DNA from: a virus
Virus record (IMG/VR): IMGVR_UViG_3300010218_000011
Length of the DNA stretch: 64,000 nt
Reading direction: 5' to 3' (one strand)
Each line of letters starts with the position of its first letter. Position 1 is the stretch's first letter. The notes under the pieces are model-generated. The model saw nothing but the letters and a program-made list of their open reading frames with translations, did no database searches and had not been told where the DNA came from. Positions 1 through 64,000 of this stretch are shown here, piece by piece. Made by a program: the position numbers and the translations under genes.

Positions 1-1610
1 GTCAATGTTGCTGTCGATTGCGACGCCGAGCTTGTCATTGCGACGTTGGCGACGATTGGCTTACCTGTTGTATTGACATACGTTGTGCCTACCGCTCGAG
101 ACCCTAACAAGTTTTGCCATGTTTGCCCAAATCCAAGCGAGCTCATCGAGGCCAGTGTCTGCCCGCCACAAGCCTGCACGGTTGTCGGACCCGTCGCCCA
201 GGTCCCAGCCGTCGCCTCGGTGATATCCGTGAAACCGACCACGCGGAATGGACTATTGGCCGAAACAGCGGACGCCGAATAGACCGTGCCAGCGGTCGTC
301 GCGCCGGCGCTGATTATGGTCGGGCTGATGAGCGTCGTTTCATCCAGATTCGGTGCGCCATTCAGATTCACTACGCATAGGACCGGCGAACCGCCGTTAT
401 ATGCAACGAGCCAGATAAGTCGCGCGCTAGTGGTATTCGCGGTTCCGAGCGTCGCGCCTGACGGGACGGTCAACGTCAAGTTCGCCGGAATCGATCCAAC
501 GACCGGTGTTCCGCTCGTCAGCGTTGGATTGCGGAACGCAAGTGCCGTGGGGGCTAAGAGCGTTCCGGTCAGAGCATTCGCAGCGACGGTTGCGCTGATC
601 GACGGGAAGACCTGCCCGAACTGCACCGCATGCTGGCTAGCAGTAGCGGGAGCTACCTGCATCGCGCCGCCAGTCGATTCGAGCAGGATCGCTTCGCTGT
701 AGTTCGTGCTGTAGGCAAACGTGGCAAAGCCGCCGGCGAGTAATTCACCACCCTGCAAAACTTGATGGCCAAGACCGATCACTGGGACCGCGCCGAGGCC
801 GTTGACGTTGAGCGACACGCTGCCGGTATTCGTGTTGGCGACGCGCACCGTGACGAGGAGGTAGTCGCTGTACGAAGCCGGGGCGGGCGAGAGGGTAGCC
901 GTGATGGCGTTGGCGGTGCCGCCTGCCAGACCGGCATAGTTGGTCGCGTCCGTCTGCATCATTTGCAGCAGGCTCGTGATCTGCGGCACGCCGGCCGGGA
1001 TCGAGATGTTGCCCGCACCGACCGACACTTGGCCGTTCGCAACCGTGACGACGGCGAGCGCCGTCCAACCCGAATCGACGGATGGCGTTACCTGTGTGCC
1101 GGTCGTGGCTGCGATGCCGGCTTTGGCCTGGATGACGCAAACGCCCTGACGCTCGGTCGGGAGCGTCGCGCCGCCGCCGCCTTGCCCATTGAGCGGCTGC
1201 TGTGGATTCGCGCTGTTGTAGAAGGGCAATACAACGGGATTCGTGTCTTGCGATTGAAACTGCGCTTCGATCAGGTAATTGATGCTGTATCCGGCCGTCG
1301 TCGGCGCTGGCGTGCTGATCGTCTGCGCAGCCATGTTCAAGCCTTGCTGCACGATCTGATCGGTCGTATCAGCAGGCAACGAACCGTACGTCGTCGCGTC
1401 GACGGATGCCAGCGTATAGATTTCGCCGATTCCCACGAGCACATTCAATGCAGCCGGCGAATTCGGCGTCACAGCGAGGCCGCGCACGACAGTATTGCTG
1501 CCGAAGACCGCTTGCGAGAGCTTCGCAATGGCGATCATGGTCGAGCGCTGGGCAAACAGGAAATCGGTGCTGCGCCCCTGCTCTTGGGTATATGCGATCG
1601 GACGATCCAA
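1..1610 (-). CDS. Tail fibre protein, partial (3' end runs off the left edge)
   Basis: Minus-strand frame open from TTG at 1610 (GGAG 6 nt upstream) to the window edge. Reads LDRPIAYTQEQGRSTDFLFAQR..., Gly/Thr/Ala-rich, ending ...GFGQTWQNLLGSRAVGTTYVNTTGKPI. Follows the baseplate genes. Not in the ORF track because no stop lies in the window. Confidence 0.7.
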   Translation of the reverse strand, partial: MDRPIAYTQEQGRSTDFLFAQRSTMIAIAKLSQAVFGSNTVVRGLAVTPNSPAALNVLVGIGEIYTLASVDATTYGSLPADTTDQIVQQGLNMAAQTISTPAPTTAGYSINYLIEAQFQSQDTNPVVLPFYNSANPQQPLNGQGGGGATLPTERQGVCVIQAKAGIAATTGTQVTPSVDSGWTALAVVTVANGQVSVGAGNISIPAGVPQITSLLQMMQTDATNYAGLAGGTANAITATLSPAPASYSDYLLVTVRVANTNTGSVSLNVNGLGAVPVIGLGHQVLQGGELLAGGFATFAYSTNYSEAILLESTGGAMQVAPATASQHAVQFGQVFPSISATVAANALTGTLLAPTALAFRNPTLTSGTPVVGSIPANLTLTVPSGATLGTANTTSARLIWLVAYNGGSPVLCVVNLNGAPNLDETTLISPTIISAGATTAGTVYSASAVSANSPFRVVGFTDITEATAGTWATGPTTVQACGGQTLASMSSLGFGQTWQNLLGSRAVGTTYVNTTGKPIVANVAMTSSASQSTATL

Positions 1611-1620
1611 AATAAGCTCC

Positions 1621-1652
1621 AGAAACGAAAAAGCCGCCTCAGTGGGCGGCTT
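1621..1652 (-). terminator. Intrinsic terminator between baseplate and fibre genes
   Basis: AAGCCGCC/GGCGGCTT 8-bp stem with a 6-nt loop, followed on the minus strand by TTTTTCGTTTCT. Confidence 0.6.
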
Positions 1653-1675
1653 GGAGAAAAATGGAAGTGCTGGGA

Positions 1676-2332
1676 TTACGGTGTGACGGGGTTGTCCAAA
1701 ATTCTCATCCAGACGATCGACCCCGTCATTCTTGTGCTCTCGACGGCCGCGATGATGGCTGCGTCAGTAACGGAAGTGATTTGCTGATCCGACCATGCGC
1801 CATATGAGTCCCACGACCAGCGCCATGAATCAAGTTCGCCGAGCGACTGCGCGTTCGTGAGCGGACGATAGACAGTGACGAAGCTCTGGTACGGCATCGG
1901 ATCGCCCCACTTGCCGACGCCCGTATCCCAATAGAACGCTCCATCCCATCCGCCCGAATCGTTCGTATTGCTGGGCTCGAAAATGTCCGGCGTGCGCCCG
2001 GTAATGAGCGCGAGGACGGCCGACATGTTCGCGCGCGTCGGCCCTTTGACGAACAAGTTGGCGAGGATGCGCGTGCGATACGCGCCATCGGTCTCATTCG
2101 TCAGCCGCAGCAGATTCGTGCCGAAGAAGTCGTTGGCGATGAGGTCGAGAAAGCCATCGGTAGCTGTCGCAATCCGCGTCTGCAACGCCGCATAGGTGAT
2201 CTGACTGTAGATCGTCGACAAAGCCCATGCGGGGCCTTGGAGCGTTGCGTCGAACTTGGGCGAGGACTTGAACCATGAGACGGGGATCTGCGCCTTCAGC
2301 CGTGCCGCGAGGTCAGTGATGTCGCCGATCAT
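1676..2332 (-). CDS. Baseplate protein, Mu gp48 / P2 gpI-like
   Basis: 218 aa directly after the baseplate-J-like gene. GFLDLIANDFFG..R motif typical of this family (recalled). Mu gene order. Confidence 0.6.
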   Translation of the reverse strand: MIGDITDLAARLKAQIPVSWFKSSPKFDATLQGPAWALSTIYSQITYAALQTRIATATDGFLDLIANDFFGTNLLRLTNETDGAYRTRILANLFVKGPTRANMSAVLALITGRTPDIFEPSNTNDSGGWDGAFYWDTGVGKWGDPMPYQSFVTVYRPLTNAQSLGELDSWRWSWDSYGAWSDQQITSVTDAAIIAAVESTRMTGSIVWMRILDNPVTP

Positions 2333-2334
2333 GT

Positions 2335-3507
2335 TCAGTTGATGGTGATTGTGCCAGCGACGAGTGCCCCGTTGGCGCCTGCGGGAAGATCAGCCGTCCC
2401 GCCATTGAGCGTCATCGTGTTCGCGACCGTGGCGACGCCCGGAACGCCCCAGATGATCTGGAATATTTGCGTCCATTCGAGCGTACCGCCGAGCGGAATT
2501 GAGGCGATGAAATTGTCGAGCGCGGTTTGTACTGCTGCCTCGACATTCGCCAGCGTGTAGCCCGACGCTGCGGTGATCGTTGCGGTGATATTCGCCGTGA
2601 CTTGCGTTGCCGCGAACACATCGAACGTGATCGAAAGACCCCGAATCGCATCGATCGCCGAATAGACGGCGGTCTTGAGCGTGTTCGTATAGGGCGAGAT
2701 GACGACGTAGAAATAGCCTGGCTGGCTGGCTCCGGCGAGCGTTTGGTTTTCGACGATCTCGTACTGAATGCCCTGCTGCACACCTGCGATCGCCGATTCT
2801 ACGGCCGCCTTGATCGCCGCGCGCAAGCCAGAGACGTAAGTCTGAAAGCGCGCCTGTACCGCCGAATCACTTTCCTGATTCACGCCGTTCGTGAACGCAC
2901 TTGCGTTTGTGACGGTATCGACGTATTGAATCGCGGTGGAAATGGTCGTGATTGTGCCCGCAGCGACATTACTCTGAATGCCGGCGTTCTGCGCCTGTAC
3001 CGTTACCTGCGCACTCGCGACGCCTGCGGGAATCACGTAGGCATTCGTCGCGGCATTCCAATACGTTTGCGTCGAATCGGGGATGACCTGAAACTGTTGC
3101 GTACCGTCAGCCGTGAGCAGCATCACGCCGCCCGAATACGATCCGCCTACACCACTCGAATTCGCGGTGTACGTCCCAGCCAGAATCGTTGCTTGCGCAG
3201 TTGCGGTAAAGCGTGAGAATGTGACTTGCCCAGTTGACGCGACAGCCGCCTCACGAGGCGGGCATCCGAAATCGGCAATGAACGTGTCGATGTCATTGCC
3301 CGTCGAGGTAGACAGGCGCGTCACGCTCAACAGTTGCATCACGAGCGACTGGAGCCACATCGCGACCGCCGCGACCGCCTCCACACGGGCCAACTCGAGC
3401 GAACCCACGACGAAGCGCAAAACGCCGCCCAGCGCAGTCACCGCCGACTGAATCGCCGCGACCTGTTGCTCGACGATGCGCGTGAAGCTTTGGGTGTTAA
3501 GAGCCAT
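2335..3507 (-). CDS. Baseplate J-like protein (Mu gp47 / P2 gpJ-like)
   Basis: 390 aa; position between the gp25/W-like and gp48-like genes. Confidence 0.7.
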   Translation of the reverse strand: MALNTQSFTRIVEQQVAAIQSAVTALGGVLRFVVGSLELARVEAVAAVAMWLQSLVMQLLSVTRLSTSTGNDIDTFIADFGCPPREAAVASTGQVTFSRFTATAQATILAGTYTANSSGVGGSYSGGVMLLTADGTQQFQVIPDSTQTYWNAATNAYVIPAGVASAQVTVQAQNAGIQSNVAAGTITTISTAIQYVDTVTNASAFTNGVNQESDSAVQARFQTYVSGLRAAIKAAVESAIAGVQQGIQYEIVENQTLAGASQPGYFYVVISPYTNTLKTAVYSAIDAIRGLSITFDVFAATQVTANITATITAASGYTLANVEAAVQTALDNFIASIPLGGTLEWTQIFQIIWGVPGVATVANTMTLNGGTADLPAGANGALVAGTITIN

Positions 3508-3883
3508 ACGCGGGAACGTTGAAGGTGAGGGTCTGCGGGACGCGCGTCGGCGCGTAGACGTAGTTGATCGTGACGCTCAATAGACCGCTCGTGTCTGCCT
3601 GATAGGTGTAGGTCGCGGCTGGCTGCTTCTGGACGTCGGGTTCGTCTTTCAGGACGCTTTGAATCAGCGACTTGATCTCGGTGAATTGCTCATTCGACAG
3701 CGCGCGGCCGACGAATCTGCCTAGGCCTGCGCCGTACGTCGGATGCCAGATGTAGGTGCCGGGGGGCGTGAGTAGGGCGCGGACGATACGCTGATTCAGT
3801 TCCGTTACGCCCATTGCGGTCAAATCGTCACCCGAGGCCGAGAACTCGATGTCCTGGCCCCACCAGTGGTATGCGTCTGTCAT
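3497..3883 (-). CDS. Baseplate wedge protein, GPW/gp25-like (Mu gp46-like)
   Basis: 128 aa; ...RIVRALLTPPGTYIWHPTYGAGL... resembles the GPW_gp25 core; synteny. Confidence 0.7.
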   Translation of the reverse strand: MTDAYHWWGQDIEFSASGDDLTAMGVTELNQRIVRALLTPPGTYIWHPTYGAGLGRFVGRALSNEQFTEIKSLIQSVLKDEPDVQKQPAATYTYQADTSGLLSVTINYVYAPTRVPQTLTFNVPAYGS

Positions 3884-3891
3884 AGAATCCT

Positions 3892-4509
3892 TTAAAGCGG
3901 TGCTGTGGTATCGCCGCCCTGGGGATCGCCGTGAATGTGACCTTTGAGCGACTTGCCGCCGCCAACGACGTCCACCGTCACTGTGAGCGTGCCGCCCATC
4001 GATGCGTTACCGCCGTTCGATCCCTGACCCTGCTCGATCGGGCCATTCAAGATGATGTTTGGCGAATTGATCGCGCACTGAGTAGCGGCATTGATGTTCA
4101 CATTGGGAGCCGAAAGCGTCATCGTGGCCGCCGCGCTGATCGTCACAGTTCCGTCGTTATTCAGCTTGACGTACGACCCCTTGCTGTCGACGATTGCCGC
4201 CTGACCGGATTGAACGACCGGCGGCCGAGCCGAATTGTTGAAGAATCGGGCGCCAACCAAGCACGCTTCGACGCGGCCATCGACGAAGTCCAGCCGCACA
4301 GAGTCACCGATCGCCGGCCCGAACACCGCGCCGAAATTGTTCCCAACCCACGGCGCCGAAAGCGGCACGAAGCCCGTTTCTTCCATCGTCGGCATGACGA
4401 TGACCTTGACCGTGTAGTCGTTCGGGTTGTAGGCGCTGATCTGGCCATACTTCGTCGTGATGAACTGCGCCAGGAACTCGGAGACGACGCGCTTGATGTG
4501 TTCGATCAT
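3892..4509 (-). CDS. Baseplate spike / assembly protein V (Mu gp45-like)
   Basis: 205 aa; N-terminal OB-like segment ...GPAIGDSVRLDFVDG..., Gly-rich C-terminus; synteny. Confidence 0.75.
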   Translation of the reverse strand: MIEHIKRVVSEFLAQFITTKYGQISAYNPNDYTVKVIVMPTMEETGFVPLSAPWVGNNFGAVFGPAIGDSVRLDFVDGRVEACLVGARFFNNSARPPVVQSGQAAIVDSKGSYVKLNNDGTVTISAAATMTLSAPNVNINAATQCAINSPNIILNGPIEQGQGSNGGNASMGGTLTVTVDVVGGGKSLKGHIHGDPQGGDTTAPL

Positions 4510-5624
4510 CCGAGCACCACCGTCTGGGCCTGTGTTGCCGTCTTGCCGTGTACCGTGGTGTCGAAGCGCGGCGGATCGATCGAGCAGCGCCGCATAACGC
4601 GCGCGGCCTGATACGTCGTGTCGTATGGGGTGCCGGTGCCGCGAACCTCAATCGGCGTCCAGGGGTAGATGATCGCGTCACCGGAGAGGCGCGCTTCCAT
4701 CTTGTATTCGTGTTTGCTGATCTGGTCGAGCAACTGTTGCGCCTTGGCGTCGCATTGAGCCTGTGTTAGCCCAACGAACGTGTAGTCGTACTCTTGGACG
4801 CTTTGAGCCAGTGAGGCGTTGCGCTCGATGCGCTTGGCTGTCTTGCTGGCCTTTGCGACAGACGTGTACACGGCGTTTTTCATGCCGTGATAGCTGCGCA
4901 CGCGCACGGAGACGTCATTCGCCAGCGTCAGGTCGTGCTCGAACTCAAGATCAACTGCGTTCGATCGCGGGTAAGGTCGGTCAGTCGTCGGCGGCTCGTA
5001 TTGGATCAGGTATGGCTCATTCGATAGAGCGCTAGAAAACTTCCCGAAATGCAGCTTGCGCCCCAATACAAAGCATTGATACCCCTCGCGCTGGGCGAGG
5101 TACGTCAAGATCGACCAAATGGTTTGCTGATGGTGCAGATTGACGTGATCGAGCGTGAAGAAGTGCCCGACGAGATCCTTGGTCTCCTGAACGTCAGCGG
5201 TCAATCCAACAAGTCCAACGAGGTAGGTCGCTACCTGGCTTGCTGTCTGGTTTTGGAACTTCAGATCGACCTTTTTATCGGTCAAGAGTCCCGTCAAATC
5301 GCGCCCAGAGAGCGTGATCCCCTGCGTCATGGCATTCAAGCGCACCGAATCGATGCGATAGGTCTGCAACAGCGTCAGATCGCGCGCCGAATAATTGCGC
5401 GGGTCTTTGGGAAACCCGACATAGACGTCAATCAAGATTTCCGTCTGCTGCGTCCACCATGCCCAATCTGCGGCCTTTGCGGGGATTTCGACTCGAAGCG
5501 TGCCCGCCTCGTAGATTCCGTTGTGCCCCGAAAACCAATCGCACCAGTCAATCACTTTCGAGCCGACCATGAGAATCGACCGCGGCGCGGCGAGCGTGCC
5601 GGCAGTCGGGAGCGTATTCAGCAT
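4506..5624 (-). CDS. Baseplate hub protein, gpD / Mu gp44-like
   Basis: 372 aa between the DNA-circulation-like gene and the spike gene; overlapping stop/start with neighbours. Confidence 0.65.
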   Translation of the reverse strand: MLNTLPTAGTLAAPRSILMVGSKVIDWCDWFSGHNGIYEAGTLRVEIPAKAADWAWWTQQTEILIDVYVGFPKDPRNYSARDLTLLQTYRIDSVRLNAMTQGITLSGRDLTGLLTDKKVDLKFQNQTASQVATYLVGLVGLTADVQETKDLVGHFFTLDHVNLHHQQTIWSILTYLAQREGYQCFVLGRKLHFGKFSSALSNEPYLIQYEPPTTDRPYPRSNAVDLEFEHDLTLANDVSVRVRSYHGMKNAVYTSVAKASKTAKRIERNASLAQSVQEYDYTFVGLTQAQCDAKAQQLLDQISKHEYKMEARLSGDAIIYPWTPIEVRGTGTPYDTTYQAARVMRRCSIDPPRFDTTVHGKTATQAQTVVLG

Positions 5625-5627
5625 GGG

Positions 5628-6638
5628 TCAAGGGATGATGATCGTGTTGATGCCGGTGAGCACCGGGTCAGTCAGCTTGTTCGCCGCAGCGATGTCAGTC
5701 CAGCGCGAGGCATCGCCGTAATGCTGAGCCGCGATCGTGTACAGATCGCCTCCGCCAACTGTGATCGTCTTGGCGCTCGTCGGCGTCGAAACAAGGGGCA
5801 GGTTCGTCTGCATCCGCGCGCAGATGCTGCGCAGCTCATATAGTTCGGGCAACTGCACCGCCGAATTCATCTTCGACAGTGCGTTATAGATATTCGTCGC
5901 GGCCGGAAGACCCGGCACGACGCCGGCCACGTTCGCAACGGTGTTTTCGGCCGTCGCAATCATGCCTTGCACGCGCGTCGCAACCGCCGCGAGAGGCGCT
6001 GTTACTGAAGAGATGGCAGATTCCGCGGTGTTGACGATCTCATCGGCGCAGTTGGCGACACCGGAAATAAACGACGTGACCGCTTTCAGGCCGTTCGCGA
6101 TCGGCTGCACTGCCGTCTGTACCGCGCTCATGGCCGAATTCAAGTCGCCGATCAGACCGTTGAGCGTCGAATCGCCCAGGCAGTTCGACAGCGTGCCCAT
6201 GCGCGACATGTCGGCCGCCAACGCCTGCGCCGGCGTGACGGTCGGGACTGAATCGACGGTCGCCGTCTGATCTTCAACGACTTCGAACCGAATCCAATAC
6301 GGGATTTTGAACGGGTACTTGTACGTCGCTCGGAACTCGGCAACGACCACCGTGTAGCGAAGTGCGTCCCACGACAGCGTGCATTGCAACCCTTCGCGAC
6401 GAACGCTGTCGAGGAATCGCGCCCGATCGACGGCGGATGCGTAGAGGAACAACCCCGACCAAGCCAGCGGGGAATCGTCCGCGCCCATCGCGTTGATGCG
6501 GCGCCGGCCGCCGATCATCTTCTTGACGTCGAGCAACTGTTGGCCGCCGAATTGGATGCTCTCCGGCACTTCGGCGCCGCTGAACGTGAATACTCCATTC
6601 GGCGTGTCCAGCGTCAGAGTTGCAAAGGGGTTCATCAA
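5628..6638 (-). CDS. Mu gp43-like (DNA circulation) tail protein with C-terminal LysM-like segment
   Basis: 336 aa directly after the tape measure; C-terminus ...VGGGDLYTIAAQHYGDASRWTDIAAANKL... is LysM-like. Confidence 0.6.
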   Translation of the reverse strand: MMNPFATLTLDTPNGVFTFSGAEVPESIQFGGQQLLDVKKMIGGRRRINAMGADDSPLAWSGLFLYASAVDRARFLDSVRREGLQCTLSWDALRYTVVVAEFRATYKYPFKIPYWIRFEVVEDQTATVDSVPTVTPAQALAADMSRMGTLSNCLGDSTLNGLIGDLNSAMSAVQTAVQPIANGLKAVTSFISGVANCADEIVNTAESAISSVTAPLAAVATRVQGMIATAENTVANVAGVVPGLPAATNIYNALSKMNSAVQLPELYELRSICARMQTNLPLVSTPTSAKTITVGGGDLYTIAAQHYGDASRWTDIAAANKLTDPVLTGINTIIIP

Positions 6639-8833
6639 AACACTCCCATTGCAGGCGTGTAGACCGTCGAATCACCATTGAAGCCAGTCGGCCCAGTCGT
6701 CTTCGGCGGAATCATCTTCTTCTCGACATGTGCTGCGACATCGTGGCTGTCGATCTTCACGGTGACATGCGTATCGTGCTTAGCGGCTGGATCCGCCTTT
6801 GTCACGTTGTCACCACCGAAGGCTGGACCGCCGCCCGCGATGCCCTGATAGAACGTCAATTGCTGATCAGGCGTCATCTTCGACGTCAGCGACTCGTAGC
6901 CGCGGTGGATCAAATAGGCGATACCGCCCGCGATAAGCGTCCCGATCGCGATTTCGCCGCCAATCGCCGCCAGAGTGGCTGCGCCGATTTCTTCGCCAGT
7001 GATCGCGGTAGCCGCTCGAGCGAGCATGGTGCCGGCGCCACTCACGAGGAATTTCGAAAGCTTGACCGCGCCTTTTTCGATCATGCCCGTCGCGCCCTTG
7101 GCGCCCTTCCATGCGCCCATCCCGGCCACGGCACCGCCGAACAGCATCCCGAGATCCAGCGCTCCGCCCAGGATCGGGTGATCCTTCGAAAAATCGGCCG
7201 TGCTGCCAAAGAAGGAGCCCGCGCCCTTCAAGAGCGAATTGATCGGGCCCATCATCGCCTGCGTGCCGTTCATCAGCGTGATGTTGGCGTTGGCGATCGT
7301 CTGATCGGCGAGGCCAACAGTGCTGACCTGGGAAATCATCTGACCGACGTCCATCGGCGGCTGCGAAAAGTTCTTCAAGTCGGCGAGCGCATGCAGGTTG
7401 CCGATCGTCGACTCTTCGCTGAAAAACGATGCCCCGCGCTGCCCCTGCGTGCCGAACGCCATCTTCAGGAGCGCATTGAACTTCAGAGGCTCCATCTTCT
7501 CGCGATCGGCCGCCAGGATCGACACGATCTTCATCAAGTCCATGTTGCCGTTCGCGTAGAACGCAGACTGGTTGCCGTGATAGAGCCCGAGCGCTTGGAG
7601 TGCCTCGTTTTGCTTCTTGTTCGAAAACAGCCCGCTGCCGAGCGTATTAGGCAGCGAATTCATGGCCATGGCGTTAAGCCACGTGCCCGACTTCGTGTTC
7701 ATGATGCCGCCCTGCATCATCGTCGCGACGAGCAGCATGACGTCGCTCGAATTCGCGCCGGCCGCATGAAGGGCGGGTAGGGCATAACTCGCCGCGCGCG
7801 CGATCTGGCCAAGCGATGCGTGCGAGGTGAGCGACGCTTGGAGCATCGACTCATAGAGCGGCTGCGCAGCTTGAGGCGTGTATGCGCCGGCCATGTGCGA
7901 GAGACCGATAAAAGCCTGCGTCGCTTCCGGCATCGAAACGCCCTTGAGCTTGGACTCGAGCGCGATATACGGCATCGCGAAGTCCAGCATCTGCCGCTGC
8001 TGCGCTGCCGACAACGTGCGCATCAGCCGCGAGCCTTCAAGCATCGACTCGCCGAACGGCTCTATATGGCCGCCCGTCGCCCAGGCGTACTGGCTCGCAT
8101 ATGCCATCTCGCGGGAACGCAGTTCGGCGAGACTTCCTTGCCATTGGCTGAACGGGATCTGGGCCGTCGCGACGGACTTGACGTTCTGGTCATTCAGACG
8201 AGCGTTCTCATACGCGCCGTAGAGCATTCCAGCCGTCGCCACACCAGTCGCGGCACCAACGTTGCCGTTCGAGCGACGCGGGCCTGCCGCCACAGTGCCG
8301 CCGCCGGATCCGCCTAGCGGCACTTCAGTGATCAGTCCGTCGCCATCGATTACGTCCGACGTGTATCGACCGCCATTTTGGACAACGAGCGCGCCGCCCG
8401 GCGTTTCTCGTACGGCAAGAGGGCCACCTCGACTTCCGCCGCCAACTCCACCGCTTCGACCACCGCCGCCACCACCGCCGCCACCACCGCCACCGGTAGC
8501 GCTCCATCGCGGAGGATGCATCGAATTAGCCTCGGCGCGCGCCGCCGCCATATTGCGAGCGAAATCGGCGCTGCTCGCCGCCATCGTGTCGAGTACATAG
8601 CTGGCACGTGTCAAGCTGCCGGCGCTATCGCCGAGCGCTGTTGCCGCGGCAGCAGCCTTCTCGAAATTGCGGGCCATCCCCAGGCCAGATGCCGAGGCCT
8701 TGCGCGCCGCCTCGGCGAACGAAAGCATCGCCGTATTGGCTTTGTCCGCCCATTCCGCGATGAGCATCAGGCGATTGCTGACGTTATCCGTCAACTCCGC
8801 CGTGACGGCGATCGAATAGGCGTTGATCGTCAT
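6635..8833 (-). CDS. Tail tape measure protein
   Basis: 732 aa, Ala/Gly-rich with hydrophobic C-terminal segments; lies between the chaperone region and the baseplate. Confidence 0.8.
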   Translation of the reverse strand: MTINAYSIAVTAELTDNVSNRLMLIAEWADKANTAMLSFAEAARKASASGLGMARNFEKAAAAATALGDSAGSLTRASYVLDTMAASSADFARNMAAARAEANSMHPPRWSATGGGGGGGGGGGGRSGGVGGGSRGGPLAVRETPGGALVVQNGGRYTSDVIDGDGLITEVPLGGSGGGTVAAGPRRSNGNVGAATGVATAGMLYGAYENARLNDQNVKSVATAQIPFSQWQGSLAELRSREMAYASQYAWATGGHIEPFGESMLEGSRLMRTLSAAQQRQMLDFAMPYIALESKLKGVSMPEATQAFIGLSHMAGAYTPQAAQPLYESMLQASLTSHASLGQIARAASYALPALHAAGANSSDVMLLVATMMQGGIMNTKSGTWLNAMAMNSLPNTLGSGLFSNKKQNEALQALGLYHGNQSAFYANGNMDLMKIVSILAADREKMEPLKFNALLKMAFGTQGQRGASFFSEESTIGNLHALADLKNFSQPPMDVGQMISQVSTVGLADQTIANANITLMNGTQAMMGPINSLLKGAGSFFGSTADFSKDHPILGGALDLGMLFGGAVAGMGAWKGAKGATGMIEKGAVKLSKFLVSGAGTMLARAATAITGEEIGAATLAAIGGEIAIGTLIAGGIAYLIHRGYESLTSKMTPDQQLTFYQGIAGGGPAFGGDNVTKADPAAKHDTHVTVKIDSHDVAAHVEKKMIPPKTTGPTGFNGDSTVYTPAMGVF
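8423..8494 (-). repeat. Poly-glycine coding tract inside the tape measure gene
   Basis: Encodes G12-RSGGVGGGSRGG; plus strand reads as (CCACCGCCG)-like triplet repeats. Confidence 0.9.
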
Positions 8834-9312
8834 TTCTTGCCTGCAATGGTGTCTTCTACGGCTTGGCCGACAAGATTCACGACTTCTTCGGCATCTCGGT
8901 ATAGGGCGGGGCCGAGCACCGGGCGCGGCGGAATCCCCTCTGCGGTGCCCAGTTCTTGATAGACCATGATCTCGGACTTACTGCCCACCGTGAAATGTCG
9001 CGGGCCAGCTTCATGCTCGATGCTCTCGCGCAGTCCACCTTTGACGAGCAAAGGCGTGTTTGGACCAGCATCGGGGGCAGCCTCGCCGTCGACGATCGCC
9101 TGAATGTGCTGCTGTTTCGTCGCGTCCTGCAGTTCGGACCATTCTTCGAACGGCCCCATGTCTTCGCGCTGGTAGTGGCCGAATTCGGCTTTAGCGGTCG
9201 CTTCCACGAGGAGAGCGCCTGCCTCCATCGCGGTGGCATAGGCGCCTTCAAGCTCGGCCGCGGCTCGCTCCATCGCTCGCGCAAATGCGCCGAATGACTG
9301 GTAGGTCTTCAC
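8830..9312 (-). CDS. HK97 gp10-like virion protein
   Basis: 160 aa, GTG start; GGLRESIEHE..FTVGSKSEIMVYQELGTAEGIPPRPVLGPAL matches the gp10-family pattern as recalled. Confidence 0.55.
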   Translation of the reverse strand: MKTYQSFGAFARAMERAAAELEGAYATAMEAGALLVEATAKAEFGHYQREDMGPFEEWSELQDATKQQHIQAIVDGEAAPDAGPNTPLLVKGGLRESIEHEAGPRHFTVGSKSEIMVYQELGTAEGIPPRPVLGPALYRDAEEVVNLVGQAVEDTIAGKK

Positions 9313-9859
9313 GGCTTAACCTCTTCCCAATCATTGTTGGACCACGACCACTTGCGGCCTCGCATCTCGCCAGCAGCTACGCACCATCCGAATACCTCAG
9401 TGGGCGAGAAAGTCATGATGACATCCCACGGGACCCCTGCGGCGAGCAACGTCAACACCTTCTTGACGCCAGGGTCCCGGCTTATTTTTTTGCCTGTTCA
9501 GCCAACTCCTTCTCGTCGCGCTCGTCGAAAGCCTTGATGCCGCGCTGAAGGGCGTTCAAGCCCTTGAAGCCGAGTCGGTTGATGAGCGCCCGCATTTGCA
9601 GCAGCGTCGAGCACGGCGAAATCTTCTCGTCGTTGATCGCGCTCAAATAGATGAGCGGCAGATACATATGGACGAGCCTGGTATTGTTCGCGGCGTCCGC
9701 GCCCATCGCCTGCACCATGTCGTACTGAGCAAGCGGGCCGGGGTAGTTCAGCGTGAGCGTACGCCCATCGCCGACAGGCACGAGCAGGGTATCGCCATTG
9801 ATGACAAGTTCGTCGGACGGCGCATCGCCGCTCGTTTCGATAACGTTCAGATCGGACAT
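9309..9859 (-). CDS. Tail assembly chaperone, -1 frameshift fusion (GT-like)
   Basis: After a -1 slip on A_AAA_AAA the frame stays open for 58 more codons (ISRDPGVKKVLTLLAAGVPWDVIMTFSPTEVFGW...EEVKP). It ends in a GTGA overlap with the next gene. Confidence 0.65.
9482..9859 (-). CDS. Tail assembly chaperone (G-like, frame-0 product)
   Basis: 125 aa between tube and tape measure; ends ...EQAKK on an A7 slippery run. Confidence 0.7.
   Translation of the reverse strand: MSDLNVIETSGDAPSDELVINGDTLLVPVGDGRTLTLNYPGPLAQYDMVQAMGADAANNTRLVHMYLPLIYLSAINDEKISPCSTLLQMRALINRLGFKGLNALQRGIKAFDERDEKELAEQAKK
9485..9491 (-). promoter_or_regulatory. Slippery heptanucleotide A_AAA_AAA for -1 programmed frameshifting
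   Basis: Seven T on the plus strand (A7 on the coding strand) immediately 5' of the frame-0 TAA. Confidence 0.65.
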
Positions 9860-9862
9860 GGT

Positions 9863-10294
9863 TTAGAGTTTGACTCGGGTGGACGCGGCGAACGACACGC
9901 GCTGGATGACGTTTTTCTCGGCTTCGGTATCGCCTGCGTCTTCGAAATACAGGATGACGCCCTGGTACTGATACGTGCTCGGCGAGCCCGCAGTTTCCTC
10001 GATGCTTTCCTGAATCACGCCAGTCGGCTGATTCGTGCCGGCGTAATACGCGGCTTCGATCGCGGCGAAATATGCGTCGAGCGTGCCGTCCGAGCGCGAG
10101 ACTTCGAACGATCCCTCCCAGCCGCCCTCTTGGAAATTCAGGTGGATCGGCAAGCTGTTGAGAGGCTTGACCGTGAGTTTGTGGTTGATCTTCTTGCGCT
10201 TGAAGTTCAACAGCGTCGGCAGCACAAGCAAGCCCGTCGCGGTGTAGATGTCGAACTTGTAGTCGCGCCCGAGCGAAAGACCGTTCTGCGGCAT
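9863..10294 (-). CDS. Tail tube protein
   Basis: 143 aa directly downstream of the sheath gene. Confidence 0.7.
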   Translation of the reverse strand: MPQNGLSLGRDYKFDIYTATGLLVLPTLLNFKRKKINHKLTVKPLNSLPIHLNFQEGGWEGSFEVSRSDGTLDAYFAAIEAAYYAGTNQPTGVIQESIEETAGSPSTYQYQGVILYFEDAGDTEAEKNVIQRVSFAASTRVKL

Positions 10295-10353
10295 GGCTTA
10301 CTCCAAAAATGATAAAGCCAGCGCGAAGGCTGGCTCGAATGGACGACGATGGA

Positions 10354-12336
10354 TTACTGCGGCGTGACGGTGACGGTTTGGCCGCCTTGGATGTTGACCA
10401 AAAAATACCTGACGATGCTCAGATACGTCACCGCGACCGTCGCGACCATGTATCCGAGCGCTACCTGGCTCATCGGATTGTTGTTCGCGTCGATCTGCAC
10501 CGACCAAGCCGGTTTCGTCGGCGCATTGACGTTGCCAATCATGTTGTTCGCTTGCAGGTTCGCGAAGAAGGCATCCATCGAGCCCTTCACGTTGCGCCGC
10601 AGATTGATCGTTTGAACCTTGCCAGGGACGTAGCCGAATGCGCTCGCGATTGTGAACGCGATGTAGTTCGTCATCCGCGTGTAGTTATCGCCGTTCGTCG
10701 CGCTGTTGCTGCTGGCGTTGCGGCCCGTACGGCACGCGAAGATCGCCCCAGCTGGCGCCGGGTTCGTGATGACTTCCAGGCGCGACGTTGCAGCCAGACC
10801 GATTTCCGAATCGCTGTACGGCGAGTTCTGCATGCTGCGCTGCGTGGCGATAATTCCACCGAGCGGCGCATTGAGGATCGATTGCTCCGGGCTCGTCGCG
10901 GCCTGCTTGGCCGAGCTGAACGTGGCGGGCGACACCATGCGATTGACGCCGTTCGCAACGTCTTGCCAGTAGCACCAATCACCGACCAGGCACGCGAAGC
11001 CGTAGCCATCCACGCCGGCACTCGCGAGTGCCGCGGCGCTGTTCGTGACGCTCGTTCCAGGCGGGTTCGCGCCGTGGAAGTAGATACCCTCTTGCAGGCC
11101 GAACGCGAGCTGCGCAGCCCAGGTCGTCGACGTTTGGCAGTCGATCAGGTTTCCCACTTGCGCGCCAGACTTGCGAAGGGCATACATGCCGGTACGCGTC
11201 AGACCATCCGCACCGACGAGCGTCGTATCCGAAACACCCCCAGCGCCATCGGTGCCACCGGACAGCGCGTAGGTTTTCGTGAGGTCGGGTGCGTTGACCG
11301 AGGTTCCGATCGTCGCGATGCAGATCTGCGAAGGACCACGCAAACCCGTCTGCCCGTTGTTCACGGCATTAACGAGGTTCAGCCATACGCTGACCGACAG
11401 CGCAATCGAGCCGCCCGTGCCAGCGCCGCCCGTGAGCGTTGCTGTGGCCGAGGTGTAGCCCGAGCCGGGATTGACGACCTTGAACGTACCCAGCCCCCAC
11501 GTCAGCGTGACAGTGCCGCCCGTGCCAACGCCCGAGGTCGATGACGGCGCAACTGGATTCGTCGGCGTCGAGCCGGCAGTCAGCGAGCCCGCATTCGTTA
11601 CCGCGAGAGCCGTGATTGCGCCAGTGGTCGCCGTGACCGTCAGGATGACGCCATTGGGCAGCGTGATCGTGTCGCCCGTCACGTAGCCCGTACCGGCAGC
11701 GGAAACCGTGGCCGACAGCACCTTGAGGCTTATCGAGCCCGTCGCTTGAACGCCGTTCGCGCCTTGCGGAGCGGAAATGCTCAGGCTCGGGACTGAGGTG
11801 TAGCCGGTGCCGGCCGTGACTGCGCCGCCGCTTACCCCCATCCCCACGTTGTCGAACACTTCGGGCGTGAAACCGGCGCGCTGAATCGAGAGCTTATAGG
11901 TGCTCGCCGCGGTGCCGGCCACGATCGACGCTGTGATGCCGTTGCCGACGACACCCGTGTAAAGACCGGTGAGCGTCATGCCGGTAACGGGCGAACCTTG
12001 CGCATCGACGAGATTAACGCTCGCCGCAGTGTCCGTGCCGTCCGTGACTCGGACGAGGGCGTAGTTCTGGACGCTGTTCTGATCGCCGATCGCAACAGCC
12101 GTCGCGATGTCGTGCGGCCGGAACGTGACCGGGCCGACCATCTGCTGCGCTTGGGCGCTGTTTCCGATCCCCATCATAGGAGCATTGACCGGCCCCCAGG
12201 AGCCGACGCCAACGAGGCCCAAACCATCGGTCGCCACGCCGTTGATGTACGCCACGCTAGGCGGCTGGATGATGACGTAGAGGTCCGGCGCTTGAAGGGC
12301 CGTGACGTTGACTTGGCCGGCTTGGAAAACGGGCAT
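10354..12336 (-). CDS. Contractile tail sheath protein with an internal repeat insertion
   Basis: 660 aa, first gene of the tail block, followed by tube, chaperone and tape measure. Confidence 0.75.
   Translation of the reverse strand: MPVFQAGQVNVTALQAPDLYVIIQPPSVAYINGVATDGLGLVGVGSWGPVNAPMMGIGNSAQAQQMVGPVTFRPHDIATAVAIGDQNSVQNYALVRVTDGTDTAASVNLVDAQGSPVTGMTLTGLYTGVVGNGITASIVAGTAASTYKLSIQRAGFTPEVFDNVGMGVSGGAVTAGTGYTSVPSLSISAPQGANGVQATGSISLKVLSATVSAAGTGYVTGDTITLPNGVILTVTATTGAITALAVTNAGSLTAGSTPTNPVAPSSTSGVGTGGTVTLTWGLGTFKVVNPGSGYTSATATLTGGAGTGGSIALSVSVWLNLVNAVNNGQTGLRGPSQICIATIGTSVNAPDLTKTYALSGGTDGAGGVSDTTLVGADGLTRTGMYALRKSGAQVGNLIDCQTSTTWAAQLAFGLQEGIYFHGANPPGTSVTNSAAALASAGVDGYGFACLVGDWCYWQDVANGVNRMVSPATFSSAKQAATSPEQSILNAPLGGIIATQRSMQNSPYSDSEIGLAATSRLEVITNPAPAGAIFACRTGRNASSNSATNGDNYTRMTNYIAFTIASAFGYVPGKVQTINLRRNVKGSMDAFFANLQANNMIGNVNAPTKPAWSVQIDANNNPMSQVALGYMVATVAVTYLSIVRYFLVNIQGGQTVTVTPQ
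11392..11844 (-). repeat. Three G(T/S)GY(T/V) repeat units inside the sheath gene
   Basis: aa ~165-315: ..AGTGYTSVPSLSISAP.., ..AGTGYVTGDTITLPNG.., ..PGSGYTSATATLTGGAG.. Confidence 0.6.
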
Positions 12337-12350
12337 GTTTGCTCCGAAAA

Positions 12351-12376
12351 AGCAAAAAGCCCGCGCTCGGCGGGCC
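12351..12376 (-). terminator. Intrinsic terminator (second of a tandem pair) just upstream of the sheath gene
   Basis: GCCCGC-GCTC-GGCGGGC hairpin followed on the minus strand by TTTTTGCTTTTT. Confidence 0.6.
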
Positions 12377-12384
12377 TAGAAATG

Positions 12385-12407
12385 AAAAAAGCCGCCCGGA
12401 GGCGGCC
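12385..12407 (-). terminator. Intrinsic terminator (first of the tandem pair)
   Basis: GCCGCC-CGGA-GGCGGC hairpin followed on the minus strand by TTTTTTCATTT. Confidence 0.6.
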
Positions 12408-12429
12408 TATCTGCGAAGAGAGGGGAGGG

Positions 12430-12663
12430 TCAGACGTTCAGCAGCACAGGCGGGATCTTCACGTTCGGCGTCTTGCCGTCAGCGAACCAGACTTGAATCT
12501 GCCAGGCGTCTCGGCTCCAATCGATGTCGAATTGCTCGCGCATGATCTGAATGAATGCCTTTTTGATGCGCACGCACACTTGCGGCGTCGCTTCTTGCCC
12601 GACAAACCGATCGACGGCCAGTTTCAGCGCCATGCCCGCAGCCCGGGTACGATCAGGCTTCAC
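12430..12663 (-). CDS. Hypothetical small virion/neck protein
   Basis: 77-aa ORF in the late operon; overlapping stop/start with the upstream ORF. Confidence 0.45.
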   Translation of the reverse strand: MKPDRTRAAGMALKLAVDRFVGQEATPQVCVRIKKAFIQIMREQFDIDWSRDAWQIQVWFADGKTPNVKIPPVLLNV

Positions 12664-12842
12664 GCCGCCACCTTATGGACGTTATGCGGGTTGCCGGCGA
12701 GCACGCGCGCGACTTCATTCGGGTCGCGGATCGCATCGCCCTTGCGGTAATCCTCGAATGCATGCCGCACCACAAGGTAGTAGTCGAGCTCGGCCGGAGC
12801 TTGAACGGTCTGCTCGACCGCATCGGATTGCGTCTTTGCCAT
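12660..12842 (-). CDS. Hypothetical small protein
   Basis: 60-aa ORF in the late operon. Confidence 0.4.
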   Translation of the reverse strand: MAKTQSDAVEQTVQAPAELDYYLVVRHAFEDYRKGDAIRDPNEVARVLAGNPHNVHKVAA

Positions 12843-12849
12843 GTGGGCC

Positions 12850-13671
12850 TCAAATGTTCGTGGTTCGTGCGATGCCGTTCGTCGGCGTGACCGTCACGCC
12901 GAAATTCGTCACTGTGTTCGTCGTCACCGGCTGGGTGAGGGCGTATTCAATCTCGTAGAGCAGGTTTCGGCGGTAAATGCGCTGCTTTTGCAGGGTGTCT
13001 TGCTCGATCGTGCCGCGGTAAAGCAGCCGCGCCCAGGTGTTATCGGGCATAACGATGCGAGGCTGCTGTTTCAGCGCCAATTCAAGCGTCGCGCACACCG
13101 AATCGCGCAGATCAGGTGTCGGATTCCACGCCGTCACCATGAAAACCTGCGCCTGTCGGCCGATTTCCTGTTGCACCGTGACAGGGACCGAGATCGAACC
13201 CTCGACATCGAACACATTCGCAAGGGTGATCGTCGCTCCGCTGGCCGTGGCGCCGGGAATCAGGGCAGCCAAAGCCGCCGCAACCGAGTTCACAGTGTCG
13301 GAGGCCAGAATCGAGTAGCTGTAAGGTTCGTAATTGACCTTCAGCGTCGGGGCCTCACCCGCTTTGATCGTCCCGCCCACCGTTACCCGATTCCCGCTGA
13401 TCGTCAGCGAGATATTCGGCGCAGGGATGGTCGCCTGCGCGTCGTCATCCCCCAGAAAGCGGGTCGTGTTCTTGCCCATGTTCCCGTGTTGATAGACGCT
13501 CACCATCGCATTTCCAGCCGCAATGATGTCGTCCAACTGTTTCGGGATGGGCCAACCAGGAACCACCGTCACGGTCACGCCAACGGCGCTTGCCTGACCG
13601 GTTCCATTCGGATAGAGCGCGGCACTCGCAAGGCTCGCGAGCAGATTGCGCGCATCCGATAGTGTCGCCAT
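12850..13671 (-). CDS. Hypothetical structural (neck/tail-terminator region) protein
   Basis: 273-aa ORF between the head and tail modules. Confidence 0.5.
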   Translation of the reverse strand: MATLSDARNLLASLASAALYPNGTGQASAVGVTVTVVPGWPIPKQLDDIIAAGNAMVSVYQHGNMGKNTTRFLGDDDAQATIPAPNISLTISGNRVTVGGTIKAGEAPTLKVNYEPYSYSILASDTVNSVAAALAALIPGATASGATITLANVFDVEGSISVPVTVQQEIGRQAQVFMVTAWNPTPDLRDSVCATLELALKQQPRIVMPDNTWARLLYRGTIEQDTLQKQRIYRRNLLYEIEYALTQPVTTNTVTNFGVTVTPTNGIARTTNI

Positions 13672-14340
13672 TTATGCCTCAACTAGTTCAAAGAGCGCTT
13701 CATAGCCGAACAGACCGAATTGCGCGGAGATGACCTGGTAATTATTGCCATTCTCGTCCGTCGCTTGATCCCGTTCTTGGACCACTCCGTCCGGCAGGTA
13801 AAAAAACGCACTATAGAACGTTCGCAGGGCGTTGTCTCCGGGTAGGTCGGCCACCGGTCGCCCGGTTTCCTTCTTGACGTTCAGCACGCCAGGAATGCCC
13901 GTGGCGTACGCCGTGTCGATCTCGGGACGGGGATAGGGCTGCAATCCGGCCGCCTGATCGATCGCAGGGCGCGAGAACGATAGCGTCTGTGTACACCGCA
14001 GGCCGATCGGCGGCAAGATGCTATCGAGCGCCAGCACACAGTACGTCGCGGGGCCGACGAGATAATCGCCGACGCGCAATTGCGAGCCGTCAGCGATGAT
14101 CTGCCAGTAAAGCTGATTCGCCTTGGTCTGACCGGTATAGGCGCCGTTGATATTGAAGCTGGCGTTCAGCGTGCCGAGCAAATTGGCCGACTGAATCGGA
14201 TTGACCGAGGACGCGGAGCGGTACTGGCTGTAGGTCGGGCCGATGCGGATGGCCGCCTTCCCATAGCCCTTGTAGATCCGCGCTTGTAGGGTTGCCGAAT
14301 CCACGATTACAACTCCAATGTGTCGATGCCCATCCCGCAA
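13672..14340 (-). CDS. Hypothetical structural (head-tail joining region) protein
   Basis: 222-aa ORF abutting the next gene. Confidence 0.5.
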   Translation of the reverse strand: MRDGHRHIGVVIVDSATLQARIYKGYGKAAIRIGPTYSQYRSASSVNPIQSANLLGTLNASFNINGAYTGQTKANQLYWQIIADGSQLRVGDYLVGPATYCVLALDSILPPIGLRCTQTLSFSRPAIDQAAGLQPYPRPEIDTAYATGIPGVLNVKKETGRPVADLPGDNALRTFYSAFFYLPDGVVQERDQATDENGNNYQVISAQFGLFGYEALFELVEA

Positions 14341-14738
14341 CCGGAATCGAATTGGCTCGCGACCGCTACCGCAGTCCTAGCGTCGTGACCGAGATACATC
14401 GCAGCTATCGCGAAATCGCGGCCCGAGCCGATCGCGTGGAATGGGTCTTCGATCCTAATCGGGTACGGACTGCACGCGTATTGCCAAACCGTTCCATCGT
14501 TGCGAACAATCATCACGACTTCGTAATCATTGGTCGTCAACTGATATGCGGGAACGGTCGCGGGATCCGCGCCAGCCACAATCCATTCGAACATCTCAGC
14601 ACCGCGCGAGGCCGAACCAGACGAGCCGAACAGTCCGCCATCGAAACGGCGAATCTTCGTCGTCGTGCGTCGCAATCCGCCTGCGTCGCCCATTTTGTCG
14701 GCGGCAAGTGTGCGGCCGTCATATGCGATGACGGTCAA
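14307..14738 (-). CDS. HslV / proteasome beta-subunit-like N-terminal-Thr hydrolase
   Basis: 143 aa, TTG start giving (M)TVIAYDG.. (Thr right after the initiator). TKIRRF in the position of the HslV Lys33 region, GSGRDFAIAA like the HslV GSGG motif. No HslU partner nearby. Confidence 0.6.
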   Translation of the reverse strand: MTVIAYDGRTLAADKMGDAGGLRRTTTKIRRFDGGLFGSSGSASRGAEMFEWIVAGADPATVPAYQLTTNDYEVVMIVRNDGTVWQYACSPYPIRIEDPFHAIGSGRDFAIAAMYLGHDARTAVAVASQFDSGCGMGIDTLEL

Positions 14739-14739
14739 G

Positions 14740-15135
14740 TTAGCCCCGAATCAGCGCAATGCCGCCGTTACCGAGCCCGGGTCCTGGCGCGAATCCGATG
14801 AAGGCGCACATGCGACGGCGCCACGAATCGAACAAACGATCCCTGTCAGCTTGCTCTCGCGCATTGTGTTTCCATACTGCCGCTTGGTCGGTATCGAGGT
14901 TCGCACTCACTGCAGGGATCGCATTCTCAAGCGTGTACAAATTCGCCAAATACGTGGTTATCAGGACTGATTCCTCGCTTGCGGACAGCGAAGTTAGCCG
15001 CGCATGCAGCGACATGATGACCATCCCGAACCGGCCGTAGACGAGATCCTGATCGTTCGTGATCGTCATCGTCGTGCCGGCGAGTTGATAACCCATAAAC
15101 CTTCTGGTGTCGGTCAACTGGGCATCGGTCAGCAT
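14740..15135 (-). CDS. Hypothetical head-completion/connector-region protein
   Basis: 131-aa ORF downstream of the coat gene. Confidence 0.45.
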   Translation of the reverse strand: MLTDAQLTDTRRFMGYQLAGTTMTITNDQDLVYGRFGMVIMSLHARLTSLSASEESVLITTYLANLYTLENAIPAVSANLDTDQAAVWKHNAREQADRDRLFDSWRRRMCAFIGFAPGPGLGNGGIALIRG

Positions 15136-15136
15136 G

Positions 15137-15310
15137 TCAGGCGTCCGTTTTCTTCGTGTACTTGCGTTTTGCTGCGGGTTCTATCGCTGGCGCGTCACCG
15201 TCGACAAAAACTTCATGATCGTCGGTCAGGTCGGATTCGTTGATGACGATGTAGCCGTGCGGGTTGTCGTCGGAGACCGGCGAGACCACACGGACTGTCG
15301 GGCAATTCAT
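15137..15310 (-). CDS. Hypothetical acidic 57-aa protein
   Basis: MNCPTVRVVSPVSDDNPHGYIVINESDL...; GGAG upstream; below the ORF-track size cut-off. Confidence 0.4.
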   Translation of the reverse strand: MNCPTVRVVSPVSDDNPHGYIVINESDLTDDHEVFVDGDAPAIEPAAKRKYTKKTDA

Positions 15311-15319
15311 AGAGGCTCC

Positions 15320-15352
15320 AAAAAGAAAAGGGCGGCCAGTGCTGCGCCGCCC
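15320..15352 (-). terminator. Intrinsic terminator after the coat gene
   Basis: GGGCGGC/GCCGCCC 7-bp stem followed on the minus strand by TTTTCTTTTT. Confidence 0.65.
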
Positions 15353-15358
15353 GCATCA

Positions 15359-16549
15359 TCAGCCGAGCAACGCACCCACGTGGTTTTGCTTGATGGCTTG
15401 CGTGCCCCACGCAAGACGCACGTGGTAAACCAATTGTAAGAATTGGCGATACACAGCCACGTCGAACACGAGGCCGGTAACCGGATCGGTTACCTGCATC
15501 ACGTCGTCGGCCATATCCATCGATTGCCCATCCGGACCGACCGGCATTGCCGGCGCGCGCGTGATGAGCTGCACGGCCGACTTGCTGAACATGACATTCG
15601 GCGTCGCCGTGTTGCCGATCGTCATCGCCGTGGCAGACGTGGCGATGGCGACCTTCAGGCCGGGAGCGGCGAGGGTGATCGCACCAGGAGCCGATACGCC
15701 CGCGACCACGACGTACTTGTTCGTGTCGCCTGCGAACGTGACCGTATCGCCAGCGAGCACGGTGCCCGTGCCGGTGATCAGAGTGATAACGGTCGCGCCT
15801 ACGGCATAACCGGCCGTGTCGGTCGTGTAGCTCGCACCCGTACCCTTCGTAACCGCCTGAACGGCGTTAGAGTTGTGCAGCATGGCACCCTCCAACTCGC
15901 CGATGATGCCCTGGCGGAGCAATTGCTCGGTGCCGGATTCGTTCACCTTGAACAGTACGTTTTGCTTGCCGCGGATGTTCGCCATCGCCGCCGAGCCGAG
16001 CACCAATTGCAGATCGGTTTGCGGCGCACCGTTGTCGTCGAGGATCTTGCGAACCTGGGCGATGTCCGACAGGTCGCCAGCCGTACCGAACGGAGCCGTG
16101 CCGGCCGTACCGTAAGCACGCGAGGCGTTCTGGTAGGTCGTCGTGAACAGATCGGTTTCGATCTGGTTCGTCAGCGCTCGGAATGCCTGCGCAAACTGGT
16201 TCATCAGCAGGCCGCCGTAGCTGCCGGCGTTGATCAGACCGCGTTGCTCTTCACCGTTCCAACGGATCGGATAGTGCTTCGACTTGCTGATCGTCATCGT
16301 CACGTTGCCGACCGTTTCGTCGCCCGTGTTCGGAGCAGTCACGGCAGGCGTGTTGTCGGCCAGCGAGGCAGCCGGCGCGATCGGGATCATGATGGTCTGA
16401 TTGAGCGCGGCGCGTTCGCCGGAGCTGTTGCGCGACACAGCGGGGATGAAGCCGATCAGTTCGCGCGAGACGACATCAAGCGCTTCGTAGATCGTGGGCA
16501 CGAGGCCCGTGAGCGTGTTGGCCCCGAGCACGAGACCTTGACGGGCCAT
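15359..16549 (-). CDS. Major capsid protein, P22 coat (gp5) family-like
   Basis: MARQGLVLGANTLTGLVPTIYEALDVVSRELIGFIPAVSR.. matches the recalled N-terminus of that family. The start is uncertain: the frame is open up to 16699. Confidence 0.75.
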   Translation of the reverse strand: MARQGLVLGANTLTGLVPTIYEALDVVSRELIGFIPAVSRNSSGERAALNQTIMIPIAPAASLADNTPAVTAPNTGDETVGNVTMTISKSKHYPIRWNGEEQRGLINAGSYGGLLMNQFAQAFRALTNQIETDLFTTTYQNASRAYGTAGTAPFGTAGDLSDIAQVRKILDDNGAPQTDLQLVLGSAAMANIRGKQNVLFKVNESGTEQLLRQGIIGELEGAMLHNSNAVQAVTKGTGASYTTDTAGYAVGATVITLITGTGTVLAGDTVTFAGDTNKYVVVAGVSAPGAITLAAPGLKVAIATSATAMTIGNTATPNVMFSKSAVQLITRAPAMPVGPDGQSMDMADDVMQVTDPVTGLVFDVAVYRQFLQLVYHVRLAWGTQAIKQNHVGALLG

Positions 16550-16739
16550 GAAGTTGAACAGGTACGCATGCGCGATCAGCGCATAGGCACGAATGTACAA
16601 CTTGACTTTGGAGAAGAGCGACGTTTTCACAGGAGATAACCCTATAGGTGAGGTGAATTGAATTAGCGAAACAGGTAGGCCATCCAGCCCGAACGCCATT
16701 CCTCATCCAAGGTCTGGCCGTAGGTCATGCGAAAATCGA

Positions 16740-17549
16740 TCAGTCGTTGAGCGTGGCCTTGCCACCGCGGACATCCGCGGCAACCTGGGCTTGTTTTGCC
16801 GGGTCGAACGTGTTGAATTCGGCGCGGCTATAGGCTTTCTTGCCGCCCGAACCTGCGCCGCCACTAGCGCCCGAGCCGCTGGCGCCGGAGCCCTTCATGA
16901 TCTGATCACGGTGCGGATAACTTTCGACGAGCGTTTCGAGTGCTTCGTCGAAGTTGGCGAGTTCGCCGATCCGTGTGCGGGAGAAAATCTTATTGCCGGT
17001 CGCGTCGTATGCAACCATCTTTCCGTCTTCGATCTTGAACGCGCGACCGAATGCGGCCTTGGCGATATCACCAGGGATTGCCAGTTTGTCGGCAATGAAT
17101 TTCGAGCGATCGAAGCTACCGCCGATCTTCTCGTCGTAAAGTTGGTTCTGGAGTGCGTCGCGCTCCGTCTTGGTCTTTGCTAGCTCAGCGACAAACTGCT
17201 TATTCGCGGCCTCGACCTGCTCTTCGGCGGCACGCTTGGCTGCCGCCTTGATCTCTTCGACCTTGCCAGCTTGGATCAGGTCGCCATCCTTGATGTTTTT
17301 GACCGTTTCGAGCGCCTTTCGAGCCGCCTCGGCGTCGTCTATGCCCTCGAACAGTTTGACGCGCGTCTCGGCAGCTTCCTTCGCCTCTCGATGCGATTTA
17401 GCCTCTCCATTCAAGCGGGTGATCGTGCCGATCGTGCCGTCACCATCAAATGGCGACTCTTTCCCGTCCGCATGAACAAACACGGGCAATTTTTGGCCGT
17501 TGACTTCTTGAACGACAATTCGGCCGTCAGCATCGTATTTGAATGGCAT
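16740..17549 (-). CDS. Scaffolding protein
   Basis: 269 aa, charged and coiled-coil-rich (EAKEAAETRVKLFEG.., AAKRAAEEQVEAANKQ), between portal and coat. Confidence 0.6.
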   Translation of the reverse strand: MPFKYDADGRIVVQEVNGQKLPVFVHADGKESPFDGDGTIGTITRLNGEAKSHREAKEAAETRVKLFEGIDDAEAARKALETVKNIKDGDLIQAGKVEEIKAAAKRAAEEQVEAANKQFVAELAKTKTERDALQNQLYDEKIGGSFDRSKFIADKLAIPGDIAKAAFGRAFKIEDGKMVAYDATGNKIFSRTRIGELANFDEALETLVESYPHRDQIMKGSGASGSGASGGAGSGGKKAYSRAEFNTFDPAKQAQVAADVRGGKATLND

Positions 17550-17624
17550 CGTATTTCCTTGGGCATCCGCCCGATTCAGTGCGGCATCCGCCGCGGCACA
17601 CCCCGATCCATCCGGAAACAGGGC

Positions 17625-17653
17625 AATAAAAAAGCCACAGCGGTTGGCTGCGG
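17625..17653 (-). terminator. Intrinsic terminator upstream of the scaffold gene
   Basis: GCCACAGC/GCTGCGGC stem (one mismatch) followed on the minus strand by TTTTTTATT. Confidence 0.5.
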
Positions 17654-17683
17654 CCTTGACTTCAAAGAAGGTGATTCCAGCTA

Positions 17684-18016
17684 TCAGCCGTAGTACGAGA
17701 TATTAGCGATCGCCCCAGCGGTGCCGAGAATCAGCTGAATTGCGCTCAAGTCGCCGTTGTATTGCAACTGATTGCCTGCGGCGATCGTCATGCCAATGGA
17801 GGCTGTAGGCGCAACCCCGTCATCGCGCCACGCCACCGCGCCTGTCGCGGCCTGGATCACGGCTAGGATTGCCCCGGCTGGAACCGTCAGGGTTTGCGCA
17901 GCAGCAAGTTGCGTCGCTGTAAATTGCTGGAATCCTAAAGGCTTGGCCTGGGCGCCAGTCGGGCCGACCAGATATACCGACATCGCGGCTGGAACGCTGC
18001 GGGTTGTAATCGTCAT
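17684..18016 (-). CDS. Hypothetical head-module protein
   Basis: 110-aa ORF abutting the portal stop. Confidence 0.45.
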   Translation of the reverse strand: MTITTRSVPAAMSVYLVGPTGAQAKPLGFQQFTATQLAAAQTLTVPAGAILAVIQAATGAVAWRDDGVAPTASIGMTIAAGNQLQYNGDLSAIQLILGTAGAIANISYYG

Positions 18017-19414
18017 TTACGTGTCCTTGATTTGAACCTGTCCGTTGTTGGACTTGACGATGTTGGACTTGATCCTGATTTTCTCGTCTTCCCATTTGCG
18101 ATCAGGGGCAATCACACCGCGGCGTTGCGCTTCGGCAAAGAGCGATTCGTCCGAGAACGTGCCATCGACGTTCATGTCGCGCAGCAGTTCAAGGGAGGCT
18201 TCAGCAAGCGATGCAACGCCGAAATCGCTGAAAATTTGGATATGGCCGCCCTCGGGTTCCTTGACCCATTCAGCCATCAATTGAAGCGCCTGATCGATCG
18301 CGTCTTCTTCGTCCTGGATGATTCGCTGCAACGAACACATGCCGGCTTCGTTGTCCGAAACCGTTTGCGCAACTGTGCGGTTGCCCGGCTTGATCACCAG
18401 CAACTCGGCGCCGACCTGTCGCATCCGGTCTTCCAATGCGATCAACTCTTTCGAGCCGGCCTCGATTGCTTCGCCAGAGTGCTCGACGAATTTCATGTCG
18501 GCATCTTTGTCTTCGGCCTTCACCGCGGTTGATGCGCCGACAGTGATGGGATTGTCACCGAGCAGTTTGGCGAACAGGATCGGAACGCGAGCAATGTGCA
18601 AAATCGTTTGCTGATCCGACTTGCTCTGCCAGTGCTCGATGTTCATGTGAGCCAACTCGACCAGAGGCGGCACGCCCTGCATGAATCCGATGCGTCTGCC
18701 GTAAACCGGCACGAACGGGATTTTCTGGAGCGATGTCACGCCCTCGGAGTGCAGAATCCATTCCTTTTTGCCGGATACATCGGCCTTCTCAGATTCGCGC
18801 CAGATTTGCCATCTTCCGGGATAGAGTACGCGCACCTGCTCGATCTCGGTCTCGCCGAAATCGCCATCCGGGACCGCAACGACTTCGAGAAACCGGAGTT
18901 GCGTTAGCGTCTGAATGCCATTTTGACGTTCCGTACGCCAGCCCAGGATGCTCTGTGCGTGGATGTGGACGAAGTATGGGCGAACGCCAGCAGCAGCCTC
19001 GTCGGCCTTCGTGCGCAGACCTTCTGCTGTCGGGAAATCGACCAGGATGCCGCACAGGCCGTACGAAATCGCATGGAAACAGACTGCCGCAGCGAACGCG
19101 TGCAGGTTATGCCCCTGCAGATCGATGTTCTCGCTCCACTCAACGATGCGCGAAGGCACATCATCATCGAACGTGACCGGCTTCGAGAACGGCTTGCCGG
19201 TCAGAACCTCGCACGTGCGACCGAAAGCGGGGAAGAGAGTAGCCGTCGATACGCGATTCTTGTACGCGTCGTCATCCTCATTCGGCCATTGCGGAAGATA
19301 CGTCGCGCCAGCCTTGCGCATAGCCGTCGTGCCACCGAGTAGCGCGGTGATGATCGGATAGTCCTCCGACATCACTTCGACTGCAGGGGTTTGGTCTCGG
19401 ACGGTCGATGCCAT
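18017..19414 (-). CDS. Portal protein
   Basis: 465 aa immediately after the terminase block and before the scaffold and coat genes. Confidence 0.8.
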   Translation of the reverse strand: MASTVRDQTPAVEVMSEDYPIITALLGGTTAMRKAGATYLPQWPNEDDDAYKNRVSTATLFPAFGRTCEVLTGKPFSKPVTFDDDVPSRIVEWSENIDLQGHNLHAFAAAVCFHAISYGLCGILVDFPTAEGLRTKADEAAAGVRPYFVHIHAQSILGWRTERQNGIQTLTQLRFLEVVAVPDGDFGETEIEQVRVLYPGRWQIWRESEKADVSGKKEWILHSEGVTSLQKIPFVPVYGRRIGFMQGVPPLVELAHMNIEHWQSKSDQQTILHIARVPILFAKLLGDNPITVGASTAVKAEDKDADMKFVEHSGEAIEAGSKELIALEDRMRQVGAELLVIKPGNRTVAQTVSDNEAGMCSLQRIIQDEEDAIDQALQLMAEWVKEPEGGHIQIFSDFGVASLAEASLELLRDMNVDGTFSDESLFAEAQRRGVIAPDRKWEDEKIRIKSNIVKSNNGQVQIKDT

Positions 19415-19419
19415 GTGGA

Positions 19420-19593
19420 TTACTTGTGTTTGAACTTGCGAGCGTTAATCGCGAATTGGGCCTCACGGCGCAGCGTCGGATTCTTCGAGCGCGCGGCTTT
19501 CTCTTCCTTACTCAGCGGAATCGGTTGACCCGCTGGCACGCCGAGCGCCTTGTGCAATTTGCCCTTATGAGAGGACTTGATTTTGATAGTCAT
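19420..19593 (-). CDS. Small Lys-rich basic protein
   Basis: MTIKIKSSHKGKLHKALG...; ATG 2 nt after the upstream stop. Confidence 0.4.
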   Translation of the reverse strand: MTIKIKSSHKGKLHKALGVPAGQPIPLSKEEKAARSKNPTLRREAQFAINARKFKHK

Positions 19594-19595
19594 GC

Positions 19596-19841
19596 TCAGC
19601 GAACCTCCGTGCGCGTACCGTCCGCGCATTCGTACACGTAGACCTCTTCCGGCCGGAAGCAGGCTTTGCCGCAGTAGACCCGCCGATCCGTGGGCGCATC
19701 GGTCAGCAGTTGGCATCCGTGCGACTTGAGAAACGCCTGATGCTGCCTATCGTGGTGGATGCCAATCCCCAGCATTGCAGCGATCAGCAGGGCAATCAGG
19801 CCGTAACCGATGGTTTCCGGCTCACGCAGCCAGTCGTTCAT
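19596..19841 (-). CDS. Small membrane protein
   Basis: 81 aa with one hydrophobic helix (IGYGLIALLIAAMLGIGI); GGAAGG Shine-Dalgarno. Confidence 0.5.
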   Translation of the reverse strand: MNDWLREPETIGYGLIALLIAAMLGIGIHHDRQHQAFLKSHGCQLLTDAPTDRRVYCGKACFRPEEVYVYECADGTRTEVR

Positions 19842-19848
19842 ACCTTCC

Positions 19849-21117
19849 TTATGCGCGCAGGCCGGTTACGGTTGCGGTGCGTTTGACGATCGGCCAGTTC
19901 TTCACGATGAAATAGCCCTGGGCGTCAATCACGTGATCAATTCCGCTCGACTTGTCCGGCATACCGTGCTTGTCGTACGCCTGCTGCTCAAGCGCTTCAG
20001 TCAACTTCGGGCAACGATGTGTGTTGACCTTGAATCGCCGCTCGCCCTTGTCGTTTTCAATCACGGCGTTGACGGCGTTGACGCGATCTTTGATAGCTGG
20101 GTTCGTCGAATTCACGCGGATAGCAAAACCCGCCTGTTTCAGGATCGATAAATCCGACTCAGAGGCATTCTTGCTGCTCGTGTTCTGCCCGCTTGCGTCG
20201 GGATATACGGTGATGCTGCGATCCGGAAAGCGCTCTTTCAGCAACTTGGCTAGCGTCGGCGTATCTCGCACATCAACTAGCTCATCCACCGCGAACGGAA
20301 GACCACCCCTAATGACGTTGATCGGGCAGGCGACGTGATTCACATTGAAGTCGACGCCGGCATGAATCGGCTCGCCGCCGTCCAGCACTGCATCCGTGTG
20401 ATTGAGCTCGCGGTCAAAATCGGGATATACAGCGCCGCTCGTCAGATTGACAAACCGACCGAGCAGGTAAGCCTCGATTAGTTGGGGCGGGTATGACGCC
20501 CGCAGCGTTTCAACGTAATCGTCAGCCAGGAATGGATTCGAGATGGTCGGTGCCTGCACCATCACGTAGCCGGGCTTCGGCTCCTTCACCCAGGTTTCAT
20601 GGGCAAAGGAGAACCCTTCTGGAGTGGTGTAGGCCGATACACGATTGAACGGTTTCGCGACTCCCTTCGGCTTCTGGCGGTTACGCGCGATGACCTTTCG
20701 CCATGCCAGCGTAGCTTGAACTTTCTTCAGCGTGTCGATCTCGTCGACGTGTGCTCGATACGACTCGTAACCGATGATCCGGGCCGGATTCTCAAGCGTG
20801 CGCATCACGAAGTCGCCGCATTGCGACGAACTCGTGTAGATGATGTTCTCTTGCTTGTTGTACTTGTACCGGATGCCGAGGGCCGAAAGCTTGTCCTCCA
20901 TTCGCGGCGCCAAGATCAGACGCACTAAGTCGTATGTCGGCTCGTACAGGGCAATCAGCGCATCGGACGATTCGAGGGCGTCACGAACGGCGCAATTAGC
21001 GAGCGTTTCCGTTTTGCCGACCCCGAAGCCGCCACAGAACAAGGGGAACTTGGCATCCAACCCGAAAAACTCAGCCTGCGGCTCCGTCATCTGAAACCGG
21101 ACTGTTCTTCCTTGCAC
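19849..21117 (-). CDS. terL: Terminase large subunit
   Basis: Walker A GGFGVGKT, Walker B-like AHVDEID, C-terminal nuclease-like half; start may be the internal MTEPQ. Confidence 0.85.
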   Translation of the reverse strand: MQGRTVRFQMTEPQAEFFGLDAKFPLFCGGFGVGKTETLANCAVRDALESSDALIALYEPTYDLVRLILAPRMEDKLSALGIRYKYNKQENIIYTSSSQCGDFVMRTLENPARIIGYESYRAHVDEIDTLKKVQATLAWRKVIARNRQKPKGVAKPFNRVSAYTTPEGFSFAHETWVKEPKPGYVMVQAPTISNPFLADDYVETLRASYPPQLIEAYLLGRFVNLTSGAVYPDFDRELNHTDAVLDGGEPIHAGVDFNVNHVACPINVIRGGLPFAVDELVDVRDTPTLAKLLKERFPDRSITVYPDASGQNTSSKNASESDLSILKQAGFAIRVNSTNPAIKDRVNAVNAVIENDKGERRFKVNTHRCPKLTEALEQQAYDKHGMPDKSSGIDHVIDAQGYFIVKNWPIVKRTATVTGLRA

Positions 21118-21601
21118 TCACAACCTCGATTTCGATCTTCGTGACTGGCGCGTCATTAGGCGGCGCATCCTTGCTCAGTTCGGCCCGCGTCTTCTCCAAC
21201 ATCGCAATGCGCGCCGTCAGCCGATCAATCAGGCCGGCGTAGTCGCGGACCTTGTTGTGGCGCTCGTACTTGGCTGTTACGTTCTCGGCCCCATCGCGCT
21301 CGACCTCGCTATCCAGTTCAGCCGTATCGGCGCGCTCATCTTCAAGCCGTAGCGCGCGCATCAACCGAATGCGGGTAAGGCGAATCTCTTCGTCGACTGA
21401 GCCAAGCGTGAGAGAGGCGGCAATGCGCTTCTCTTCGGGCGTCAGGTAGGCGCTATAGAGACCGCCTGGCTTTGCGGCGTACTTGTTGCCTTTCTTTGCT
21501 GGCTTGTTATTGCCGCCGTGCAACTTGCAGCGCTTGGCTCCTACCGAGGCGTGGCGCTTACATGGTTGACCATTGCGGCCTTTAGCTCCGCACAGGGCCA
21601 T
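21071..21601 (-). CDS. Putative terminase small subunit
   Basis: 176 aa, basic Cys-containing N-terminus, coiled-coil C-terminus, directly upstream of terL. Confidence 0.45.
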   Translation of the reverse strand: MALCGAKGRNGQPCKRHASVGAKRCKLHGGNNKPAKKGNKYAAKPGGLYSAYLTPEEKRIAASLTLGSVDEEIRLTRIRLMRALRLEDERADTAELDSEVERDGAENVTAKYERHNKVRDYAGLIDRLTARIAMLEKTRAELSKDAPPNDAPVTKIEIEVVSARKNSPVSDDGAAG

Positions 21602-21695
21602 GCCAATACCTCATTCATGGGGGAGTTTCCGTAGATGTGGCAATCCCGATTCAATCAATCCGGCACAGATTGCAGATAAACCCCGTAAATACCGC

Positions 21696-21723
21696 TTGCA
21701 ATACGGCACAATGTGCCTATAAT
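21696..21723 (+). promoter_or_regulatory. Near-consensus sigma70 promoter with a palindromic operator in the spacer
   Basis: TTGCAA - 16 nt - TATAAT; the spacer contains the perfect palindrome GGCACA-A-TGTGCC (21705..21717). Confidence 0.6.
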
Positions 21724-21770
21724 CCTACTCATGCCGCCACGCAACGTGGAAGGCGAACCCGGAGAAGATC

Positions 21771-21944
21771 ATGAACGCAGGCCAACTCGTCGCCTACATC
21801 GCAAAGCACAGCATCACCGCCCACATTGGCCGCGACGGAAAGATCGTCGCTGAAGCCGTCTACTGCAAGGATGGTGTTGCTTTCAGCGAAATCGAAACGA
21901 TCGAGCCGACGCTCCAGGCTGTTCGTGACTGGCTCGGCTATTAA
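21771..21944 (+). CDS. Hypothetical 57-aa protein (moron gene 1)
   Basis: MNAGQLVAYIAKHSITAHIGRDGKIVAEAVYCKDG...; GGAGAAG 4 nt upstream; opposite orientation to the late genes. Confidence 0.5.
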   Translation: MNAGQLVAYIAKHSITAHIGRDGKIVAEAVYCKDGVAFSEIETIEPTLQAVRDWLGY

Positions 21945-21957
21945 TCGGATCGCAGCC

Positions 21958-22098
21958 ATGGTCACTTTCGGCGCCTTCCTCAACGGCAAACTGGTTTGCA
22001 CCATCACCGTCGACCCAAACAAGCCGCGAGACGTTGAAAGCGCTTTGCGCTGCCTTCGCAACTCGTACCCCGAAGCAATCATCTATCGCAAACTATGA
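21958..22098 (+). CDS. Hypothetical 46-aa protein (moron gene 2)
   Basis: MVTFGAFLNGKLVCTITVDPNKPRDVESALRCL...; ATGA overlap with the next gene. Confidence 0.4.
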   Translation: MVTFGAFLNGKLVCTITVDPNKPRDVESALRCLRNSYPEAIIYRKL

Positions 22099-22352
22099 GC
22101 ACGCCAAACGCCAGCCTGCACGCTCCGCACCCTGATACGGTGCGCAACCTCGTCAAGCGTATCAACAAGTCTCAGCAGTGGATCGCCAACCGAATCGGCA
22201 TCAGCGAACGACGTTTGCGCTATCTGATCGCCGGCACGCGCGATATTGAAGGTAGACAGACCGATGTGCTTCTCACCTACCCGGAGCAGTTCGCGCTCGA
22301 AGAGCTGGCGTCTGCTGCGGAAGTCATGCGCATGAAGACGGATGGCAATTGA
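22095..22352 (+). CDS. XRE-type helix-turn-helix protein (moron gene 3)
   Basis: 85 aa with SQQWIANRIGISERRLRYLIAG helix-turn-helix. Confidence 0.65.
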   Translation: MSTPNASLHAPHPDTVRNLVKRINKSQQWIANRIGISERRLRYLIAGTRDIEGRQTDVLLTYPEQFALEELASAAEVMRMKTDGN

Positions 22353-22506
22353 GCGAGACTAGATACGAGTCGCCACAGCCGCGCACAGCACGGCGTAAGC
22401 GACGGCCAAAGCGGTTTGGTAGGTCATCGCAGCCTCGAATTTGATGCTTGCCGAGTAGATTTCACTCTTCAGCCCAGCGATTCGGTTTAAGAACGCTGCG
22501 CGAAAC

Positions 22507-22582
22507 TGGCTGTCTCGGGAGGGTTCGAACCTCCGACCGGGTGATTAACAGTCACCCGCTCTACCTGCTGAGCTACAAGACA
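22507..22582 (-). tRNA. tRNA-Asn (anticodon GUU), phage-encoded, CCA encoded
   Basis: Hand-folded cloverleaf: acceptor TGTCTTG/CGAGACA, D arm GCTC-AGCAGGTA-GAGC, anticodon arm GGTGA-CTGTTAA-TCACC, T arm GGAGG-TTCGAAC-CCTCC, G73, CCA. Confidence 0.9.
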
Positions 22583-22583
22583 A

Positions 22584-22607
22584 TATAAAAGCGCCGCCGA
22601 AGCAGCG
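22584..22607 (-). terminator. Hairpin plus U-run between HNH-AP2 and the tRNA
   Basis: Minus strand CGCTGC-TTCG-GCGGCG followed by CTTTTATAT, ending 2 nt before the tRNA 5' end. Confidence 0.45.
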
Positions 22608-22643
22608 AATCCGGTGAGGACCGAGGAGGAGATGGGGTGAGAT

Positions 22644-23138
22644 CTAGGCGTCAGGGGTATTTCTTGCTCCGAAGACCCCGTGATATTTCCGTGATGCCGC
22701 ATCATAAGCGAGCGCCGCCAAGGCTGGGTCTTTGTAGCTCCCGAGCCGCATGTGCTTGCCGTCGACCCAAATCTGAGCAATGTAATTGTTCCGGCGCGGA
22801 TCAAAGCATACGCCACGGGGAAGGTCTCGTTCTGGCAATCGTGAATTGCACATATTCTGCGATCGAGTGGCGACCCGGAGATTAGCGCGCTGATTATTTA
22901 GACCATCATGATCCCAATGATCAACGTCATAACCTTTCGGCATTCCGGTGATTTGCCGATGCATGAAGATCGTTATGCGCGTTCCGTCTTCTCTGCGCCC
23001 ATTGCGCTGAGCGTAAAATTTATCCGAAATGATCTTGTTCGGGTATCGCTTCACGTACCACGTGAATTCGTTCAGCGCATCGAAATCAGCATCATCCACC
23101 AGGATGCGCTCGCCCTTACGGGTGAAAATCTCAGCCAT
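22644..23138 (-). CDS. HNH endonuclease with AP2-type DNA-binding domain
   Basis: ..YDVDHWDHDGLNNQRANLRVATRSQN.. (HNH_3-like), then GVCFDPRRNNYIAQIWVDGKHMRLGSYKDPALAALAYD (AP2-like); start taken at MAEIF. Confidence 0.75.
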   Translation of the reverse strand: MAEIFTRKGERILVDDADFDALNEFTWYVKRYPNKIISDKFYAQRNGRREDGTRITIFMHRQITGMPKGYDVDHWDHDGLNNQRANLRVATRSQNMCNSRLPERDLPRGVCFDPRRNNYIAQIWVDGKHMRLGSYKDPALAALAYDAASRKYHGVFGARNTPDA

Positions 23139-23223
23139 ATTGCCTCGCTCAGAAGGCGCTCGAATTGGTCGATACGGCACCGCGCGAGCTACGCGGGCTT
23201 CGGGTGCCCCCTAGCCGTATCGT

Positions 23224-23262
23224 GGAAAAGCAAAAGCCCCGCGAGCGTTAGCTGGCAGGGCT
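23224..23262 (-). terminator. Imperfect hairpin plus U-run upstream of HNH-AP2
   Basis: Minus strand CAGCCC..GCCAGC-TAAC-GCTCGC..GGGGCT followed by TTTGCTTTTCC. Confidence 0.4.
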
Positions 23263-23822
23263 GTAAATATGAAAATGGATTGAGGGCGTCCGCTACCGCA
23301 AGCACTTAAAGGCAAACGCGGTCATCGCGGCGGCACAATCTATAGAGCCACATCAATGCGGCTATGCACGCGGCCCAATCTAGCGGGCGGCACCTGCGCG
23401 TGCGTGAAGATTTCGATTGTGGCTGTCACCCTCGCCACAGCCGCCCATTAGGGTTGCGACGCGTCGCCGGCTGTCGTGAAGGCCCGAGCTTCGCACTCGG
23501 CTGCCGGCTTGCGTACCGGAGCTTTCCTCGTTGAGGATGTCCGGAGCCGATCCCGGATCGACACGAACCCGCGCATTTAAGCGCCAGCGGACGAGCGGCT
23601 TACGCTTCACCCCCATCCAATCGTTGCAACCCGTACGCCCTTAAGGCGCGTTTGACCCGCAAGGGCAGTCTCAGCGATTGGATCGGGGGCCTCGTTTCGT
23701 GAGGCGGACGGCGCGTACTGCTGCGCACCCATTCGTTTTCGGTTTGGTGGGCCTCACAGCATCCCGGTCTGCCGGCTGCTGCCCGCTTTCCCTCTTTGCC
23801 CGGTCTCTGCTCCCGGTATGTC
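23263..23822 (-). ncRNA. About 560 nt palindrome-rich non-coding segment in the late-operon leader (function unknown)
   Basis: Only Arg-rich shadow ORFs on either strand. Many hairpins and palindromes: GGCTGT-N10-ACAGCC 23421..23442, GCGACGCGTCGC 23456..23467, CCGAG-N7-CTCGG 23484..23500, CGATCC-C-GGATCG 23548..23560, GTTGCAAC 23623..23630. Confidence 0.3.
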
Positions 23823-24011
23823 CTAGTGTCGCGTCGCGAATGCCGCATCGCTTGCTTCTTGTGGCGTCAGGCCGGCGCGATAGTACGAAACCATTAGGTT
23901 GTACATCGCCTCGGTCGGCCGCCAAGGCGGCACGATGTGGCCCGCGTAGACAGCCTGATCCATTGCGGCTTGCGTCCAAAAGCGCAGTTGCTCGGTTTCG
24001 GCTTCGCTCAC
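23823..24011 (-). CDS. Hypothetical 62-aa protein
   Basis: GTG start in a GTGA overlap with the upstream ORF; VSEAETEQLRFWTQAAMDQAVYAGHIVPPW... Confidence 0.4.
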   Translation of the reverse strand: MSEAETEQLRFWTQAAMDQAVYAGHIVPPWRPTEAMYNLMVSYYRAGLTPQEASDAAFATRH

Positions 24012-24289
24012 TTGAACAGCGCCTCGATAGCCTGCCTTGCTGCGCTCGGGGCGGTGCGCTCGTCTTCGCCGCCGGAGAACAAGGCTTCGGCGCGCCGTCT
24101 GGCGACGCTCCAGTCGTCTTCCCATCGGCGGGGGTACTCGGGCAGGGGGCTGTTGCGCACGTCCTGCCTGCGGGTCTCCTGCAGCTCTTGGCGCTCTTTG
24201 GCCTTGCGTTGCTCTCGGCCCTGCTTTTCGGCGTAGGCATCCATGGGGTCGCGGCCAAACGCGCGCGATTGGAAGGTAATGGACGCCAT
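24008..24289 (-). CDS. Hypothetical 93-aa charged protein
   Basis: First ORF after the PR'-like promoter and terminator. Confidence 0.45.
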   Translation of the reverse strand: MASITFQSRAFGRDPMDAYAEKQGREQRKAKERQELQETRRQDVRNSPLPEYPRRWEDDWSVARRRAEALFSGGEDERTAPSAARQAIEALFK

Positions 24290-24304
24290 GGGGTCACCTG
24301 GAAA

Positions 24305-24337
24305 TGCAAAAACCCGCGAGGCGCGAACCTGGCGGGC
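24305..24337 (-). terminator. tR'-like intrinsic terminator downstream of the Q-like gene
   Basis: Minus strand CCCGCCAGG-TTCGCG-CCTCGCGGG (one mismatch) followed by TTTTTGCATTT. Confidence 0.55.
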
Positions 24338-24426
24338 TTGGGGAATTTCAGAGCGAGTTAGACCATCGCTGTGTAAAACTTAGTGCCGTTTCCGGCGGTC
24401 AACCGATTTATGGCGACCCGGGGATT

Positions 24427-24454
24427 AGCATACACCATATCTAGTGGTGTGCAA
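24427..24454 (-). promoter_or_regulatory. Candidate late (PR'-like) promoter
   Basis: Minus strand TTGCAC - 16 nt - TATGCT, 90 nt after the Q stop; inverted repeat ACACCA-N7-TGGTGT (24432..24450) spans the spacer and overlaps both hexamers by 1-2 nt; about 100 nt upstream of the terminator. Confidence 0.4.
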
Positions 24455-24541
24455 GCGGTTTTCACAAGGCTTAGTGCGCCACCTCAATTCTTGGTCCTAT
24501 CTGTATCGGAAATCCAACATCAACCCCGAGCGTTCCCATCA

Positions 24542-25051
24542 TCACGCCGTCTCCCGCAAAAGCTCACGAACACGACCGCCGGCCGCCGAGATCGATCCCG
24601 TCAAACATCCCATCACGCGATCAAAGTTGCGCTGATGCTTGCTGAATCCTTCCACCGGCAGACCCGCTGCTAATGCGCGCTCCGTGTCGGAGTAACGCTT
24701 GACGCCGGTTCCGCCGCACTTATTGCATCGGCTTGTGTGGCTCGATTCGTCCGTATAGCCCGTACCGTGGCATGTGCCGCAGTTGTCGAACGCGAATTCC
24801 TTGATGCACGCCGTTGCCAACTTGCGCGCGTAAGAGAGTTCGCCGCCCATCTGACACCTCGCTTTGTGCGCCAACAGATGCAATGCGCGCTCGCCCGCCT
24901 GTCGATCATGGGCGTACTTGAACCGGAATAGGGCGGACCCGAGTGCGTCCGACATGCCAAGCGCCGTAATGCGATCGATGGCCTTTTGCTCGCGCTCATT
25001 CCATGCGAGGTTTGAGCTTCGAACATCAGTTGCAATCTTCTCTCGAATCAT
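24542..25051 (-). CDS. Late-gene antiterminator, Q (phage 82 type)-like
   Basis: 169 aa with twin CxxCxGxG motifs (CGTCHGTG, CNKCGGTG) as recalled for Q82-family proteins; last gene of the early operon, followed by a promoter plus terminator. Confidence 0.65.
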   Translation of the reverse strand: MIREKIATDVRSSNLAWNEREQKAIDRITALGMSDALGSALFRFKYAHDRQAGERALHLLAHKARCQMGGELSYARKLATACIKEFAFDNCGTCHGTGYTDESSHTSRCNKCGGTGVKRYSDTERALAAGLPVEGFSKHQRNFDRVMGCLTGSISAAGGRVRELLRETA

Positions 25052-25101
25052 CGCGAACCCCTATAAAAACAGCAAAGATATTATACACTTAGGACTACTG
25101 A

Positions 25102-25419
25102 TTACTCGCTCTTAACGCCGTATTTCGTCTGCTTTTCTAGCGCCCTTTCGCACGCCTTGCAGCGCGGATAGTTGCCGGGAAGGAAAAGACCGGCCTCTCT
25201 CGCGTAGGCGCGCCCACACAAAGAGCGGCGGGTGTCTGCATACTCATCGGTGAACCAGTGCGCCTTGTCGCCTCCGAATATCTTGAGTGCCCACTGAGGA
25301 AAGCCGCGCCCCTCGGCAGGGCCACCACCGATAAAACCGGTCTTGATCGAGCCATCGAGCCAGACGACGGGCTGCATCTCGCCGGGGATAATAGGCGTGA
25401 GGCGAGTAACGCCCTTCAT
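25102..25419 (-). CDS. Hypothetical protein
   Basis: 105 aa from MKGVTRL; ATGA overlap with the upstream ORF. Confidence 0.5.
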   Translation of the reverse strand: MKGVTRLTPIIPGEMQPVVWLDGSIKTGFIGGGPAEGRGFPQWALKIFGGDKAHWFTDEYADTRRSLCGRAYAREAGLFLPGNYPRCKACERALEKQTKYGVKSE

Positions 25420-25706
25420 CGCTCTTCTCCCGTAACGCCATACATATAAAGCGGTGGATGCGGCTCCTGCTCGGCCGCCCGCGCAACGTCCCAATCGGTG
25501 ACAGGCGTCTTTACGGATAGGCTGCGCATGCGGTCGTCGTCTAGCGCCGTCGGTTTTATTGGCGACTCCCGTAGAAACGGCGGCAATCCAGCGCGGCAGT
25601 CGAACAAATCAATCTTATCTGCGTGCGGCGCTTTCGCTCCACGTACGATCAGGATGGCAACGGCAGCGGTCAGAAAGATGCCAGCGAAGAAGGCGAGGGC
25701 GATCAT
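25416..25706 (-). CDS. Small membrane protein
   Basis: 96 aa from MIALAFFAGIFLTAAVAILIV (one TM); GGAG Shine-Dalgarno. Confidence 0.5.
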   Translation of the reverse strand: MIALAFFAGIFLTAAVAILIVRGAKAPHADKIDLFDCRAGLPPFLRESPIKPTALDDDRMRSLSVKTPVTDWDVARAAEQEPHPPLYMYGVTGEER

Positions 25707-25714
25707 GTTGGCTC

Positions 25715-25900
25715 CTAATGCCCGCAACATTGTTGATCCCGCTCGCGCGTCGAGCCGCAAGATAGGCACGTCACGAGCTCGTACTTATCGCGCTCGCAGG
25801 CCATGAATGCGTGGCCGTGCTCGTCGACATGTAGTTCCGATCCGGCAATGGATGGCTTGGTCGGCATACGGGCCTGGCATCCGTCGCATTGGTTCAGCAT
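25715..25900 (-). CDS. Small Cys-rich (zinc-ribbon-like) protein
   Basis: 61 aa with CDGC...CLSC. Confidence 0.45.
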   Translation of the reverse strand: MLNQCDGCQARMPTKPSIAGSELHVDEHGHAFMACERDKYELVTCLSCGSTRERDQQCCGH

Positions 25901-26211
25901 GATTGTTCCTTCGGTGAATTCTTAGCCGCAAAGAACGCCCAACCGATAAACAAGGTGATCGGAAGCGCTACGAACCCGAAGTACAGCAGCGCGCCCGCTA
26001 CGACCATCGAACTAAGAAAGTCGTAGAAGCGGCATACGACCGGCGCCGGGATTTGATCCTCCCCGAACATCACGGAACCGATGTGCGCCCCCGCGCAAAA
26101 CCACAGCCAGCATTCGAGAAATGTCTTGGCGCCGTGAATACCCTTTACCTGCCATAGATACAGTAGCGCGGCTAGGAAAATATCGAACAGCACCATTCGC
26201 GTTAGTTTCAT
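25894..26211 (-). CDS. Multi-pass small membrane protein
   Basis: 105 aa with 3-4 hydrophobic helices. Confidence 0.5.
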   Translation of the reverse strand: MKLTRMVLFDIFLAALLYLWQVKGIHGAKTFLECWLWFCAGAHIGSVMFGEDQIPAPVVCRFYDFLSSMVVAGALLYFGFVALPITLFIGWAFFAAKNSPKEQSC

Positions 26212-26921
26212 GTTTCCCGCTCCTCTAGATGGTTGATTGGGGGTTGGTTATTCGCTCGAAAGCAGGGCGAATGCTGTTGCAGCCACGATTGGAACCTGCG
26301 CGTCTCCAGTGGCCTCAAGTCGGTCCATCCTGCCGGGAAGCCCATCAGCCACTCGTGATTCGTCGGGGTTGGCTTCCCAAACACGCGGACGTACTCTCGA
26401 CAGGTGGGCCACTTTTGCATCGACGCCGCGGCGTAGTTCGCGGTCGCTGTCGGCGTATGCAAGAAGCCAGTAGCGCTCCCGAATGTGGTCAGCACCCACG
26501 TCTGCCGCTGAAAGAGCGATGCATCTGACCGCGTAACCCATCGCCTCAAGGTCGTCTGCGGCCCGGTCGATCGCGCGTCGCTGGGTGTTCTCGGCGCGTA
26601 CGTACCGGGGAGCGACATCTGCCACGATCCGTCGCATTTCCGGCCAGAGATCGTCTGCAACGTTTTTTCCTCGAGCCGCACTGGAATAGGCTTGGCAGGG
26701 AAAGCCTCCAGATACGCAATCAACAATGCCGCGCCATGGGAATCCGTCGAAGGTGCGAACATCGTTCCAAATGGGGAACGGTGGAAGGTGCCCTTCATTT
26801 TGTCGCTGCATGAGTCGTCGGATGCGATAGGGATTGCTTTCGACAGCACAGACCGTTCGATGTCCGAGAAGTCTTCCGGCGAGTATTCCGCCTCCAACGC
26901 CAGCGAAAAGTTCCAACTCAT
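26208..26921 (-). CDS. Frame-B ORF overlapping the C5-MTase frame (MSWNFSLALEAEYS...EWLMGFPAGWTDL family-like)
   Basis: ATG directly after the HNH stop, GGAGG 8 nt upstream, ATGA overlap with the next gene; motifs LHTPTATA and EWLMGFPAGWTDLRPLE recalled from phage methylase-associated proteins. Confidence 0.45.
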   Translation of the reverse strand: MSWNFSLALEAEYSPEDFSDIERSVLSKAIPIASDDSCSDKMKGTFHRSPFGTMFAPSTDSHGAALLIAYLEAFPAKPIPVRLEEKTLQTISGRKCDGSWQMSLPGTYAPRTPSDARSTGPQTTLRRWVTRSDASLFQRQTWVLTTFGSATGFLHTPTATANYAAASMQKWPTCREYVRVFGKPTPTNHEWLMGFPAGWTDLRPLETRRFQSWLQQHSPCFRANNQPPINHLEERET

Positions 26922-26925
26922 TCAA
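26248..26925 (-). CDS. DNA (cytosine-5) methyltransferase, short phage type (frame A)
   Basis: Motifs ELFAGVGGG (I), GGFPCQ (IV), AENT (VI-like), HIRERYWLLAY (VIII-like), GDAQVP (X-like). No nearby in-frame ATG, so TTG at 26925 is assumed; the frame is open to 27111. Confidence 0.7.
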   Translation of the reverse strand: MNELELFAGVGGGILAGRLLGHRTVCAVESNPYRIRRLMQRQNEGHLPPFPIWNDVRTFDGFPWRGIVDCVSGGFPCQAYSSAARGKNVADDLWPEMRRIVADVAPRYVRAENTQRRAIDRAADDLEAMGYAVRCIALSAADVGADHIRERYWLLAYADSDRELRRGVDAKVAHLSRVRPRVWEANPDESRVADGLPGRMDRLEATGDAQVPIVAATAFALLSSE

Positions 26926-27788
26926 GCCGCCTCCCTCTTCATCCGCCGAACCTCGGCGCTCTCGATTCGGCCGAGTGCGTCCCGGCTCACGATGCCTTGG
27001 TCGCCACCAGGTTTTGCGGGCGCAAATACGGCGCGATCGTGATCCCATCCAAGCCTGAAGCGCATACGAATTGCTCCATCGGTGACGGTGCAACCTGGCT
27101 CGCGCGACCACTCCATAGCCGTTTTCGTCACGCCATTGATCGTCAGCGCGACTGCGTTCGATCGGGAGTACTTTGGCTTGGGCGGCGGAGGCGGCCGCTT
27201 CCCGTTATGGGTCATCTTCGGGGTGAATAGGGCATCGTAGTCAGACATGCCACGATTTTTCCTCTGCGCGATAACATGACCCGCAATCGAGACGCGAGGA
27301 TCGCGCGCCCATTCATTGGCCGTCTTCGTCTCTCCGTCGAAGGTGATGCCGCGATGCCCTTTGTGAAGATATAGCGGCAAGTGCATGCTTCGGTGCGTAT
27401 TGCAGGTACTGCAAAGCGGTCTCAAATTCTTCGGGTCGTTGTTCGACGGATCTTCGTCGATGTGATCGATATGGGCGATCGTCCACGTCAAAGGCTTGCC
27501 GCACAGTTCGCATGGCGGCACCACATCGCCGATCCGGTCATAGACAATCTTGCGGTGCTCCCATACCTGACCAGTACTATCCGCCAATGGATGATCCGGC
27601 ATGTACAGTTGCCAGTAGCCCCTAGAATCCTGACGCCTCATCGTCCTCTGCGGCTTCGGCAAAAGATGGTAGGTCCCATTCCTCATGAACCGGAAGTAGT
27701 GTTTCTGGCAGACTTGCTGGGCGCTGTACATCGCGAGCCGATCGCAACCCTCGATCTTGCAGTTTTTTGATTCGACGAGCTTTCTCAC
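26922..27788 (-). CDS. HNH homing-endonuclease-like protein
   Basis: 288 aa; CKIEGC..CQKHY Zn motif, HIDHIDEDPSNNDPKNLRPLCSTCN (HNH), two repeated ..GxTKTAxEWxR.. DNA-binding modules. Confidence 0.75.
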   Translation of the reverse strand: MRKLVESKNCKIEGCDRLAMYSAQQVCQKHYFRFMRNGTYHLLPKPQRTMRRQDSRGYWQLYMPDHPLADSTGQVWEHRKIVYDRIGDVVPPCELCGKPLTWTIAHIDHIDEDPSNNDPKNLRPLCSTCNTHRSMHLPLYLHKGHRGITFDGETKTANEWARDPRVSIAGHVIAQRKNRGMSDYDALFTPKMTHNGKRPPPPPKPKYSRSNAVALTINGVTKTAMEWSREPGCTVTDGAIRMRFRLGWDHDRAVFAPAKPGGDQGIVSRDALGRIESAEVRRMKREAA

Positions 27789-28329
27789 GAAAAATCCTTT
27801 TCAAACGTGTCAGGTATTCGATGTCGTACTTTCGGACGGGCGACTCTCGCTCCAGCATCTCCACGCGCTCTAGCCCTATCTTTGCAATGAGCCGCGGACG
27901 ATATTCAGTGAGATTCCCGCTTTTCCACGCGTTGCATATGGAACAAGATTTCGAAATATTCCAAAGATTGAAGCGCCAGCCAGGATTCGAACCGACCGCC
28001 CTATAGTGCGACGCATGCCATTGACCGCCCCACGTAGGCGGCCGGTCGCACGAGATGCATGGCTTATCGGCATCGCGGAGCCGCACGTAGGCATTCACCG
28101 CGGTCTGCGCCTCCTTCAGATGCGCGCCCCGCGTCTTCGCCTTCTCTAGCGCCTCGCGAAGCGATTTGCGCTCGTCACGCCTGGCGCGAGTCGCCTTCTG
28201 ATCAGCAACCTTGCGCGCGTATGCGAGCGAGCAGGGCACAGAGCAAACGATCGCCATGCTTCGATGCGGCGTGAAAGTGCGCTCGCAGACTCGGCACTTT
28301 TTGGGCTTGAGCGTTTGAGTCATTCCCAT
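27622..28329 (-). CDS. ninG: NinG/Rap-like recombination endonuclease
   Basis: CRVCERTF...CSVPCS...CISCDR..WHASHY..CSICN pattern as in lambda NinG (recalled); 3' end overlaps the HNH gene by 167 nt. Confidence 0.65.
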   Translation of the reverse strand: MGMTQTLKPKKCRVCERTFTPHRSMAIVCSVPCSLAYARKVADQKATRARRDERKSLREALEKAKTRGAHLKEAQTAVNAYVRLRDADKPCISCDRPPTWGGQWHASHYRAVGSNPGWRFNLWNISKSCSICNAWKSGNLTEYRPRLIAKIGLERVEMLERESPVRKYDIEYLTRLKRIFREKARRIKKLQDRGLRSARDVQRPASLPETLLPVHEEWDLPSFAEAAEDDEASGF

Positions 28330-28613
28330 CCCGTCACCCGATAATGTTTGCCGGCGATGTGTTCGAGGGTCGGCTTCGGCGCTTCTTCCCAAACGCACTC
28401 ATTGGCTTCGTCAAGCCGATGTCCACCTTGCGCCCAACGCGTAACGGCGTGCCAGAACGGGGAGCGCTCGCCTGGTTGGCGCTCCATCGGATCGCCATGC
28501 TTGTTCAGCACAATCGGGCCGCAGTAGCTGTGCATCTCGAATGTCCAGCGCTTGCCTTTGGCGTCGGTAATGTGGCGGGTCGGGCCAGCAAAGGAAATGT
28601 GGATTGCACTCAT
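28320..28613 (-). CDS. Hypothetical protein
   Basis: 97-aa ORF, stop/start coupled on both sides. Confidence 0.5.
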   Translation of the reverse strand: MSAIHISFAGPTRHITDAKGKRWTFEMHSYCGPIVLNKHGDPMERQPGERSPFWHAVTRWAQGGHRLDEANECVWEEAPKPTLEHIAGKHYRVTGWE

Positions 28614-29026
28614 TCGAATGTGACCCCCAACGTTTCGCCGGCATACGCCTGCACGGCATTCAGGAATTCCGAGAACTCGCCCACGCTCATCTGTGTCGTC
28701 GACTTTCGGCGCGTGATGATTTCTCCATCAGGCAAGGTCAGCTCGTCGAGCACGCCATACTTGCGAGCGAAGTACTCGTGCCACGCGTCCTTATCGAACT
28801 GGCGACCTTCGACCCATGCTTGCTCAGAAATGGCTTTGAGCACAGCGCCCCAATAGAATCGGTTCTGCTGCGCGTTGCGCTGGCGCTCTTCGGCGGTGAC
28901 GATCACGCGCAACGGCTCGCCCTTGTCGGCGAAGCTGGGCGCATTGGCTCGAACGAAAGCGACGAGCGCAGACCAAACGCCGCCGTTTTTCAGGGTGAAC
29001 TCGCGGTAGAGGGCGGCTTCGCTCAT
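28610..29026 (-). CDS. ninB: NinB/Orf-family recombination mediator
   Basis: 138 aa; ..RQRNAQQNRFYWGAVLKAISEQ.. typical of NinB (recalled). Confidence 0.7.
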   Translation of the reverse strand: MSEAALYREFTLKNGGVWSALVAFVRANAPSFADKGEPLRVIVTAEERQRNAQQNRFYWGAVLKAISEQAWVEGRQFDKDAWHEYFARKYGVLDELTLPDGEIITRRKSTTQMSVGEFSEFLNAVQAYAGETLGVTFE

Positions 29027-29652
29027 TGGCTTTCACCCTCCGCATTCGATTCTTGTATCAACCTAGCATCGCCCTCGCGTGCGGCATGTTCGGACATGCT
29101 AGCCTCATCGATCAATGCGGCATGGGCCCTCATGAGCAATTCCGCTATGGAGCCACCATTGAGAATCGTGCGCATGTCGTCGTAGTGATCCGACAATGCG
29201 CCCTCAGATCGATGACCCGGAATCGAAGAACCCAAGTGCGCTGGACGATAGATGTGCCAGAGAACGCCCCCCATTTTTTGGACAGCGTGCATCTCATTTT
29301 CAAAGCGGCAGTCATCGACCACGACCACATGACCGGAATTCAGGTGTGCCGCCGCTTCCTCCATCCACAGTCCAGTCCAGAAGTCGACGCCAATCAGATC
29401 GCGGCCCCATTCAGTCCCGAGCGTGACCATCGCGTGCCGCGGCGTTTTCCCGCAGAGCAGGTCGCACGGTTGCTCTTTGCGCGATCCCTCGATTTCCTCG
29501 TCGTCCAGTCCGATCGCGCGAAGCATGGCCTTCAGAGGGCCAGCGAACTTGATGAGCACATAGCCGTGCTCGCGCATAAGGTAGTCGGCAACCGTCGATT
29601 TGCCGGCGCCAGCGTTACCCACAAGGGCGATGATTCGGGGTAGTTCGCTCAT
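29023..29652 (-). CDS. P-loop kinase, deoxynucleoside-monophosphate-kinase-like
   Basis: Walker A GNAGAGKST near the N-terminus, DDCRF (Walker B-like); 209 aa. Confidence 0.5.
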   Translation of the reverse strand: MSELPRIIALVGNAGAGKSTVADYLMREHGYVLIKFAGPLKAMLRAIGLDDEEIEGSRKEQPCDLLCGKTPRHAMVTLGTEWGRDLIGVDFWTGLWMEEAAAHLNSGHVVVVDDCRFENEMHAVQKMGGVLWHIYRPAHLGSSIPGHRSEGALSDHYDDMRTILNGGSIAELLMRAHAALIDEASMSEHAAREGDARLIQESNAEGESQ

Positions 29653-29960
29653 GCAGCCTCCGCAACCAATTCAGCCAACTCGAAGATTTCGAGTCCGAGT
29701 TTCTGCGCCACCAGATGCTCAATTCGAGCGCCAAACGATGTTTCCCAGCCCGGCAGCATGCAGATCGCGGTACAACCTTCCATGGCCCGAATATCCACCG
29801 CGATGCATTCAAGCCAGTCGGCCGTTTCGTTTGGGTTGATTTCTACCGGGTTGATGACTTTCCAGCGCATGTTCCGCAAACGGACTGCTGTGCGGTTGAA
29901 CATCGGGAAGTTGAGCCGCGGAATTCCCGACATCGGACCACTGATATAAATTCGACCCAT
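29649..29960 (-). CDS. DUF4406 / nucleoside 2-deoxyribosyltransferase-like protein
   Basis: 103 aa from MGRIYISGPMSGIPRLNFPMF..; pattern recalled for DUF4406. Confidence 0.5.
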   Translation of the reverse strand: MGRIYISGPMSGIPRLNFPMFNRTAVRLRNMRWKVINPVEINPNETADWLECIAVDIRAMEGCTAICMLPGWETSFGARIEHLVAQKLGLEIFELAELVAEAA

Positions 29961-30307
29961 CACGCCGCCTCCCGGCCAAAAAAATAACTCATTGCCTGAT
30001 TGAGTGCATCGAACGAATACGATCCCGAAGTAGATTGCACGTCCTTCGTCGGACGACCGCGGCGAATGCCTTCTTGGCATGAAAACTCGTCTTGACTGAA
30101 CGCCCGATCGCCGAGCGCGAAAACGATCATCGGCTTTCCATGCGGAGAAGGGATGCGCCTCACTTCTCGGATGAATCCTAGCTCGAGCAACTTTCGAGTC
30201 GCCGTCTCAACTGATCCTTCGTTTCTCGTCAGCGCATCGCTCATCCCGCGCCTTGTTCCTTCGCCATGCAGCGATAGGTACATGCATACTTCCGCAGCAA
30301 TGCTCAT
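29960..30307 (-). CDS. Winged-helix-like DNA-binding protein
   Basis: 115 aa from MSIAAEV; ATGA coupling on both sides. Confidence 0.4.
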   Translation of the reverse strand: MSIAAEVCMYLSLHGEGTRRGMSDALTRNEGSVETATRKLLELGFIREVRRIPSPHGKPMIVFALGDRAFSQDEFSCQEGIRRGRPTKDVQSTSGSYSFDALNQAMSYFFGREAA

Positions 30308-30672
30308 TTCGCCACCTGTGCTATCAAAGAGCCGAAGGGGTTGCCCGCGAGTTCGCGCAACGCTCGTTTTTGCTTCGTTGCTTGCCAATGACGCTTGTAC
30401 TTTTGCGCCATTCCGAGATGCGGATATGGCATATCCGGGCGGCGACCAACGGCATACATTGCCGGGCGCTTATAGCCGTCCCCCGCAACTTCGTCGTAGT
30501 CGGCGATATAGAACAACTTGTTCTTTCCTTTGCGCGCTGCCGCGATCGCTCGCCGCACGGACGCATAGGACTTGCCCATGCGGTGCGCGATTTCAGCGGA
30601 CGTTAGCGGCGCGCTGTGCTGCGAAAGGAGGGCAACGATTTCATCGCGCAGCGTTTGGGGTTTCGTCTTCAT
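30304..30672 (-). CDS. Winged-helix-like DNA-binding protein
   Basis: 122 aa from MKTKPQTLRDEIVALLSQHSAPLTSAEIAHRMG. Confidence 0.45.
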   Translation of the reverse strand: MKTKPQTLRDEIVALLSQHSAPLTSAEIAHRMGKSYASVRRAIAAARKGKNKLFYIADYDEVAGDGYKRPAMYAVGRRPDMPYPHLGMAQKYKRHWQATKQKRALRELAGNPFGSLIAQVAK

Positions 30673-30995
30673 GCTGATTCCTTCAAAGCCTCGATAACGG
30701 TTGCAATAGCGGCGCCGCTTTTCACCATGCCGCCAGTGAATCGAAAGACGCGCCAGCCCGCGAGCGATGCGAGATTTAGCTTTTCGCAGTCGTTCTCGTA
30801 CCCCGATCCGGTTGTGTGTCGACCTCGCTGCATCCACGTTCCACCATCAATTTCGACCGCTACCTTGTTGGTCGAATCGGGCCAAGCGAAGTCGAAACGG
30901 AACCGACGCGGCGGTGCGAAACGAAACTCGCGCACCGGCTCCGGTAATTTCGCAGCTCGCACGTGTAGGGCGAAGAGGGATTCAAGGGGGCTCAT
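30669..30995 (-). CDS. Vsr/DUF559-like endonuclease-fold protein
   Basis: 108 aa; ..FDFAWPDSTNKVAVEIDGG... pattern (recalled); next to a methyltransferase. Confidence 0.5.
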   Translation of the reverse strand: MSPLESLFALHVRAAKLPEPVREFRFAPPRRFRFDFAWPDSTNKVAVEIDGGTWMQRGRHTTGSGYENDCEKLNLASLAGWRVFRFTGGMVKSGAAIATVIEALKESA

Positions 30996-31879
30996 GCAGC
31001 GGCCCCGAATAGATCGGCTTGGTTGTCGGCCACGGCGCTCTTGCAGTTCTCGACAGCCAGCTTGAAATACGATGGCTTAAGTTCGGAGCCGATGCCGCGC
31101 CGGCCCATCTTTAATGCGACATACGCCTCGCTGCCGATGCCAAGAAATGGCGTGTAGACCAAATCGTTCGGGTTCGTCCACAGGTCGATAGCCCGCTCGA
31201 TCACCTCAAGCTGCAGGGGTGATATGTGGCGCTCGTCGTCACTCTCCCGCGCGCTCATGTATTGCAGCGTCTTGGACTGGTTGATATCCATCCAGACGGG
31301 CGAGGCGTAGCGCTGCCACAGATCGACCGGCAGGCTTTCATGCGTATGCGTGACTGGCTCCGGGTTGTCGCCAGGCTTGCGCATGATGACCAGATAGTCG
31401 GCGATGCCCTGGCGGCTCATGGCGCTATCCTTGCGCAGTTGCTTGTAGAGCAGCCCGAGCGCCTTCGTGCGCTGCATCGCGACTACCGGGTCTTTCCAGA
31501 TACACACTTCCGAGTGGTAGATAAAGCCGGCGTCCTGGTGCGCGCGGATGATCTCGCCGCGGAAGTCTTTCAGGCCGATATAGCCGTCGCGCGTCTTGGA
31601 CGTCGGAAGATTCATGCAGTGAATCGCAATGAGCCGGCCGGGCTTCATGATGCGGATATGCTCCGCAATCAGGAACCGGTAATGCGTCCAGAAGTCGGCG
31701 CTTGATGCGTTGTTGCCCATGTCGCGCTCGGAGTTGCTGAACACGAACAGGGATTCGAAAGGCGGGCTGTACACGGAAAAGTCGATCGATGCATCGGGCA
31801 GTGAGCGCGCGAGCTCGACGCAATCAGCGTTATAAAGACTGAACCGCTCGGCGATTTCCTGATTAATGACGTTGGTCAT
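30992..31879 (-). CDS. DNA N6-adenine/N4-cytosine methyltransferase (beta class)
   Basis: SPPF catalytic motif early, FLGIGSE AdoMet motif late; start at MTNVINQ in an ATGA overlap with the SNF2 stop. Confidence 0.8.
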   Translation of the reverse strand: MTNVINQEIAERFSLYNADCVELARSLPDASIDFSVYSPPFESLFVFSNSERDMGNNASSADFWTHYRFLIAEHIRIMKPGRLIAIHCMNLPTSKTRDGYIGLKDFRGEIIRAHQDAGFIYHSEVCIWKDPVVAMQRTKALGLLYKQLRKDSAMSRQGIADYLVIMRKPGDNPEPVTHTHESLPVDLWQRYASPVWMDINQSKTLQYMSARESDDERHISPLQLEVIERAIDLWTNPNDLVYTPFLGIGSEAYVALKMGRRGIGSELKPSYFKLAVENCKSAVADNQADLFGAAA

Positions 31880-33312
31880 ACGCGCTCCACATTCTGGAAA
31901 ATCCATTGCGGGATCGCGAGAGGAACGGCCGGCCGGTAGGCTTCGGTGCCGCTCGTCGCGCCCTGAATCTGTTTTTGGGTCAGGTCGCGCATGTACGTGA
32001 CCATTTCGCCGGCCATCGTGTCGCTCTGAGTCTGCTTGCGGGCGATGTTGTCTTTCACGGCACCTTCGGTGTCGGCGGTGATGATATGAGCCGTCACGGT
32101 GCGTTTCTGTCCGAACCGATAGCATCGGCGGACAGCCTGATAGAACTGTTCGTACGAGTCGTTCATGCCGGCGAAAATCTGGACGTTGCAGAACTGCCAG
32201 TTCATGCCGGCGCCGCAAATAGAAGCTTTCGAAACCAGCGCGCGCTTCTCGCCATGCGTGAAGGCCATGATGTTTCGCGTCTTTTCCTCGATCGACATGG
32301 AGCCGGTCACTTCGACCGCGCCGTCGATCATTTTCGCGAGGCGCTCGGATTCTTCGTTCAGGTGGCACCACACAATGACCGGGCCCTGGTGTTCATTCGC
32401 CAGGCGCGCGGCCAGTTCAAGGCGTGAATCGATGCTGGCCTTCTTGGCTTGCCGGCGCTCAGTCAGGCTTTGAGCCACAACCGGAAACAGATGCCCTTCG
32501 AGCAATTCGCCGCTCTCGACAACGTGCTCAACCATGGTAAGCGGCGGCAGGACGTAGCGCGAACCATCGAATCCGAGGTCGGCCGGACTGCGGATGCAGA
32601 TCGCCCACGTCGCCATCCATTCCCAAAACTTGACCTTACCGTGACCCTTCAGGCGCCACTTGCCGGTATCACCACCGTCATGCGTAAAGAACGTTGACAG
32701 CATTTCGACCGAGGTCATGACGCCGAGAAATTCCGCCTGGGTGCCGAGTTCCATCCAGTCGTTAGGACTCGGCGTTGCCGTGCACGACAGCTTGTACGGC
32801 GTGAACCGGAAAGCGTCCGTGATGAACTGGCGCGTCTTGCCGTTGTGCGACTTGATGATTCCCGACTCGTCCAGCACCACGCCGACGAACGATTCCAGGT
32901 CGAAGTGTTCGAGCATTTCGTAATTCGTGATCGTGATGCCGAGCTCGACTTCGGACTGATCGCGGCAATACCTGATCGTGATGCCGAATTTGGCGGCTTC
33001 CTCGACCGTCTGCTGGGCCACGCACAGCGGCGCGGCGATGATCACGTTGCCGCCCGTGCGGTCGCAAACCTTCTGCGCCCAGGTAGCTTCCTGAATGGTC
33101 TTGCCGAGTCCGGTATCTTCGAACAGCGCCGCGCGGCCGCGCTTGAGCGCCCACTTCACGCAAGCGGCCTGGAAGTCGAACAGTGGCCCGACCGGGATAT
33201 CACAATCGAACCCGGTAGGCACATCGGCGAACTGCTTCGACTTGATGAACGTCTCATAGTCATTAGGACTACTAAGCACCCGTTTAACATCCATCCCCGC
33301 ATCCATCCCCAT
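31876..33312 (-). CDS. SNF2/DEAD-like helicase
   Basis: DTGLGKT (motif I), VLDESG (motif II), C-terminal helicase half; start at MGMDAGMD. Confidence 0.8.
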   Translation of the reverse strand: MGMDAGMDVKRVLSSPNDYETFIKSKQFADVPTGFDCDIPVGPLFDFQAACVKWALKRGRAALFEDTGLGKTIQEATWAQKVCDRTGGNVIIAAPLCVAQQTVEEAAKFGITIRYCRDQSEVELGITITNYEMLEHFDLESFVGVVLDESGIIKSHNGKTRQFITDAFRFTPYKLSCTATPSPNDWMELGTQAEFLGVMTSVEMLSTFFTHDGGDTGKWRLKGHGKVKFWEWMATWAICIRSPADLGFDGSRYVLPPLTMVEHVVESGELLEGHLFPVVAQSLTERRQAKKASIDSRLELAARLANEHQGPVIVWCHLNEESERLAKMIDGAVEVTGSMSIEEKTRNIMAFTHGEKRALVSKASICGAGMNWQFCNVQIFAGMNDSYEQFYQAVRRCYRFGQKRTVTAHIITADTEGAVKDNIARKQTQSDTMAGEMVTYMRDLTQKQIQGATSGTEAYRPAVPLAIPQWIFQNVERV

Positions 33313-33325
33313 GTCTATCTCCTGT

Positions 33326-34741
33326 TTACTCAAACCCGCGTCGCGCTTTTTCCGGTGCCTTGCGAGGCTCCGGAATATATCCGGGCGCGAGGTCCGAAAA
33401 CATGGTCCGTTCGCCAACGTAGACAGCGCGAACAACGCCGGTCGGTCCGTTACGCTGTTTTGCAACATTGATCTCGGCTGTGCCGCGATCCGGCGAATCC
33501 GGGTTGTAGACCTCATCGCGATACAGGAACAGCACAACGTCCGCGTCCTGCTCGATCTCTCCTGAGTCGCGAAGATCGGAGAGCATCGGACGTTTGTTAT
33601 TTCGCTCTTCGAGCTTGCGGTTAAGCTGGGCCAGCAGAAGAACCGGAACGTCAAGCTGCTTGGCGAGCGTCTTTAGGCCGCGGCTATTCGCCCCGACTTG
33701 CTCCGTCCGGTTGGCTCCCTGCGTCGCTGCCATCAAGCCCAGGTAGTCGACAACAATCAAGCCGAGTTGGCCGTACTTGCGCTTTGCCGCTCGGGCGCGG
33801 GCCTGAATTTCCGGGAGCGAGATACCTGCCGTCTCATCGATCAGCAGCATCATCTCGGAGAGCACCTGGACGCCATGCGTGAGCATCGGCCAATCTGAAT
33901 CGCCATTCGCTTTACCGAATTTCGATCCATCCAAAATCTTATCGAGCGTCAATCCTGACTTCCGCGCGAGTGAGCGGGCCGTCAGTTCCTGCGCCGTCAT
34001 TTCCTGCGTAAAGAACATCGAGGGCATTCCCATGTCAGCGACGCTCTCGGCAACACCAAGGGCCAGGGCGCTCTTACCCATCGCCGGCCGACCCGCTGCG
34101 ATAATCAGTTGACCGCCCCGCATCCCCCCCCCAAGCCGAGCATCGAGATCGATTAGGCCGGTAGAGATCACCTTTGCGCGATCCTTCCCGCCATGGAACT
34201 CGCTATCAATGCGCTCGATGATGGACGTGAGGTACGTCCCGATTAAGGCCGGCTCACGTGCAACTTCGTCGGCCAGCGGCTCAAGCTTCGACTGAGCGGT
34301 CGCAATGACCTCTTCGACCTCGCGACCATCGGGGTGATACGCCATCTCCGATATTTCGTCGGCCGCACAGATCAACCCGCGAAACTTTGCCCGGCTAATG
34401 ACGATTTCCGCCCAGCGCCGGATGCCCTTGCTGCCAGGCGTGTTCTGCACGAGCGAGTTGAGATACGGCAAGCCGCCGACTTGCTCGGCCTTCCCTGCGC
34501 CCCCCAGCGCCTCATGGACCGTAATCACGTCTGCATTGCGGCCAGAGACGATCAAGCGGGCCACGCATTCGAAGACGATCCGATGGTCGTATCGGTAGAA
34601 ATGCTCGGCGCGCAGGTCCGTGATTCGGTCCATGGCGTCGTTGTCGAAGAGTAGGGCACCCAGAACACTTTGCTCGGCTTCGAGCGAATGCGGCGGGACG
34701 GATAGGCCGCGGTCTTCTAGGAATTGGTCAGGGGCGTTCAT
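33326..34741 (-). CDS. dnaB: Replicative DNA helicase DnaB
   Basis: 471 aa; N-terminal PPHSLEAEQSVLGALL, Walker A GRPAMGKS, DYLGLM, typical DnaB layout. Confidence 0.9.
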   Translation of the reverse strand: MNAPDQFLEDRGLSVPPHSLEAEQSVLGALLFDNDAMDRITDLRAEHFYRYDHRIVFECVARLIVSGRNADVITVHEALGGAGKAEQVGGLPYLNSLVQNTPGSKGIRRWAEIVISRAKFRGLICAADEISEMAYHPDGREVEEVIATAQSKLEPLADEVAREPALIGTYLTSIIERIDSEFHGGKDRAKVISTGLIDLDARLGGGMRGGQLIIAAGRPAMGKSALALGVAESVADMGMPSMFFTQEMTAQELTARSLARKSGLTLDKILDGSKFGKANGDSDWPMLTHGVQVLSEMMLLIDETAGISLPEIQARARAAKRKYGQLGLIVVDYLGLMAATQGANRTEQVGANSRGLKTLAKQLDVPVLLLAQLNRKLEERNNKRPMLSDLRDSGEIEQDADVVLFLYRDEVYNPDSPDRGTAEINVAKQRNGPTGVVRAVYVGERTMFSDLAPGYIPEPRKAPEKARRGFE

Positions 34742-35585
34742 TTTTTCCGTTCTCGTAGTTGCCTTGCAGTACCTTCACGAAATTCTCAGCCTTCACGAGC
34801 CAACCCAAATCGCAGTTTTCCCATTTGCCATTTCGGCCGGTGAGAAAATCGCTTTTCGCGGCATACGTAAAGAACCGGGCGAACCAGGCGACGGCACTCG
34901 CCTCATCCGTGGCGTGCCGGCTGCCATCGCGCTTCTTGGCCGTCAGTACCCACCGCCATCTAGCCCGCATTGCGCCTTGTCGTTCCCCCTCCCAGCTCAC
35001 GGGGTAGGGCAGCATCGGCAAATGCTCGGCATACAACTCGATCAGTTTTTGATGCGGGCAGTTCGGAATCCGATTTTTGGATCGCGCCTCGGCATCGCCG
35101 AGCGCAACCTCTACGTCAGTAGAGGAATTAGATTCTTCTCTAATCTCATCTCCTCTAGGCGTCACATCGCGTTCCTCATCGTCACCGAGCGTCACATCTG
35201 CGTCACCAATTAATTCAAACGTCTCATTATTCTTTCGCTCTCTATAGGCCCTCGTCCGCTCTGCGCTTGAGTCGTCGCGCTTCGACTGGCGCCGATCCCA
35301 TTGGGTAACCGAGTTGTCGACGATCATTCCTTTGGCCGCAAAGGCCTCAAGAATCTTCGAACAAACACCGTCCTCAACCTCAAGAAGAACGTCGTAGTCG
35401 TCACACGCAAAGTTTGTGACGTCACCTCGCGTCACGCGTGCGTCACCATGCGTCACATTGCTTGCATACTCAAGCAGGGCAACCCACATCGTTATGACGA
35501 CCGTGAATGGCTGTCCGGACTTTCGCGCGATCGACTTGAACTTCGGGTCGGTAAGCGTGCCGTGCCACCAGCGAAACCAATCCAT
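34728..35585 (-). CDS. Replication initiation / helicase-loading protein
   Basis: 285 aa immediately upstream of dnaB; N-terminal MDWFRWWHGTLTDPKF (DUF1376-like, recalled), acidic linker. Confidence 0.55.
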   Translation of the reverse strand: MDWFRWWHGTLTDPKFKSIARKSGQPFTVVITMWVALLEYASNVTHGDARVTRGDVTNFACDDYDVLLEVEDGVCSKILEAFAAKGMIVDNSVTQWDRRQSKRDDSSAERTRAYRERKNNETFELIGDADVTLGDDEERDVTPRGDEIREESNSSTDVEVALGDAEARSKNRIPNCPHQKLIELYAEHLPMLPYPVSWEGERQGAMRARWRWVLTAKKRDGSRHATDEASAVAWFARFFTYAAKSDFLTGRNGKWENCDLGWLVKAENFVKVLQGNYENGKNERP

Positions 35586-35599
35586 TTACGCTCCTGGCG

Positions 35600-36013
35600 T
35601 CAGCGCAATTCCGAAACCACATTGATCCCCACATCGCGGGCCATCTGTTCTGTTACGCGAATACGTTCGCGGAACTTCGGGCTTTCGGCGTAGAGGAACG
35701 CTTTCATCTGGTGCTCGCACAGGGAATCAGCGAGCTCTTCATTCATGACCAACTCAGTTATTCTCATCAAATCGCATTTGAAGAACTCCCGGCCCTGAGA
35801 AAAGCGAACGTCAGCGAGATATCCGTGGAATTCCTGCTCCATGTCACGGGCATCCCTGTACTCGGCATAGCAAATCAGGTCGAAATCGGCTGGAACTCCG
35901 GTACTGCGACTCAATTCTTCGCAGCGAAGTGACGGGCTGCGATCGGTGTAGCCGACCTTATAGATGCCAGGCATGGCCCGATTACCAAGGATGTACACAA
36001 ACCCGTAAGCCAT
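35600..36013 (-). CDS. T5orf172 / GIY-YIG-like domain protein
   Basis: MAYGFVYILGN..PGIYKVGYTDRSP..R..EL; ATGA overlap with the upstream ORF. Confidence 0.65.
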   Translation of the reverse strand: MAYGFVYILGNRAMPGIYKVGYTDRSPSLRCEELSRSTGVPADFDLICYAEYRDARDMEQEFHGYLADVRFSQGREFFKCDLMRITELVMNEELADSLCEHQMKAFLYAESPKFRERIRVTEQMARDVGINVVSELR

Positions 36014-36243
36014 CACTTCCCCTCGTTCTGTCTTCCAACCTTCACCACATACCCCCGCAGCACCCGAATCGCCTCCCCTGCCATCCGCGTTGCCGGCGTG
36101 TCTTCCTTGCACACGGTCATGCGGTGCAGTAGCTCCGAGAGCTTCGCGAGGTCGGGATCGGCTATCGGGAAAACGTCGGGCGGCAACTTCACCGCGGCGA
36201 TCGTTTTGGCGATGCGTGATTCGGATTTGGAGAGGCGGATCAC
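36013..36243 (-). CDS. Hypothetical protein
   Basis: 76 aa from a GTG in a GTGA overlap with the 29-aa peptide ORF (the track ORF extends to 36276). Confidence 0.4.
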   Translation of the reverse strand: MIRLSKSESRIAKTIAAVKLPPDVFPIADPDLAKLSELLHRMTVCKEDTPATRMAGEAIRVLRGYVVKVGRQNEGK

Positions 36244-36329
36244 TTGAGCACCCACTCGGCGACACCAGCAAGCCACACAGTCACCATTAGCGCCCAGATA
36301 GCGATGCAGACGTATGCGCAGGGTTTCAT
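36240..36329 (-). CDS. 29-aa hydrophobic micro-protein
   Basis: MKPCAYVCIAIWALMVTVWLAGVAEWVLK; AAGGAGG 4 nt upstream; ATGA overlap with the upstream ORF. Confidence 0.45.
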   Translation of the reverse strand: MKPCAYVCIAIWALMVTVWLAGVAEWVLK

Positions 36330-36613
36330 GCGGCCTCCTTCGCCAGATACCGCCCGATCATCGACCGGAGCTTGCGAGCCTGTTTGACGCTCTCCTTGGC
36401 GGCCATACGGCGGTCGTAGAACGCTTCGTCAATATCCTGATCGGGTTCGCCGTGCGGTTCACCGATATAGCTTTCGCCGTTCTCGCTTGACCACGTGCGC
36501 AGCAGCGCTACATTCCGCGCCTTCGCCTCGATCCATACCTTGCGAGCCTTCTGCGCTTCGATGGCTTGCAGGCCGATAGAGGCGAGGGCGGATGTGTTTT
36601 CGAGCGGGGTCAT
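36326..36613 (-). CDS. Hypothetical protein
   Basis: 95-aa ORF, coupled to neighbours. Confidence 0.5.
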   Translation of the reverse strand: MTPLENTSALASIGLQAIEAQKARKVWIEAKARNVALLRTWSSENGESYIGEPHGEPDQDIDEAFYDRRMAAKESVKQARKLRSMIGRYLAKEAA

Positions 36614-37311
36614 GCTGCCACCTCGGTAGCGTATTTACGTTGCAGATAGACCTGACCGCGCCCGGTTACGAGCGTCTTGAATGTCGGATGAGCCTCTTTC
36701 GCAGCGTCGAACCAGACGTTCTCGATAACGCGGAAATAGCCGCGGTCAATGAAATGCTGATACGGGCGCGTGCAAGCGGGCATCAGAATGTGGTCGTCAC
36801 GCAGGCGGCGAAAGAGCCGGTTCTGGCCCGTGCCGAGCAGCCGAGCCATATCGCCGATGCTGATCGCATCCTCGGTGTTGCGAACGGCGTGAGCGAATTC
36901 AACGGCCGGCGCTTGTTCGGCGATCGTAGTCTGAAGCTCGATCACCTTCTCCGTGTACTGGAGGAGTGTCGTGCGCAGAAACGCGGGGTCGTCGAGGTTT
37001 ATTGCGAGTTTTTGAGGCTCACTCATCTCCTTCAGTTTTTCGTTCACAGCGCGGCGAACGACTTTTGACTCGCGCATCAGCACGTACATGCATTGATCGC
37101 GTGTAAGGCGCATAGCCTGAGATTGCGTGGCGTTGCCGTTATCCACTACGAAGGTTTCGTAGTGCTCCCCATCGAGCTCATCACGGCAGCGCGCGTGGAA
37201 ATCGTTGCGGCGAACCTGCGTTTCATCGGCTTGTGTGCGAGCGGCATTCACCAGGTTGAGCAGATCCAGACTCGACATGGTTTGCTCGGAGTTCAGAGTG
37301 AGTGCGTTCAT
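36610..37311 (-). CDS. Antirepressor-like protein with KilA-C domain
   Basis: 233 aa; C-terminal half ..APAVEFAHAV..ISIGDMARLLG..NRLFRRLRDDHIL.. resembles KilAC (recalled). Confidence 0.65.
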   Translation of the reverse strand: MNALTLNSEQTMSSLDLLNLVNAARTQADETQVRRNDFHARCRDELDGEHYETFVVDNGNATQSQAMRLTRDQCMYVLMRESKVVRRAVNEKLKEMSEPQKLAINLDDPAFLRTTLLQYTEKVIELQTTIAEQAPAVEFAHAVRNTEDAISIGDMARLLGTGQNRLFRRLRDDHILMPACTRPYQHFIDRGYFRVIENVWFDAAKEAHPTFKTLVTGRGQVYLQRKYATEVAA

Positions 37312-37700
37312 GCGGCGCTCCGAATCAATCCGACGCGCTCCATGCGGTCCGCAAGTTTTTGCATGGATTTCTGCGCCTCGATGAACTCGCGCTGTAGCCG
37401 TGCCTTTTCGTCTTCCGGCTCAATCGGAGTCGGATCGGCATAACCGGATTCGCGCGAGAGGAAATTCATTGCCGCATGCGTACCGCGTTCGCGACCCATG
37501 CGCAGCAGCATCAGCACATGCTCCGGGCCGAGCTTCTCGACGCGATCCTCATTGAGGCACGCCAACAGCAGACGGTGAGCGGCATCAGGGGTCTTCTCCG
37601 GCCAAAGCTTGCAGCCCACTACCTTCGCGCCACCGCACGCCTTTACAACGGCGTCCAGCGCGTCATTAACCGTTTCATAGAACAAGGCTTCTTGGGGCAT
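37308..37700 (-). CDS. Hypothetical early protein (position of lambda cII)
   Basis: 130-aa ORF, first gene after the post-cro terminator. Confidence 0.4.
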   Translation of the reverse strand: MPQEALFYETVNDALDAVVKACGGAKVVGCKLWPEKTPDAAHRLLLACLNEDRVEKLGPEHVLMLLRMGRERGTHAAMNFLSRESGYADPTPIEPEDEKARLQREFIEAQKSMQKLADRMERVGLIRSAA

Positions 37701-37750
37701 ACCAAACGTTCCCTAATTTTTTGTAGCCGTTTGTAGTGCTGCACTGCGGC

Positions 37751-37775
37751 GAAAAAAGGGAGACTTCCGTCTCCG
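37751..37775 (-). terminator. tR1-like intrinsic terminator after the cro-like gene
   Basis: Minus strand GGAGAC-GGAA-GTCTCC followed by CTTTTTTCG. Confidence 0.65.
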
Positions 37776-37804
37776 ATACCTCAACAACAAAAACCGCTAT
37801 GCGA

Positions 37805-38074
37805 TCAATCCGACTTCCGCGCTTGCTTGGTCTTGCGAGCGTTGCCGCCACCAGAAGCCAACTCGGGCCACACCTGCGCCCAATCGTCGCGAAGGTCTTG
37901 GCGCCTCACCTCGCCGCTCGATTCGTTCTCGATTCGCACGCAAAGCTCGCAGCGAAATTTCTGGCCGGCGCTTCTCGCCTTGCGCATGTATCCCTCCGAC
38001 GTACCGCAACGCATCGCGAAGTCTGTGCGCTGGGTCTTGTCGAGGCTGTTCAGGTAGGTGATAAGCTTGTCCAT
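37805..38074 (-). CDS. Cro-like HTH repressor
   Basis: 89 aa from MDKLITYLNSL..; divergent from the cI-like gene. The ATG sits 7 nt after the -10 hexamer, so it may be leaderless; an in-frame GTG lies at 38080. Confidence 0.6.
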   Translation of the reverse strand: MDKLITYLNSLDKTQRTDFAMRCGTSEGYMRKARSAGQKFRCELCVRIENESSGEVRRQDLRDDWAQVWPELASGGGNARKTKQARKSD

Positions 38075-38080
38075 GCCCAC

Positions 38081-38108
38081 ATATTACTAGATGGTAATCA
38101 CAAGTCAA
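38081..38108 (-). promoter_or_regulatory. PR-like early promoter
   Basis: Minus strand TTGACT - 16 nt - TAATAT; the spacer carries a TTAC-N6-GTAA operator; near-identical to the PL-like promoter. Confidence 0.65.
38084..38097. promoter_or_regulatory. Operator half-palindrome TTACTAGATGGTAA
   Basis: TTAC-N6-GTAA inverted repeat inside the PR-like promoter. Confidence 0.55.
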
Positions 38109-38122
38109 CACCTTTTGGTGAT

Positions 38123-38136
38123 TTACCTTTAGGTAA
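38123..38136. promoter_or_regulatory. Operator TTACCTTTAGGTAA
   Basis: Perfect 6-2-6 palindrome 16 nt upstream of the cI-like start. Confidence 0.55.
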
Positions 38137-38151
38137 TGGACAATAGCGGTC

Positions 38152-38976
38152 ATGGCTACCACCAAAGACATACGAGACATACGAAAGCAGGAGTCGGATC
38201 GACGCCGGGCGCGACTATCAGAGTTGATCGACGCCTACTTCGATGGCGTCCAGCGGAATTTTGTCGACCGCATCAAGATCAACCAGGGCGAGCTTTCGGG
38301 GCTACTTAAGGACAAGTCGTTCGGGGGACTCAAGGCAAGATCGATAGAGGAGAAGGCGCACCTCATTAGCGGCAGCCTGGACGAGCCTATCGGCTCCCCG
38401 TTCTACGCCGACGCCTACCACAATTCGATTACGTCCGATGTGTCGAATAGAGGAGATGCCAAACGTTTAACCGAGGCAGGAAAAGAGGCATTTAGGGGTA
38501 ATCTTTTCCCTACAGAAGATCTACCTCAACCCTCGGAAGAAGAGTTCGCACTCGTGCCTCAGCTCGACATAGCAGCGGCCTGCGGCCACGGCCGGTTTGA
38601 CGATCACGTCGTCATAAAGGGTGGCCTCGCATTCAAGAAATCGTTTTTGAAGGAATACGGGGTGCCGGAACACGCGGCGCGCATCATCTACGCGTCCGGC
38701 GGCAGCATGCACCCGCGGATTCAAGACGGCCGAGTCGTGCTTATCAATACAGCGGAGAGGAGCCCAACTGACGGGCGAATTTTTGCGGTTTGCCTGCCTG
38801 ACGGCGGCCTGGTTCTTAAGCGCTTGGTGCAGGACTACCATCCGCTCGCCAACGGGATCGTTTGGATTCTCCGTAGCGATAACCCTGATAAGACGCAGTT
38901 CCCTGACAAGATTCTTCCGCCGGATGATCGGACCATGATCGTCGGCCGCGCCGTCTGGACCGATAGCATCCTCTAG
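38152..38976 (+). CDS. CI-like repressor with S24 (LexA-type) autopeptidase domain
   Basis: 274 aa; C-terminal ..GGSMHPRIQDGRVVLIN....GGLVLKRL.. (Ser/Lys dyad context); divergent from cro. Confidence 0.8.
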   Translation: MATTKDIRDIRKQESDRRRARLSELIDAYFDGVQRNFVDRIKINQGELSGLLKDKSFGGLKARSIEEKAHLISGSLDEPIGSPFYADAYHNSITSDVSNRGDAKRLTEAGKEAFRGNLFPTEDLPQPSEEEFALVPQLDIAAACGHGRFDDHVVIKGGLAFKKSFLKEYGVPEHAARIIYASGGSMHPRIQDGRVVLINTAERSPTDGRIFAVCLPDGGLVLKRLVQDYHPLANGIVWILRSDNPDKTQFPDKILPPDDRTMIVGRAVWTDSIL

Positions 38977-38999
38977 AGCCCCAAGAGCCGCGCCAACCA

Positions 39000-39025
39000 A
39001 GCCCGCCGAGCGCGGGCTTTTCTTC
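39000..39025 (+). terminator. Intrinsic terminator after the cI-like gene
   Basis: AGCCCGC-CGAGC-GCGGGCT followed by TTTTCTT. Confidence 0.7.
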
Positions 39026-39036
39026 GTGCAAAAAAA

Positions 39037-39050
39037 TTACCAAACGGTAT
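39037..39050. promoter_or_regulatory. Operator-like TTACCAAACGGTAT
   Basis: Same TTAC-N6-GTAA family (one mismatch), abutting the -35 of the PL-like promoter. Confidence 0.45.
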
Positions 39051-39077
39051 TGACAACGCTTTACCATGTAGTAATAT
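39050..39077 (+). promoter_or_regulatory. PL-like early promoter
   Basis: TTGACA - 16 nt - TAATAT. Confidence 0.65.
39061..39074. promoter_or_regulatory. Operator TTACCATGTAGTAA
   Basis: TTAC-N6-GTAA in the promoter spacer; the same core (TTACCATNTAGTAATATG) as at the PR-like promoter. Confidence 0.55.
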
Positions 39078-39113
39078 GGTCTCCATCGGCACCACACACC
39101 CACGGAGAACGAG

Positions 39114-39431
39114 ATGAGCCAAGCACTTGACCACGGGATTCTGAATGTACCCCTGGCGAAGCGCGGGAACATCGATTCTCATATCGACGCCTACAAGCGC
39201 GAGCAAGCGAAGGTAGCGAACGCCGCTCGCAAGGTGGCTGCGGTTCAGCACAAGTCGGACAAGGCAATCGCCAAAGACCGTCTCGCGCTGATCCTCGCGC
39301 GCCCCGAGTTGCTGGCAGCAAAAGCCGAAGCGATGAACGTCGCCTTGAAAGACTTGCGCGAGCATCTTCGCAGCTGGTCGATTTGGGAGCCGAAGAAATT
39401 GATGGCGCTGGCCGATAAGTGGCTCGCCTAA
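39114..39431 (+). CDS. Hypothetical first gene of the PL-like operon
   Basis: 105 aa, GGAGA Shine-Dalgarno; no Arg-rich N-like motif seen. Confidence 0.5.
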   Translation: MSQALDHGILNVPLAKRGNIDSHIDAYKREQAKVANAARKVAAVQHKSDKAIAKDRLALILARPELLAAKAEAMNVALKDLREHLRSWSIWEPKKLMALADKWLA

Positions 39432-39448
39432 CCACCCAGGAGCACCAA

Positions 39449-39574
39449 ATGTCCCAAGCCGCATCCGACCTAATCCAGTCCCGCACAGATAGGCAAGTCA
39501 CGCAGATAGAGCGCCGCAGGATGGCGGCGGCTTTGATTTCCGAGGGTGTTCGCGATGAGCGCGGCGGCTGCTAA
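39449..39574 (+). CDS. Hypothetical 41-aa protein
   Basis: MSQAASDLIQSRTDRQVTQIERRRMAAALISEG..; AGGAG 6 nt upstream. Confidence 0.4.
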   Translation: MSQAASDLIQSRTDRQVTQIERRRMAAALISEGVRDERGGC

Positions 39575-39616
39575 ACATCGAAACCGCCGCAGCTCACCGC
39601 GGTGACAAGGGGAATC

Positions 39617-39739
39617 ATGCTGATCCTATTCCTGCTGCCGCTGATCGTTGTGTGCGTACTTCGACATTGGCAGCTTAACCAGGGCACGCCCAGCGCGCAA
39701 CGAGCGCCAAGCCGGCTGGCAAAGATGGATTACGGCTAA
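39617..39739 (+). CDS. 40-aa membrane micro-protein
   Basis: MLILFLLPLIVVCVLRHWQLNQG..; AAGGGGA upstream. Confidence 0.35.
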   Translation: MLILFLLPLIVVCVLRHWQLNQGTPSAQRAPSRLAKMDYG

Positions 39740-40571
39740 CTGGTGCGGCATCTCGATACGCACGTTGGGATGCCGCCGAAACCGAACCCATACCCAAGTG
39801 CTGGGCGTCCCGAATGTCGCCCAGCACCGAACAAAGGTTGTTCGTAGCAGCAAGCCCGCCGATAGGTTTGCTAGTGCGAATAGCACAGCAGCAGAGGAAC
39901 ACAGGCGCATGGCGCGTCCTGGTAGGGCAAGCTCTTTAACAACGTGGTGATGAGTGTTAGTCAGTGCTGGCCGCCTAGGTGGTCATGGGACGTAACGCAG
40001 AAAGGGTAGACCCCCTTCGGCCTGAGCGACCAGCCCTGACGACATTCAACACCACACCAGAAGGCATACCAGTAATGGCGGGGCCAACGCGCTACCCCGG
40101 AGAAGATCAGCGCCTATCAGTGATCCGCCTGGCCGCCAGAGTGGCTATAGAACGGATTGCTGATTGAGTAACAACCCGAACCCAAGCCGGAGCCGATAAA
40201 AAGGGTGTAGCCGGATGGGTTTGAGGAAGCAGTACTCAGGCGTAGCGATTGGCTAGGGAAGGTTGGGCCTTCCTCGGTTGACATTCGGTGGACCCCGCTG
40301 CCGAGCGTTTTCCGATCCCGGTTCGAATCCGGGCGGTCAGTCGCTACACCTGAGTGCTTGCATTAAATCCCTAAGCGCCCGGTAGATAGGGCGGCGCAAC
40401 GCAAAGGTCCACGTCCCTTGCGAAGCGCGGCTATGACGTGGCGCCGGTGTGATAGCGATACGCGCTGACAGGCTGGAAAGTACGGTCCACCCGGCGCCAA
40501 TGATGAGCGCGTCCCGGTACGAGGGTAAGCCGGACCTATTCAATCGACCGTCAAGCATTAAGGAGTCCTAA
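39740..40571 (+). ncRNA. About 830 nt untranslated, hairpin-rich segment of the PL-like transcript (function unknown)
   Basis: The only >60-aa plus-strand ORFs use rare A/T-ending codons (ATA, AGA, AGG, CTA, GTA). Contains rrn-type boxA, 10-bp hairpin GTGCTGGGCG/CGCCCAGCAC, T-arm-like CCCGG-TTCGAAT-CCGGG (40317..40333), and GGTGTAGC (40204..11) complementary to GCTACACC (40343..50). Confidence 0.4.
39931..39942 (+). promoter_or_regulatory. rrn-type boxA (NusB/NusE antitermination element)
   Basis: GCTCTTTAACAA matches 12 of 13 positions of the rrn boxA consensus TGCTCTTTAACAA, on the transcribed strand about 0.85 kb downstream of the PL-like promoter. Confidence 0.55.
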
Positions 40572-40757
40572 ATGAAAATCAGTCTCGATTTGATCCAAGA
40601 CGCCGACAATGCAGCGCCGGTCGAGGTGCTCTTTGAGGGCGTCAAAACGGACAAAGGTAATGCTTTGTTAGTCAAGCTCAGTGAGCCGCGCGACGAATTC
40701 TTGATCCATCGCGCCGAGCTTGCATGGGTCACTTCTCAAGCATGGAGGTCGGAATGA
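40572..40757 (+). CDS. Hypothetical 61-aa protein
   Basis: AAGGAG Shine-Dalgarno; ATGA overlap with the next ORF. Confidence 0.5.
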   Translation: MKISLDLIQDADNAAPVEVLFEGVKTDKGNALLVKLSEPRDEFLIHRAELAWVTSQAWRSE

Positions 40758-40930
40758 CCATCGAACCCAAGTTTCTCGGCGCGCCTCCTGTGGGCCTTGT
40801 CGAAAAGAGCCGCAATCGCGTCGAGCACACGATCTACGTTGGCAGCACGCATTACGACAGCTACCAGATGCTCGACGGCGTGAGTCACTACTGCGGAAGT
40901 GTGGATTACCGCCAGATCACGCTGCAATGA
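40754..40930 (+). CDS. Hypothetical 58-aa protein
   Basis: MTIEPKFLGAPPVGLVEKSRNRVEHTIYVG.. Confidence 0.45.
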   Translation: MTIEPKFLGAPPVGLVEKSRNRVEHTIYVGSTHYDSYQMLDGVSHYCGSVDYRQITLQ

Positions 40931-40931
40931 T

Positions 40932-41075
40932 ATGCGCTACGTCGACAAGCACCCCAGCCATGATGATTGGCTACTTCGCGATGCGCCGGATGACGAGCCT
41001 CTGACCGAGGACGGGCGACGCGAACAACGCGAAGACGAACGCGATCGGCGGTGGGTTGAGGAAATGTTTAGATGA
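40932..41075 (+). CDS. Hypothetical acidic 47-aa protein
   Basis: MRYVDKHPSHDDWLLRDAPDDEPLTEDGRREQREDERDRRWVEEMFR. Confidence 0.4.
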   Translation: MRYVDKHPSHDDWLLRDAPDDEPLTEDGRREQREDERDRRWVEEMFR

Positions 41076-41082
41076 GGATGAC

Positions 41083-41331
41083 ATGGACAACATCGAAAAC
41101 CGCGTGAAGCAAATCATCGCCGATCAATTCTGTATTGGCCCGGATGAAGTCGATCTGTCGGCCGACATGGGCGCGAAGTATGGGATGGATTCGCTCGATC
41201 AGGTCGAAATCGTCATGATCGCCGAGGACGAATTCAAGATCGGGGTCGCGGATGACAACATGATTCAGGTCAAGACGGCGCAGCAGTTGATCGACTTGGT
41301 TCGCGCTCAGCTCGCACAGCATCAAGTTTGA
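41083..41331 (+). CDS. Acyl carrier protein (orphan, phage-encoded)
   Basis: 82 aa; ..LSADMGAKYGMDSLDQVEIVMIAEDEFKI.. closely matches the ACP phosphopantetheine-attachment motif DLGxDSLDxVELVMxLEEEF. Confidence 0.8.
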   Translation: MDNIENRVKQIIADQFCIGPDEVDLSADMGAKYGMDSLDQVEIVMIAEDEFKIGVADDNMIQVKTAQQLIDLVRAQLAQHQV

Positions 41332-41686
41332 CCGAACTCGACGTGACACCTACCGGGCCTGTAGTGGGCGCAAGGAGTGGTGCGGCTTCCGTGAGAGCGC
41401 GGACCCTAGCCAGGGTGACAGCACTGTAGACGCAGTAGATGCGCACGCCACGCCTTGGCGCACTTTGGAGAGCGGGCCACAGCGCTTTATCTGTGGCGCC
41501 CTGACGAGTGACGGCCTTCGGTAGCGGGCGGGATGCCCTGAAATAGAGCGCCTTTGGTCGTCACCCGCCAGGGCGAAAGCGGATGCCACAATTACCCGAG
41601 CCGCTAGTACGTTGCTGGCCGTAGGCGGAACAACTCGGGGAAACATGGACGCAGCGAGTAGCCTTGCACTTAAGTTAGGAGTCCTC
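41332..41686 (+). ncRNA. About 350 nt untranslated structured spacer after the ACP gene
   Basis: No credible ORF; hairpins such as GCCACAG-N8-CTGTGGC and GTGACG..CGTCAC; ends in TAGGAGTCCTC-ATG, similar to the AAGGAGTCCTAA-ATG that ends the first spacer. Confidence 0.35.
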
Positions 41687-41833
41687 ATGAACCTAATCGA
41701 AGAATTCGAATACCGGCAAATCGAGCGAGTGCATTCGATTGTTGCCGGGGTAAGTCTTGGAGCCGTAGCTGCAATGGTGGCGATGATCGTTGCCGATGGT
41801 GGACGGCTTTATCTAATGCTGATTGGAGGGTGA
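41687..41833 (+). CDS. 48-aa membrane micro-protein
   Basis: MNLIEEFEYRQIERVHSIVAGVSLGAVAAMVAMIVADGG..; AGGAG 6 nt upstream. Confidence 0.45.
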   Translation: MNLIEEFEYRQIERVHSIVAGVSLGAVAAMVAMIVADGGRLYLMLIGG

Positions 41834-41834
41834 G

Positions 41835-42068
41835 ATGAAACGCTTCTTTCGTAAATTCTGGTTCCGCAATGATCAACAGCGCGCACGCGATATGCTGCAA
41901 GAAATTTGCGAAGAGCGCATCGCCGCCCGCCGCAAGTTGGAGAAGTTGAACCGCGACGCAGATCGTGCGCTTCGCGATGCCCAGATGCTCGAACTGGAAC
42001 GCTTTCGCGAATCGTTCTTCGGCAACCGCAATGTGGTGCGATCGGCGTTTCTGAGAGGTGTGCGGTGA
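41835..42068 (+). CDS. Hypothetical basic coiled-coil protein
   Basis: 77 aa from MKRFFRKFWFRND; GGAGGG upstream. Confidence 0.5.
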   Translation: MKRFFRKFWFRNDQQRARDMLQEICEERIAARRKLEKLNRDADRALRDAQMLELERFRESFFGNRNVVRSAFLRGVR

Positions 42069-42358
42069 GCGACACCAAGCACACGCCGCCCGAGCTCGAA
42101 GCGGTCGAGCTTGAAGCTGTCGGTTGGTTCGTGCGCACGAAGCGGACGATCGAAGACTCGGCAGGGTGGCTCATTGCGGACTGCTCGACGGCGGCGCATG
42201 GCAGGGAATGGGCGACGCTCTTTGCCGCGGCTCCCTTGCTTCTCGCAGCGCTTCGCAAATGCAAGTTCGATTCGCTCAACATGACGTTGGACGATCTCAC
42301 GTTTTGTAGCGCCGCCCTTGCCGCCGCCGAAGGGCGCACCGAAGAGAAGGAGGGTTGA
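42065..42358 (+). CDS. Hypothetical protein
   Basis: 97 aa from a GTG in a GTGA overlap (the track ORF starts further upstream at 41906). Confidence 0.4.
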   Translation: MSDTKHTPPELEAVELEAVGWFVRTKRTIEDSAGWLIADCSTAAHGREWATLFAAAPLLLAALRKCKFDSLNMTLDDLTFCSAALAAAEGRTEEKEG

Positions 42359-42359
42359 G

Positions 42360-42833
42360 ATGGAATCAACGAAGCTTTTCAGTCCGCATCGTTTCTGCCG
42401 AATTCTTGCCGAAGCTCGCTCCGCAAAGGTGCGCGGCAGTTGGGAAGGTTCCGCGTTTAGAAGCCATCCATGCGGCCTCATCGTCGGCAACATGAAACTG
42501 ACGAACTATTGGAACGTCAACGACTATTGTTCGATTGTGCTCGGGACCACCGACAAATGGCGTATGGGACAGAACAACCCGGCGTGCGGCGGCGATCCTC
42601 ATCCTCATCCGATCGATGGAACAGAAGTGCGCGTTTGGTACAGCGGACGCTGGGAATCCGAAGAGTTCCGCACGGCGCTTGAAGGCAAGGTGGTTGCGAT
42701 TTTGAATCGCGCGCTCGTCGAGATAGCCGCGCGTAAATCTTGGGATTTGGCTATCGTTGAGCACGCTAATTATTGCGTCAAGAAAAAGCACGCTGAAGTT
42801 GCTCGCGTCGCACTGAATTTAGCGGGGGTCTGA
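42360..42833 (+). CDS. Hypothetical protein
   Basis: 157 aa from MESTKLF; GGAGGG upstream. Confidence 0.5.
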   Translation: MESTKLFSPHRFCRILAEARSAKVRGSWEGSAFRSHPCGLIVGNMKLTNYWNVNDYCSIVLGTTDKWRMGQNNPACGGDPHPHPIDGTEVRVWYSGRWESEEFRTALEGKVVAILNRALVEIAARKSWDLAIVEHANYCVKKKHAEVARVALNLAGV

Positions 42834-42834
42834 C

Positions 42835-42936
42835 ATGCACCCACTCATTGCAGGAATCCTGATCTGGGCCGTCATTGCGGCGCTGTTTATCGGGTTTGTG
42901 GTCGGCGCTGGTGAGCCAGAACGGAGGCGGAAGTGA
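42835..42936 (+). CDS. 33-aa membrane micro-protein
   Basis: MHPLIAGILIWAVIAALFIGFVVGAGEPERRRK. Confidence 0.4.
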   Translation: MHPLIAGILIWAVIAALFIGFVVGAGEPERRRK

Positions 42937-43100
42937 GATTCTTTGACCAATTGGACGCCCTCGCCAAGCGCCACAAGATCATTGCGACCATCGTAACGGG
43001 CGCGATCGTCTTTGCATGCCTGGCGTTGGCGAATCAGATCGATAAGGAAAATGACGTCAATTTGCGCTGGCAGATGGCGTCAAACAGAGGTGCGACGTGA
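42933..43100 (+). CDS. 55-aa single-pass membrane protein
   Basis: GTG start in a GTGA overlap; ..KIIATIVTGAIVFACLALANQ.. Confidence 0.4.
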   Translation: MRFFDQLDALAKRHKIIATIVTGAIVFACLALANQIDKENDVNLRWQMASNRGAT

Positions 43101-43462
43101 GCGAGTTCTACATCGTCAGCCTGAAACACACGCGTCGCAAGGATCGCTACGTGACTCTATGGAAGCCGGATGACAGGGGTTATTGCTTCCGCACGTCGAA
43201 TGCCGGTCGATATGCCGAGGGAAATGTTCGCGCCCATCTTGGCTATTACAACTCGGGCACTTCCATTGCCGTGCCGTGTGACGTGATCGACCTCTGCACG
43301 GTCATGACGACGTCGCGCGATTGCTTCGACGGTCCGGATGGCCCCGCGTTTCTAAATACCAGCGCGAACTGGAAGCTACTGCTTGCAAACGTGATTGCGC
43401 CACCGGCCTATGAACCCAAGCCCCAATACAAGGGCGCACCAAGACAAAGGGAGTTCGCATGA
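43097..43462 (+). CDS. Hypothetical protein
   Basis: 121 aa, GTG start in a GTGA overlap. Confidence 0.5.
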   Translation: MSEFYIVSLKHTRRKDRYVTLWKPDDRGYCFRTSNAGRYAEGNVRAHLGYYNSGTSIAVPCDVIDLCTVMTTSRDCFDGPDGPAFLNTSANWKLLLANVIAPPAYEPKPQYKGAPRQREFA

Positions 43463-44706
43463 GCGATTCCAAAGAAATGACGGTTGCCGAAGCGCAACTG
43501 CCGCAGCAAGTCGCGCTTACCGTCCAAGAGCGCGCAATCATTGCCCTGGGCGGCGCCGAGCGCGAGAACGAATTGAAGGCGCTGGCGCAGAAATACGCCG
43601 ACATTACCGAAGTCAAGAACAAGGCTGGGCGGCAGCAAGTTCACGGCGCTGCGATGGAGTTGGCAAACGAATGTGTTGCCACCAAGAAGACTGGCGAGGC
43701 AGCGCGTGAAGATGCCGTCGCGCTTCAAAAGGCGGTGATCGAGCGTCAGAAATATCTGATTGGATTAGTTGAGCCGGAGAAAAAGCGCCTGCTCGAACTT
43801 CGTGATGGTTGGGACGAGGCCGAAGCCGCCGAGAAAGCCGCAAAGCTCGCCGCCGAGCAAGCCCATATCGCCGCCATCCGTTCGCGAATCGACGTCTTCC
43901 GCAACGCGCCTGCTGAGATGGTCGGCAAGTCAGCGCAGCAGATTGGAGCGTGCGCCGATCACTTGTCCGAGACGGTCATCGCTTTGGAGGAATTCGAGGG
44001 GTCTACCGGCGAAGCGATTATGGCGCGCAATGCCGCAGTGGCTCGCCTTCGAGAAATGCAATCCGCACAGGCAGCGCATGAAGTCGAACAGGCTCGACTC
44101 GCCGCGGAACGTGCCCAGTTGGAACGTGAACGGGCAGAGGCAGCCGAGCGTGAGCGCGTGGCGGCTGAGGCACGGGCCGAACAGGAACGCAAGGACCGTG
44201 AAGCGCGCGAGGCGGAAGAAGCTCGCCAACGCGCCCAGCGCGAGGCCCACGAAGCCGAATTGCGTCGGCAGCGGGAAGCAGAAGAAGCAAAGTTGCGCGC
44301 CCAGCGGGAAGCAGACGAGCAAAGACTCGCCACGGTACGTGCCGAACTAGCCCGTCAGCAGGCCGCTATCGATGCGGCCCGAGCCGAACAGGAGCGCAAA
44401 GAGCGTGAGGCAAAAGAAGCCGCCGAGGCCGAAGCCGCTCGCATCGCACAAGCGGAGGCGGATCGGATTTTTGCCGAGCGGGATCGCATTGCGGCGGAAC
44501 AGGCGGCGGAAGCCGAAGCAGGGCGACAGCATATCGCCAACACCCCGGCTCCGCAGCCGGTCGAAACGGTGACGATCCCAAAAGCCGAGTACGAGCGGTT
44601 GCTTGAACGCGACTCCTGGCTGTCATGCCTTGAGGAGGCCGGCGTCGACAACTGGCAGGGAATCGAAGAGGCCATCCAAATTCGAAGAGAGGAGCAAGCA
44701 GCGTGA
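43459..44706 (+). CDS. Long coiled-coil protein upstream of recT (recombination-module accessory)
   Basis: 415 aa; E/R/A-rich repeats (EAEEARQRAQREAHEAELRRQREAEEAKLRAQREADE..). Confidence 0.55.
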   Translation: MSDSKEMTVAEAQLPQQVALTVQERAIIALGGAERENELKALAQKYADITEVKNKAGRQQVHGAAMELANECVATKKTGEAAREDAVALQKAVIERQKYLIGLVEPEKKRLLELRDGWDEAEAAEKAAKLAAEQAHIAAIRSRIDVFRNAPAEMVGKSAQQIGACADHLSETVIALEEFEGSTGEAIMARNAAVARLREMQSAQAAHEVEQARLAAERAQLERERAEAAERERVAAEARAEQERKDREAREAEEARQRAQREAHEAELRRQREAEEAKLRAQREADEQRLATVRAELARQQAAIDAARAEQERKEREAKEAAEAEAARIAQAEADRIFAERDRIAAEQAAEAEAGRQHIANTPAPQPVETVTIPKAEYERLLERDSWLSCLEEAGVDNWQGIEEAIQIRREEQAA

Positions 44707-45734
44707 GCAACGCCCTACAAACTATCTCGCAAGAGATTTACGGCATCCGCCCTAGCTTCGAGGCTGTAGCTGTCGACCGGTCGATCAATTTCGAGCGTGA
44801 GGCCGGGTTCGCTATTCAAATTCTTGGGAATAACGAATACGCGCTCGGCATCGCAATGAGCAACAAGCAGTCCGTCATCGATGCGGTCACAAACGTTTCG
44901 GCAATCGGCATCAGCCTAAACCCGGCCAAGAAGCAAGCCTATTTGGTGCCGCGTGATCGGAAGATTTGCCTTGACCTGTCATACATCGGTCTGCTTGACC
45001 TAGCTATTGCGTCGGGCTCGATCATGTGGGGGCAGGCTGAGCTTGTGAAGGAATCCGACGATTTTCGCCTGAACGGATTCGACAAGCCTCCGACCCACGA
45101 ACGCGCGCCATTTGCCAAGAATCGCGGCGAAGTCGTCGGCGTGTACGTAGTTGCCAAGACCCACGATGGCGACTACCTGACCTGCACCATGACAATCGAC
45201 GAGGTGAACGATATTCGCAATCGGTCAAGCGCATGGAAGGCATACCTCGAAAAGAAGAAATCATGCCCGTGGGTGACCGACCCCGGCGAGATGACGAAGA
45301 AGACCGTCATCAAGCGCGCCTATAAAACGTGGCCGAAGACCGACCGACTCGACAAGGCGATCCACTTCCTCAACACGGAAGGCGACGAAGGGCTTGAGTC
45401 GATTCGTCAGCAGACGGCAGCGGTCGCCGGATGCCCCGCAGAAGTCCTGTCGGCTTGGTGCTCGAAGGCAAAAACGGCGGCATCCGAGGCCGCGCTCGGG
45501 AAGATTTGGACGGACGGCCTAGCGGTTATCAAGCCGACCAAGGACATGCAAGCCTACAACACGTTCAAGGAAGTCGTGGCGGCGCGTGGCACCGAACTGA
45601 GGAAGCCGCCGGCAGACGGAAAAACCGTTGACGTGCAGGCTACCGAGGTTAAGGCATCCAAGCGCGAGCCCGGAGCCGACGACGAGTTGCAGGCCGATTT
45701 TCAGCGCCAGATGGCAAAGGAGCAAGCGCAATGA
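44703..45734 (+). CDS. recT: RecT-family single-strand annealing protein
   Basis: 343 aa; ..LNPAKKQAYLVPR..., ..KKTVIKRAYKTWPK.. typical of RecT (recalled). Confidence 0.85.
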   Translation: MSNALQTISQEIYGIRPSFEAVAVDRSINFEREAGFAIQILGNNEYALGIAMSNKQSVIDAVTNVSAIGISLNPAKKQAYLVPRDRKICLDLSYIGLLDLAIASGSIMWGQAELVKESDDFRLNGFDKPPTHERAPFAKNRGEVVGVYVVAKTHDGDYLTCTMTIDEVNDIRNRSSAWKAYLEKKKSCPWVTDPGEMTKKTVIKRAYKTWPKTDRLDKAIHFLNTEGDEGLESIRQQTAAVAGCPAEVLSAWCSKAKTAASEAALGKIWTDGLAVIKPTKDMQAYNTFKEVVAARGTELRKPPADGKTVDVQATEVKASKREPGADDELQADFQRQMAKEQAQ

Positions 45735-46366
45735 CTATTTGGGTTGAGTGCCAGCAGGGCGAGGATCAATGGAAGGCGGCCCGCTGCGGAGTTATCACGG
45801 CATCGAAGTTCAAGGATGCGGTGGACAAACTCAAGAGCGGCAAACCATCGAACAAGGCCATCCTGTACGCCTCGCAAGTCGCCATGGAGCGCGTGACGGG
45901 CAAGCCATGCGACGAGCAGTTCGTGACGTGGCAGATGCGCCAAGGGACGGATCGTGAGCCGATGGCGCGGCTTGAGTATGAGTCACGCACCGGCAACCTT
46001 GCTACGGAATCTGGAATCGTCCTGACCGACGATCGCATGTTCGGTTACTCGTCTGACGGCTACGTTGGCGATGACGGGATCATCGAAATTAAGAGCCTCG
46101 CCAGCGCGGAAAAGATCATCTCCATGTGGCGGGATCGAGATTTTGAGGACTACATCCACCAAATAATGGGCGGACTCTGGATCAGCGGGCGCAAGTGGGC
46201 GGACTTCGTAATGTACGCACCCGATCTGGAATGCGTCGGCAAGCATTTGTTCTATCAACGCGTCGAGCGCGACGAATCGTTCATCGAGCAGCTTGAAATC
46301 GACCTGATGCAGTTTGCCGCGCTCGTCGCCGAGAACGAAAAGGTATTGCGCCAACAGGCCGCGTAA
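45731..46366 (+). CDS. YqaJ / lambda-Exo-like recombination exonuclease
   Basis: 211 aa; PD-(D/E)xK context ..YSSDGYVGDDGIIEIKS..; coupled to recT. Confidence 0.8.
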   Translation: MTIWVECQQGEDQWKAARCGVITASKFKDAVDKLKSGKPSNKAILYASQVAMERVTGKPCDEQFVTWQMRQGTDREPMARLEYESRTGNLATESGIVLTDDRMFGYSSDGYVGDDGIIEIKSLASAEKIISMWRDRDFEDYIHQIMGGLWISGRKWADFVMYAPDLECVGKHLFYQRVERDESFIEQLEIDLMQFAALVAENEKVLRQQAA

Positions 46367-46455
46367 CCCCACGCCCTCCCGCCAGCCGCCGGATGAAGCC
46401 TTCGGGCGCGAATCTCCCCTGGCTGGCGGGTACGGGCGCCAATGAGAGGAAAAAA

Positions 46456-46734
46456 ATGAACAAAGAACAGATTTACGACGAGCAGATCCATCCGCTGATG
46501 GCGCAGATCTTCGAGATTTGCCAGGCCAACAAGATCGCATTTCTCGCGTCGTTCTCGATCCCGACCGAGGAAGACGATGACCTGCGCTGCACATCAGCCA
46601 TGCTCGAAAAAGACTTCGATCCGCCCGAGGAATTCATGCGGGCATGGCAAGAGATCAAGCCTGTGCGGCGCAGTCCGTTGATGCTGACCACCGAGCGCGG
46701 CGACGGAAGCGTGACGATGACGGTGATTCCCTAA
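46456..46734 (+). CDS. Hypothetical protein
   Basis: 92 aa from MNKEQIY; GAGAGGA upstream. Confidence 0.5.
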   Translation: MNKEQIYDEQIHPLMAQIFEICQANKIAFLASFSIPTEEDDDLRCTSAMLEKDFDPPEEFMRAWQEIKPVRRSPLMLTTERGDGSVTMTVIP

Positions 46735-46753
46735 CCCCACTTTTGCGGGCCAA

Positions 46754-47248
46754 GTGGCTCGATTGAGAGAGAAGATGAACGGGATGCAATCCGCTTTCGA
46801 TAAGGTGAGCGGGCCGAAAACGCCGTGGAACCCATCGCGAATGGCAATCGCCCGAGTGAAGAACGCATTGCCTGCGCCGACAATTTGCCCGCACTGCGCC
46901 GGTAAAGTAGAGATCGCAAAGAATAGCGAGATTTACGGGCGCGAGTATGGCGAATGGCCGTGGGCATACCTATGCCGAGGCTGTTGTGCGTATGTCGGCA
47001 TGCATCCGTTCACGGCTATCCCGCTCGGCACGCTGGCCGACGAGCCGACGCGAGACGCTAGGAAGCGCGCGAAGGCTGCATTCAATCCACTGTGGGAATC
47101 GCGACGCATGACGCGCTCGGAAGCCTATTCGTGGCTGGCATCACAACTCGATATTGCTGTCGGCGCGTGCCACGTTGGCTGGTTCGATGTGGCGACTTGC
47201 GAGCGCGTCATCAAGATCATTGCGACAAGCGATAAAGGACAACCATGA
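46754..47248 (+). CDS. Zinc-finger protein (DUF3268-like)
   Basis: CPHC...CRGC pairs; pattern recalled from prophage DUF3268 proteins. Confidence 0.5.
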   Translation: MARLREKMNGMQSAFDKVSGPKTPWNPSRMAIARVKNALPAPTICPHCAGKVEIAKNSEIYGREYGEWPWAYLCRGCCAYVGMHPFTAIPLGTLADEPTRDARKRAKAAFNPLWESRRMTRSEAYSWLASQLDIAVGACHVGWFDVATCERVIKIIATSDKGQP

Positions 47249-48222
47249 CCGACACACGAGCCGAATTCGAAGCCGCCTACCTAGCCCATCTGAAACAACA
47301 GTGGCCGCTCAACAAATGCACGCCGCAGGACCTTGTTGTAATGCGCGAGGGGGATGGGTATGGGGATGGTGCTAGCGCTAGTCACTTGGCGGGCGCTTGG
47401 TGGGGGTGGAAAGCGGCATCCGTATTGGGTGGTGAGGTGGTGGCGTGGATGCTCAGTGTGCCAAGTGAATCGACTAGATGGTTTACGTCCGGGCGCGCAG
47501 CTATGGAGCATTGGGTATCGAAAGGCGCCATTTCGACGCCGCTCTACGCCCATCCCGCGCCATCCGCTCCCGCGCCAGTATCAGCGCCTTCCGATCAGCC
47601 GAGCAATTCCGTGAGCGACGGATGCGCACGCATCGGTTGTGTGCAGCCCGCCAAACTGGTCGTCGAGCCATCTGCGCCAGGGCAATGGTATGTGACGCGC
47701 CGTCACAACTCAGAGCCACCGATTGCGCTGTTCTACGACCATCAGGAGGCGCAGCGTTACGCCTCGATCTTCACCGCGCAAGACGTGCTTGAAAGCGAGG
47801 CTGACGCGCCAATTGGCTACGCAAAGCAATCACAGATCGATTCGATAAGCGAGCGCGGATCTGCGCTGCTGTATTCGGTAGCCTGTGCGGATGAGGATTG
47901 GGACGTTCCAGTCTACCTGCGCGCCGCCGCTCCCGCGCAATCGTGCAGTGATACCGAGCAAGCAGACGCTCCGCAAGCTGAAAGCCATGTGGTTTTCATC
48001 ACTGATCGCAGCCAGTCTATCGACGACGTTCTGCCGCAAGACCGTCGGTGGGTGATAAGCAAAGCCATCGGGTTGGTTGCCGGATACCGCAACTGCAAAG
48101 CGTCTGAAACCAAAGAGGCTATGCAGGAATTCGTTGACTACATGCGCTCAGCACTGTCCGGCGCATCTATTCCGCGCGCCGCCGAGCAAGCAGACGAGGC
48201 GGTGACGGGGAACGGACAATGA
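47245..48222 (+). CDS. Hypothetical protein
   Basis: 325-aa ORF, coupled to neighbours. Confidence 0.5.
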   Translation: MTDTRAEFEAAYLAHLKQQWPLNKCTPQDLVVMREGDGYGDGASASHLAGAWWGWKAASVLGGEVVAWMLSVPSESTRWFTSGRAAMEHWVSKGAISTPLYAHPAPSAPAPVSAPSDQPSNSVSDGCARIGCVQPAKLVVEPSAPGQWYVTRRHNSEPPIALFYDHQEAQRYASIFTAQDVLESEADAPIGYAKQSQIDSISERGSALLYSVACADEDWDVPVYLRAAAPAQSCSDTEQADAPQAESHVVFITDRSQSIDDVLPQDRRWVISKAIGLVAGYRNCKASETKEAMQEFVDYMRSALSGASIPRAAEQADEAVTGNGQ

Positions 48223-49109
48223 CCAAGCCTCGCCTGCTAGTCAGCTTCTCCGGAGGCCGCACGTCGGCCTACATGTCGAAGCTCCTGAAGGCCAACTACG
48301 CGGACAAGTACGACTTGCTGTTCGTGTTCGCCAACACCGGCCAGGAGCATGAGAACACGCTTCAGTTTGTCGATCAATGCGACAAGGCGTTCGGGCTGAA
48401 CGTCGTCTGGGTAGAGGCGGAAGTTGGTGCGGCTTTGGGAACTGGAACCCGAGCCCGAGTAGTCACGCTCGAAACGGCATCACGACAAGGCGAGCCTTTT
48501 GAGAGCGTGATCCGGAAGTACGGCATCCCAAACAGGAATTTCCCGCATTGCACGCGCGAACTGAAGAAAAAGCCGATCTTGGCTTACGCGCGCTCCATCG
48601 GATGGGGACCGCAGGACTATCACCTGGCGCTCGGGATACGCGCCGACGAAGCGAAGCGCATCAGCGCGCGCGCGGAGCAAGACAGGATCGTCTATCCGCT
48701 CGCGCATTGGGATCCGGTCGACAAACAGGATGTGAACGACTGGTGGTCCGATCAGCCATTCAATCTCGTGATCCCCGAGCGCTTGGGTAACTGCACATGG
48801 TGCTGGAAGAAATCTGATCGCAAGCACTTCGCGAACATCGACGAGTGCCCGGAGATATACGACTTCCCGCGGCGCATGGAACTTGAACATCCGAACACGG
48901 GCGCTGGCGCGACTGGCGAACCTAGAGTCTTTTTCCGACTTGCCCGCTCGACGGACCAGATATTCGCCGCGCGTTTCTCTGCCGAAGGCTTTCGGGTACT
49001 GCCCGAAGACGAAGACATAGACGGCGGTTGCTCGGAAAGCTGCGAAGCGTTCGGAGCCGACCAGATGGAACTATTCGAACGCATGCCAATTTTGGAATTG
49101 ACCCCATGA
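48219..49109 (+). CDS. PP-loop ATPase, PAPS-reductase-family-like
   Basis: N-terminal LLVSFSGGRTSAYM (SGGxxS PP-loop). Confidence 0.65.
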   Translation: MTKPRLLVSFSGGRTSAYMSKLLKANYADKYDLLFVFANTGQEHENTLQFVDQCDKAFGLNVVWVEAEVGAALGTGTRARVVTLETASRQGEPFESVIRKYGIPNRNFPHCTRELKKKPILAYARSIGWGPQDYHLALGIRADEAKRISARAEQDRIVYPLAHWDPVDKQDVNDWWSDQPFNLVIPERLGNCTWCWKKSDRKHFANIDECPEIYDFPRRMELEHPNTGAGATGEPRVFFRLARSTDQIFAARFSAEGFRVLPEDEDIDGGCSESCEAFGADQMELFERMPILELTP

Positions 49110-50635
49110 ACGCCACTACATCAAGCACGAAGAGCGAGAAGCCTGTCGGTGAGGACGCCGCAAATGGGGCGATGTCTGACACAGGAAACGCAGAAGCCGA
49201 CCGCATCATCAATCGTCTGTCCTCCAGTGATCCTGACTTTGATGATTGCATTGACGCTGTGGCGTTCATCCGCAAGCTCGTTGCCGAGCATAAGGGACCT
49301 GAAGGGTTCGCTACATGGAACGACGCCGCAGTGTGGGAGCGGCAGCGACGCTTGGCAGCGGAAAAGAGCTTGCGGGATACGAGCAAGGAGCTGATCTGCG
49401 CCGTCGCGGAACAGTCTGTCGATCAAGTAGCCGCAAATGGGGCGATGGGGGAGCGGGAAGCGTTTGCGGATTATAGGCGCGGCCTCATGGAAGCATTCCA
49501 CACTGCCAATATGATCAACGCCAACAGGCAAGGCAGAACGGCAGAAGAAACATGCGCATACCTTATTCGCAGCTTGGCTGAACTTGCTAACGGTGGCGAG
49601 GCCCGCGCCGCACTCACCGCCGCCGGAGAGGTGGACGAACTGGCGATGCTGGTTCGACAACTCGCCCGTCACGTCCACAAAGCCTCGCCAGACAACAATA
49701 CGGCGACTATGGCGATGGACTACTTGGAGCGTAAAGGACTGGCGGCCTCTCCGCTTCGGGACGCTGTCCCACAACCGGAACAGCCTACGCAAGCGGCGAC
49801 GTTGAGCGCCGATCAAATTTTACAGATCGCAGAGGATCACGATTTCGATATCGACACGCTAGGCACAGTGCTTGAGGAATTCGCCCGCGCCCTTCTCGCC
49901 GCCAGCGCGGGGCAGGCAGAGCCGTTCGAGAAAATCGCCCGTGCGATCCACTATCCGGCGTGTTGGGATACAGCAGCCTACCCCACGCTCGACGATGCAG
50001 CTTGCGAAGCGATAGCAGCGGCGAAGCTGACATGCAGTGAGTGCGGGGAGTGGCAATCCTTCCCCGAGCGCGATGCGACCAAGACGAACGCTGAGCAGGG
50101 TCTATACCGTAAGTTCGAAGTACGCCGCGTAGATGGCAGTGATGCGACCGGCGGCAAGCACGACGGCTGCGAATACTTCGTTCTCGATATGACGCACGAC
50201 GCGCACGCGCCTGCCGCGCTGCGAGCCTACGCACAGGCTTGCGCAAGCACGCATCCGCACCTGTCAGCCGATTTGATGGTGCGCTTTGGCGGGGAGCGGC
50301 AAGGGGCGGCGTTGAGTGAAGCCAGCGTACGCCAAATCGCGCATCGGTTCGGCGTACTTTACGACGATCGCGTCACCTTCTATGGCGACACACTCACCGA
50401 TTTCATTCGAGCCATCCTCGCCGCCAGCGCGCCGACGTTGGGCGAGCAACCCCAAGCAGCCGAGCCGAAGGGGCTAAAGGAAATTGCGGCTTCCTTTGTC
50501 GATTGGGAACTTGTCGAGCGTATGCGCAGTGCAGAAGAAATCGACAGCGAAGAAGCGGGAATGCTAGGCGCAATGATCGATAGTCAAGCACGCGAAATCG
50601 AAGCGCTTCGCGCCATTCTTTCCAAAGGAGCATGA
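49106..50635 (+). CDS. Hypothetical protein with internal repeated modules
   Basis: 509 aa from MNATTSS (ATGA overlap); repeats AANGAM x2 and F(A/I)RA(L/I)LAASA x2. Confidence 0.5.
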   Translation: MNATTSSTKSEKPVGEDAANGAMSDTGNAEADRIINRLSSSDPDFDDCIDAVAFIRKLVAEHKGPEGFATWNDAAVWERQRRLAAEKSLRDTSKELICAVAEQSVDQVAANGAMGEREAFADYRRGLMEAFHTANMINANRQGRTAEETCAYLIRSLAELANGGEARAALTAAGEVDELAMLVRQLARHVHKASPDNNTATMAMDYLERKGLAASPLRDAVPQPEQPTQAATLSADQILQIAEDHDFDIDTLGTVLEEFARALLAASAGQAEPFEKIARAIHYPACWDTAAYPTLDDAACEAIAAAKLTCSECGEWQSFPERDATKTNAEQGLYRKFEVRRVDGSDATGGKHDGCEYFVLDMTHDAHAPAALRAYAQACASTHPHLSADLMVRFGGERQGAALSEASVRQIAHRFGVLYDDRVTFYGDTLTDFIRAILAASAPTLGEQPQAAEPKGLKEIAASFVDWELVERMRSAEEIDSEEAGMLGAMIDSQAREIEALRAILSKGA

Positions 50636-50636
50636 G

Positions 50637-51299
50637 ATGGAACTGATGGACGAACAGATCGAGAAAGTCGCGCTGGATTTTGTGAAGAAGCCAGGAATGC
50701 ACGGTTACATCGAAGTAGGGGATTTGATCGACTTCGCTCGCGCATTGCTCGCCGCGCACAGCGCCGGGGTAAATGGGATGACGCCGGAACGCCGATTCCA
50801 TTTCGCGAACCGGATGATTCATATCGACGACTTGGAAGACCGCATAGCACTCGTGCGCGCAATTGAGCGAGAACTTCTCGCCGCGCACAGTGCCGGGGCG
50901 CAGGAGCCAGTAGCGTGGAGGTATCAGAGCGAAGACCCGCTTGACGGCGGAGAATGGCTCTTATCCGACACGAAGCCCAATCGTCGCAATATACAGCCGC
51001 TCTACACCTATCCCCAGCCGATTACCGATGCGGCGCGGGATGTGGCGAACACGCGACTCGCTGTTCTGGAGGCTGCCGGTAATGAACGCGATGCGAGGCT
51101 ATTTCGTGGTCTGCTGTCGCATTGCTGGGACATGCGGATGCACTTTGACAATCGAAACATGCCGAAGACGGTTTGCGCTACCTTCAAGCTATCAACGAAA
51201 ACGGGTAACGCGATGATGCGCGATGCTCGAAAGATGATCGCAGATTTCATTGAGAACGTCGCCGAAATCGATCGCCTTGATCGGGCGAAGGGGGCGTGA
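50637..51299 (+). CDS. Hypothetical protein carrying the same LLAAHSAG module twice
   Basis: 220 aa. Confidence 0.5.
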   Translation: MELMDEQIEKVALDFVKKPGMHGYIEVGDLIDFARALLAAHSAGVNGMTPERRFHFANRMIHIDDLEDRIALVRAIERELLAAHSAGAQEPVAWRYQSEDPLDGGEWLLSDTKPNRRNIQPLYTYPQPITDAARDVANTRLAVLEAAGNERDARLFRGLLSHCWDMRMHFDNRNMPKTVCATFKLSTKTGNAMMRDARKMIADFIENVAEIDRLDRAKGA

Positions 51300-51784
51300 T
51301 GACCGACAACCACACAGAGCTTTGCGAGAGGCTTCGAACAGAAAATTCGTGCGACGAAGGATTTTACGAGCACTGCACGGAAGCCGCCGATCTAATCGAA
51401 TCCCAAGCCGCCCGCATCGCGGAGCTTCAGCGCGAGCTTGAAACAGCCCGCCAAGAACGAAATGCGGCGGGCGTGAAGGCTCGCCGTGAACTCATGCCTG
51501 CATACGAAGCTAGGATCGCGGAGTTGGAAAAGGAGCGGGATGCGCTGATCCACGATAACGCCCGATTGCTCAAGGCTGCTAGAGCAGAGGAAACGCTCGC
51601 TAGTGAAGCACTTGCAGAGCGGGATGAGCTGAAGGTAGATGCAGAGCGGTACGAGTATCTGCTCGATTGCGAAGTTGAAGCCGCGCGGCGGTATCTGCCA
51701 AGTCTTGATGCAGACGAATTCAAGAATGCACGGCGCGCTCGCCATAGCGCCGCCCTCCAAGCCGAGAAGGAGACGAGATCGTGA
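51296..51784 (+). CDS. Hypothetical coiled-coil protein
   Basis: 162 aa. Confidence 0.5.
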   Translation: MMTDNHTELCERLRTENSCDEGFYEHCTEAADLIESQAARIAELQRELETARQERNAAGVKARRELMPAYEARIAELEKERDALIHDNARLLKAARAEETLASEALAERDELKVDAERYEYLLDCEVEAARRYLPSLDADEFKNARRARHSAALQAEKETRS

Positions 51785-51993
51785 CGACATTCGGCCAGCG
51801 CCTACGCATCGCCATCGAGCAGCATCAGCAAATCACGCTGACCGATTTCTGCGGGCGCACAGGGTTCTCGCAGTCGATGCTTTCGCATTACTTGAGCGGA
51901 ATCTACAAACCAGGTCTTGACTCGCTGACGACGATGATTAAGGCGCTACCGGAGACTAATATCGGATGGTTGATTACGGGAGAACCGAAATGA
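51781..51993 (+). CDS. XRE-type HTH protein
   Basis: 70 aa; ..ITLTDFCGRTGFSQSMLSHYLSG.. Confidence 0.6.
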   Translation: MTTFGQRLRIAIEQHQQITLTDFCGRTGFSQSMLSHYLSGIYKPGLDSLTTMIKALPETNIGWLITGEPK

Positions 51994-52256
51994 GCGTGGA
52001 TGAACAAAGATCGTGGTTCGAAGCGTGGTGCATTTCGGAGGGTATCAACGCCGAAAGAAGTCCGGTAACGGGCGTTTATTCCTACCCTTCGGCGCGTGTC
52101 GCATGGCGCGCATGGAAAGCCGCCGAGGCCGCTGCGATTGAGCGGGCGTTTGAGGTCATCAAGCTAGCAATCGGCACGCTCGCGCTGCACGGTCACGGCG
52201 AAGATGCCAAAAAGATTGCCGCAGAGTGGCGCGCCCTACTGCCGAAGGAGGAATGA
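51990..52256 (+). CDS. Hypothetical protein
   Basis: 88 aa from MSVDEQRSW, ATGA overlap. Confidence 0.45.
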   Translation: MSVDEQRSWFEAWCISEGINAERSPVTGVYSYPSARVAWRAWKAAEAAAIERAFEVIKLAIGTLALHGHGEDAKKIAAEWRALLPKEE

Positions 52257-52519
52257 TGCCCATCGACGAAAAGGAAATCGAGCGCCTTGCAGACCTCCAC
52301 CTAGTCTGCGATGAAGACGGGGAGATATACGGCGTCGAGGCTTTTGTTCGTGCTGTGGAGCGTGCGGCTTGCGAGGCGACGCTATGGCAATGCAAAGACG
52401 TCAATGGCGCTTGGCAATGGATTACGAAGGAAACGTATGACCAGCTTAGCAAGGAGGGAGGAACGGTGCGGGCATTATCGGTTGTCGAGCAACAGGCCGG
52501 GAGGATTGATGCCCGCTAA
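52253..52519 (+). CDS. Hypothetical protein
   Basis: 88 aa, ATGA overlap. Confidence 0.45.
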   Translation: MMPIDEKEIERLADLHLVCDEDGEIYGVEAFVRAVERAACEATLWQCKDVNGAWQWITKETYDQLSKEGGTVRALSVVEQQAGRIDAR

Positions 52520-52736
52520 GCACGAAGAACTCTGCGCAAAGATCCGCACATTGGCTGGCAAAGGATCAATGACCGCCCAGCTTTGCGACATCGTTGAAGA
52601 GTACGCAGCGCGGATCGTATCGCTAGAGGCTCGCGTTGTAGCGGCTGAGACATCGCGCGAGCGGCTGTTCGAGCAGTCGATCAGGGATCAAGCGAGGATT
52701 GCGGCGCTTGAGGCGAAGCATAGGGTGGAGGTGTGA
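52509..52736 (+). CDS. Hypothetical coiled-coil protein
   Basis: 75 aa from MPAKHEELCAK. Confidence 0.45.
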   Translation: MPAKHEELCAKIRTLAGKGSMTAQLCDIVEEYAARIVSLEARVVAAETSRERLFEQSIRDQARIAALEAKHRVEV

Positions 52737-53167
52737 TGCCGATCAAACAGGAAAACAAAAAACGCTATCCGGCCAACTGGCGCGAGATCCGCGCGCGCAT
52801 CCTAGCTCGAGCCGAGAATCGCTGCGAGCAATGCCGGGTTCTAAACGGCGACATGATCGTCCGCGGTATCGACAAAGACGCCGGAACGTTTCAGCGCTTC
52901 GACGGCGACGGCGAGGTCTACGCGGCTGATGATGGTCGTCTGCTTGGCCGATGCAAAGCATCCGAGTACTGCGGTTGCAAGTGGACGAAGATCGTTTTGA
53001 CGATAGCTCACTTGGATCATGTGCCGGAGCATGTCGACGACAGCAACCTTAAGGCGCTTTGCCAAAGATGCCATCTTGCCTACGACGCCGAGCATCACGC
53101 CGCTAATGCACGCGAGACGCGGCGAGCGCGCAAGGCGGTTGGCGATCTATTTGCGGAGGTTTCATGA
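52733..53167 (+). CDS. HNH endonuclease
   Basis: 144 aa; RCEQC...IAHLDH....NLKALCQRCHLAYD. Confidence 0.75.
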   Translation: MMPIKQENKKRYPANWREIRARILARAENRCEQCRVLNGDMIVRGIDKDAGTFQRFDGDGEVYAADDGRLLGRCKASEYCGCKWTKIVLTIAHLDHVPEHVDDSNLKALCQRCHLAYDAEHHAANARETRRARKAVGDLFAEVS

Positions 53168-53397
53168 CCGACGACATCGACCGCCGCATGGCGAATCTGG
53201 TACTCAACGGCTTTCAGCGCGACGGCATCGCAATGATGAGCCGCGCCGAGGCTGAGTCATATCTATCGACAGCATGTCAAGCTGCCTATCAACTGCTGCG
53301 AAATGTGGCGGGCGACGAATGGGTGAGAGGCTGGCTTGAGTCGGCTCTCGCTGATCTATCTGTCCCGGCACCGATTCAAATGCGGAGGCCATCGTGA
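53164..53397 (+). CDS. Hypothetical protein
   Basis: 77 aa. Confidence 0.45.
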   Translation: MTDDIDRRMANLVLNGFQRDGIAMMSRAEAESYLSTACQAAYQLLRNVAGDEWVRGWLESALADLSVPAPIQMRRPS

Positions 53398-53561
53398 TCA
53401 GCATCATCGGCGAGCGCTGCTCGCACGGGAAAACGTGGGCAGAGGAATGCCCCGATTGTGCGCTCGTCAGCGCAAAGGGACTCGTTGAGCGATGGGGTAA
53501 GGCGGTCGACGAGGCTAGGAAAGTGATCGCGGAGAGCGAGAAAGAGGAGGTGAAGACGTGA
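53394..53561 (+). CDS. Hypothetical 55-aa protein
   Basis: GTG start in a GTGA overlap; VISIIGERCSHGKTWAEECPDC.. Confidence 0.4.
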   Translation: MISIIGERCSHGKTWAEECPDCALVSAKGLVERWGKAVDEARKVIAESEKEEVKT

Positions 53562-54223
53562 GCGAGAATGGCAAGCCTTTGAAGGCTTATCAGGTCGACC
53601 ACTACGAGGGACCGGAAGAGGGATCGGTAATCGTGTTCGCGACTTCGAATGCACCCGCTCGTCGCATGGGTGCATCGGAACTGAATCTGGACTGGGATAG
53701 CGTCGAATCATGCCGTCGAGCGCCGCATTTCGACCAATACGCGCCCGGCCCGGTCCCAGTAGATGTGATGATTGAAGCTGGTTGGCGATTCGCATGTGAC
53801 CGCTGGGAATGCCAACAGCCAATCTCGCACGACTACATCGACGACGATGGCGATGAAATCGATACGGCCGGATCGTATATCGTGCGTGGGCGCCAGGTAT
53901 TTTGCACGCAGGAATGCCTTGCGCGGCACGACGCATCCATGCGCGCTCGAATGGCCGCCAAAGACGCTCTCATTGAACTGGTTGAATCGAAGTTCCCCGG
54001 CTCGCGCGTCACCCGGGTTCATGTGTTTCATGACCGACTCGAACCGAGCGAGCCGCATCGTGGAGCCAAGTGCAGCGCGAATTTCACGTTCCCGGGTGCG
54101 AAGTACGGTGCTACCTACATTTTTGGCGAAGGCGATGTTGCGCACGTGTCGCAAATCGATGTGTCAGCTTTCGAGGCACTCTATCGAGTGAAGGAACCAA
54201 TGCAAGCGGAGGCCCAGCCATGA
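53558..54223 (+). CDS. Hypothetical protein
   Basis: 221 aa. Confidence 0.5.
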   Translation: MSENGKPLKAYQVDHYEGPEEGSVIVFATSNAPARRMGASELNLDWDSVESCRRAPHFDQYAPGPVPVDVMIEAGWRFACDRWECQQPISHDYIDDDGDEIDTAGSYIVRGRQVFCTQECLARHDASMRARMAAKDALIELVESKFPGSRVTRVHVFHDRLEPSEPHRGAKCSANFTFPGAKYGATYIFGEGDVAHVSQIDVSAFEALYRVKEPMQAEAQP

Positions 54224-54492
54224 CAGACCAAACCAAGCCTTGTGATTTTCCATGCCCGAAATGCGGCAGCGCCGACGTGCTCCGTAGCTTCTGGGCGAAA
54301 GATGGCCGGCGACAGGCCAAGGAATATGGTCAGCGATCCAGCAAATGGACGCGCGTCATCGCGTGGAATGAATACGCGACGCGAGATCATATTGTCCATC
54401 ACTGCCGGTGCTGTCATTACGAGTGGCCGACGTTGCCGCTACGTCCGGCCAAGAAGGCTGCTGCTGCTGCGGAGATAGGGAGGGCGATGTGA
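54220..54492 (+). CDS. Zinc-ribbon protein
   Basis: CPKCGS....CRCCH; 90 aa. Confidence 0.5.
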   Translation: MTDQTKPCDFPCPKCGSADVLRSFWAKDGRRQAKEYGQRSSKWTRVIAWNEYATRDHIVHHCRCCHYEWPTLPLRPAKKAAAAAEIGRAM

Positions 54493-54872
54493 AAGTATCC
54501 GATCTTTCCGGTGCCCTTCTGGACTATTGGGTACTACGCGCAGAGGGCTGGGTCGACGATCGCCTACATGACATGCAACTGACGCGCAACGGCGAGTATT
54601 GCATCGCCGGGGCTGCGCCTATGCATGCTGTCAATGGCCATTGCTGGCGGTCGCCGTCGACTGATTGGGCTGTCGGTGGGTCGATTATCCATCGTGAACG
54701 GATCACGGTCGCTTGGCAACCGATGAAAGGCGAATGGATGGCCGGACTCATTGAAACGGAAAACGGATCAATGCTCGAATTCCGCTGGCTCGGGTTTCAC
54801 GAACTGCCGCTAGTCGCCGCGATGCGCGCATTCGTTAGATTTTGGTTCGGCGATGAAGTCCCCGATGTCTGA
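54489..54872 (+). CDS. DUF2591-like phage protein
   Basis: GTG start; VKVSDLSGALLDYWVLRAEGW.. resembles the DUF2591 N-terminus (recalled). Confidence 0.5.
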   Translation: MKVSDLSGALLDYWVLRAEGWVDDRLHDMQLTRNGEYCIAGAAPMHAVNGHCWRSPSTDWAVGGSIIHRERITVAWQPMKGEWMAGLIETENGSMLEFRWLGFHELPLVAAMRAFVRFWFGDEVPDV

Positions 54873-55134
54873 CCCGCATGAACGCGAAGCCCGCGCTCGA
54901 GCCATCCAACTCGCCGAAACGCTACACCGCGATGCCGACAAAGCAACTGACGCGGCAGCAGAGCGATTGAGGGAAGCCGCCGCAACGATCGAGGGGCACC
55001 TCGAAGCGTTCGCCGTGGTCGTGCGGGATAAGCGCGGGCTCGAGGCCGAAGTGAGGCGCCTTCAAGGGTTGCTTCGGGGTGCCCACGACATGATCGCCGA
55101 ATACGCTCAAGGCAAACGAAAGCCCAATCATTAG
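54853..55134 (+). CDS. Hypothetical protein
   Basis: 93 aa. Confidence 0.45.
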   Translation: MKSPMSDPHEREARARAIQLAETLHRDADKATDAAAERLREAAATIEGHLEAFAVVVRDKRGLEAEVRRLQGLLRGAHDMIAEYAQGKRKPNH

Positions 55135-55189
55135 ATTTTATTTGCATCGCCGCGAGCACGCGGCCGAAGCCTTTCACGTTGGAGTAGCC

Positions 55190-55390
55190 ATGTTCCTGAC
55201 CGAGGAAGAACTGACGGAACTGACCGGCAAGCGCCAAAACGCGGCGCGAGTGCGCGCGCTCAATAGCATGGGTGTGCAGCACAAGATCCGGCCGGACGGA
55301 TCGGTTGCCGTATTGCGATCGCACGTCGAGCGGCTGTTTGGGGAAAGGACGGCCAAGCCTAAAATGGAATGGCAGCCAGCCTGGATGTGA
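55190..55390 (+). CDS. xis: Excisionase-like protein (DUF4224-like)
   Basis: 66 aa from MFLTEEELTELTGKRQ..., directly upstream of int. Confidence 0.55.
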   Translation: MFLTEEELTELTGKRQNAARVRALNSMGVQHKIRPDGSVAVLRSHVERLFGERTAKPKMEWQPAWM

Positions 55391-55391
55391 T

Positions 55392-56450
55392 ATGCCGCGC
55401 CCAAGAAAAAAGGAAAACGTAGGGCTTCCGACTCGGTGGAAACTGCACCACGGGGCCTACTACTATCTCGTGCCCGTGGGGCTCGAGGCGGCATGGGACG
55501 GGAAGAAGAAATTCCGGCTCGGCGCGACGCTGCCAGAAGCGTACAAAGTATGGGGCGAGCGGGTGGGGCGTCTGGATAAGATCCGAAACGTCAGCCAATT
55601 GCTGGATCAGTACGCGCTCGAGGTGATTCCGACCAAGGCGCCCACGACGCGCGCACAGAACATCTCAGCATTGAAGCCGCTCAGGGAATTGCTCGGCGCC
55701 GCGCCGCTCGACTCGCTCAAGCCAACAATCATCTACGCGTACGTGAGGCAGCGCGGGATGGTCAAGACCGGCGCCAAGCGAGAGGTCGAGGTGTTGTCGC
55801 ACGCGCTCACGAAGGCCGTTGAATGGGGCTATATCGACCGACACCCGTTCGCGTGGCAGCTACGGTTCGAGGGCGAAGCCCCGCGAACCCGCTATGTCGA
55901 GGACTGGGAAATCGATGAGTGCCTCAGCATCGAGTCGAAACGCAAGAAGGGGAGCGTCCGGGCGGCGCAGGCATACATCCGCCTCAAGTTGCTAACGGGG
56001 ATGGCGCGCGGAGATCTGCTGCGCCTGCGCCCTGGGATCGACTTCAAGGACGACGGCATCCACATCCAGCGGCATAAGACGGCCAAGAAAACCGGCAAGC
56101 GAACCATCTACGAATGGACTGATGAACTGCGCGCCGCGGTGGCAGCCGCGCTCGCGGCGCGGCCGGTCGACATCTCGCCCTGGCTCTTCTGCAACATGCG
56201 AGGGGAGTGCTACATCAACGAGGAAACCGGCCGGGCCGGCGGGTGGGAATCGCTATGGTCGAATTTCATGGAACGCGTGATGACCGAAACGAAAGTGACG
56301 GAGCCGTTCCACGAGCACGACATACGAGCGAAAGCGGCCAGCGACGCGGAATCGCTCGAGCATGCCCAGGCGCTTCTATCGCACGCCGACAGCCGCACAA
56401 CGCGTCGCATTTATCGCCGGAAGCCGGAGAAGGTGAAGCCGACTAGGTAG
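55392..56450 (+). CDS. int: Tyrosine integrase
   Basis: 352 aa; ..ARGDLLRLR.., ..HDIRAKAASD.., ..LLSHADSRTTRRIY.. (R..HxxR..Y catalytic pattern). Confidence 0.9.
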   Translation: MPRPRKKENVGLPTRWKLHHGAYYYLVPVGLEAAWDGKKKFRLGATLPEAYKVWGERVGRLDKIRNVSQLLDQYALEVIPTKAPTTRAQNISALKPLRELLGAAPLDSLKPTIIYAYVRQRGMVKTGAKREVEVLSHALTKAVEWGYIDRHPFAWQLRFEGEAPRTRYVEDWEIDECLSIESKRKKGSVRAAQAYIRLKLLTGMARGDLLRLRPGIDFKDDGIHIQRHKTAKKTGKRTIYEWTDELRAAVAAALAARPVDISPWLFCNMRGECYINEETGRAGGWESLWSNFMERVMTETKVTEPFHEHDIRAKAASDAESLEHAQALLSHADSRTTRRIYRRKPEKVKPTR

Positions 56451-56458
56451 GGAAAACG

Positions 56459-56468
56459 TGGGTTATTC
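56459..56468 (+). repeat. TGGGTTATTC copy 1 (candidate integrase arm-type site)
   Basis: Exact 10-mer, 128 nt upstream of the tRNA-like core. Confidence 0.6.
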
Positions 56469-56595
56469 AGGACGGTCACTCGTAAACAAATCAAGCGCTT
56501 ACGGTGGGCAATAGGTAAATTGTATAACCCGTGCTAGACTACTCATCGGCTTATCTGGCGAGGCAGAGCGACCGAAGCATGTAAGTTTTAACAGC

Positions 56596-56628
56596 CTATC
56601 GGGGGTTCGAATCCCCCTCTCTCCGCCA
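56596..56628 (+). other. tRNA-Ser-like 3' fragment (att core candidate)
   Basis: ..CTATC-GGGGG-TTCGAAT-CCCCC-TCTCTCC-G-CCA: T arm, 3' acceptor strand and CCA. No matching GGAGAGA 5' acceptor strand or D arm within 100 nt upstream. Confidence 0.7.
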
Positions 56629-56637
56629 GCATCGCAT

Positions 56638-56668
56638 AAGGCTCTCCACGGAGGGCCTTTTTCATTTT
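56638..56668 (+). terminator. Intrinsic terminator right after the tRNA-like fragment
   Basis: AAGGCTCTC-CACG-GAGGGCCTT followed by TTTCATTTT. Confidence 0.65.
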
Positions 56669-56677
56669 GGGTTATTC
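56668..56677 (+). repeat. TGGGTTATTC copy 2
   Basis: Exact 10-mer, 40 nt downstream of the core. Confidence 0.6.
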
Positions 56678-56686
56678 AAACGCGGT

Positions 56687-56696
56687 TGGGTTATTC
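56687..56696 (+). repeat. TGGGTTATTC copy 3
   Basis: Exact 10-mer, 9 nt after copy 2. Confidence 0.6.
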
Positions 56697-56757
56697 GCGA
56701 AAAGCGAAATCTGCTCCGCCGTGGGTCTATACTGTTTGCCCATACAGTATCAAGCCC

Positions 56758-56979
56758 ATGTCTCAAAACCTCAACAATCCTTACGGAGCGCCTCGACCAT
56801 GCCGCGCATGCGAGCATTGGGGCGGTGACGTTGCTGGAACGGCCGACGCCTGCTATTGCCTACAGAACGGCCGCCAGGTACAAGCCAACAAGCACCAAGG
56901 GTGCGTCTTCTGGGTGCGTGCGATCGGCGCGGACGATGAAGAGCAAGGGACGAAGCGGAAATGGAAGGAAGGGAATTGA
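56758..56979 (+). CDS. Small Cys-rich protein
   Basis: 73 aa from MSQNLNNPYGAPRPCRACEHWGG..CYC..GC. Confidence 0.4.
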   Translation: MSQNLNNPYGAPRPCRACEHWGGDVAGTADACYCLQNGRQVQANKHQGCVFWVRAIGADDEEQGTKRKWKEGN

Positions 56980-57009
56980 CGCGCCGCGGATGCGGGCTAG
57001 GGAGGATAG

Positions 57010-57189
57010 ATGGACGTTCGCTTCACGGATCCGCGCGAGGCAATATGGACTGCGGGCGGCACGGAACTCGATGCGATCGGCTCGATGAGTGATGTGGACT
57101 CGCCGCGCGATAGCGCAGAGCCGGATCACGACTACCGGCTGCGCCTGATCGCGCGGCTGCGCGGCGAAGGCGTTACGCCGCGGGCTTGA
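57010..57189 (+). CDS. Hypothetical acidic 59-aa protein
   Basis: MDVRFTDPREAIWTAGGTELDAIGSMSDVD..; GGAGGA upstream; convergent with the lipase gene. Confidence 0.4.
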   Translation: MDVRFTDPREAIWTAGGTELDAIGSMSDVDSPRDSAEPDHDYRLRLIARLRGEGVTPRA

Positions 57190-57919
57190 CCTCGACCGGG
57201 GCGATCGTTTGCTCCGAAGCGACTTTCTCAATTCGCGCCTGATACCGATCAACGCTATGATCCGCGAATACCCATCCATCGGGCCATTGCTGGCCCGGAA
57301 TCATCTGGAAATCGCCGGCATCGCTTTTCAGCCAAATATGATCGATCGGTGGCCGCGCCGTCCAGCGCGGATCGAACCACGGCCAACTTGCCCATCCGTC
57401 GCTGCCATCTAGGACGCACACCATCTGCGCCACGACATCAGCGTGCGATGTGAAGAAGTCTGCGGCGATGAACTTGGGCGCAGCGAAGCTGTGGATAGCA
57501 CCGAGGCGAGCGGCGTCTACGAATGCTGGCGACGCCTGGGCGCGACTTCCGCCGAGGCTGTGCCCGGCCACGTGGACAATATCTCCGTCCGGCACGGTCT
57601 CCAGGACCCAATCCCACATCTGCCGCATGCCCTCGACGACACCTTGCGTAATCGTGCCGCCTTTCACCGAGACGGGCTCAAGCGACACATCAGCGAAAAC
57701 GTCCATCAGCTTGAGTGAGCTCGCGCGCGTGCCGGAAATCGACAGGTGCGTTTCGCCCGCAGCATCAGCAGATAGGACGGCCTGATGGCTTGCATTGGCA
57801 TATTGCCCTATCCATACATCGCCCAGCGCCTCGAACGCGACCTTTGATGACGCTGCGTCGATCAGGTACGCAGCGTTCGCGCGGGCGCACGCGAGAGCTG
57901 CCGCCTGCCAATTGATCAT
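57173..57919 (-). CDS. Class-3 lipase-like alpha/beta hydrolase without a signal peptide
   Basis: 248 aa from MINWQ; ..LSISGTRAS.., nucleophile elbow VAGHSLGG, late ..FADHSVDRY.. Confidence 0.65.
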   Translation of the reverse strand: MINWQAAALACARANAAYLIDAASSKVAFEALGDVWIGQYANASHQAVLSADAAGETHLSISGTRASSLKLMDVFADVSLEPVSVKGGTITQGVVEGMRQMWDWVLETVPDGDIVHVAGHSLGGSRAQASPAFVDAARLGAIHSFAAPKFIAADFFTSHADVVAQMVCVLDGSDGWASWPWFDPRWTARPPIDHIWLKSDAGDFQMIPGQQWPDGWVFADHSVDRYQARIEKVASEQTIAPVEVKPAA

Positions 57920-58395
57920 TTCAGCCGCGCCTCGGCAAGCGGCGTCGATGCGGCGACCGGCGCGGATGCAGCCGACGCCGGCGCAGCGGTAGACGTCGAC
58001 GTCGACGCCATGCTGATCGCGATATTGAACGCGAGCACGCCCGAGTCGATCGCGGCATCGGCGGTCTTGATCTTGTCCGGCGACAGCGACGATGCATCGA
58101 CGAACGTCTTGACGAGCGGTAGCGTGGTATTGACGAGCGTTTGCAGGTCGGGCTTCGTCACCGACGCGCCGGCCGCGCAAACCTTGTCGACGGCAGGCTG
58201 AACCTTCTTCGTGAGCGTGTCGGCCGCGCCGCCGGTGAAAACGCCATCCGATTGCAGGATGACGATCTCGCCTTTCATGCCGCCGCACGCGATCGACACG
58301 GCTTGGGGGAACGTCATCGCGGGCGCAGTGCCGCCGCAGGCGGCGAGGATGGATGCGACGAAACACACCGCGATAGCGGCGAATAGCTTCTTCAT
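57916..58395 (-). CDS. Lipoprotein
   Basis: MKKLFAAIAVCFVASILAAC-GG (lipobox LAAC); 159 aa; ATGA overlap with the lipase start. Confidence 0.65.
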   Translation of the reverse strand: MKKLFAAIAVCFVASILAACGGTAPAMTFPQAVSIACGGMKGEIVILQSDGVFTGGAADTLTKKVQPAVDKVCAAGASVTKPDLQTLVNTTLPLVKTFVDASSLSPDKIKTADAAIDSGVLAFNIAISMASTSTSTAAPASAASAPVAASTPLAEARLK

Positions 58396-58405
58396 GATGG
58401 ATTCC

Positions 58406-58723
58406 TTACGGAGTGACTTTGATTGCCGCGGCTGCGGCATTGGAGACTGCGGTAGCGACGCTCGAGACAGTTGCGCCCTGGGCGGTGAGCGGCGCCGTCG
58501 CGCCGACGCCTTGCTCGGTAAAATGGACGGTGATCGCGCCGTCCGGCTGCATGGCCAGATCGAACGTCACGGCGCTTACGTCCTTGCCGGAAAATGCCTC
58601 GGCGCGGCAGCAGACGAGTCGGCCGGCCGTCGGCTCATAGAATGGCTCGACGGTGTAGTGCGCAGCCCCGGCGCAGGCCGACAAAGCGACGGCAGCGGCG
58701 CACGCGAGCGCAACGCGGATCAT
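58406..58723 (-). CDS. Small lipoprotein
   Basis: MIRVALACAAAVALSAC-AG (lipobox LSAC); 105 aa. Confidence 0.6.
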   Translation of the reverse strand: MIRVALACAAAVALSACAGAAHYTVEPFYEPTAGRLVCCRAEAFSGKDVSAVTFDLAMQPDGAITVHFTEQGVGATAPLTAQGATVSSVATAVSNAAAAAIKVTP

Positions 58724-58953
58724 TGCGCTGCTGGCGCCGGCGCCGTGCCGCCCGCGGCTGCTTTCTTGGCCGCGCGAGCGACAAGCGTTTGCGCCAGCCA
58801 GTGAGCGCCCGACACGATGCCGACAGCGATCGAGACTTGCGCATCGCCATCTAGATCGATGTGGTAGTGCTTCACGATGGCCGCCAGAACGGACAGCACG
58901 GCTGCCGTTACTGCGCCGGCGGCGCCGGTTTGGGCGGGGGAGATTTTGTTCAT
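58720..58953 (-). CDS. Two-helix small membrane protein (holin-like topology)
   Basis: 77 aa; hydrophobic stretches AAGAVTAAVLSVLAAIV and VSIAVGIVSGAHWLAQTLV; ATGA overlaps on both sides. Confidence 0.5.
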   Translation of the reverse strand: MNKISPAQTGAAGAVTAAVLSVLAAIVKHYHIDLDGDAQVSIAVGIVSGAHWLAQTLVARAAKKAAAGGTAPAPAAQ

Positions 58954-59561
58954 GCGCGCTGCTCCTGATGAAGTGCTTTGAGCTCGTCCGGTGAATAGAC
59001 GAAGCCAGGGATGAGGAACGCCTGCACGTTCCACACGGGATCGCTCTCTTCGTGTCGACCGTGACCTTTGCCACGGTGATGCAGCTCGCAGAGAGGGAGT
59101 TGGTTGTAGACTGAATCGACGAAGATCTCGGGCTTTGTCGTGTCGAATGCTTCCCAATCGAAGCCCTGCGTGAGGCGGATCAAGTCCCACACGGGATGCT
59201 TCTTCGGGATCGGCACGGTGCGCCGCAGCTTGTGTGAGAACATGACGTCGGTCTTGTTGAGCGCGACATCTCGGATCCAGCCGAACGCGATCGCGTGGCT
59301 GTAGGCCCATTCGAAGAATCGATGATGGGATTCGACCTTTTCATCGTCGCCGCACACCGCGCAAACATAGCCGCCCTCGGCCTTCATTTCGCGCTTGCTC
59401 GCGCGGAAGGTCGGCGATTCAGTGCGCGGCTCGTGGCTCGGGTAGAAGACGTCTTCGGATAGCGTGCGGCGCGTTTCGTGCGTCAGTGCGGCAGCAAGCC
59501 CCTCGGCCGCGCATCGATCGCACTTGTGCTCGAGCGGTACTTCGTGACTGCATCGGGTCAT
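58950..59561 (-). CDS. HNH-motif nuclease-like protein with a long insert
   Basis: CAVCGDDEKVESHH ... YNQLPLCELHHRGKGHGRHE; 203 aa from MTRCSHE. Confidence 0.5.
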   Translation of the reverse strand: MTRCSHEVPLEHKCDRCAAEGLAAALTHETRRTLSEDVFYPSHEPRTESPTFRASKREMKAEGGYVCAVCGDDEKVESHHRFFEWAYSHAIAFGWIRDVALNKTDVMFSHKLRRTVPIPKKHPVWDLIRLTQGFDWEAFDTTKPEIFVDSVYNQLPLCELHHRGKGHGRHEESDPVWNVQAFLIPGFVYSPDELKALHQEQRA

Positions 59562-59601
59562 GTTCGGATCCAGAAATGAAAAACCCGGCACGGGGCCGGA
59601 T

Positions 59602-60099
59602 TCAGTGAGTGAGGAGAGAAGGTTGAATCTGCCGTTCGAGCAAACCGCGCTCGGCGTCGAAGTTGGGTATCTCCCGTTTTCGCTCGAGCATGAGATGCGA
59701 GCCAAACGACGCTCGGACCTTCGATTCAACTTCGCGGGCGATAAGCGCCTGCATCTGCTGCCATAGGGATTGCTCGCGGCGGCCGAGTTCGTCGCGCATC
59801 CGGTAGAACTCTTTGATGAGCGCGATCTTGAACTGGATCACTTCGGGCGAGTTGCGCATAAAGGCGATCAGGAGTGTCGCCTGCTGCTCGTTGAGCATGA
59901 CGAACTCGGTCGGCGAGCCGCGGCGGTTAAGTCGCGTTTCAAATTGCACTTTCCCGAACTCCTCAAAGCTACTGAGATAGTTGCGGATAAGCTGCATCAC
60001 GCCGCGGTGGCCTTGCTTGACGCCGTGCGCGATGATTTCGGACGATGCGCGCGGCTCGCCCTCAAGGGGCACGACCAAGGGGAACGGAAAGTCTTTCAC
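59602..60099 (-). CDS. Rha-family phage regulatory protein
   Basis: 165 aa, GTG start with AGGAG upstream; ..SSEIIAHGVKQGHRGVMQLIRNY......VMLNEQQATLLIAFMRNS.. as in Rha (recalled). Confidence 0.65.
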   Translation of the reverse strand: MKDFPFPLVVPLEGEPRASSEIIAHGVKQGHRGVMQLIRNYLSSFEEFGKVQFETRLNRRGSPTEFVMLNEQQATLLIAFMRNSPEVIQFKIALIKEFYRMRDELGRREQSLWQQMQALIAREVESKVRASFGSHLMLERKREIPNFDAERGLLERQIQPSLLTH

Positions 60100-60188
60100 G
60101 GGAACTCCTGCGGAACCCTGGGTATGAGGGACCGCGGCAACGCGCCCGGGAAGCGCGCTTTCGGCTGGCCTGCCTAGCCGCGGTCTTT

Positions 60189-60217
60189 GAAACGAAAAAG
60201 CCGCCCGAAGGCGGCTT
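60189..60217 (-). terminator. Intrinsic terminator after the endolysin gene
   Basis: AAGCCGCC-TTCG-GGCGGCTT then TTTCGTTTC on the minus strand; near-copy of the 1621..1652 terminator. Confidence 0.7.
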
Positions 60218-60237
60218 GTGGTGATGGTCGTTGTTGA

Positions 60238-60789
60238 TCAGTCGATGCCGAGAGCCTTCTTCGCCGCGGCGTACAACATCTGCCGATCGGCGAGTCCATT
60301 CGTTCCGCCGTTGATGCGACGCGTGAGCGTGACGAAGTCGCCGGCCAGTGCGAGCGGCGTGAGCTTCTTGTTCCACCAGAACCAGGCGGCTGACATCGCG
60401 GCGTGCTCGGGCTGCTCGAGCAGTTCGGGATGGTTCAGTAGGTCGAGGTCCAGCGCGACGGTCGCAAGCGCATAGTTCGCGCGCCCGGTGATTTGGATCA
60501 GGCCTCGGCCGCAGAAGCGCTGCCCGTCGCCGACTTCCGTATTACCGAGCTCGACCGCTTTCGGCGATGGCGGCTCATACGCGCGCTGCGCGACCGTCGG
60601 CCCCCATATCTCGCGCGTCCACTGCAAGCCGCCGGACTCGTGCCCGATCTGCGCCAGGAACGCGGCGACGTCGAGCGGCTCGGCAATGCCGTAGTGATCA
60701 CACGCGGCCTGAATGAATGGCGTGAAGAGCGCTGCGCGCGACGGCGCTGCTCCAGTGCCGGCCGCGACGATTTGAGGCGTGAGGTTCAT
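60238..60789 (-). CDS. Endolysin, glycoside hydrolase family 19 (chitinase-like)
   Basis: ..AAFLAQIGHESGG..., ..FCGRGLIQITGRANY.., ..AAWFWW.. signature of GH19 phage lysins. Confidence 0.85.
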   Translation of the reverse strand: MNLTPQIVAAGTGAAPSRAALFTPFIQAACDHYGIAEPLDVAAFLAQIGHESGGLQWTREIWGPTVAQRAYEPPSPKAVELGNTEVGDGQRFCGRGLIQITGRANYALATVALDLDLLNHPELLEQPEHAAMSAAWFWWNKKLTPLALAGDFVTLTRRINGGTNGLADRQMLYAAAKKALGID

Positions 60790-61079
60790 TTATCGGCCTT
60801 CGTATCGATGCGCCGATGGATCTCAGCGAATCCTTCGCGCGTTTCTTTCGAGTTCTGGTTGACGGCCTCGATCAGCCGCTCGATGGAGCGCTCGAGGCTA
60901 CCAACGGCCTTCGTCAATTCGGTCTGCGTGACGTAGTGCTCGGCGACATAAAGCTTGTGCGCCGCCAACTCTTTCTCTCCGGAATCCACACGCGCCACGA
61001 GACTTCGGAACATCCAAAACGCGACAGCGCCCACACCCGACGCGATCGCGCCGCCCACGTAAAGGACCGTGTTGTCCAT
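60786..61079 (-). CDS. N-terminal TM plus coiled-coil protein (holin or spanin-like lysis accessory)
   Basis: 97 aa from MDNTVLYVGGAIASGVGAVAFWMF; ATGA overlap with the endolysin. Confidence 0.5.
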   Translation of the reverse strand: MDNTVLYVGGAIASGVGAVAFWMFRSLVARVDSGEKELAAHKLYVAEHYVTQTELTKAVGSLERSIERLIEAVNQNSKETREGFAEIHRRIDTKADK

Positions 61080-61090
61080 TCGTACCCCGG

Positions 61091-61117
61091 AAAAAGAAAA
61101 AGCCGCGCGAGGCGGCC
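61091..61117 (-). terminator. Hairpin plus U-run immediately upstream of the lysis genes
   Basis: Minus strand GCCGC-CTCGC-GCGGC then TTTTTCTTTTT, ending 12 nt before the ATG at 61079. Confidence 0.5.
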
Positions 61118-61134
61118 GATTGCGTTTTTGATGC

Positions 61135-61163
61135 TTGACTTTTGTTCCCTTTGGGAACATATT
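61135..61163 (+). promoter_or_regulatory. Promoter with embedded palindromic operator
   Basis: TTGACT - 17 nt - CATATT; the spacer holds the perfect palindrome GTTCCC-TTT-GGGAAC (61144..61158). Confidence 0.5.
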
Positions 61164-61261
61164 GGAGTCGTTGGGCACGCGCTCCGCGACTGCCCGCTAC
61201 TCCGAAAGGATGATGACCATGAAGACCTTCTTTCGCGCCCGCGTTCGGCGCCTACTCGCCC

Positions 61262-61555
61262 ATGCCAATTCGATACGAGCCACCTTCGCCGCGAGATCTC
61301 CGCGCGCTCAAGGAGCGGCTCAAATACTCCGGTTCCCAGATGGCGGACTTGTTCGGGCTCGCGAGCGCGCAGCAATGGCGCAAGTATTCCGGGGACGGCG
61401 CCCCACGGCCGATGAGCCTACCAATGCTGTTCCTTGCGGGAGCGCTACTCAATCGCACCGCGACCGTCGAACAGGTCTTCGATTGGTGCAGGGAGATTGG
61501 CGCATCGATAGAGATCGAGCCGCTAGCGGTGCCCGATGGAGAACCGCGGCCGTAG
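61262..61555 (+). CDS. HTH (XRE-like) regulator
   Basis: 97 aa; ..YSGSQMADLFGLASAQQWRKYSG.. Confidence 0.55.
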   Translation: MPIRYEPPSPRDLRALKERLKYSGSQMADLFGLASAQQWRKYSGDGAPRPMSLPMLFLAGALLNRTATVEQVFDWCREIGASIEIEPLAVPDGEPRP

Positions 61556-61557
61556 CG

Positions 61558-62223
61558 ATGACCCTCGGCTGTGCTGCAGCCACTCAGGCGCGCGCCGAAT
61601 CGTTCTTTCAGATCGAGGCCGGCATCGGCGGTACAGCCTACGAAAAAGGCGGTGACGGCCTGTGGTATCAGGACGCCTTCGAACACAAGCTCGAGCTGAC
61701 TGCACCGGCCGTCAAATTCGGCTTGACCGGCGATCTGCTCACGCGGTCTCGTTGGGGCGTTGCCTGGCACGCCGATTACGTGTGGCTTGGCACCGTGCAT
61801 ACGCAGGCTATGGCGACGCCGAGCGATGCCAATTACAACCTCAAAACAAAGTCATGCAACGGCAAATGTTGGCCGCTCGCGAACTACCTCGGTAGCGGGC
61901 ACGATGCGGGTTTCACGCTTACCGTCGAGCCCTACTACGATATCGGACCATGGCGTCTCGGCGTCGAGGTCGGCCCTTACATCCATCGCTATTCGTGGTC
62001 GATGGATGTGACGGGATGGCGCCCTGCGCTCGATGCTGCGCCGAGCAATATCCACGTCGAGAACGCCCGCCGATGGGTGCTGGGCGCCACTGCGGGGCTC
62101 TCGGCGAGCTACAAGAATTTCTCCATCGAGTACCAGTACTTCTACAACCCTGCGCCCCGTGGCGAGAATGTTCCGCCGATCTGGCATGGGGCGCATGTGC
62201 TGATGGCGAAGTATCGATTTTGA
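61558..62223 (+). CDS. Outer-membrane beta-barrel protein (Ail/Lom/OmpX- or PagL-like)
   Basis: Alternating amphipathic strands, aromatic-rich, C-terminal ..AKYRF. Only a 13-aa leader (MTLGCAAATQARA) before ESFFQIEAG. Confidence 0.55.
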   Translation: MTLGCAAATQARAESFFQIEAGIGGTAYEKGGDGLWYQDAFEHKLELTAPAVKFGLTGDLLTRSRWGVAWHADYVWLGTVHTQAMATPSDANYNLKTKSCNGKCWPLANYLGSGHDAGFTLTVEPYYDIGPWRLGVEVGPYIHRYSWSMDVTGWRPALDAAPSNIHVENARRWVLGATAGLSASYKNFSIEYQYFYNPAPRGENVPPIWHGAHVLMAKYRF

Positions 62224-62300
62224 CCGGGATGGGAGCGCGATCGCTTGCCGGCGCGCTATCCCATTCTGATACACTCGCCGCCGAAGAATGGTGACGACAT

Positions 62301-63707
62301 ATGAAAATCTTTAGACTACAAAGAGCAATCAGAAGACATGCCTCGATCATCGCCCCCGGGGTTGCCTTCTTCGCTGTATTTCTGGGCTATATGCACAGAG
62401 CGCACCCGAATTCTATATTCATGGATTCCCTTCGGTTCTTAACATACGTTGGAGAATCTTTCGACGGGAGCCAATCTCTCTGGCACACCTGGAATCAAGG
62501 TGACCATCACGGAATGTCCCCGCAGTTCGTCATATATCTGAATGCGAGATTTTTCGGGCTGAACGTCTTCGGCGCGACAATCCTAGGAGGTGTCATCGCT
62601 GCAATTTCAGCCTTCACGCTTTCAACGCGTGCTGCACTGTCATTCGAAAACGAAATACCGAACTATTGGAAGCCCCTTCCGCTGATGATGAGCACCCTAA
62701 TCTTTGCCGCCATGCTGAGCGCCGCGAATTGGGAGCTCTACACCATCGATCTCTCGCCTTCTTTGTTCGGCAAGAACCTTATATTGATCGTGTACTGGAT
62801 TACGCTCGATAAATATATCGCTTCCGATTACAAAAACGGCGCACTCCGACTCGCGTGTTGCATTTCCGTCCCAGTTATCGTTCTTCTTTTCTCTCTGGGC
62901 TGGTCATTCCCCTTTGCCGCGGTGTCAATTATCTGTCTGTTTTGGTCGGATAGACGTATCACACGACATAAGGCGGAAATCGTCGCGGCCTTCCTTGCAT
63001 CCCTTTCCGCATACATAATCATCGGGCTTTTCCTCCCAAAACCAGAGCTCTTATTGCCCGCACCACCTGCACTCGCGCAACAATTTTTGAACGCCGCCCA
63101 AGGATTTTTTATGGGGCTCGCCACTTCTCTATTTGGCGAAGAAACGATGTTGTCCCTGCATTGCACGTCCGCCGTCGAAACCATCCTGGGCGTCCTCGTT
63201 TTCTCGCTTGCAGCGTGCTGCCTGAGGCTGAATTTCACGCTCCGGCGTGCGGGATCGTTGGTTCCCACCGCATTGCTTCTGTATGTGATGCTTGATTCCG
63301 CTGCTATCGCATGTGGCCGCGCGCGGTGGAATCCTTGGAATGCTACAGCAGCACGGTATTACCAAGATTTCTCCCTGGTTTTGATCGGCTCTGCGTGGTC
63401 CTCGATCCTGCTTTGGCGGCGCCTCCGAAGCGACGAGCATGCTGCAAAACGGATTATGCTCGCCGGACTTCTAACCATGACGCTGTCGGTCTTCGCGATC
63501 GGCTATGTCGTCACAAACTTTCAAGAATGGGAAAAAGCGCCATACCGCCATCAAGCCTTTGAACGGATGCGAGAGATTGTCACGTCGCAGACCAGGGTGA
63601 GTGACGCAGACGCGCGATATCTGCAGCAAATACCCAAGTACACCGACTCAGCAATCGATGTCATGAAGAAGTACCAATTGGGGCCATTCTCGAAGCATGG
63701 CCGCTAG
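62301..63707 (+). CDS. Polytopic inner-membrane protein, possible surface-polysaccharide-modifying conversion factor
   Basis: 468 aa with about 10 or more hydrophobic helices; visibly more AT-rich than the rest of the window. Confidence 0.5.
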   Translation: MKIFRLQRAIRRHASIIAPGVAFFAVFLGYMHRAHPNSIFMDSLRFLTYVGESFDGSQSLWHTWNQGDHHGMSPQFVIYLNARFFGLNVFGATILGGVIAAISAFTLSTRAALSFENEIPNYWKPLPLMMSTLIFAAMLSAANWELYTIDLSPSLFGKNLILIVYWITLDKYIASDYKNGALRLACCISVPVIVLLFSLGWSFPFAAVSIICLFWSDRRITRHKAEIVAAFLASLSAYIIIGLFLPKPELLLPAPPALAQQFLNAAQGFFMGLATSLFGEETMLSLHCTSAVETILGVLVFSLAACCLRLNFTLRRAGSLVPTALLLYVMLDSAAIACGRARWNPWNATAARYYQDFSLVLIGSAWSSILLWRRLRSDEHAAKRIMLAGLLTMTLSVFAIGYVVTNFQEWEKAPYRHQAFERMREIVTSQTRVSDADARYLQQIPKYTDSAIDVMKKYQLGPFSKHGR

Positions 63708-64000
63708 GAGATCGCTACCGACGAAGCCGGAAGTGTCGTTGCGGCGCCTGATATGACAGCCCTGATCCCATAAACATAGTCGCGGACAGCGGCAGCAAAG
63801 TCGGTGAATGCGCTCTCCGTGAATGCATGCTGCACCCCTGCACAGTCAGGATACCCGAAGGTGGTCGAGCCTCCCGGAAACCCCTTCCCGGCATTCAGGC
63901 TAGTCTCGATCGCGATGATGTCCATCTGGCTCAATGCGTCCACCGCATACGTCCCGTTGAGTGCGGGCGTCGATGTGCTGCTGACTTTCAAGCCGGCAGC
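63704..64000 (-). CDS. C-terminal end of a tail-fibre-like protein (5' part beyond the window)
   Basis: Frame open to the right edge; ..TYAVDALSQMDIIAIETSL...DCAGVQHAFTESAFTDFAAAVRDYVYG.. resembles DUF4376-type fibre C-termini (recalled). Confidence 0.5.
   Translation of the reverse strand, partial: AAGLKVSSTSTPALNGTYAVDALSQMDIIAIETSLNAGKGFPGGSTTFGYPDCAGVQHAFTESAFTDFAAAVRDYVYGIRAVISGAATTLPASSVAIS

Follow-up and report, generated by a model that had tools for sequence, protein, structure and literature searches.

This locus raises the question whether two long reading frames lying on top of each other on the same strand are both used and, if so, how their products belong together. It is located in a window of 64,000 nucleotides, the whole stretch of viral DNA that was analysed (IMG/VR record IMGVR_UViG_3300010218_000011), for which an earlier note, made from the letters alone, had described two minus-strand ORFs sharing about 670 nt. 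The two indeed have 674 nt (26248..26921) in common: frame A (26248..26925, minus strand, 225 aa, TTG start) encodes the catalytic domain of a C5-cytosine methyltransferase (MTase), in which motifs I, IV, VI and VIII are followed by a linker and by a helix resembling motif X, and frame B (26208..26921, minus strand, 237 aa, beginning MSWNFS) starts with an ATG in the +1 frame relative to A. Directly upstream lies an HNH endonuclease gene (26922..27788, minus strand; PF01844 E 1.1e-6, phrog_4160 7e-41), whose stop TGA (26924..26922) overlaps the TTG of A as TTGA and abuts the ATG of B. Both starts have one Shine-Dalgarno-like GGGAGG in common (26930..26935, minus strand), its GGAGG (26934..26930) being found 4 nt before the TTG of A (26925) and 8 nt before the ATG of B (26921), and thus the placement of the B start that the note had described can be read directly from the sequence. 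The same is true for the coupling of B to the next gene by an ATGA overlap (26208..26211, minus strand), the next ORF (25894..26211, 105 aa) being without a family match in Pfam, NCBIfam and phrog profile searches. A longer version of A from 27111 (a GTG), also proposed there, was discounted: it only reads on, in another frame, through the last part (3') of the HNH gene, and the relatives start at the NEL codons. The 64-kb window as a whole is G+C-rich and contains many long alternative-frame ORFs.

The C5-MTase assignment that had been made for frame A stands up to a profile search, as A matches PF00145 with an E-value of 1.5e-18, the match covering residues 1–162 only and profile positions 1–166 of 324, and it matches phrog_363 over its full length (9e-48). 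Motif I (ELFAGVGGG) and motif IV (GGFPCQAYS) lie within the PF00145 match and are invariant in 85 homologues, and for motifs VI (AEN-T) and VIII (HIRERYW) there is an alignment with M.HaeIII and M.HhaI that extends to their residues 166–172 or thereabouts. The PDB sequences of these two enzymes match A residues 1–165 only, and a Foldseek search of the PDB with the AF2 model of A (1dct, E 6e-11, about 170 aligned columns) likewise showed a resemblance to their large domain only. The fold of the large domain is therefore common to A and to M.HhaI, M.HaeIII and E. coli Dcm, as are motifs I, IV, VI and VIII. The model is confident for the folded catalytic core in codons 1–157 (26455..26925, minus strand; pLDDT 85–95 except for a loop at 77–89), falls below 50 in the disordered linker of codons 160–207 (26305..26448, minus strand) and is again confident for codons 208–225 (26251..26304, minus strand; pLDDT 83–86), where the motif X-like GDAQVPIVAATAFALL segment is predicted to form a helix at 212–224. 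Such a helix would fit the X-like element of the earlier note, the sequence itself less so, as it reads GD in the clade of the window compared to GN in 79 of the 82 related loci, and there is no profile match in this part; G207 and Q210 are invariant among the homologues. Canonical monomeric C5-MTases have their target-recognition domain and motif IX within one chain, where they separate motif VIII from motif X. In A, in contrast, they are absent from this position, which is occupied by 48 residues with a pLDDT below 50 and an omega of about 1. As all specific DNA contacts of C5-MTases are made by the small domain (PMC3404938) and A has only these roughly 48 disordered residues in its place, A is without evident means of sequence recognition.

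In order to see whether both frames stay open in relatives, as the note had proposed, we used 80 IMG/VR loci and four phage loci, all retrieved via frame-A peptides only, of which 82 were analysable. Frame B is open in all 82 over a median of 98% (minimum 84%) of A, at a gene GC content of 39–64%, and frame +2 of the same loci has 7–28 stops. Synonymous shuffling of the related genes predicts 4.9 stops per gene in the B frame. When synonymous codons of the window gene were shuffled within the gene, 4.0 stops were expected in the +1 frame and none occurred in 0.5% of the shuffles, so that the double openness of this gene is far beyond chance. The N-terminal leader of B has no +1 stop compared to 2.86 expected per gene, and the linker of A has none, whereas 1.74 per gene would be expected and 3.16 in the case of long linkers. 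As the loci are phylogenetically related, the per-locus probabilities cannot just be multiplied. The layout is present in phages of Vibrio, Acinetobacter, Klebsiella, Salmonella, Ralstonia and Pseudomonas.

The start region is kept as well. The start codon of A is ATG, GTG or TTG in the relatives, and 4 nt behind it the start of B is conserved (ATG in 80 and GTG in two of 82) with a TGA or TAA directly before it in 79 and an SD-like 4-mer upstream in 68 of the 82 loci. It is by synonymous choice that codons of A keep the ATG of B, namely AAT in 79/79, GAG in 81/82 and YTG in 81/82 cases, corresponding to 100%, 99% and 99% at the start as opposed to 44%, 33% and 26% in the remainder of the genes. 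In Mycobacterium phage KBG B is nested in A and the B frame is closed over codons 1–13, which means that this phage must have another mode of initiation.

Neither the short nor the long form of frame B gave a Pfam or NCBIfam match. The earlier note had taken B for a member of a family of phage methylase-associated hypothetical proteins, and this proved correct. The family is large: an exhaustive profile search gave 7513 cluster representatives at E<=1e-3, and 362 close relatives of B are predicted by gene callers. B also has homologues other than alternative-frame translations of MTase genes, as its conserved module (B residues 139–218, 26268..26507, minus strand; TWVLTTFG..LHTPT..ANY..SMQKW..VFG.P.P.N.EWLMGFPAGWT..PLE..F.SW) occurs as an in-frame C-terminal domain of methylases of about 330 aa. 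One of these ORFs (L086, 332 aa) consists of A (43% identity, E 9e-49) and the B module in frame, the module matching its residues 252–330 with 44% identity in BLASTP (E 6e-21); in tblastn against three fused genes the module showed 43–59% identity (E 1e-18 to 1e-25). Fused proteins make up at least 120 clusters (L086, P0241–P0360) with 326–382 aa, nearly all 327–355, and occur in Bacteroidota, Fibrobacter and gut phages, including chromosomal genes of Fibrobacter and Muribaculaceae. A-type core, linker, motif X and module are all present in them but, unlike in the window locus, in a single frame: their +1 frame contains 12–21 stops, the leader of B is absent, and no remnants of the B module were found in the +1 frame of their linkers. 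Their module is appended after motif X and not between motifs VIII and X. That other lineages carry the module fused in frame to the methylase gives indirect support, at the level of sequence, to a requirement for both chains where they are separate.

Selection along the gene was measured by codon-phase diversity and by an OLGenie-style NN/NS/SN analysis in sliding windows. In A codons 2–121 omega A is 0.10–0.30 and omega B 0.54–0.94, and in A codons 158–205 omega A is 0.84–1.2 and omega B 0.18–0.22, the linker of A being neutral in its central part (codons 158–193). Hence B is under purifying selection independent of A where omega A is about 1, in DNA that encodes the disordered linker of A and the folded, constrained part of B. 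Codon-phase diversity follows the A-phase up to A codon 136, then the B-phase, and from codon 211 on the A-phase again, a like switch being seen in 26 long-form loci; in codons 211–225 position 3 of A is again the most variable and the periodicity is back to frame A. The constraint thus alternates between the frames, the catalytic core (codons 1–157) being the stretch in which A is the constrained frame, and either frame lacks stops also where it is neutral itself. The first 120 or so residues of B accordingly form a leader that is nearly unconstrained yet stop-free. The excess synonymous constraint that the note had suggested looking for is there, the synonymous sites of A being constrained exactly where B is conserved. 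The overlap of about 670 nt that it had described holds for the open frames; strong constraint alternates, however, and both frames are tight in about 60 codons only. Frame +2 was considered as a control for the amino-acid identity of B and dropped, because the conserved third positions of A lift both alternative frames and such a comparison measures synonymous-site conservation and not frame-specific selection.

These data bear on the idea that B is a non-functional shadow ORF, which only appears open and conserved through the residues of A and G+C-rich codon usage. The composition of the window with its many long alternative-frame ORFs would fit this idea, as would the N-terminal two thirds of B with their almost free evolution, but we regard it as extremely improbable: B is also open at 39–50% GC, for example in L022, in a Vibrio locus (L003) and in an Acinetobacter locus (L004), fused-type A genes of only 37–40% GC carry the 12–21 +1 stops mentioned above, codons 158–205 are constrained in B and neutral in A, and the module is an ordinary in-frame domain elsewhere. 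Genuine dual coding, one of the options in the earlier note, is therefore supported, as none of the observations that it had named against it was made: A matches PF00145, and B has homologues of its own, is uninterrupted in the relatives and leaves excess synonymous constraint in A.

The order of the constrained segments, A, B and again A, is also the pattern that a single chain would leave if it were made by programmed frameshifting from A to B near codon 136 and possibly back near codon 205, with the full-length ORFs being incidental. Such a chain would restore the canonical order of motifs I–VIII, target-recognition domain, IX and X. No slippery heptamer or homopolymer is conserved near codons 136–165 or 200–212 in the 82 genes, however, and so neither switch point has one nearby; the sole conserved heptamer, at codon 49, results from an FP dipeptide and leads into a stop-rich frame. 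Frameshifting would also not predict that B codons 1–135 and the linker of A are free of stops, as seen in 82/82 loci, nor the conserved ATG of B with a stop before it, and two efficient shifts within one gene would be unprecedented. We therefore consider it very unlikely.

With two separate chains as the preferred reading, the next question is what the module of B does. The AF2 model of B is poor overall (mean pLDDT 60, below 50 at residues 1–55 and 98–158, 80–89 over residues 160–200), and with this model Foldseek found nothing in the PDB. A full-length B profile had no matches among the PDB sequences at E<=10, and a module-only profile had chance matches only (E about 1, e.g. ABL kinase). 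The module is 80–170 residues in size and contains a motif IX-like E-W-L-M-G-[FW]-P-x-G-W-T, which in the window is EWLMGFPAGWT (B residues 190–200, 26322..26354, minus strand), with A reading (R)VADGLPGRMDR from the same bases; long variants of B have additional repeated [WF]PTPxAxD elements. Using hhalign, the best and only match of the module profile in E. coli Dcm is motif IX (402–432, P 0.19) and its only match in M.HhaI is again motif IX (274–289, P 0.087), neither being individually significant, and in both the EWLMG[FW]P element aligns in the same register. The length differences between subfamilies are concentrated in the module. Target-recognition domains are likewise the part of MTases in which length variation is concentrated. 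From these sequence features we tentatively identify the module as a target-recognition domain with motif IX.

Alternatively, B could be translated and its module be a real methylase-linked domain that is not the subunit with target recognition and motif IX; it could then be a regulator, tether A to another factor of the phage or the host, or bind DNA as an accessory modulating an already competent A. This would agree with the module not being recognised by PF00145 or by methylase sequences and structures of the PDB (it was also left uncovered when PF00145 and the PDB were searched with the fused protein and with the C-terminal 107 residues of the latter) and with its position behind motif X in the fused proteins. 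It would, however, leave A with its short disordered segment in place of the small domain that makes the specific DNA contacts, and it would not account for the hhalign matches of the module being confined to motif IX in one register or for the length variation being concentrated in the module, as in target-recognition domains. We judge this alternative to be rather unlikely.

A and B most likely belong to a single enzyme and are not unrelated to each other, and we think it likely that the locus encodes a two-subunit C5-cytosine MTase from two co-extensive same-strand frames, A being the catalytic core and B supplying the small-domain module. In this model one SD site would recruit ribosomes, which would start either at the A codon or at the ATG of B 4 nt downstream; that both frames are translated from these twin starts is what their arrangement suggests. 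A would supply the large catalytic domain with motifs I–VIII and continue across a sequence-neutral disordered linker to the motif X helix completing this domain. B would begin with a leader of about 120–130 residues, the sequence of which is dictated by A, and would then yield the module of 80–170 residues, for which B is the constrained frame. By binding to A, this module would most likely replace the missing small domain (target recognition and motif IX); we infer both the association of A with B and the recognition of DNA by the module. Somewhat more cautiously, we favour extending this to a class of phage and prophage orphan C5-MTases, comprising thousands of protein clusters, that would be obligately heterodimeric with subunits from co-extensive frames, twin starts 4 nt apart and one ribosome-binding site, each frame alternating coding segments with passenger segments for which staying open is enough. 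The hosts of such a class would be as diverse as Burkholderia, Vibrio and Acinetobacter, and mycobacteriophages would have the nested version.

The principle of a two-chain C5-MTase with overlapping frames is already known from M.EcoHK31I. According to a paper from 1995, its beta chain reportedly has 176 aa and is nested inside the alpha chain of 309 aa. In this E. coli enzyme (YGGCCR) the coding region for the beta chain lies within the alpha gene in a different frame, and neither chain can be dispensed with, alpha containing motifs I–VIII as well as X, beta containing motif IX (PMC2836561; PMC3404938). Similarly, A has motifs I–VIII and an X-like helix and a second conserved ORF is present in a different frame (82/82), a likeness drawn from the description of M.EcoHK31I. 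The two differ in that the nested beta has internal methionine codons usable as starts, whereas here both ORFs extend over the same stretch, their starts being separated by 4 nt behind one SD, and in that the target-recognition domain of M.EcoHK31I is predicted in alpha, for which A has no room. Furthermore, B has a passenger leader of about 120 residues, unlike beta, and M.EcoHK31I is a restriction-modification enzyme, whereas the methylase described here belongs to a phage or prophage and has no recognisable restriction enzyme adjoining. M.AquI is likewise divided into two polypeptides and depends on their association, motif IX and a portion of the variable region being found in the smaller polypeptide (PMC3404938), but it is split linearly into alpha with motifs I–VIII and beta with IX–X, so that motif X goes with beta, and has no long out-of-frame overlap.

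Same-strand genes embedded out of frame and conserved within their lineage are known from phages, such as B within A and E within D in phiX174 and Rz1 within Rz in lambda. In these pairs the embedded gene is short and the proteins are functionally separate, whereas here the overlap comprises the whole gene (about 670–950 nt), strong constraint alternates and the products are apparently complementary. In the literature covered, which includes PMC8788219 and excludes most subscription journals, we found no earlier account of phage C5-MTases being dually coded and none of a widespread phage methylase family with fully co-extensive frames. If our reading is true, few cases of dual coding on one strand that are known from prokaryotic viruses would match the arrangement in length and breadth of conservation, and it would be a clean natural case of constraint that is alternating and not doubled, with a de-overlapped fused relative for comparison. 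It would also be a test case for how the choice between starts 4 nt apart could set subunit ratios. For practical work it would mean that codon-optimised cloning of the annotated ORF destroys the second subunit, and the loss of the latter could be the reason why recombinant enzymes were inactive or non-specific and why methylated motifs were wrongly assigned.

Thousands of phage genomes have retained the layout, and their annotations usually give one frame only. Most annotations of these common phage methylases would then have one of two required products and lack the specificity subunit, and some would have only the wrong one. In the annotation of Ralstonia phage Gerry, frame B is given as 'hypothetical protein' and no methylase is called.

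The two overlapping minus-strand frames described in the earlier note were recovered in both the ORF listing and the window sequence: ORF B (26208..26921, 237 aa, ATG start) and an ORF at 26248..27111 enclosing the C5-cytosine methyltransferase reading A, which starts from the TTG at 26925 and comprises 225 aa. The stretch common to both is 26248..26921, where B is read in phase +1 relative to A. A GGGAGG (26935..26930) is followed by cggc and the TTG of A (26925..26923), and the directly upstream HNH endonuclease gene (26922-27788, minus strand, 288 aa; PF01844, phrog_4160) ends in a TGA (26924..26922) that overlaps this TTG and directly precedes the ATG of B (26921..26919). As the HNH stop lies inside the start codon of A and abuts the ATG of B, a span of 7 nt brings three reading frames together. 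At its other end, B stops in an ATGA (26208..26211) overlapping the start of the next ORF, so that the proposed start behind the HNH stop with its SD-like sequence and the proposed terminal overlap were both read correctly. The surroundings belong to a prophage early region that is lambdoid and 'nin'-like, with NinB, dNMP kinase, NinG/Rap and HNH upstream of the locus; the small ORF after it had no family match in profile searches, and small terminase and portal follow farther along. The same operon carries a second DNA methyltransferase-like gene (30992..32371, minus strand, 459 aa; phrog_67, E 1.7e-35), which also matches phrog_16 (helicase-like C-terminus).

Frame A matches PF00145, as expected in the earlier note, with E 1.5e-18 but only through residues 1-162 (the first 166 of 324 profile positions); alignments to the PDB methylases M.HaeIII, M.HhaI and 3g7u are restricted to A 1-165, and phrog_363 is matched end to end (9e-48). 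The closest homologues, from Paraburkholderia and Burkholderia, show 85-87% identity. The AF2 model, for which 85 homologues were used, has a pLDDT of 85-95 over residues 1-157 except for the catalytic loop, a confident C-terminal helix (208-225) and a pLDDT <50 at residues 160-207, and Foldseek aligned it to the M.HaeIII and M.HhaI large domains (E ~1e-10, ~170 columns, TM ~0.4 normalised to the target). Because the PF00145 and PDB matches reach only to ~165 and the model is disordered over 160-207, A is a catalytic large domain that lacks the target-recognition small domain, which in C5-MTases (variable region and motif IX) supplies all specific DNA contacts (PMC3404938). Among the motifs assigned previously, I, IV, VI and VIII fall within this large domain, and motif X is represented by a predicted X-like helix. 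It reads G-D (A codon 208, 26302-26304) instead of the usual G-N, a variant of the Burkholderia/Paraburkholderia clade found in 17 of 85 close homologues and three of 82 loci.

Using tblastn and B as query against 50,697 phage records we found 26 records. In the 25 holding an A match, B lies on top of it with a +1 offset, which amounts to 4 nt where both matches start at residue 1; MT837127.1 is the exception. Both frames are wholly open in Ralstonia phage Gerry, Klebsiella phage BUCT711, a Vibrio phage and an Acinetobacter phage (A 304 aa, B 298 aa). Scanning IMG/VR with frame-A peptide patterns alone yielded 80 further loci, and the analysable set comprised 82 genes with a GC content of 39-64%. 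The earlier note had raised the question whether both frames stay open in relatives: B is stop-free over a median of 98% (minimum 84%) of A in 82/82 genes, which are kin to one another (A identities from 87% down to ~40%) and thus not independent trials, and frame +2 contains 7-28 stops. Shuffling synonymous codons within each gene led to an expectation of 4.9 +1 stops per gene, with none in 0.4% of the shuffles; this null is conservative, since B already shapes the codon usage. Leu is encoded by CTT/CTC in 62% and Glu by GAA in 67% of cases gene-wide, even in G+C-rich hosts, which is presumably what it costs to hold the +1 frame stop-free and coding.

The start of B is ATG in 80 of the 82 genes and GTG in two, with TGA or TAA directly before it in 79, and an SD-like sequence lies ahead of the paired starts in 68/82 loci. 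The A codons in this stretch are AAT for Asn (79/79), GAG for Glu (81/82) and YTG for Leu (81/82), compared to 44%, 33% and 26% elsewhere in the same genes, and the B start is maintained through this codon choice in A. Three B-type proteins, P0366 (364 aa), P0469 (400 aa) and P0365 (279 aa), carry extensions of 55-170 residues ahead of the MSW start, which may be upstream-gene read-through or fusions.

Selection alternates along the locus. In 22 short-form loci the third position of A is the most variable phase over A codons 1-135 and 211-225, and over codons 136-210 it is the first position of A, corresponding to the third of B; the same switch is seen in 26 long-form loci when frame B is used for the alignment. 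In an OLGenie-style count, with substitutions classed as non-synonymous or synonymous per frame, codons 2-121 gave omega A 0.10-0.30 and omega B 0.54-0.94 (A-synonymous sites near saturation). For codons 158-205 the values were omega A 0.84-1.2 and omega B 0.18-0.22 (B-synonymous sites saturated); synonymous sites of A are constrained where B is conserved. Double constraint is confined to two stretches. The first, around codons 122-157, holds motif VIII of A and TWVLTTFG..LHTPT of B; the second, around codons 194-217, holds the pre-X and X part of A and EWLMGFPAGWT..PLE..F.SW of B. The B model has a pLDDT <50 at residues 1-55 and 98-158 and of 80-89 at 160-200, the reverse of the profile of A over the same DNA. 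Programmed frameshifting would account for such an A-B-A pattern, but it leaves unexplained the conserved ATG of B and the stop-free passenger segments, with no stops in the N-terminal leader of B (2.86 expected per gene), in the A linker (1.74) or in the 24 A linkers of at least 80 codons (3.16). As no conserved slippery site was found near the junctions either, we regard frameshifting as very improbable.

The exceptional record MT837127.1 (L086, a gut-phage contig, gene GC 37%) encodes both parts in one 332-aa ORF: residues 8-226 are an A-type methylase sharing 43% identity with A 1-222 of the window (E 9e-49), and residues 252-330 align in the same frame to the conserved B module, B 139-218 of the window, at 44% identity (E 6e-21). 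Such an architecture is common, as 1244 proteins were matched at E<=1e-5 in a search with the fused protein; the 120 best clusters measure 326-382 aa (nearly all 327-355) with 93-100% query coverage, and genes on Fibrobacter intestinalis and Muribaculaceae chromosomes are among them. B modules of six dual-coding loci share 43-59% identity with the main frame of three fused genes (E 1e-18 to 1e-25), and the fused module begins (B ~125-139) where selection switches, at A codon ~136. B thus has homologues beyond alternative-frame translations; judged by sequence, its module is probably a real domain of the methylase enzyme, and the gene fusion argues that A and the module may act together physically. 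The +1 frame of the fused genes contains 12-21 stops scattered over the A part, showing that an A-type sequence does not by its nature avoid them. This control, the in-frame homologues, the open B frame in low-GC loci and the region in which B is constrained and A neutral all speak against B being a conserved shadow ORF, for which we see hardly any chance, and openness, B-phase constraint and homologues support genuine dual coding. On the Fibrobacter intestinalis chromosome (L087 2502-4005) a 646-aa gene with a faint AAA_5 match comes after the fused methylase, overlapping it by 4 nt; it may act as a partner in restriction or defence, which would set this locus apart from those of the phages.

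Neither Pfam nor NCBIfam offers a model for B, and PHROGs places it in phrog_1008 ('DNA methyltransferase') and phrog_26627 (unknown function). By eye, its (K)L(N)P..VEWLMG[WF]P.GWT resembles motif IX (RKLHPRECARVMGYPDSY in M.HhaI, RLTPRECARLMGF in Dcm). With a profile of 31 module sequences, hhalign gave one match in E. coli Dcm (P 0.19) and one in M.HhaI (P 0.087), both on motif IX in identical register; Pfam and PDB profile searches and Foldseek gave no support for a motif IX or methylase assignment. The long-form insertion of B contains 2-4 [WF]PTPxAxD repeats, the same DNA being low-complexity in A, and the clustering of length variation in it fits a target-recognition region. The module is therefore most likely a putative small domain combining target recognition and motif IX, and it is rather unlikely that it serves another purpose than target recognition. 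We consider it probable that one SD serves both starts and yields two separate polypeptides, in which A would be the catalytic core closed by its own motif X helix and B a leader plus a module standing in for the missing small domain. At the 3' end, B of L025 (1501-2512) continues 184 nt beyond the A stop (335 aa) with a Cys-rich tail CEKCGVPY...GKC, and in L022 (1501-2235) A carries a Cys-rich tail CECDDKYLYYDSKLGIYRCRNCGWCS and B stops 110 nt ahead of the stop of A.

The dual-frame two-chain principle is already documented for the C5-MTase M.EcoHK31I, whose motif IX-bearing beta chain is encoded wholly inside a different frame of alpha, both chains being required, and whose alpha chain has motifs I-VIII, X and a predicted target-recognition domain (PMC2836561; PMC3404938). 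M.AquI is likewise a two-chain enzyme. In contrast to M.EcoHK31I, the phage pair is co-extensive, its two start codons being separated by 4 nt; A leaves no space for a target-recognition domain, and B carries a long passenger leader. The family is borne by phages or prophages and very large: A-type proteins number >6581 (E<=1e-10), and cluster representatives of the B type 7513 (E<=1e-3). An incomplete literature search found no description of such an arrangement in phage methylases. A nested version occurs in Mycobacterium phage KBG gp84 (L085 1308-2021, methylase 38% identical); frame A matched 456 Mycobacterium phage records. In KBG the B frame is interrupted by stop codons at positions 1 and 13, beyond which codons 14 to 216 are open and encode FWPTPTASN...EWLMGFPDGWTEIEPLEMQ; being closed at the start, B must begin internally. 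Annotations of relatives vary: for Ralstonia phage Gerry (MT740739.1 38799-39482; L001 3001-3684) GenBank lists frame B only, as 'hypothetical protein', with no call for the methyltransferase frame, and in Klebsiella phage BUCT711 (L002) the annotated frame A is 5'-truncated (3162..3677).

What the first reader, a model, noticed from the sequence alone, without database searches (positions are those of the whole stretch)
39740..40571. About 0.8 kb untranslated, hairpin-rich segment with a perfect rrn-type boxA inside the PL-like early operon
The PL-like promoter (39050..39077) is followed by three short ORFs. After them comes about 830 nt with no credible coding frame. The two >60-aa ORFs there (39648..39950 and 39979..40167) use ATA, AGA, AGG, CTA and GTA codons, unlike every neighbouring gene.

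The segment contains GCTCTTTAACAA (39931..39942), which matches the NusB/NusE-binding rrn boxA consensus TGCTCTTTAACAA. Such elements protect long untranslated transcripts from Rho, so this supports the region being transcribed as RNA rather than being junk.

Structural features seen:
- a 10-bp perfect hairpin GTGCTGGGCG/CGCCCAGCAC (about 39799..39828);
- GCGGCATC/GATGCCGC (about 39746..39775);
- a tRNA T-arm-like CCCGG-TTCGAAT-CCGGG (40317..40333);
- an 8-nt long-range complement, GGTGTAGC (40204..40211) with GCTACACC (40343..40350), for which GTAGCGA (40242..40248) is an alternative partner;
- a repeated CTGGCCGCC-AG-GTGG motif (about 39970 and about 40129).

No intrinsic terminator lies inside. 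Possibilities include a large phage ncRNA, a long regulatory leader for the ACP-containing gene set, or an RNA decoy.
Basis: partly seen in the sequence, partly recalled or inferred. Interest (0 to 1): 0.65.

Follow-up and report, generated by a model that had tools for sequence, protein, structure and literature searches.

The report
Large boxA-led structured phage RNA
The untranslated stretch is real: it encodes a large, many-domain structured RNA headed by a ribosomal-type boxA signal, it belongs to a previously undescribed RNA family found in the early operon of about twenty related temperate phages, and what it does is still unknown.

Summary
Window 39740-40571 has no coding signal, folds far better than shuffled sequence on the + strand (z -6.8), and holds the only rrn-type boxA in 64 kb.

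It matches no Rfam family and nothing in GenBank phages or PLSDB plasmids. It is nonetheless a member of an RNA family I recovered at about 20 distinct prophage or viral loci.

All members share this order: (boxB-like hairpin) - boxA - long helix or helices with variable caps - a 66-nt "S" domain - a 23-bp "X" helix with a variable cap - optional 3' domains.
- S domain: 14 of 18 base pairs show compensatory changes, and controls are low.
- X, A, W and Z domains are also supported by compensatory changes.
- In the closest relative (L122), 108 predicted pairs are kept and none is broken.

The tRNA T-arm is the tip of a cloverleaf that caps helix X. tRNA-like caps recur in four relatives at two positions.

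In relatives the RNA is either the 5' leader of the early-left operon or is preceded by a type II hammerhead. The window keeps only 25 nt of that hammerhead.

Function is inferred, not shown. I favour a Nus/boxA-dependent anti-Rho leader with a phage-specific RNA core (about 0.4). The main rival is a trans-acting RNA resembling GOLLD or ROOL (about 0.3).

The parts
39050..39077 (+). Early-left (PL-like) promoter TTGACA-16-TAATAT. It lies downstream of the S24 repressor gene (38152-38976) and that gene's terminator (38999-39019).
   Evidence: Consensus scans. Repressor identified by PHROG 4 and Pfam PF00717.
39578..39602 (+). Remnant of a type II hammerhead: the stem II 3' strand, GAAAC and the stem III hairpin. 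It is 100% identical over 25 nt to relatives that carry the complete ribozyme. In the window the sequence then diverges, so there is no GUC cleavage site, no stem I and no CUGANGA.
   Evidence: No hammerhead hit in the window at E<=10.
39617..39739 (+). Small 40-aa hydrophobic ORF, probably real and part of a window/L012-specific insert. It is not part of the RNA.
   Evidence: GC by codon position is 0.66/0.40/0.70. 74% nucleotide identity and a weak tblastn match to L012.
39745..39827 (+). Two strong local hairpins, 39745-39757/39764-39776 and 39798-39809/39816-39827. They are poorly conserved. Only the base of the first is shared with L012.
39836..39930 (+). Conserved pre-boxA segment. It holds a covarying hairpin (about 39849-39874), the GUGCGAAUAGCAC hairpin (39873-39885), GAGGAACAC, and a small boxB-like hairpin GGCGC-AUG-GCGC (39904-39915).
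   Evidence: blastn matches to L065, L002 and L012. Same order of elements in L122, L049, L053, L009 and L063.
39931..39942 (+). rrn-type boxA, GCUCUUUAACAA.
   Evidence: Unique in the window, chance expectation 0.11. Conserved in all relatives 120-390 nt upstream of the S domain.
39944..40055 (+). Domain A. A helix of about 24 bp (39944-39968 with 40032-40055) starts 1 nt after boxA and carries a variable cap (39969-40031). L062 has a tRNA-like cap at this position.
   Evidence: Duplex energy -31.3 kcal/mol against -21.7 for shuffles. The same helix with different sequences occurs in L012, L013, L062, L056, L057 and L010. Folds.
40056..40167 (+). Domain W: hairpins that include CCUGGCCGCCAGAGUGGCUAUAGAAC (the GGCUAYNGRAC motif).
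   Evidence: 74% identity to L001. In the window/L001/L056 RNAalifold run, which spans W and S (window 40040-40236), 17 of 49 pairs are compensated.
40168..40233 (+). Domain S, the family signature. Helices P1 (40176-40183/40217-40224), P2 (CCGG 40187-40190/40211-40214) and P3 (40193-40194/40203-40204) surround an invariant asymmetric internal loop, AG/GUGUAG (40191-40192/40205-40210).
   Evidence: Covariance model R1 scores 66.7 bits here, and this is the only hit in the prophage. 14 of 18 pairs have compensatory changes. Covariation score 0.55, against 0.16 for shuffles and 0.04-0.09 for slid controls.
40229..40361 (+). Domain X. A helix of about 23 bp (40229-40251 with 40338-40361) is capped by a tRNA-like cloverleaf (40252-40337). 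The cap has an 8-bp D-position hairpin, a long anticodon-position arm and a canonical T arm (40317-40333).
   Evidence: Fold z -6.96. X helix duplex energy -38.9 kcal/mol against -23.3 for shuffles, with covariation at most positions across 15 loci. ARAGORN calls an aberrant 94-nt tRNA-Val, but there is no Rfam tRNA hit. L122 keeps the cloverleaf with a different anticodon-position arm.
40366..40540 (+). Domain Z. It has a multi-stem element (about 40374-40452), a helix CGCGCU/AGCGCG flanked by CUGA and AAUGAUGA (about 40463-40516), and a terminal hairpin (about 40518-40538).
   Evidence: 79% identity to the Paraburkholderia tropica prophage L010 and to L122. 11 of 47 pairs are compensated across 3 sequences.
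40561..40757 (+). AAGGAG ribosome-binding site and the next early gene (61 aa, ATG at 40572). Translation resumes here.

Best explanation
What it is (high confidence, about 0.9). The segment from about 39836 to 40540, + strand, is one member of a family of large (0.35-1.1 kb), modular, highly base-paired RNAs. The family is co-transcribed from the early-left (PL-type) promoter of temperate phages whose only named hosts are Burkholderiaceae.

The window's domains, in order:
- a boxB-like hairpin;
- an rrn-type boxA;
- long helix A with a variable cap;
- domain W;
- the invariant S domain;
- long helix X capped by a tRNA-like cloverleaf;
- domain Z.
After Z comes the ribosome-binding site of the next gene.

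How it most likely works (inferred, about 0.4).
1. As the RNA emerges, boxA recruits host NusB-NusE(S10), and with them the rrn-type Nus complex.
2. This makes RNA polymerase resistant to Rho across the roughly 0.7 kb of untranslated RNA. The protection extends onward through the 17-kb operon (Gam-like, RecT, exonuclease, ... integrase).
3. The conserved S-X core is the phage-specific partner of boxA. It would play the role that boxB-N plays at lambda nut sites, or that put RNA plays in HK022, either stabilising the modified polymerase or binding a factor.
4. The 23-25-bp helices are plausible RNase III sites.
5. The interchangeable caps and 3' domains (tRNA-like, Z and others) are passenger RNA modules. 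They exploit the Rho-protected zone, much as tRNAs ride in rrn spacers.

Shown: the noncoding status, the structures, the order of elements, and the position in the operon.
Inferred: Nus binding, Rho protection, the role of S-X, and RNase III processing.
For: Noncoding and structured:
-.
- boxA is unique in the window. It is present in every relative, always 120-390 nt 5' of S.

Family and covariation:
- S domain: 20 strong CM hits. Three loci were found only through an unrelated 5' motif.
- S domain: 14 of 18 pairs are compensated, and controls are low.
- Helices X and A keep 22-25 bp with unrelated sequences in 15 and 7 loci.
- W. Z.
- Window against L122: 108 pairs, none broken.

Strand:
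- G.U pairs make up 12% of X-helix pairs.
- Fold z -6.8 on +, -4.1 on -.

Position:
- The RNA always lies just downstream of the immunity repressor and early promoter.
- In L055 and L099 the RNA is the 5' leader itself. boxA sits about 42-46 nt after the predicted start, as at rrn P2 and lambda nutL.
- The window operon has one promoter. There is no strong + strand terminator until 56638, beyond the integrase gene.
- No N-like protein, or any other protein family, is shared by all loci.

Precedent: boxA recruits NusB/E to build Rho-resistant complexes (review PMC12360218).
Against: - Only one boxA and one S domain exist in the prophage. There is no counterpart in the rightward (cro-side) operon, whereas lambda and HK022 have sites in both operons.
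- A cis antiterminator does not need 0.7 kb of conserved structure, tRNA-like modules, or a hammerhead that cuts it free in relatives. Those features point to a discrete stable RNA.
- No strong intrinsic terminators are predicted downstream that would need suppressing. boxA may therefore serve only the RNA itself.
- boxA can also promote Rho termination in some contexts.
- There are no expression, processing or binding data.
- The S-domain alignment used for counting was fitted to the model.
Confidence: 0.4

Rival explanations
1. It is a trans-acting large ornate RNA in the manner of GOLLD or ROOL. The RNA is excised from the operon transcript, by the hammerhead in relatives and perhaps by RNase III at helices A and X. 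It accumulates as a stable particle or scaffold and acts on a host target. boxA is there only so that the untranslated gene gets transcribed. The tRNA-like caps would be functional parts, for example decoys for tRNA-targeting defence nucleases or ligands for tRNA-binding enzymes.
For: - The RNA is large, with a conserved core and swappable peripheral domains.
- tRNA-like caps recur at two different positions: the window, L122, L049 and L117 on helix X, and L062 on helix A.
- A type II hammerhead sits immediately 5' of the RNA in L009, L017, L018, L049, L053 and L117, with covarying stems.
- GOLLD and ROOL are phage or prophage RNAs found near tRNAs, and GOLLD sometimes embeds tRNAs (PMC12286853).
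- No obvious downstream terminators need suppression.
Against: - The RNA sits strictly next to the early promoter, and is leader-like in L055 and L099. That is not expected for a free-standing RNA gene.
- No 3' end signal (terminator or ribozyme) was found.
- The window has lost the hammerhead.
- There is no match to the GOLLD or ROOL models.
- Only 5 of about 20 members have tRNA-like caps.
Confidence: 0.3
2. It is a regulatory 5'/intercistronic leader that tunes expression of the downstream early genes. It would sense a signal or bind a phage or host protein, acting as a riboswitch-like or attenuator element. Here boxA-Nus would act as in suhB, promoting rather than preventing Rho termination.
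For: - Leader position in L055 and L099.
- boxA-dependent stimulation of Rho termination is known.
- In a local fold, boxA can pair with 39837-39851, a possible sequestering helix.
- A mini-ORF with a ribosome-binding site (GAGGAA-N9-AUG at 39909) runs across boxA in the window and in L049.
Against: - The genes downstream of the RNA differ between loci, so no specific regulated gene set is conserved.
- boxA lies 640 nt from the next ribosome-binding site, unlike in suhB.
- The sequestering helix and the mini-ORF are not conserved across the family.
- No ligand-pocket-like conserved junction was identified.
Confidence: 0.12
3. It is a decayed pseudogene, intergenic junk or a DNA-level element (origin, recombination linker or repeats) with no RNA function.
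For: - The region is a mosaic with sharp module boundaries, such as the 25-nt identical block at 39578-39602.
- Gene callers placed spurious - strand genes over it in relatives.
Against: - There are compensatory base changes in five domains.
- G.U pairs and the stronger fold z are specific to the + strand.
- No protein homology or codon periodicity.
- The order of elements is conserved at about 20 loci.
Confidence: 0.03

Closest known systems
rrn operon leader/spacer antitermination region (boxB-boxA-boxC; NusB/NusE/NusA/NusG/SuhB/S4 complex)
   Same: - boxA is a perfect 12/12 match to the core of the consensus.
- The boxB-like hairpin lies upstream of boxA, which is the rrn order rather than the lambda order.
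- boxA is followed at once by one strand of a long helix that encloses structured RNA, like the RNase III stems around 16S and 23S.
- The transcript is long and untranslated.
- tRNA-like units are embedded in it.
   Different: It is phage-encoded, sits inside an mRNA operon, and contains no rRNA. The S, W and Z domains have no rrn counterpart that I could test. Nus binding is untested.
Lambda nutL/nutR with N protein, and HK022 putL/putR RNA
   Same: It occupies the same slot in the genome: just downstream of the early-left promoter, next to the repressor gene, at the head of a long operon that ends with int. Like nut it has a boxA. Like put it may work without a dedicated protein.
   Different: - There is no 15-nt boxB hairpin next to boxA.
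- No N-like gene is conserved.
- The prophage carries one copy only.
- The element is 5-15 times larger than nut or put.
- It contains tRNA-like and other accessory domains.
GOLLD (RF01998) and ROOL (RF03087) large ornate phage/prophage RNAs
   Same: - Several hundred nucleotides in many domains.
- A conserved part plus variable parts.
- Carried by prophages.
- Associated with tRNAs, and in GOLLD sometimes embedding them.
- Function unknown.
   Different: - No similarity to either covariance model.
- Proteobacterial (Burkholderiaceae-type) hosts.
- Fixed promoter-proximal place in the early operon.
- Carries a boxA.
- Built from long, simple helices rather than pseudoknot-rich folds, as far as predicted.
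boxA-led CRISPR arrays and other Nus-factor targets
   Same: A boxA is placed upstream of a long untranslated RNA so that Rho does not cut transcription short (my recollection of Stringer et al. 2020; general principle).
   Different: There are no repeats or spacers. The RNA is a unique structured molecule.
Type II hammerhead ribozymes in prophages (RF02276)
   Same: Relatives carry a full catalytic core (CUGACGA, GAAA, GUC or GUA) with covarying stems I and II at the 5' edge of the RNA. Prophage hammerheads are known to flank gene blocks (PMC3088659).
   Different: The window keeps only the first 25 nt, so it has no ribozyme. The relatives score below Rfam's threshold (23.2 against 37 bits).

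Membership tests
rrn-type boxA (NusB/NusE site) | Sequence matches the boxA consensus (U)GCUCUUUAACAA on the transcribed strand | tested here: met
   12/12 at 39931-39942 on the + strand. It is unique in the window, with chance expectation 0.11 at <=1 mismatch. It is conserved as G(C/U/A)UCUUUAACAA in 18 relatives.
rrn-type boxA (NusB/NusE site) | Lies downstream of a promoter and upstream of a long untranslated transcript | tested here: met
   The promoter is at 39050-39077. About 640 nt of noncoding RNA follow boxA. In L055 and L099 boxA is about 42-46 nt from the predicted start.
rrn-type boxA (NusB/NusE site) | Binds NusB-NusE and confers resistance to Rho | not testable with these tools
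   This needs gel shift, nusB or nusE mutants, or bicyclomycin.
Lambda-type nut site | boxA followed within about 10 nt by a 15-nt boxB hairpin with a GNRA-like pentaloop | tested here: not met
   boxA is followed after 1 nt by the 24-bp helix A. The only small hairpin lies upstream, at 39904-39915.
Lambda-type nut site | An N-family protein is encoded next to it, and a second site exists in the rightward operon | tested here: not met
   No antiterminator hit for neighbouring ORFs. No protein is shared by all loci. There is a single boxA and a single S domain in the prophage.
GOLLD / ROOL | Match to the family covariance model | tested here: not met
   No hit at the gathering score over the window, nor at E<=10 over 39400-40700.
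GOLLD / ROOL | Large multi-domain RNA in a prophage, supported by covariation, with tRNAs nearby or embedded | tested here: met
   for structure. for tRNA-like inserts.
tRNA | Scores as tRNA with the Rfam model, with a canonical D arm, a 7-nt anticodon loop and a free acceptor end | tested here: not met
   - No RF00005 hit even at E<=10.
- ARAGORN gives an aberrant 94-nt call.
- The D position is an 8-bp hairpin with a 3-nt loop.
- The anticodon-position arm is long, and L122 has an unrelated sequence in its place.
- The acceptor continues into a 23-bp helix.
- The equivalent cap in L049 does pass the threshold (44.4 bits).
tRNA | Canonical T arm (5 bp plus UUCGAAU loop) in a four-way junction | tested here: met
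   40317-40333. The T-stems covary: CCCGG/CCGGG in the window, GCUGG/CCAGC in L049 and L117, and ACAGG/CCUGU in L062.
Hammerhead ribozyme type II | Complete core (CUGANGA, GAAA, NUH cleavage site) with stems I-III | tested here: not met
   - Window: only 39578-39602 remain (GAAAC plus the stem III hairpin). There is no hammerhead hit at E<=10.
- Relatives: the core is complete, stems I and II covary, and the Rfam score is 23.2 bits against the threshold of 37.
Protein-coding gene or pseudogene | Codon periodicity, an open frame, and homologous proteins | tested here: not met

The most novel reading that the evidence does not exclude
This is a new class of large phage RNA that by itself, with only host Nus factors, reprograms RNA polymerase for a whole early operon. 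It would be a giant RNA-only counterpart of lambda N/nut built as an rrn-leader mimic. Its helix tips would serve as docking bays for exchangeable functional RNA modules, including tRNA mimics that act on host tRNA-directed defence or processing enzymes. Alternatively, it forms a GOLLD/ROOL-like RNA assembly, the first such RNA known in proteobacterial phages.
Probability: 0.25. Interest if true: 0.85.

Novelty: new variant of a known kind. Interest (0 to 1): 0.72.

Why it matters
Few large structured bacterial or phage RNAs are known (GOLLD, ROOL, OLE, HEARO, raiA). Their functions are mostly unsolved.

This family has unusually informative anatomy:
- a recognisable host-factor signal (boxA);
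- a fixed place at the head of the early operon;
- a small invariant core (S-X);
- exchangeable modules, including tRNA mimics;
- in relatives, a self-cleaving ribozyme at its 5' edge.

These features make its function directly testable with boxA, nusB and Rho experiments and with cis/trans reporter tests in a culturable host genus (Paraburkholderia).

If it is an RNA-based antitermination device, it would show that phages copy the rRNA-operon solution to the Rho problem. If it acts in trans, it extends ornate phage RNAs to proteobacteria.

It also matters for annotation. Gene callers put spurious - strand genes of 79-260 aa over these regions.

Tried and rejected
- Rfam, at gathering score over the whole window and at E<=10 over 39400-40700. 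Only chance-level hits appeared (MIR1144, CRISPR-DR29, sR28).
- blastn of the region, of the S-X core and of a relative's whole RNA against 50,697 GenBank phages, and of the region against PLSDB plasmids. No match.
- Downstream 61-aa protein as bait in viral contigs. Nothing found.
- Exact T-arm pattern in viral contigs. Nothing found.
- First W-motif pattern. It returned only the contig already known.
- The 105-aa upstream protein in genome contigs. This gave 29 loci in many genera (Comamonas, Stenotrophomonas, Morganella, Xenorhabdus and others), but none has the S domain. That protein is therefore not the RNA's partner.
- Metagenome scan with the S pattern. 56 hits, of which only 5 are real, judged by complementarity of P1 and P2. 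The rest are coding-sequence chance matches.
- Search for a protein family common to all S-bearing loci. None found.
- First Z pattern in viral contigs. Nothing found.
- Ideas considered from sequence and dropped:
  - a K-turn or sarcin-ricin reading of the S internal loop (it does not fit either consensus);
  - resemblance of GGGUGUAGCC/GGAAGCAG to 4.5S RNA or to the L11-binding region of 23S (short motifs recalled from memory and not tested);
  - a functional tRNA-Val;
  - a retron ncRNA, since no reverse transcriptase gene is called next to the RNA at any locus.
- Pseudogene reading. Rejected.
Full report
**1.

Promoter and upstream genes
- Window 39050-39077 carries the only sigma-70-type promoter match on the + strand between 39000 and 58000.
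- It sits just after an S24/LexA-type repressor gene (38152-38976) and that gene's terminator.
- Three short ORFs follow the promoter.
  - The first (39114-39431) has 71 database homologues.
  - The third (39617-39739) shows the GC pattern by codon position typical of real genes here: 0.66/0.40/0.70.

No coding frame in 39740-40571
- There are 10-16 stop codons per frame.
- GC by codon position is flat: spread 0.07, against 0.25-0.51 in neighbouring genes.
- No internal ORF on either strand has a Pfam or PHROG hit.
- ORF62 has no tblastn match in related loci. ORF100 matches only across a stretch conserved at the nucleotide level.
- The rare-codon claim is a trend: 8-11% in the two ORFs against 0-5% in neighbours, with one small neighbour at 9.5%.

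boxA and folding
- GCTCTTTAACAA at 39931-39942 is the only match in 64 kb even with one mismatch allowed (chance expectation 0.11).
- The segment folds much better than shuffled sequence. The effect is stronger on the + strand (z -6.78) than on the - strand (z -4.10).
- No + strand terminator lies inside the segment.

**2. It is not a known RNA**

- Rfam 15 gives nothing, either at gathering score or at E<=10 over 39400-40700. This includes GOLLD, ROOL, tRNA and hammerhead.
- blastn finds nothing in 50,697 GenBank phages or in PLSDB plasmids.
- Full-text searches found no description of such an element.

**3. It belongs to a family**

How the relatives were found
- Contigs encoding homologues of the upstream 105-aa protein all show a gap of 0.35-1.2 kb at the same place. 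Either no gene is called there or only unsupported - strand calls.
- blastn between these gaps shows a colinear mosaic of shared blocks.
- Two of the conserved blocks were turned into DNA patterns. Scanning viral and metagenome contigs with them gave further members.
- Chance hits were removed by requiring complementarity of the flanking helices.
- About 20 distinct loci now carry the signature. One of them is a Paraburkholderia tropica genome (L010).
- The 105-aa protein itself occurs in many other genera without the RNA. No protein family is common to all RNA-bearing loci. The RNA therefore looks like an autonomous module.

**4. Anatomy and support** (window coordinates)

a) Pre-boxA segment, 39836-39930
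- It holds two hairpins and a small boxB-like hairpin, GGCGC-AUG-GCGC.
- Relatives have GCGC-loop-GCGC at the same place.

b) boxA, 39931-39942
- Every relative has a boxA, always 120-390 nt 5' of the S domain.

c) Helix A
- It starts 1 nt after boxA: 39944-39968 pairs with 40032-40055.
- Its duplex energy is -31 kcal/mol, against -22 for shuffled strands.
- The same helix exists with different sequences in six other loci.

d) Domain W, 40056-40167
- In the three-sequence RNAalifold run, which spans W and S (window 40040-40236), 17 of 49 predicted pairs are compensated.

e) Domain S, 40168-40233
- Three stacked helices surround an invariant AG/GUGUAG internal loop.
- A covariance model built on 16 sequences finds 20 strong hits. 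Three loci among them had been collected only through an unrelated 5' motif.
- 89% of cells are paired, and 14 of 18 pairs have changes on both sides.
- The covariation score is 0.55, against 0.16 for shuffles (0 of 500 reach it) and 0.04-0.09 for slid partners.
- Caveat: the alignment used for these counts was fitted to the model.
- S occurs once in the prophage.

f) Helix X
- 40229-40251 pairs with 40338-40361, about 23 bp.
- Its duplex energy is -39 kcal/mol, against -23 for shuffled strands.
- It is present in 15 loci. The distal halves have unrelated sequences, and most positions show several pair types.

g) Cap of helix X in the window, 40252-40337
- It is a four-way junction: an 8-bp hairpin, a long arm, and a canonical T arm at 40317-40333 (fold z -6.96).

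h) Domain Z, 40366-40540
- It is 79% identical to L010 and to L122. 11 of 47 pairs are compensated across the three sequences.

Closest relative
- L122 aligns with window 40172-40536 at 78.6% identity.
- Of 108 predicted pairs, 8 are doubly compensated, about 14 change on one side only, and none is broken.

Strand
- G.U pairs make up 12% of X-helix pairs, which is consistent with the + strand being the functional one.

**5.

- GGTGTAGC (40204-40211) is not the partner of GCTACACC (40343-40350).
  - GGUGUAG is the invariant S loop.
  - GCUACACC pairs with GGCGUAGC (40238-40245) in helix X. L122 carries a compensating A-U to G-C change there.
- The two perfect hairpins at 39745-39827 are real. 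They lie in a poorly conserved insert shared only in part with L012.
- The second CTGGCCGCC motif is the covarying W hairpin.

**6. tRNA-likeness**

- ARAGORN calls an aberrant 94-nt "tRNA-Val". The Rfam tRNA model does not match.
- L122 keeps the T arm and the first hairpin but has an unrelated sequence in the anticodon-position arm. There is therefore no conserved anticodon.
- tRNA-like caps with the same GGUUCGAAUCC loop and covarying T stems also cap helix X in L049 and L117, and helix A in L062.
- The L049 cap passes Rfam's tRNA threshold at 44.4 bits.
- These are tRNA mimics used as interchangeable helix caps. They are not tRNA genes.

**7. Context**

- The window's + strand operon runs from 39078 to a strong terminator at 56638.
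- It contains a protein with a Gam-like C-terminus, RecT, an exonuclease, a PAPS-reductase-like gene and an integrase. This is a lambda PL-type operon.
- In L055 and L099 the RNA is the 5' leader itself. The order is promoter, boxB-like hairpin, boxA about 42-46 nt from the predicted start..., S, X, first gene.
- Where genes precede the RNA, six relatives carry a type II hammerhead candidate immediately 5' of it.
  - The catalytic core is complete: CUGACGA, GAAA, and GUC or GUA.
  - Stem I has five different covarying versions, and stem II has two.
  - The Rfam score is 23.2 bits, below the threshold of 37.
  - Prophage hammerheads that flank gene blocks are known.
- The window keeps only the first 25 nt of this element (39578-39602). 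The small ORF and the two hairpins sit where the rest of the ribozyme would be.

**8. Mechanism**

Shown: a conserved, strand-specific, multi-domain RNA headed by boxA, at the head of the early-left operon.

Established knowledge: boxA recruits NusB-NusE, which nucleates complexes that make RNA polymerase resistant to Rho.

My preferred reading (about 0.4)
- boxA makes transcription of this untranslated stretch, and of the operon beyond it, Rho-resistant.
- The invariant S-X core is the phage-specific partner, filling the slot that N/boxB fills in lambda or that put fills in HK022.
- The variable caps and 3' domains are passenger RNAs in a protected zone.
- Evidence for:
  - strict promoter-proximal placement;
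  - leader status in two lineages;
  - a universal boxA;
  - one promoter for 17 kb;
  - no conserved antiterminator protein.
- Evidence against:
  - one copy per prophage;
  - no strong downstream terminators;
  - size and complexity far beyond what antitermination needs;
  - a ribozyme that frees the 5' end in relatives.

Main rival (about 0.3): a discrete trans-acting RNA like GOLLD or ROOL. These are prophage-borne, lie near tRNAs or embed them, and have no known function. In this reading boxA is merely a licence to transcribe.

Lesser rivals
- A regulatory leader (about 0.12). A possible boxA-sequestering helix and a mini-ORF across boxA exist, but neither is conserved across the family.
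- Junk or a pseudogene (about 0.03), which the covariation contradicts.

**9. Novelty and score**

- The parts are familiar: boxA, T-arm mimicry, long processing-type helices, a hammerhead.
- The kind of object is also known: a large ornate phage RNA, or a Nus-dependent untranslated transcription unit.
- The family, its S-X core and this combination are absent from Rfam 15 and from the literature I could search.
- I rate it a new variant of a known kind, with interest 0.72.

Noticed in passing
window 39578-39602; L018 1060-1130; L009 about 4545-4612; L017 about 1602-1667; L049 about 3319-3384; L053 (- strand); L117 about 368-425: Relatives carry a candidate type II hammerhead ribozyme at the 5' edge of the RNA. 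The core is complete and stems I and II covary, but the Rfam score is 23.2 bits against a threshold of 37. The window, L050 and L052 keep only the first ~25-30 nt, followed by a ribosome-binding site and a small ORF, as if recombination had cut through the ribozyme.
   Followed up: partly
L055 9848-10030 (+); L056 3687-3877 (-): RT-15 RNA (RF03018), a motif associated with reverse transcriptases, is present at 162-168 bits in two contigs that also carry the boxA-S RNA. In L055 it lies about 8.7 kb downstream of the RNA; in L056 it lies about 2 kb downstream, on the same strand.
   Followed up: no
window 56590-56659: A tRNA or tmRNA 3' fragment (GGGGGTTCGAATCCCCC-TCTCTCCGCCA) is followed by a strong terminator. 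It sits just after the integrase gene (55272-56450). This is probably the prophage attachment site and right end. ARAGORN calls no intact tRNA there.
   Followed up: partly
window 39909-39950: A mini-ORF (MARPGRASSLTTW) with a good ribosome-binding site (GAGGAA-N9-AUG) reads across boxA. L049 has a similar RBS-AUGGCG start, and in L009 the ORF stops at the boxA edge. Translation could compete with NusB/E binding. It is not conserved in the other boxA subtypes.
   Followed up: partly
window 40463-40516: Domain Z contains CUGA and AAUGAUGA on either side of a 6-bp helix, CGCGCU/AGCGCG. This looks like a box C/D or kink-turn arrangement, and Rfam gave a chance-level sR28 hit here at E 0.29. These nucleotides are invariant in the window, L122 and L010.
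   Followed up: no
window 39114-39431: The first gene of the early-left operon encodes a 105-aa protein with a very conserved N-terminus (LDHGILNVPLAKRGNIDAQIDAYK). It matches no Pfam family. Homologues occur in phages of many proteobacterial genera, and its function is unknown.
   Followed up: partly
window 60116-60184 (-): An int-alpA RNA (RF02996) scores 47.3 bits, outside the prophage early operon. This suggests a second integrative element nearby.
   Followed up: no
L010 4439-5221 (-); L018 1094-1639 (-); L013 4481-4762 (-); L009 4541-4780 (-): Public gene calls place - strand genes of 79-260 aa, without Pfam hits, directly over the structured RNA in relatives. They are probably annotation artefacts.
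   Followed up: partly
window 39512-39529: A terminator-like hairpin plus T-rich tail (CGCCGCAGGATGGCGGCG GCTTTGATTT) lies inside the 41-aa ORF, upstream of boxA. It could be an early attenuation point.
   Followed up: no
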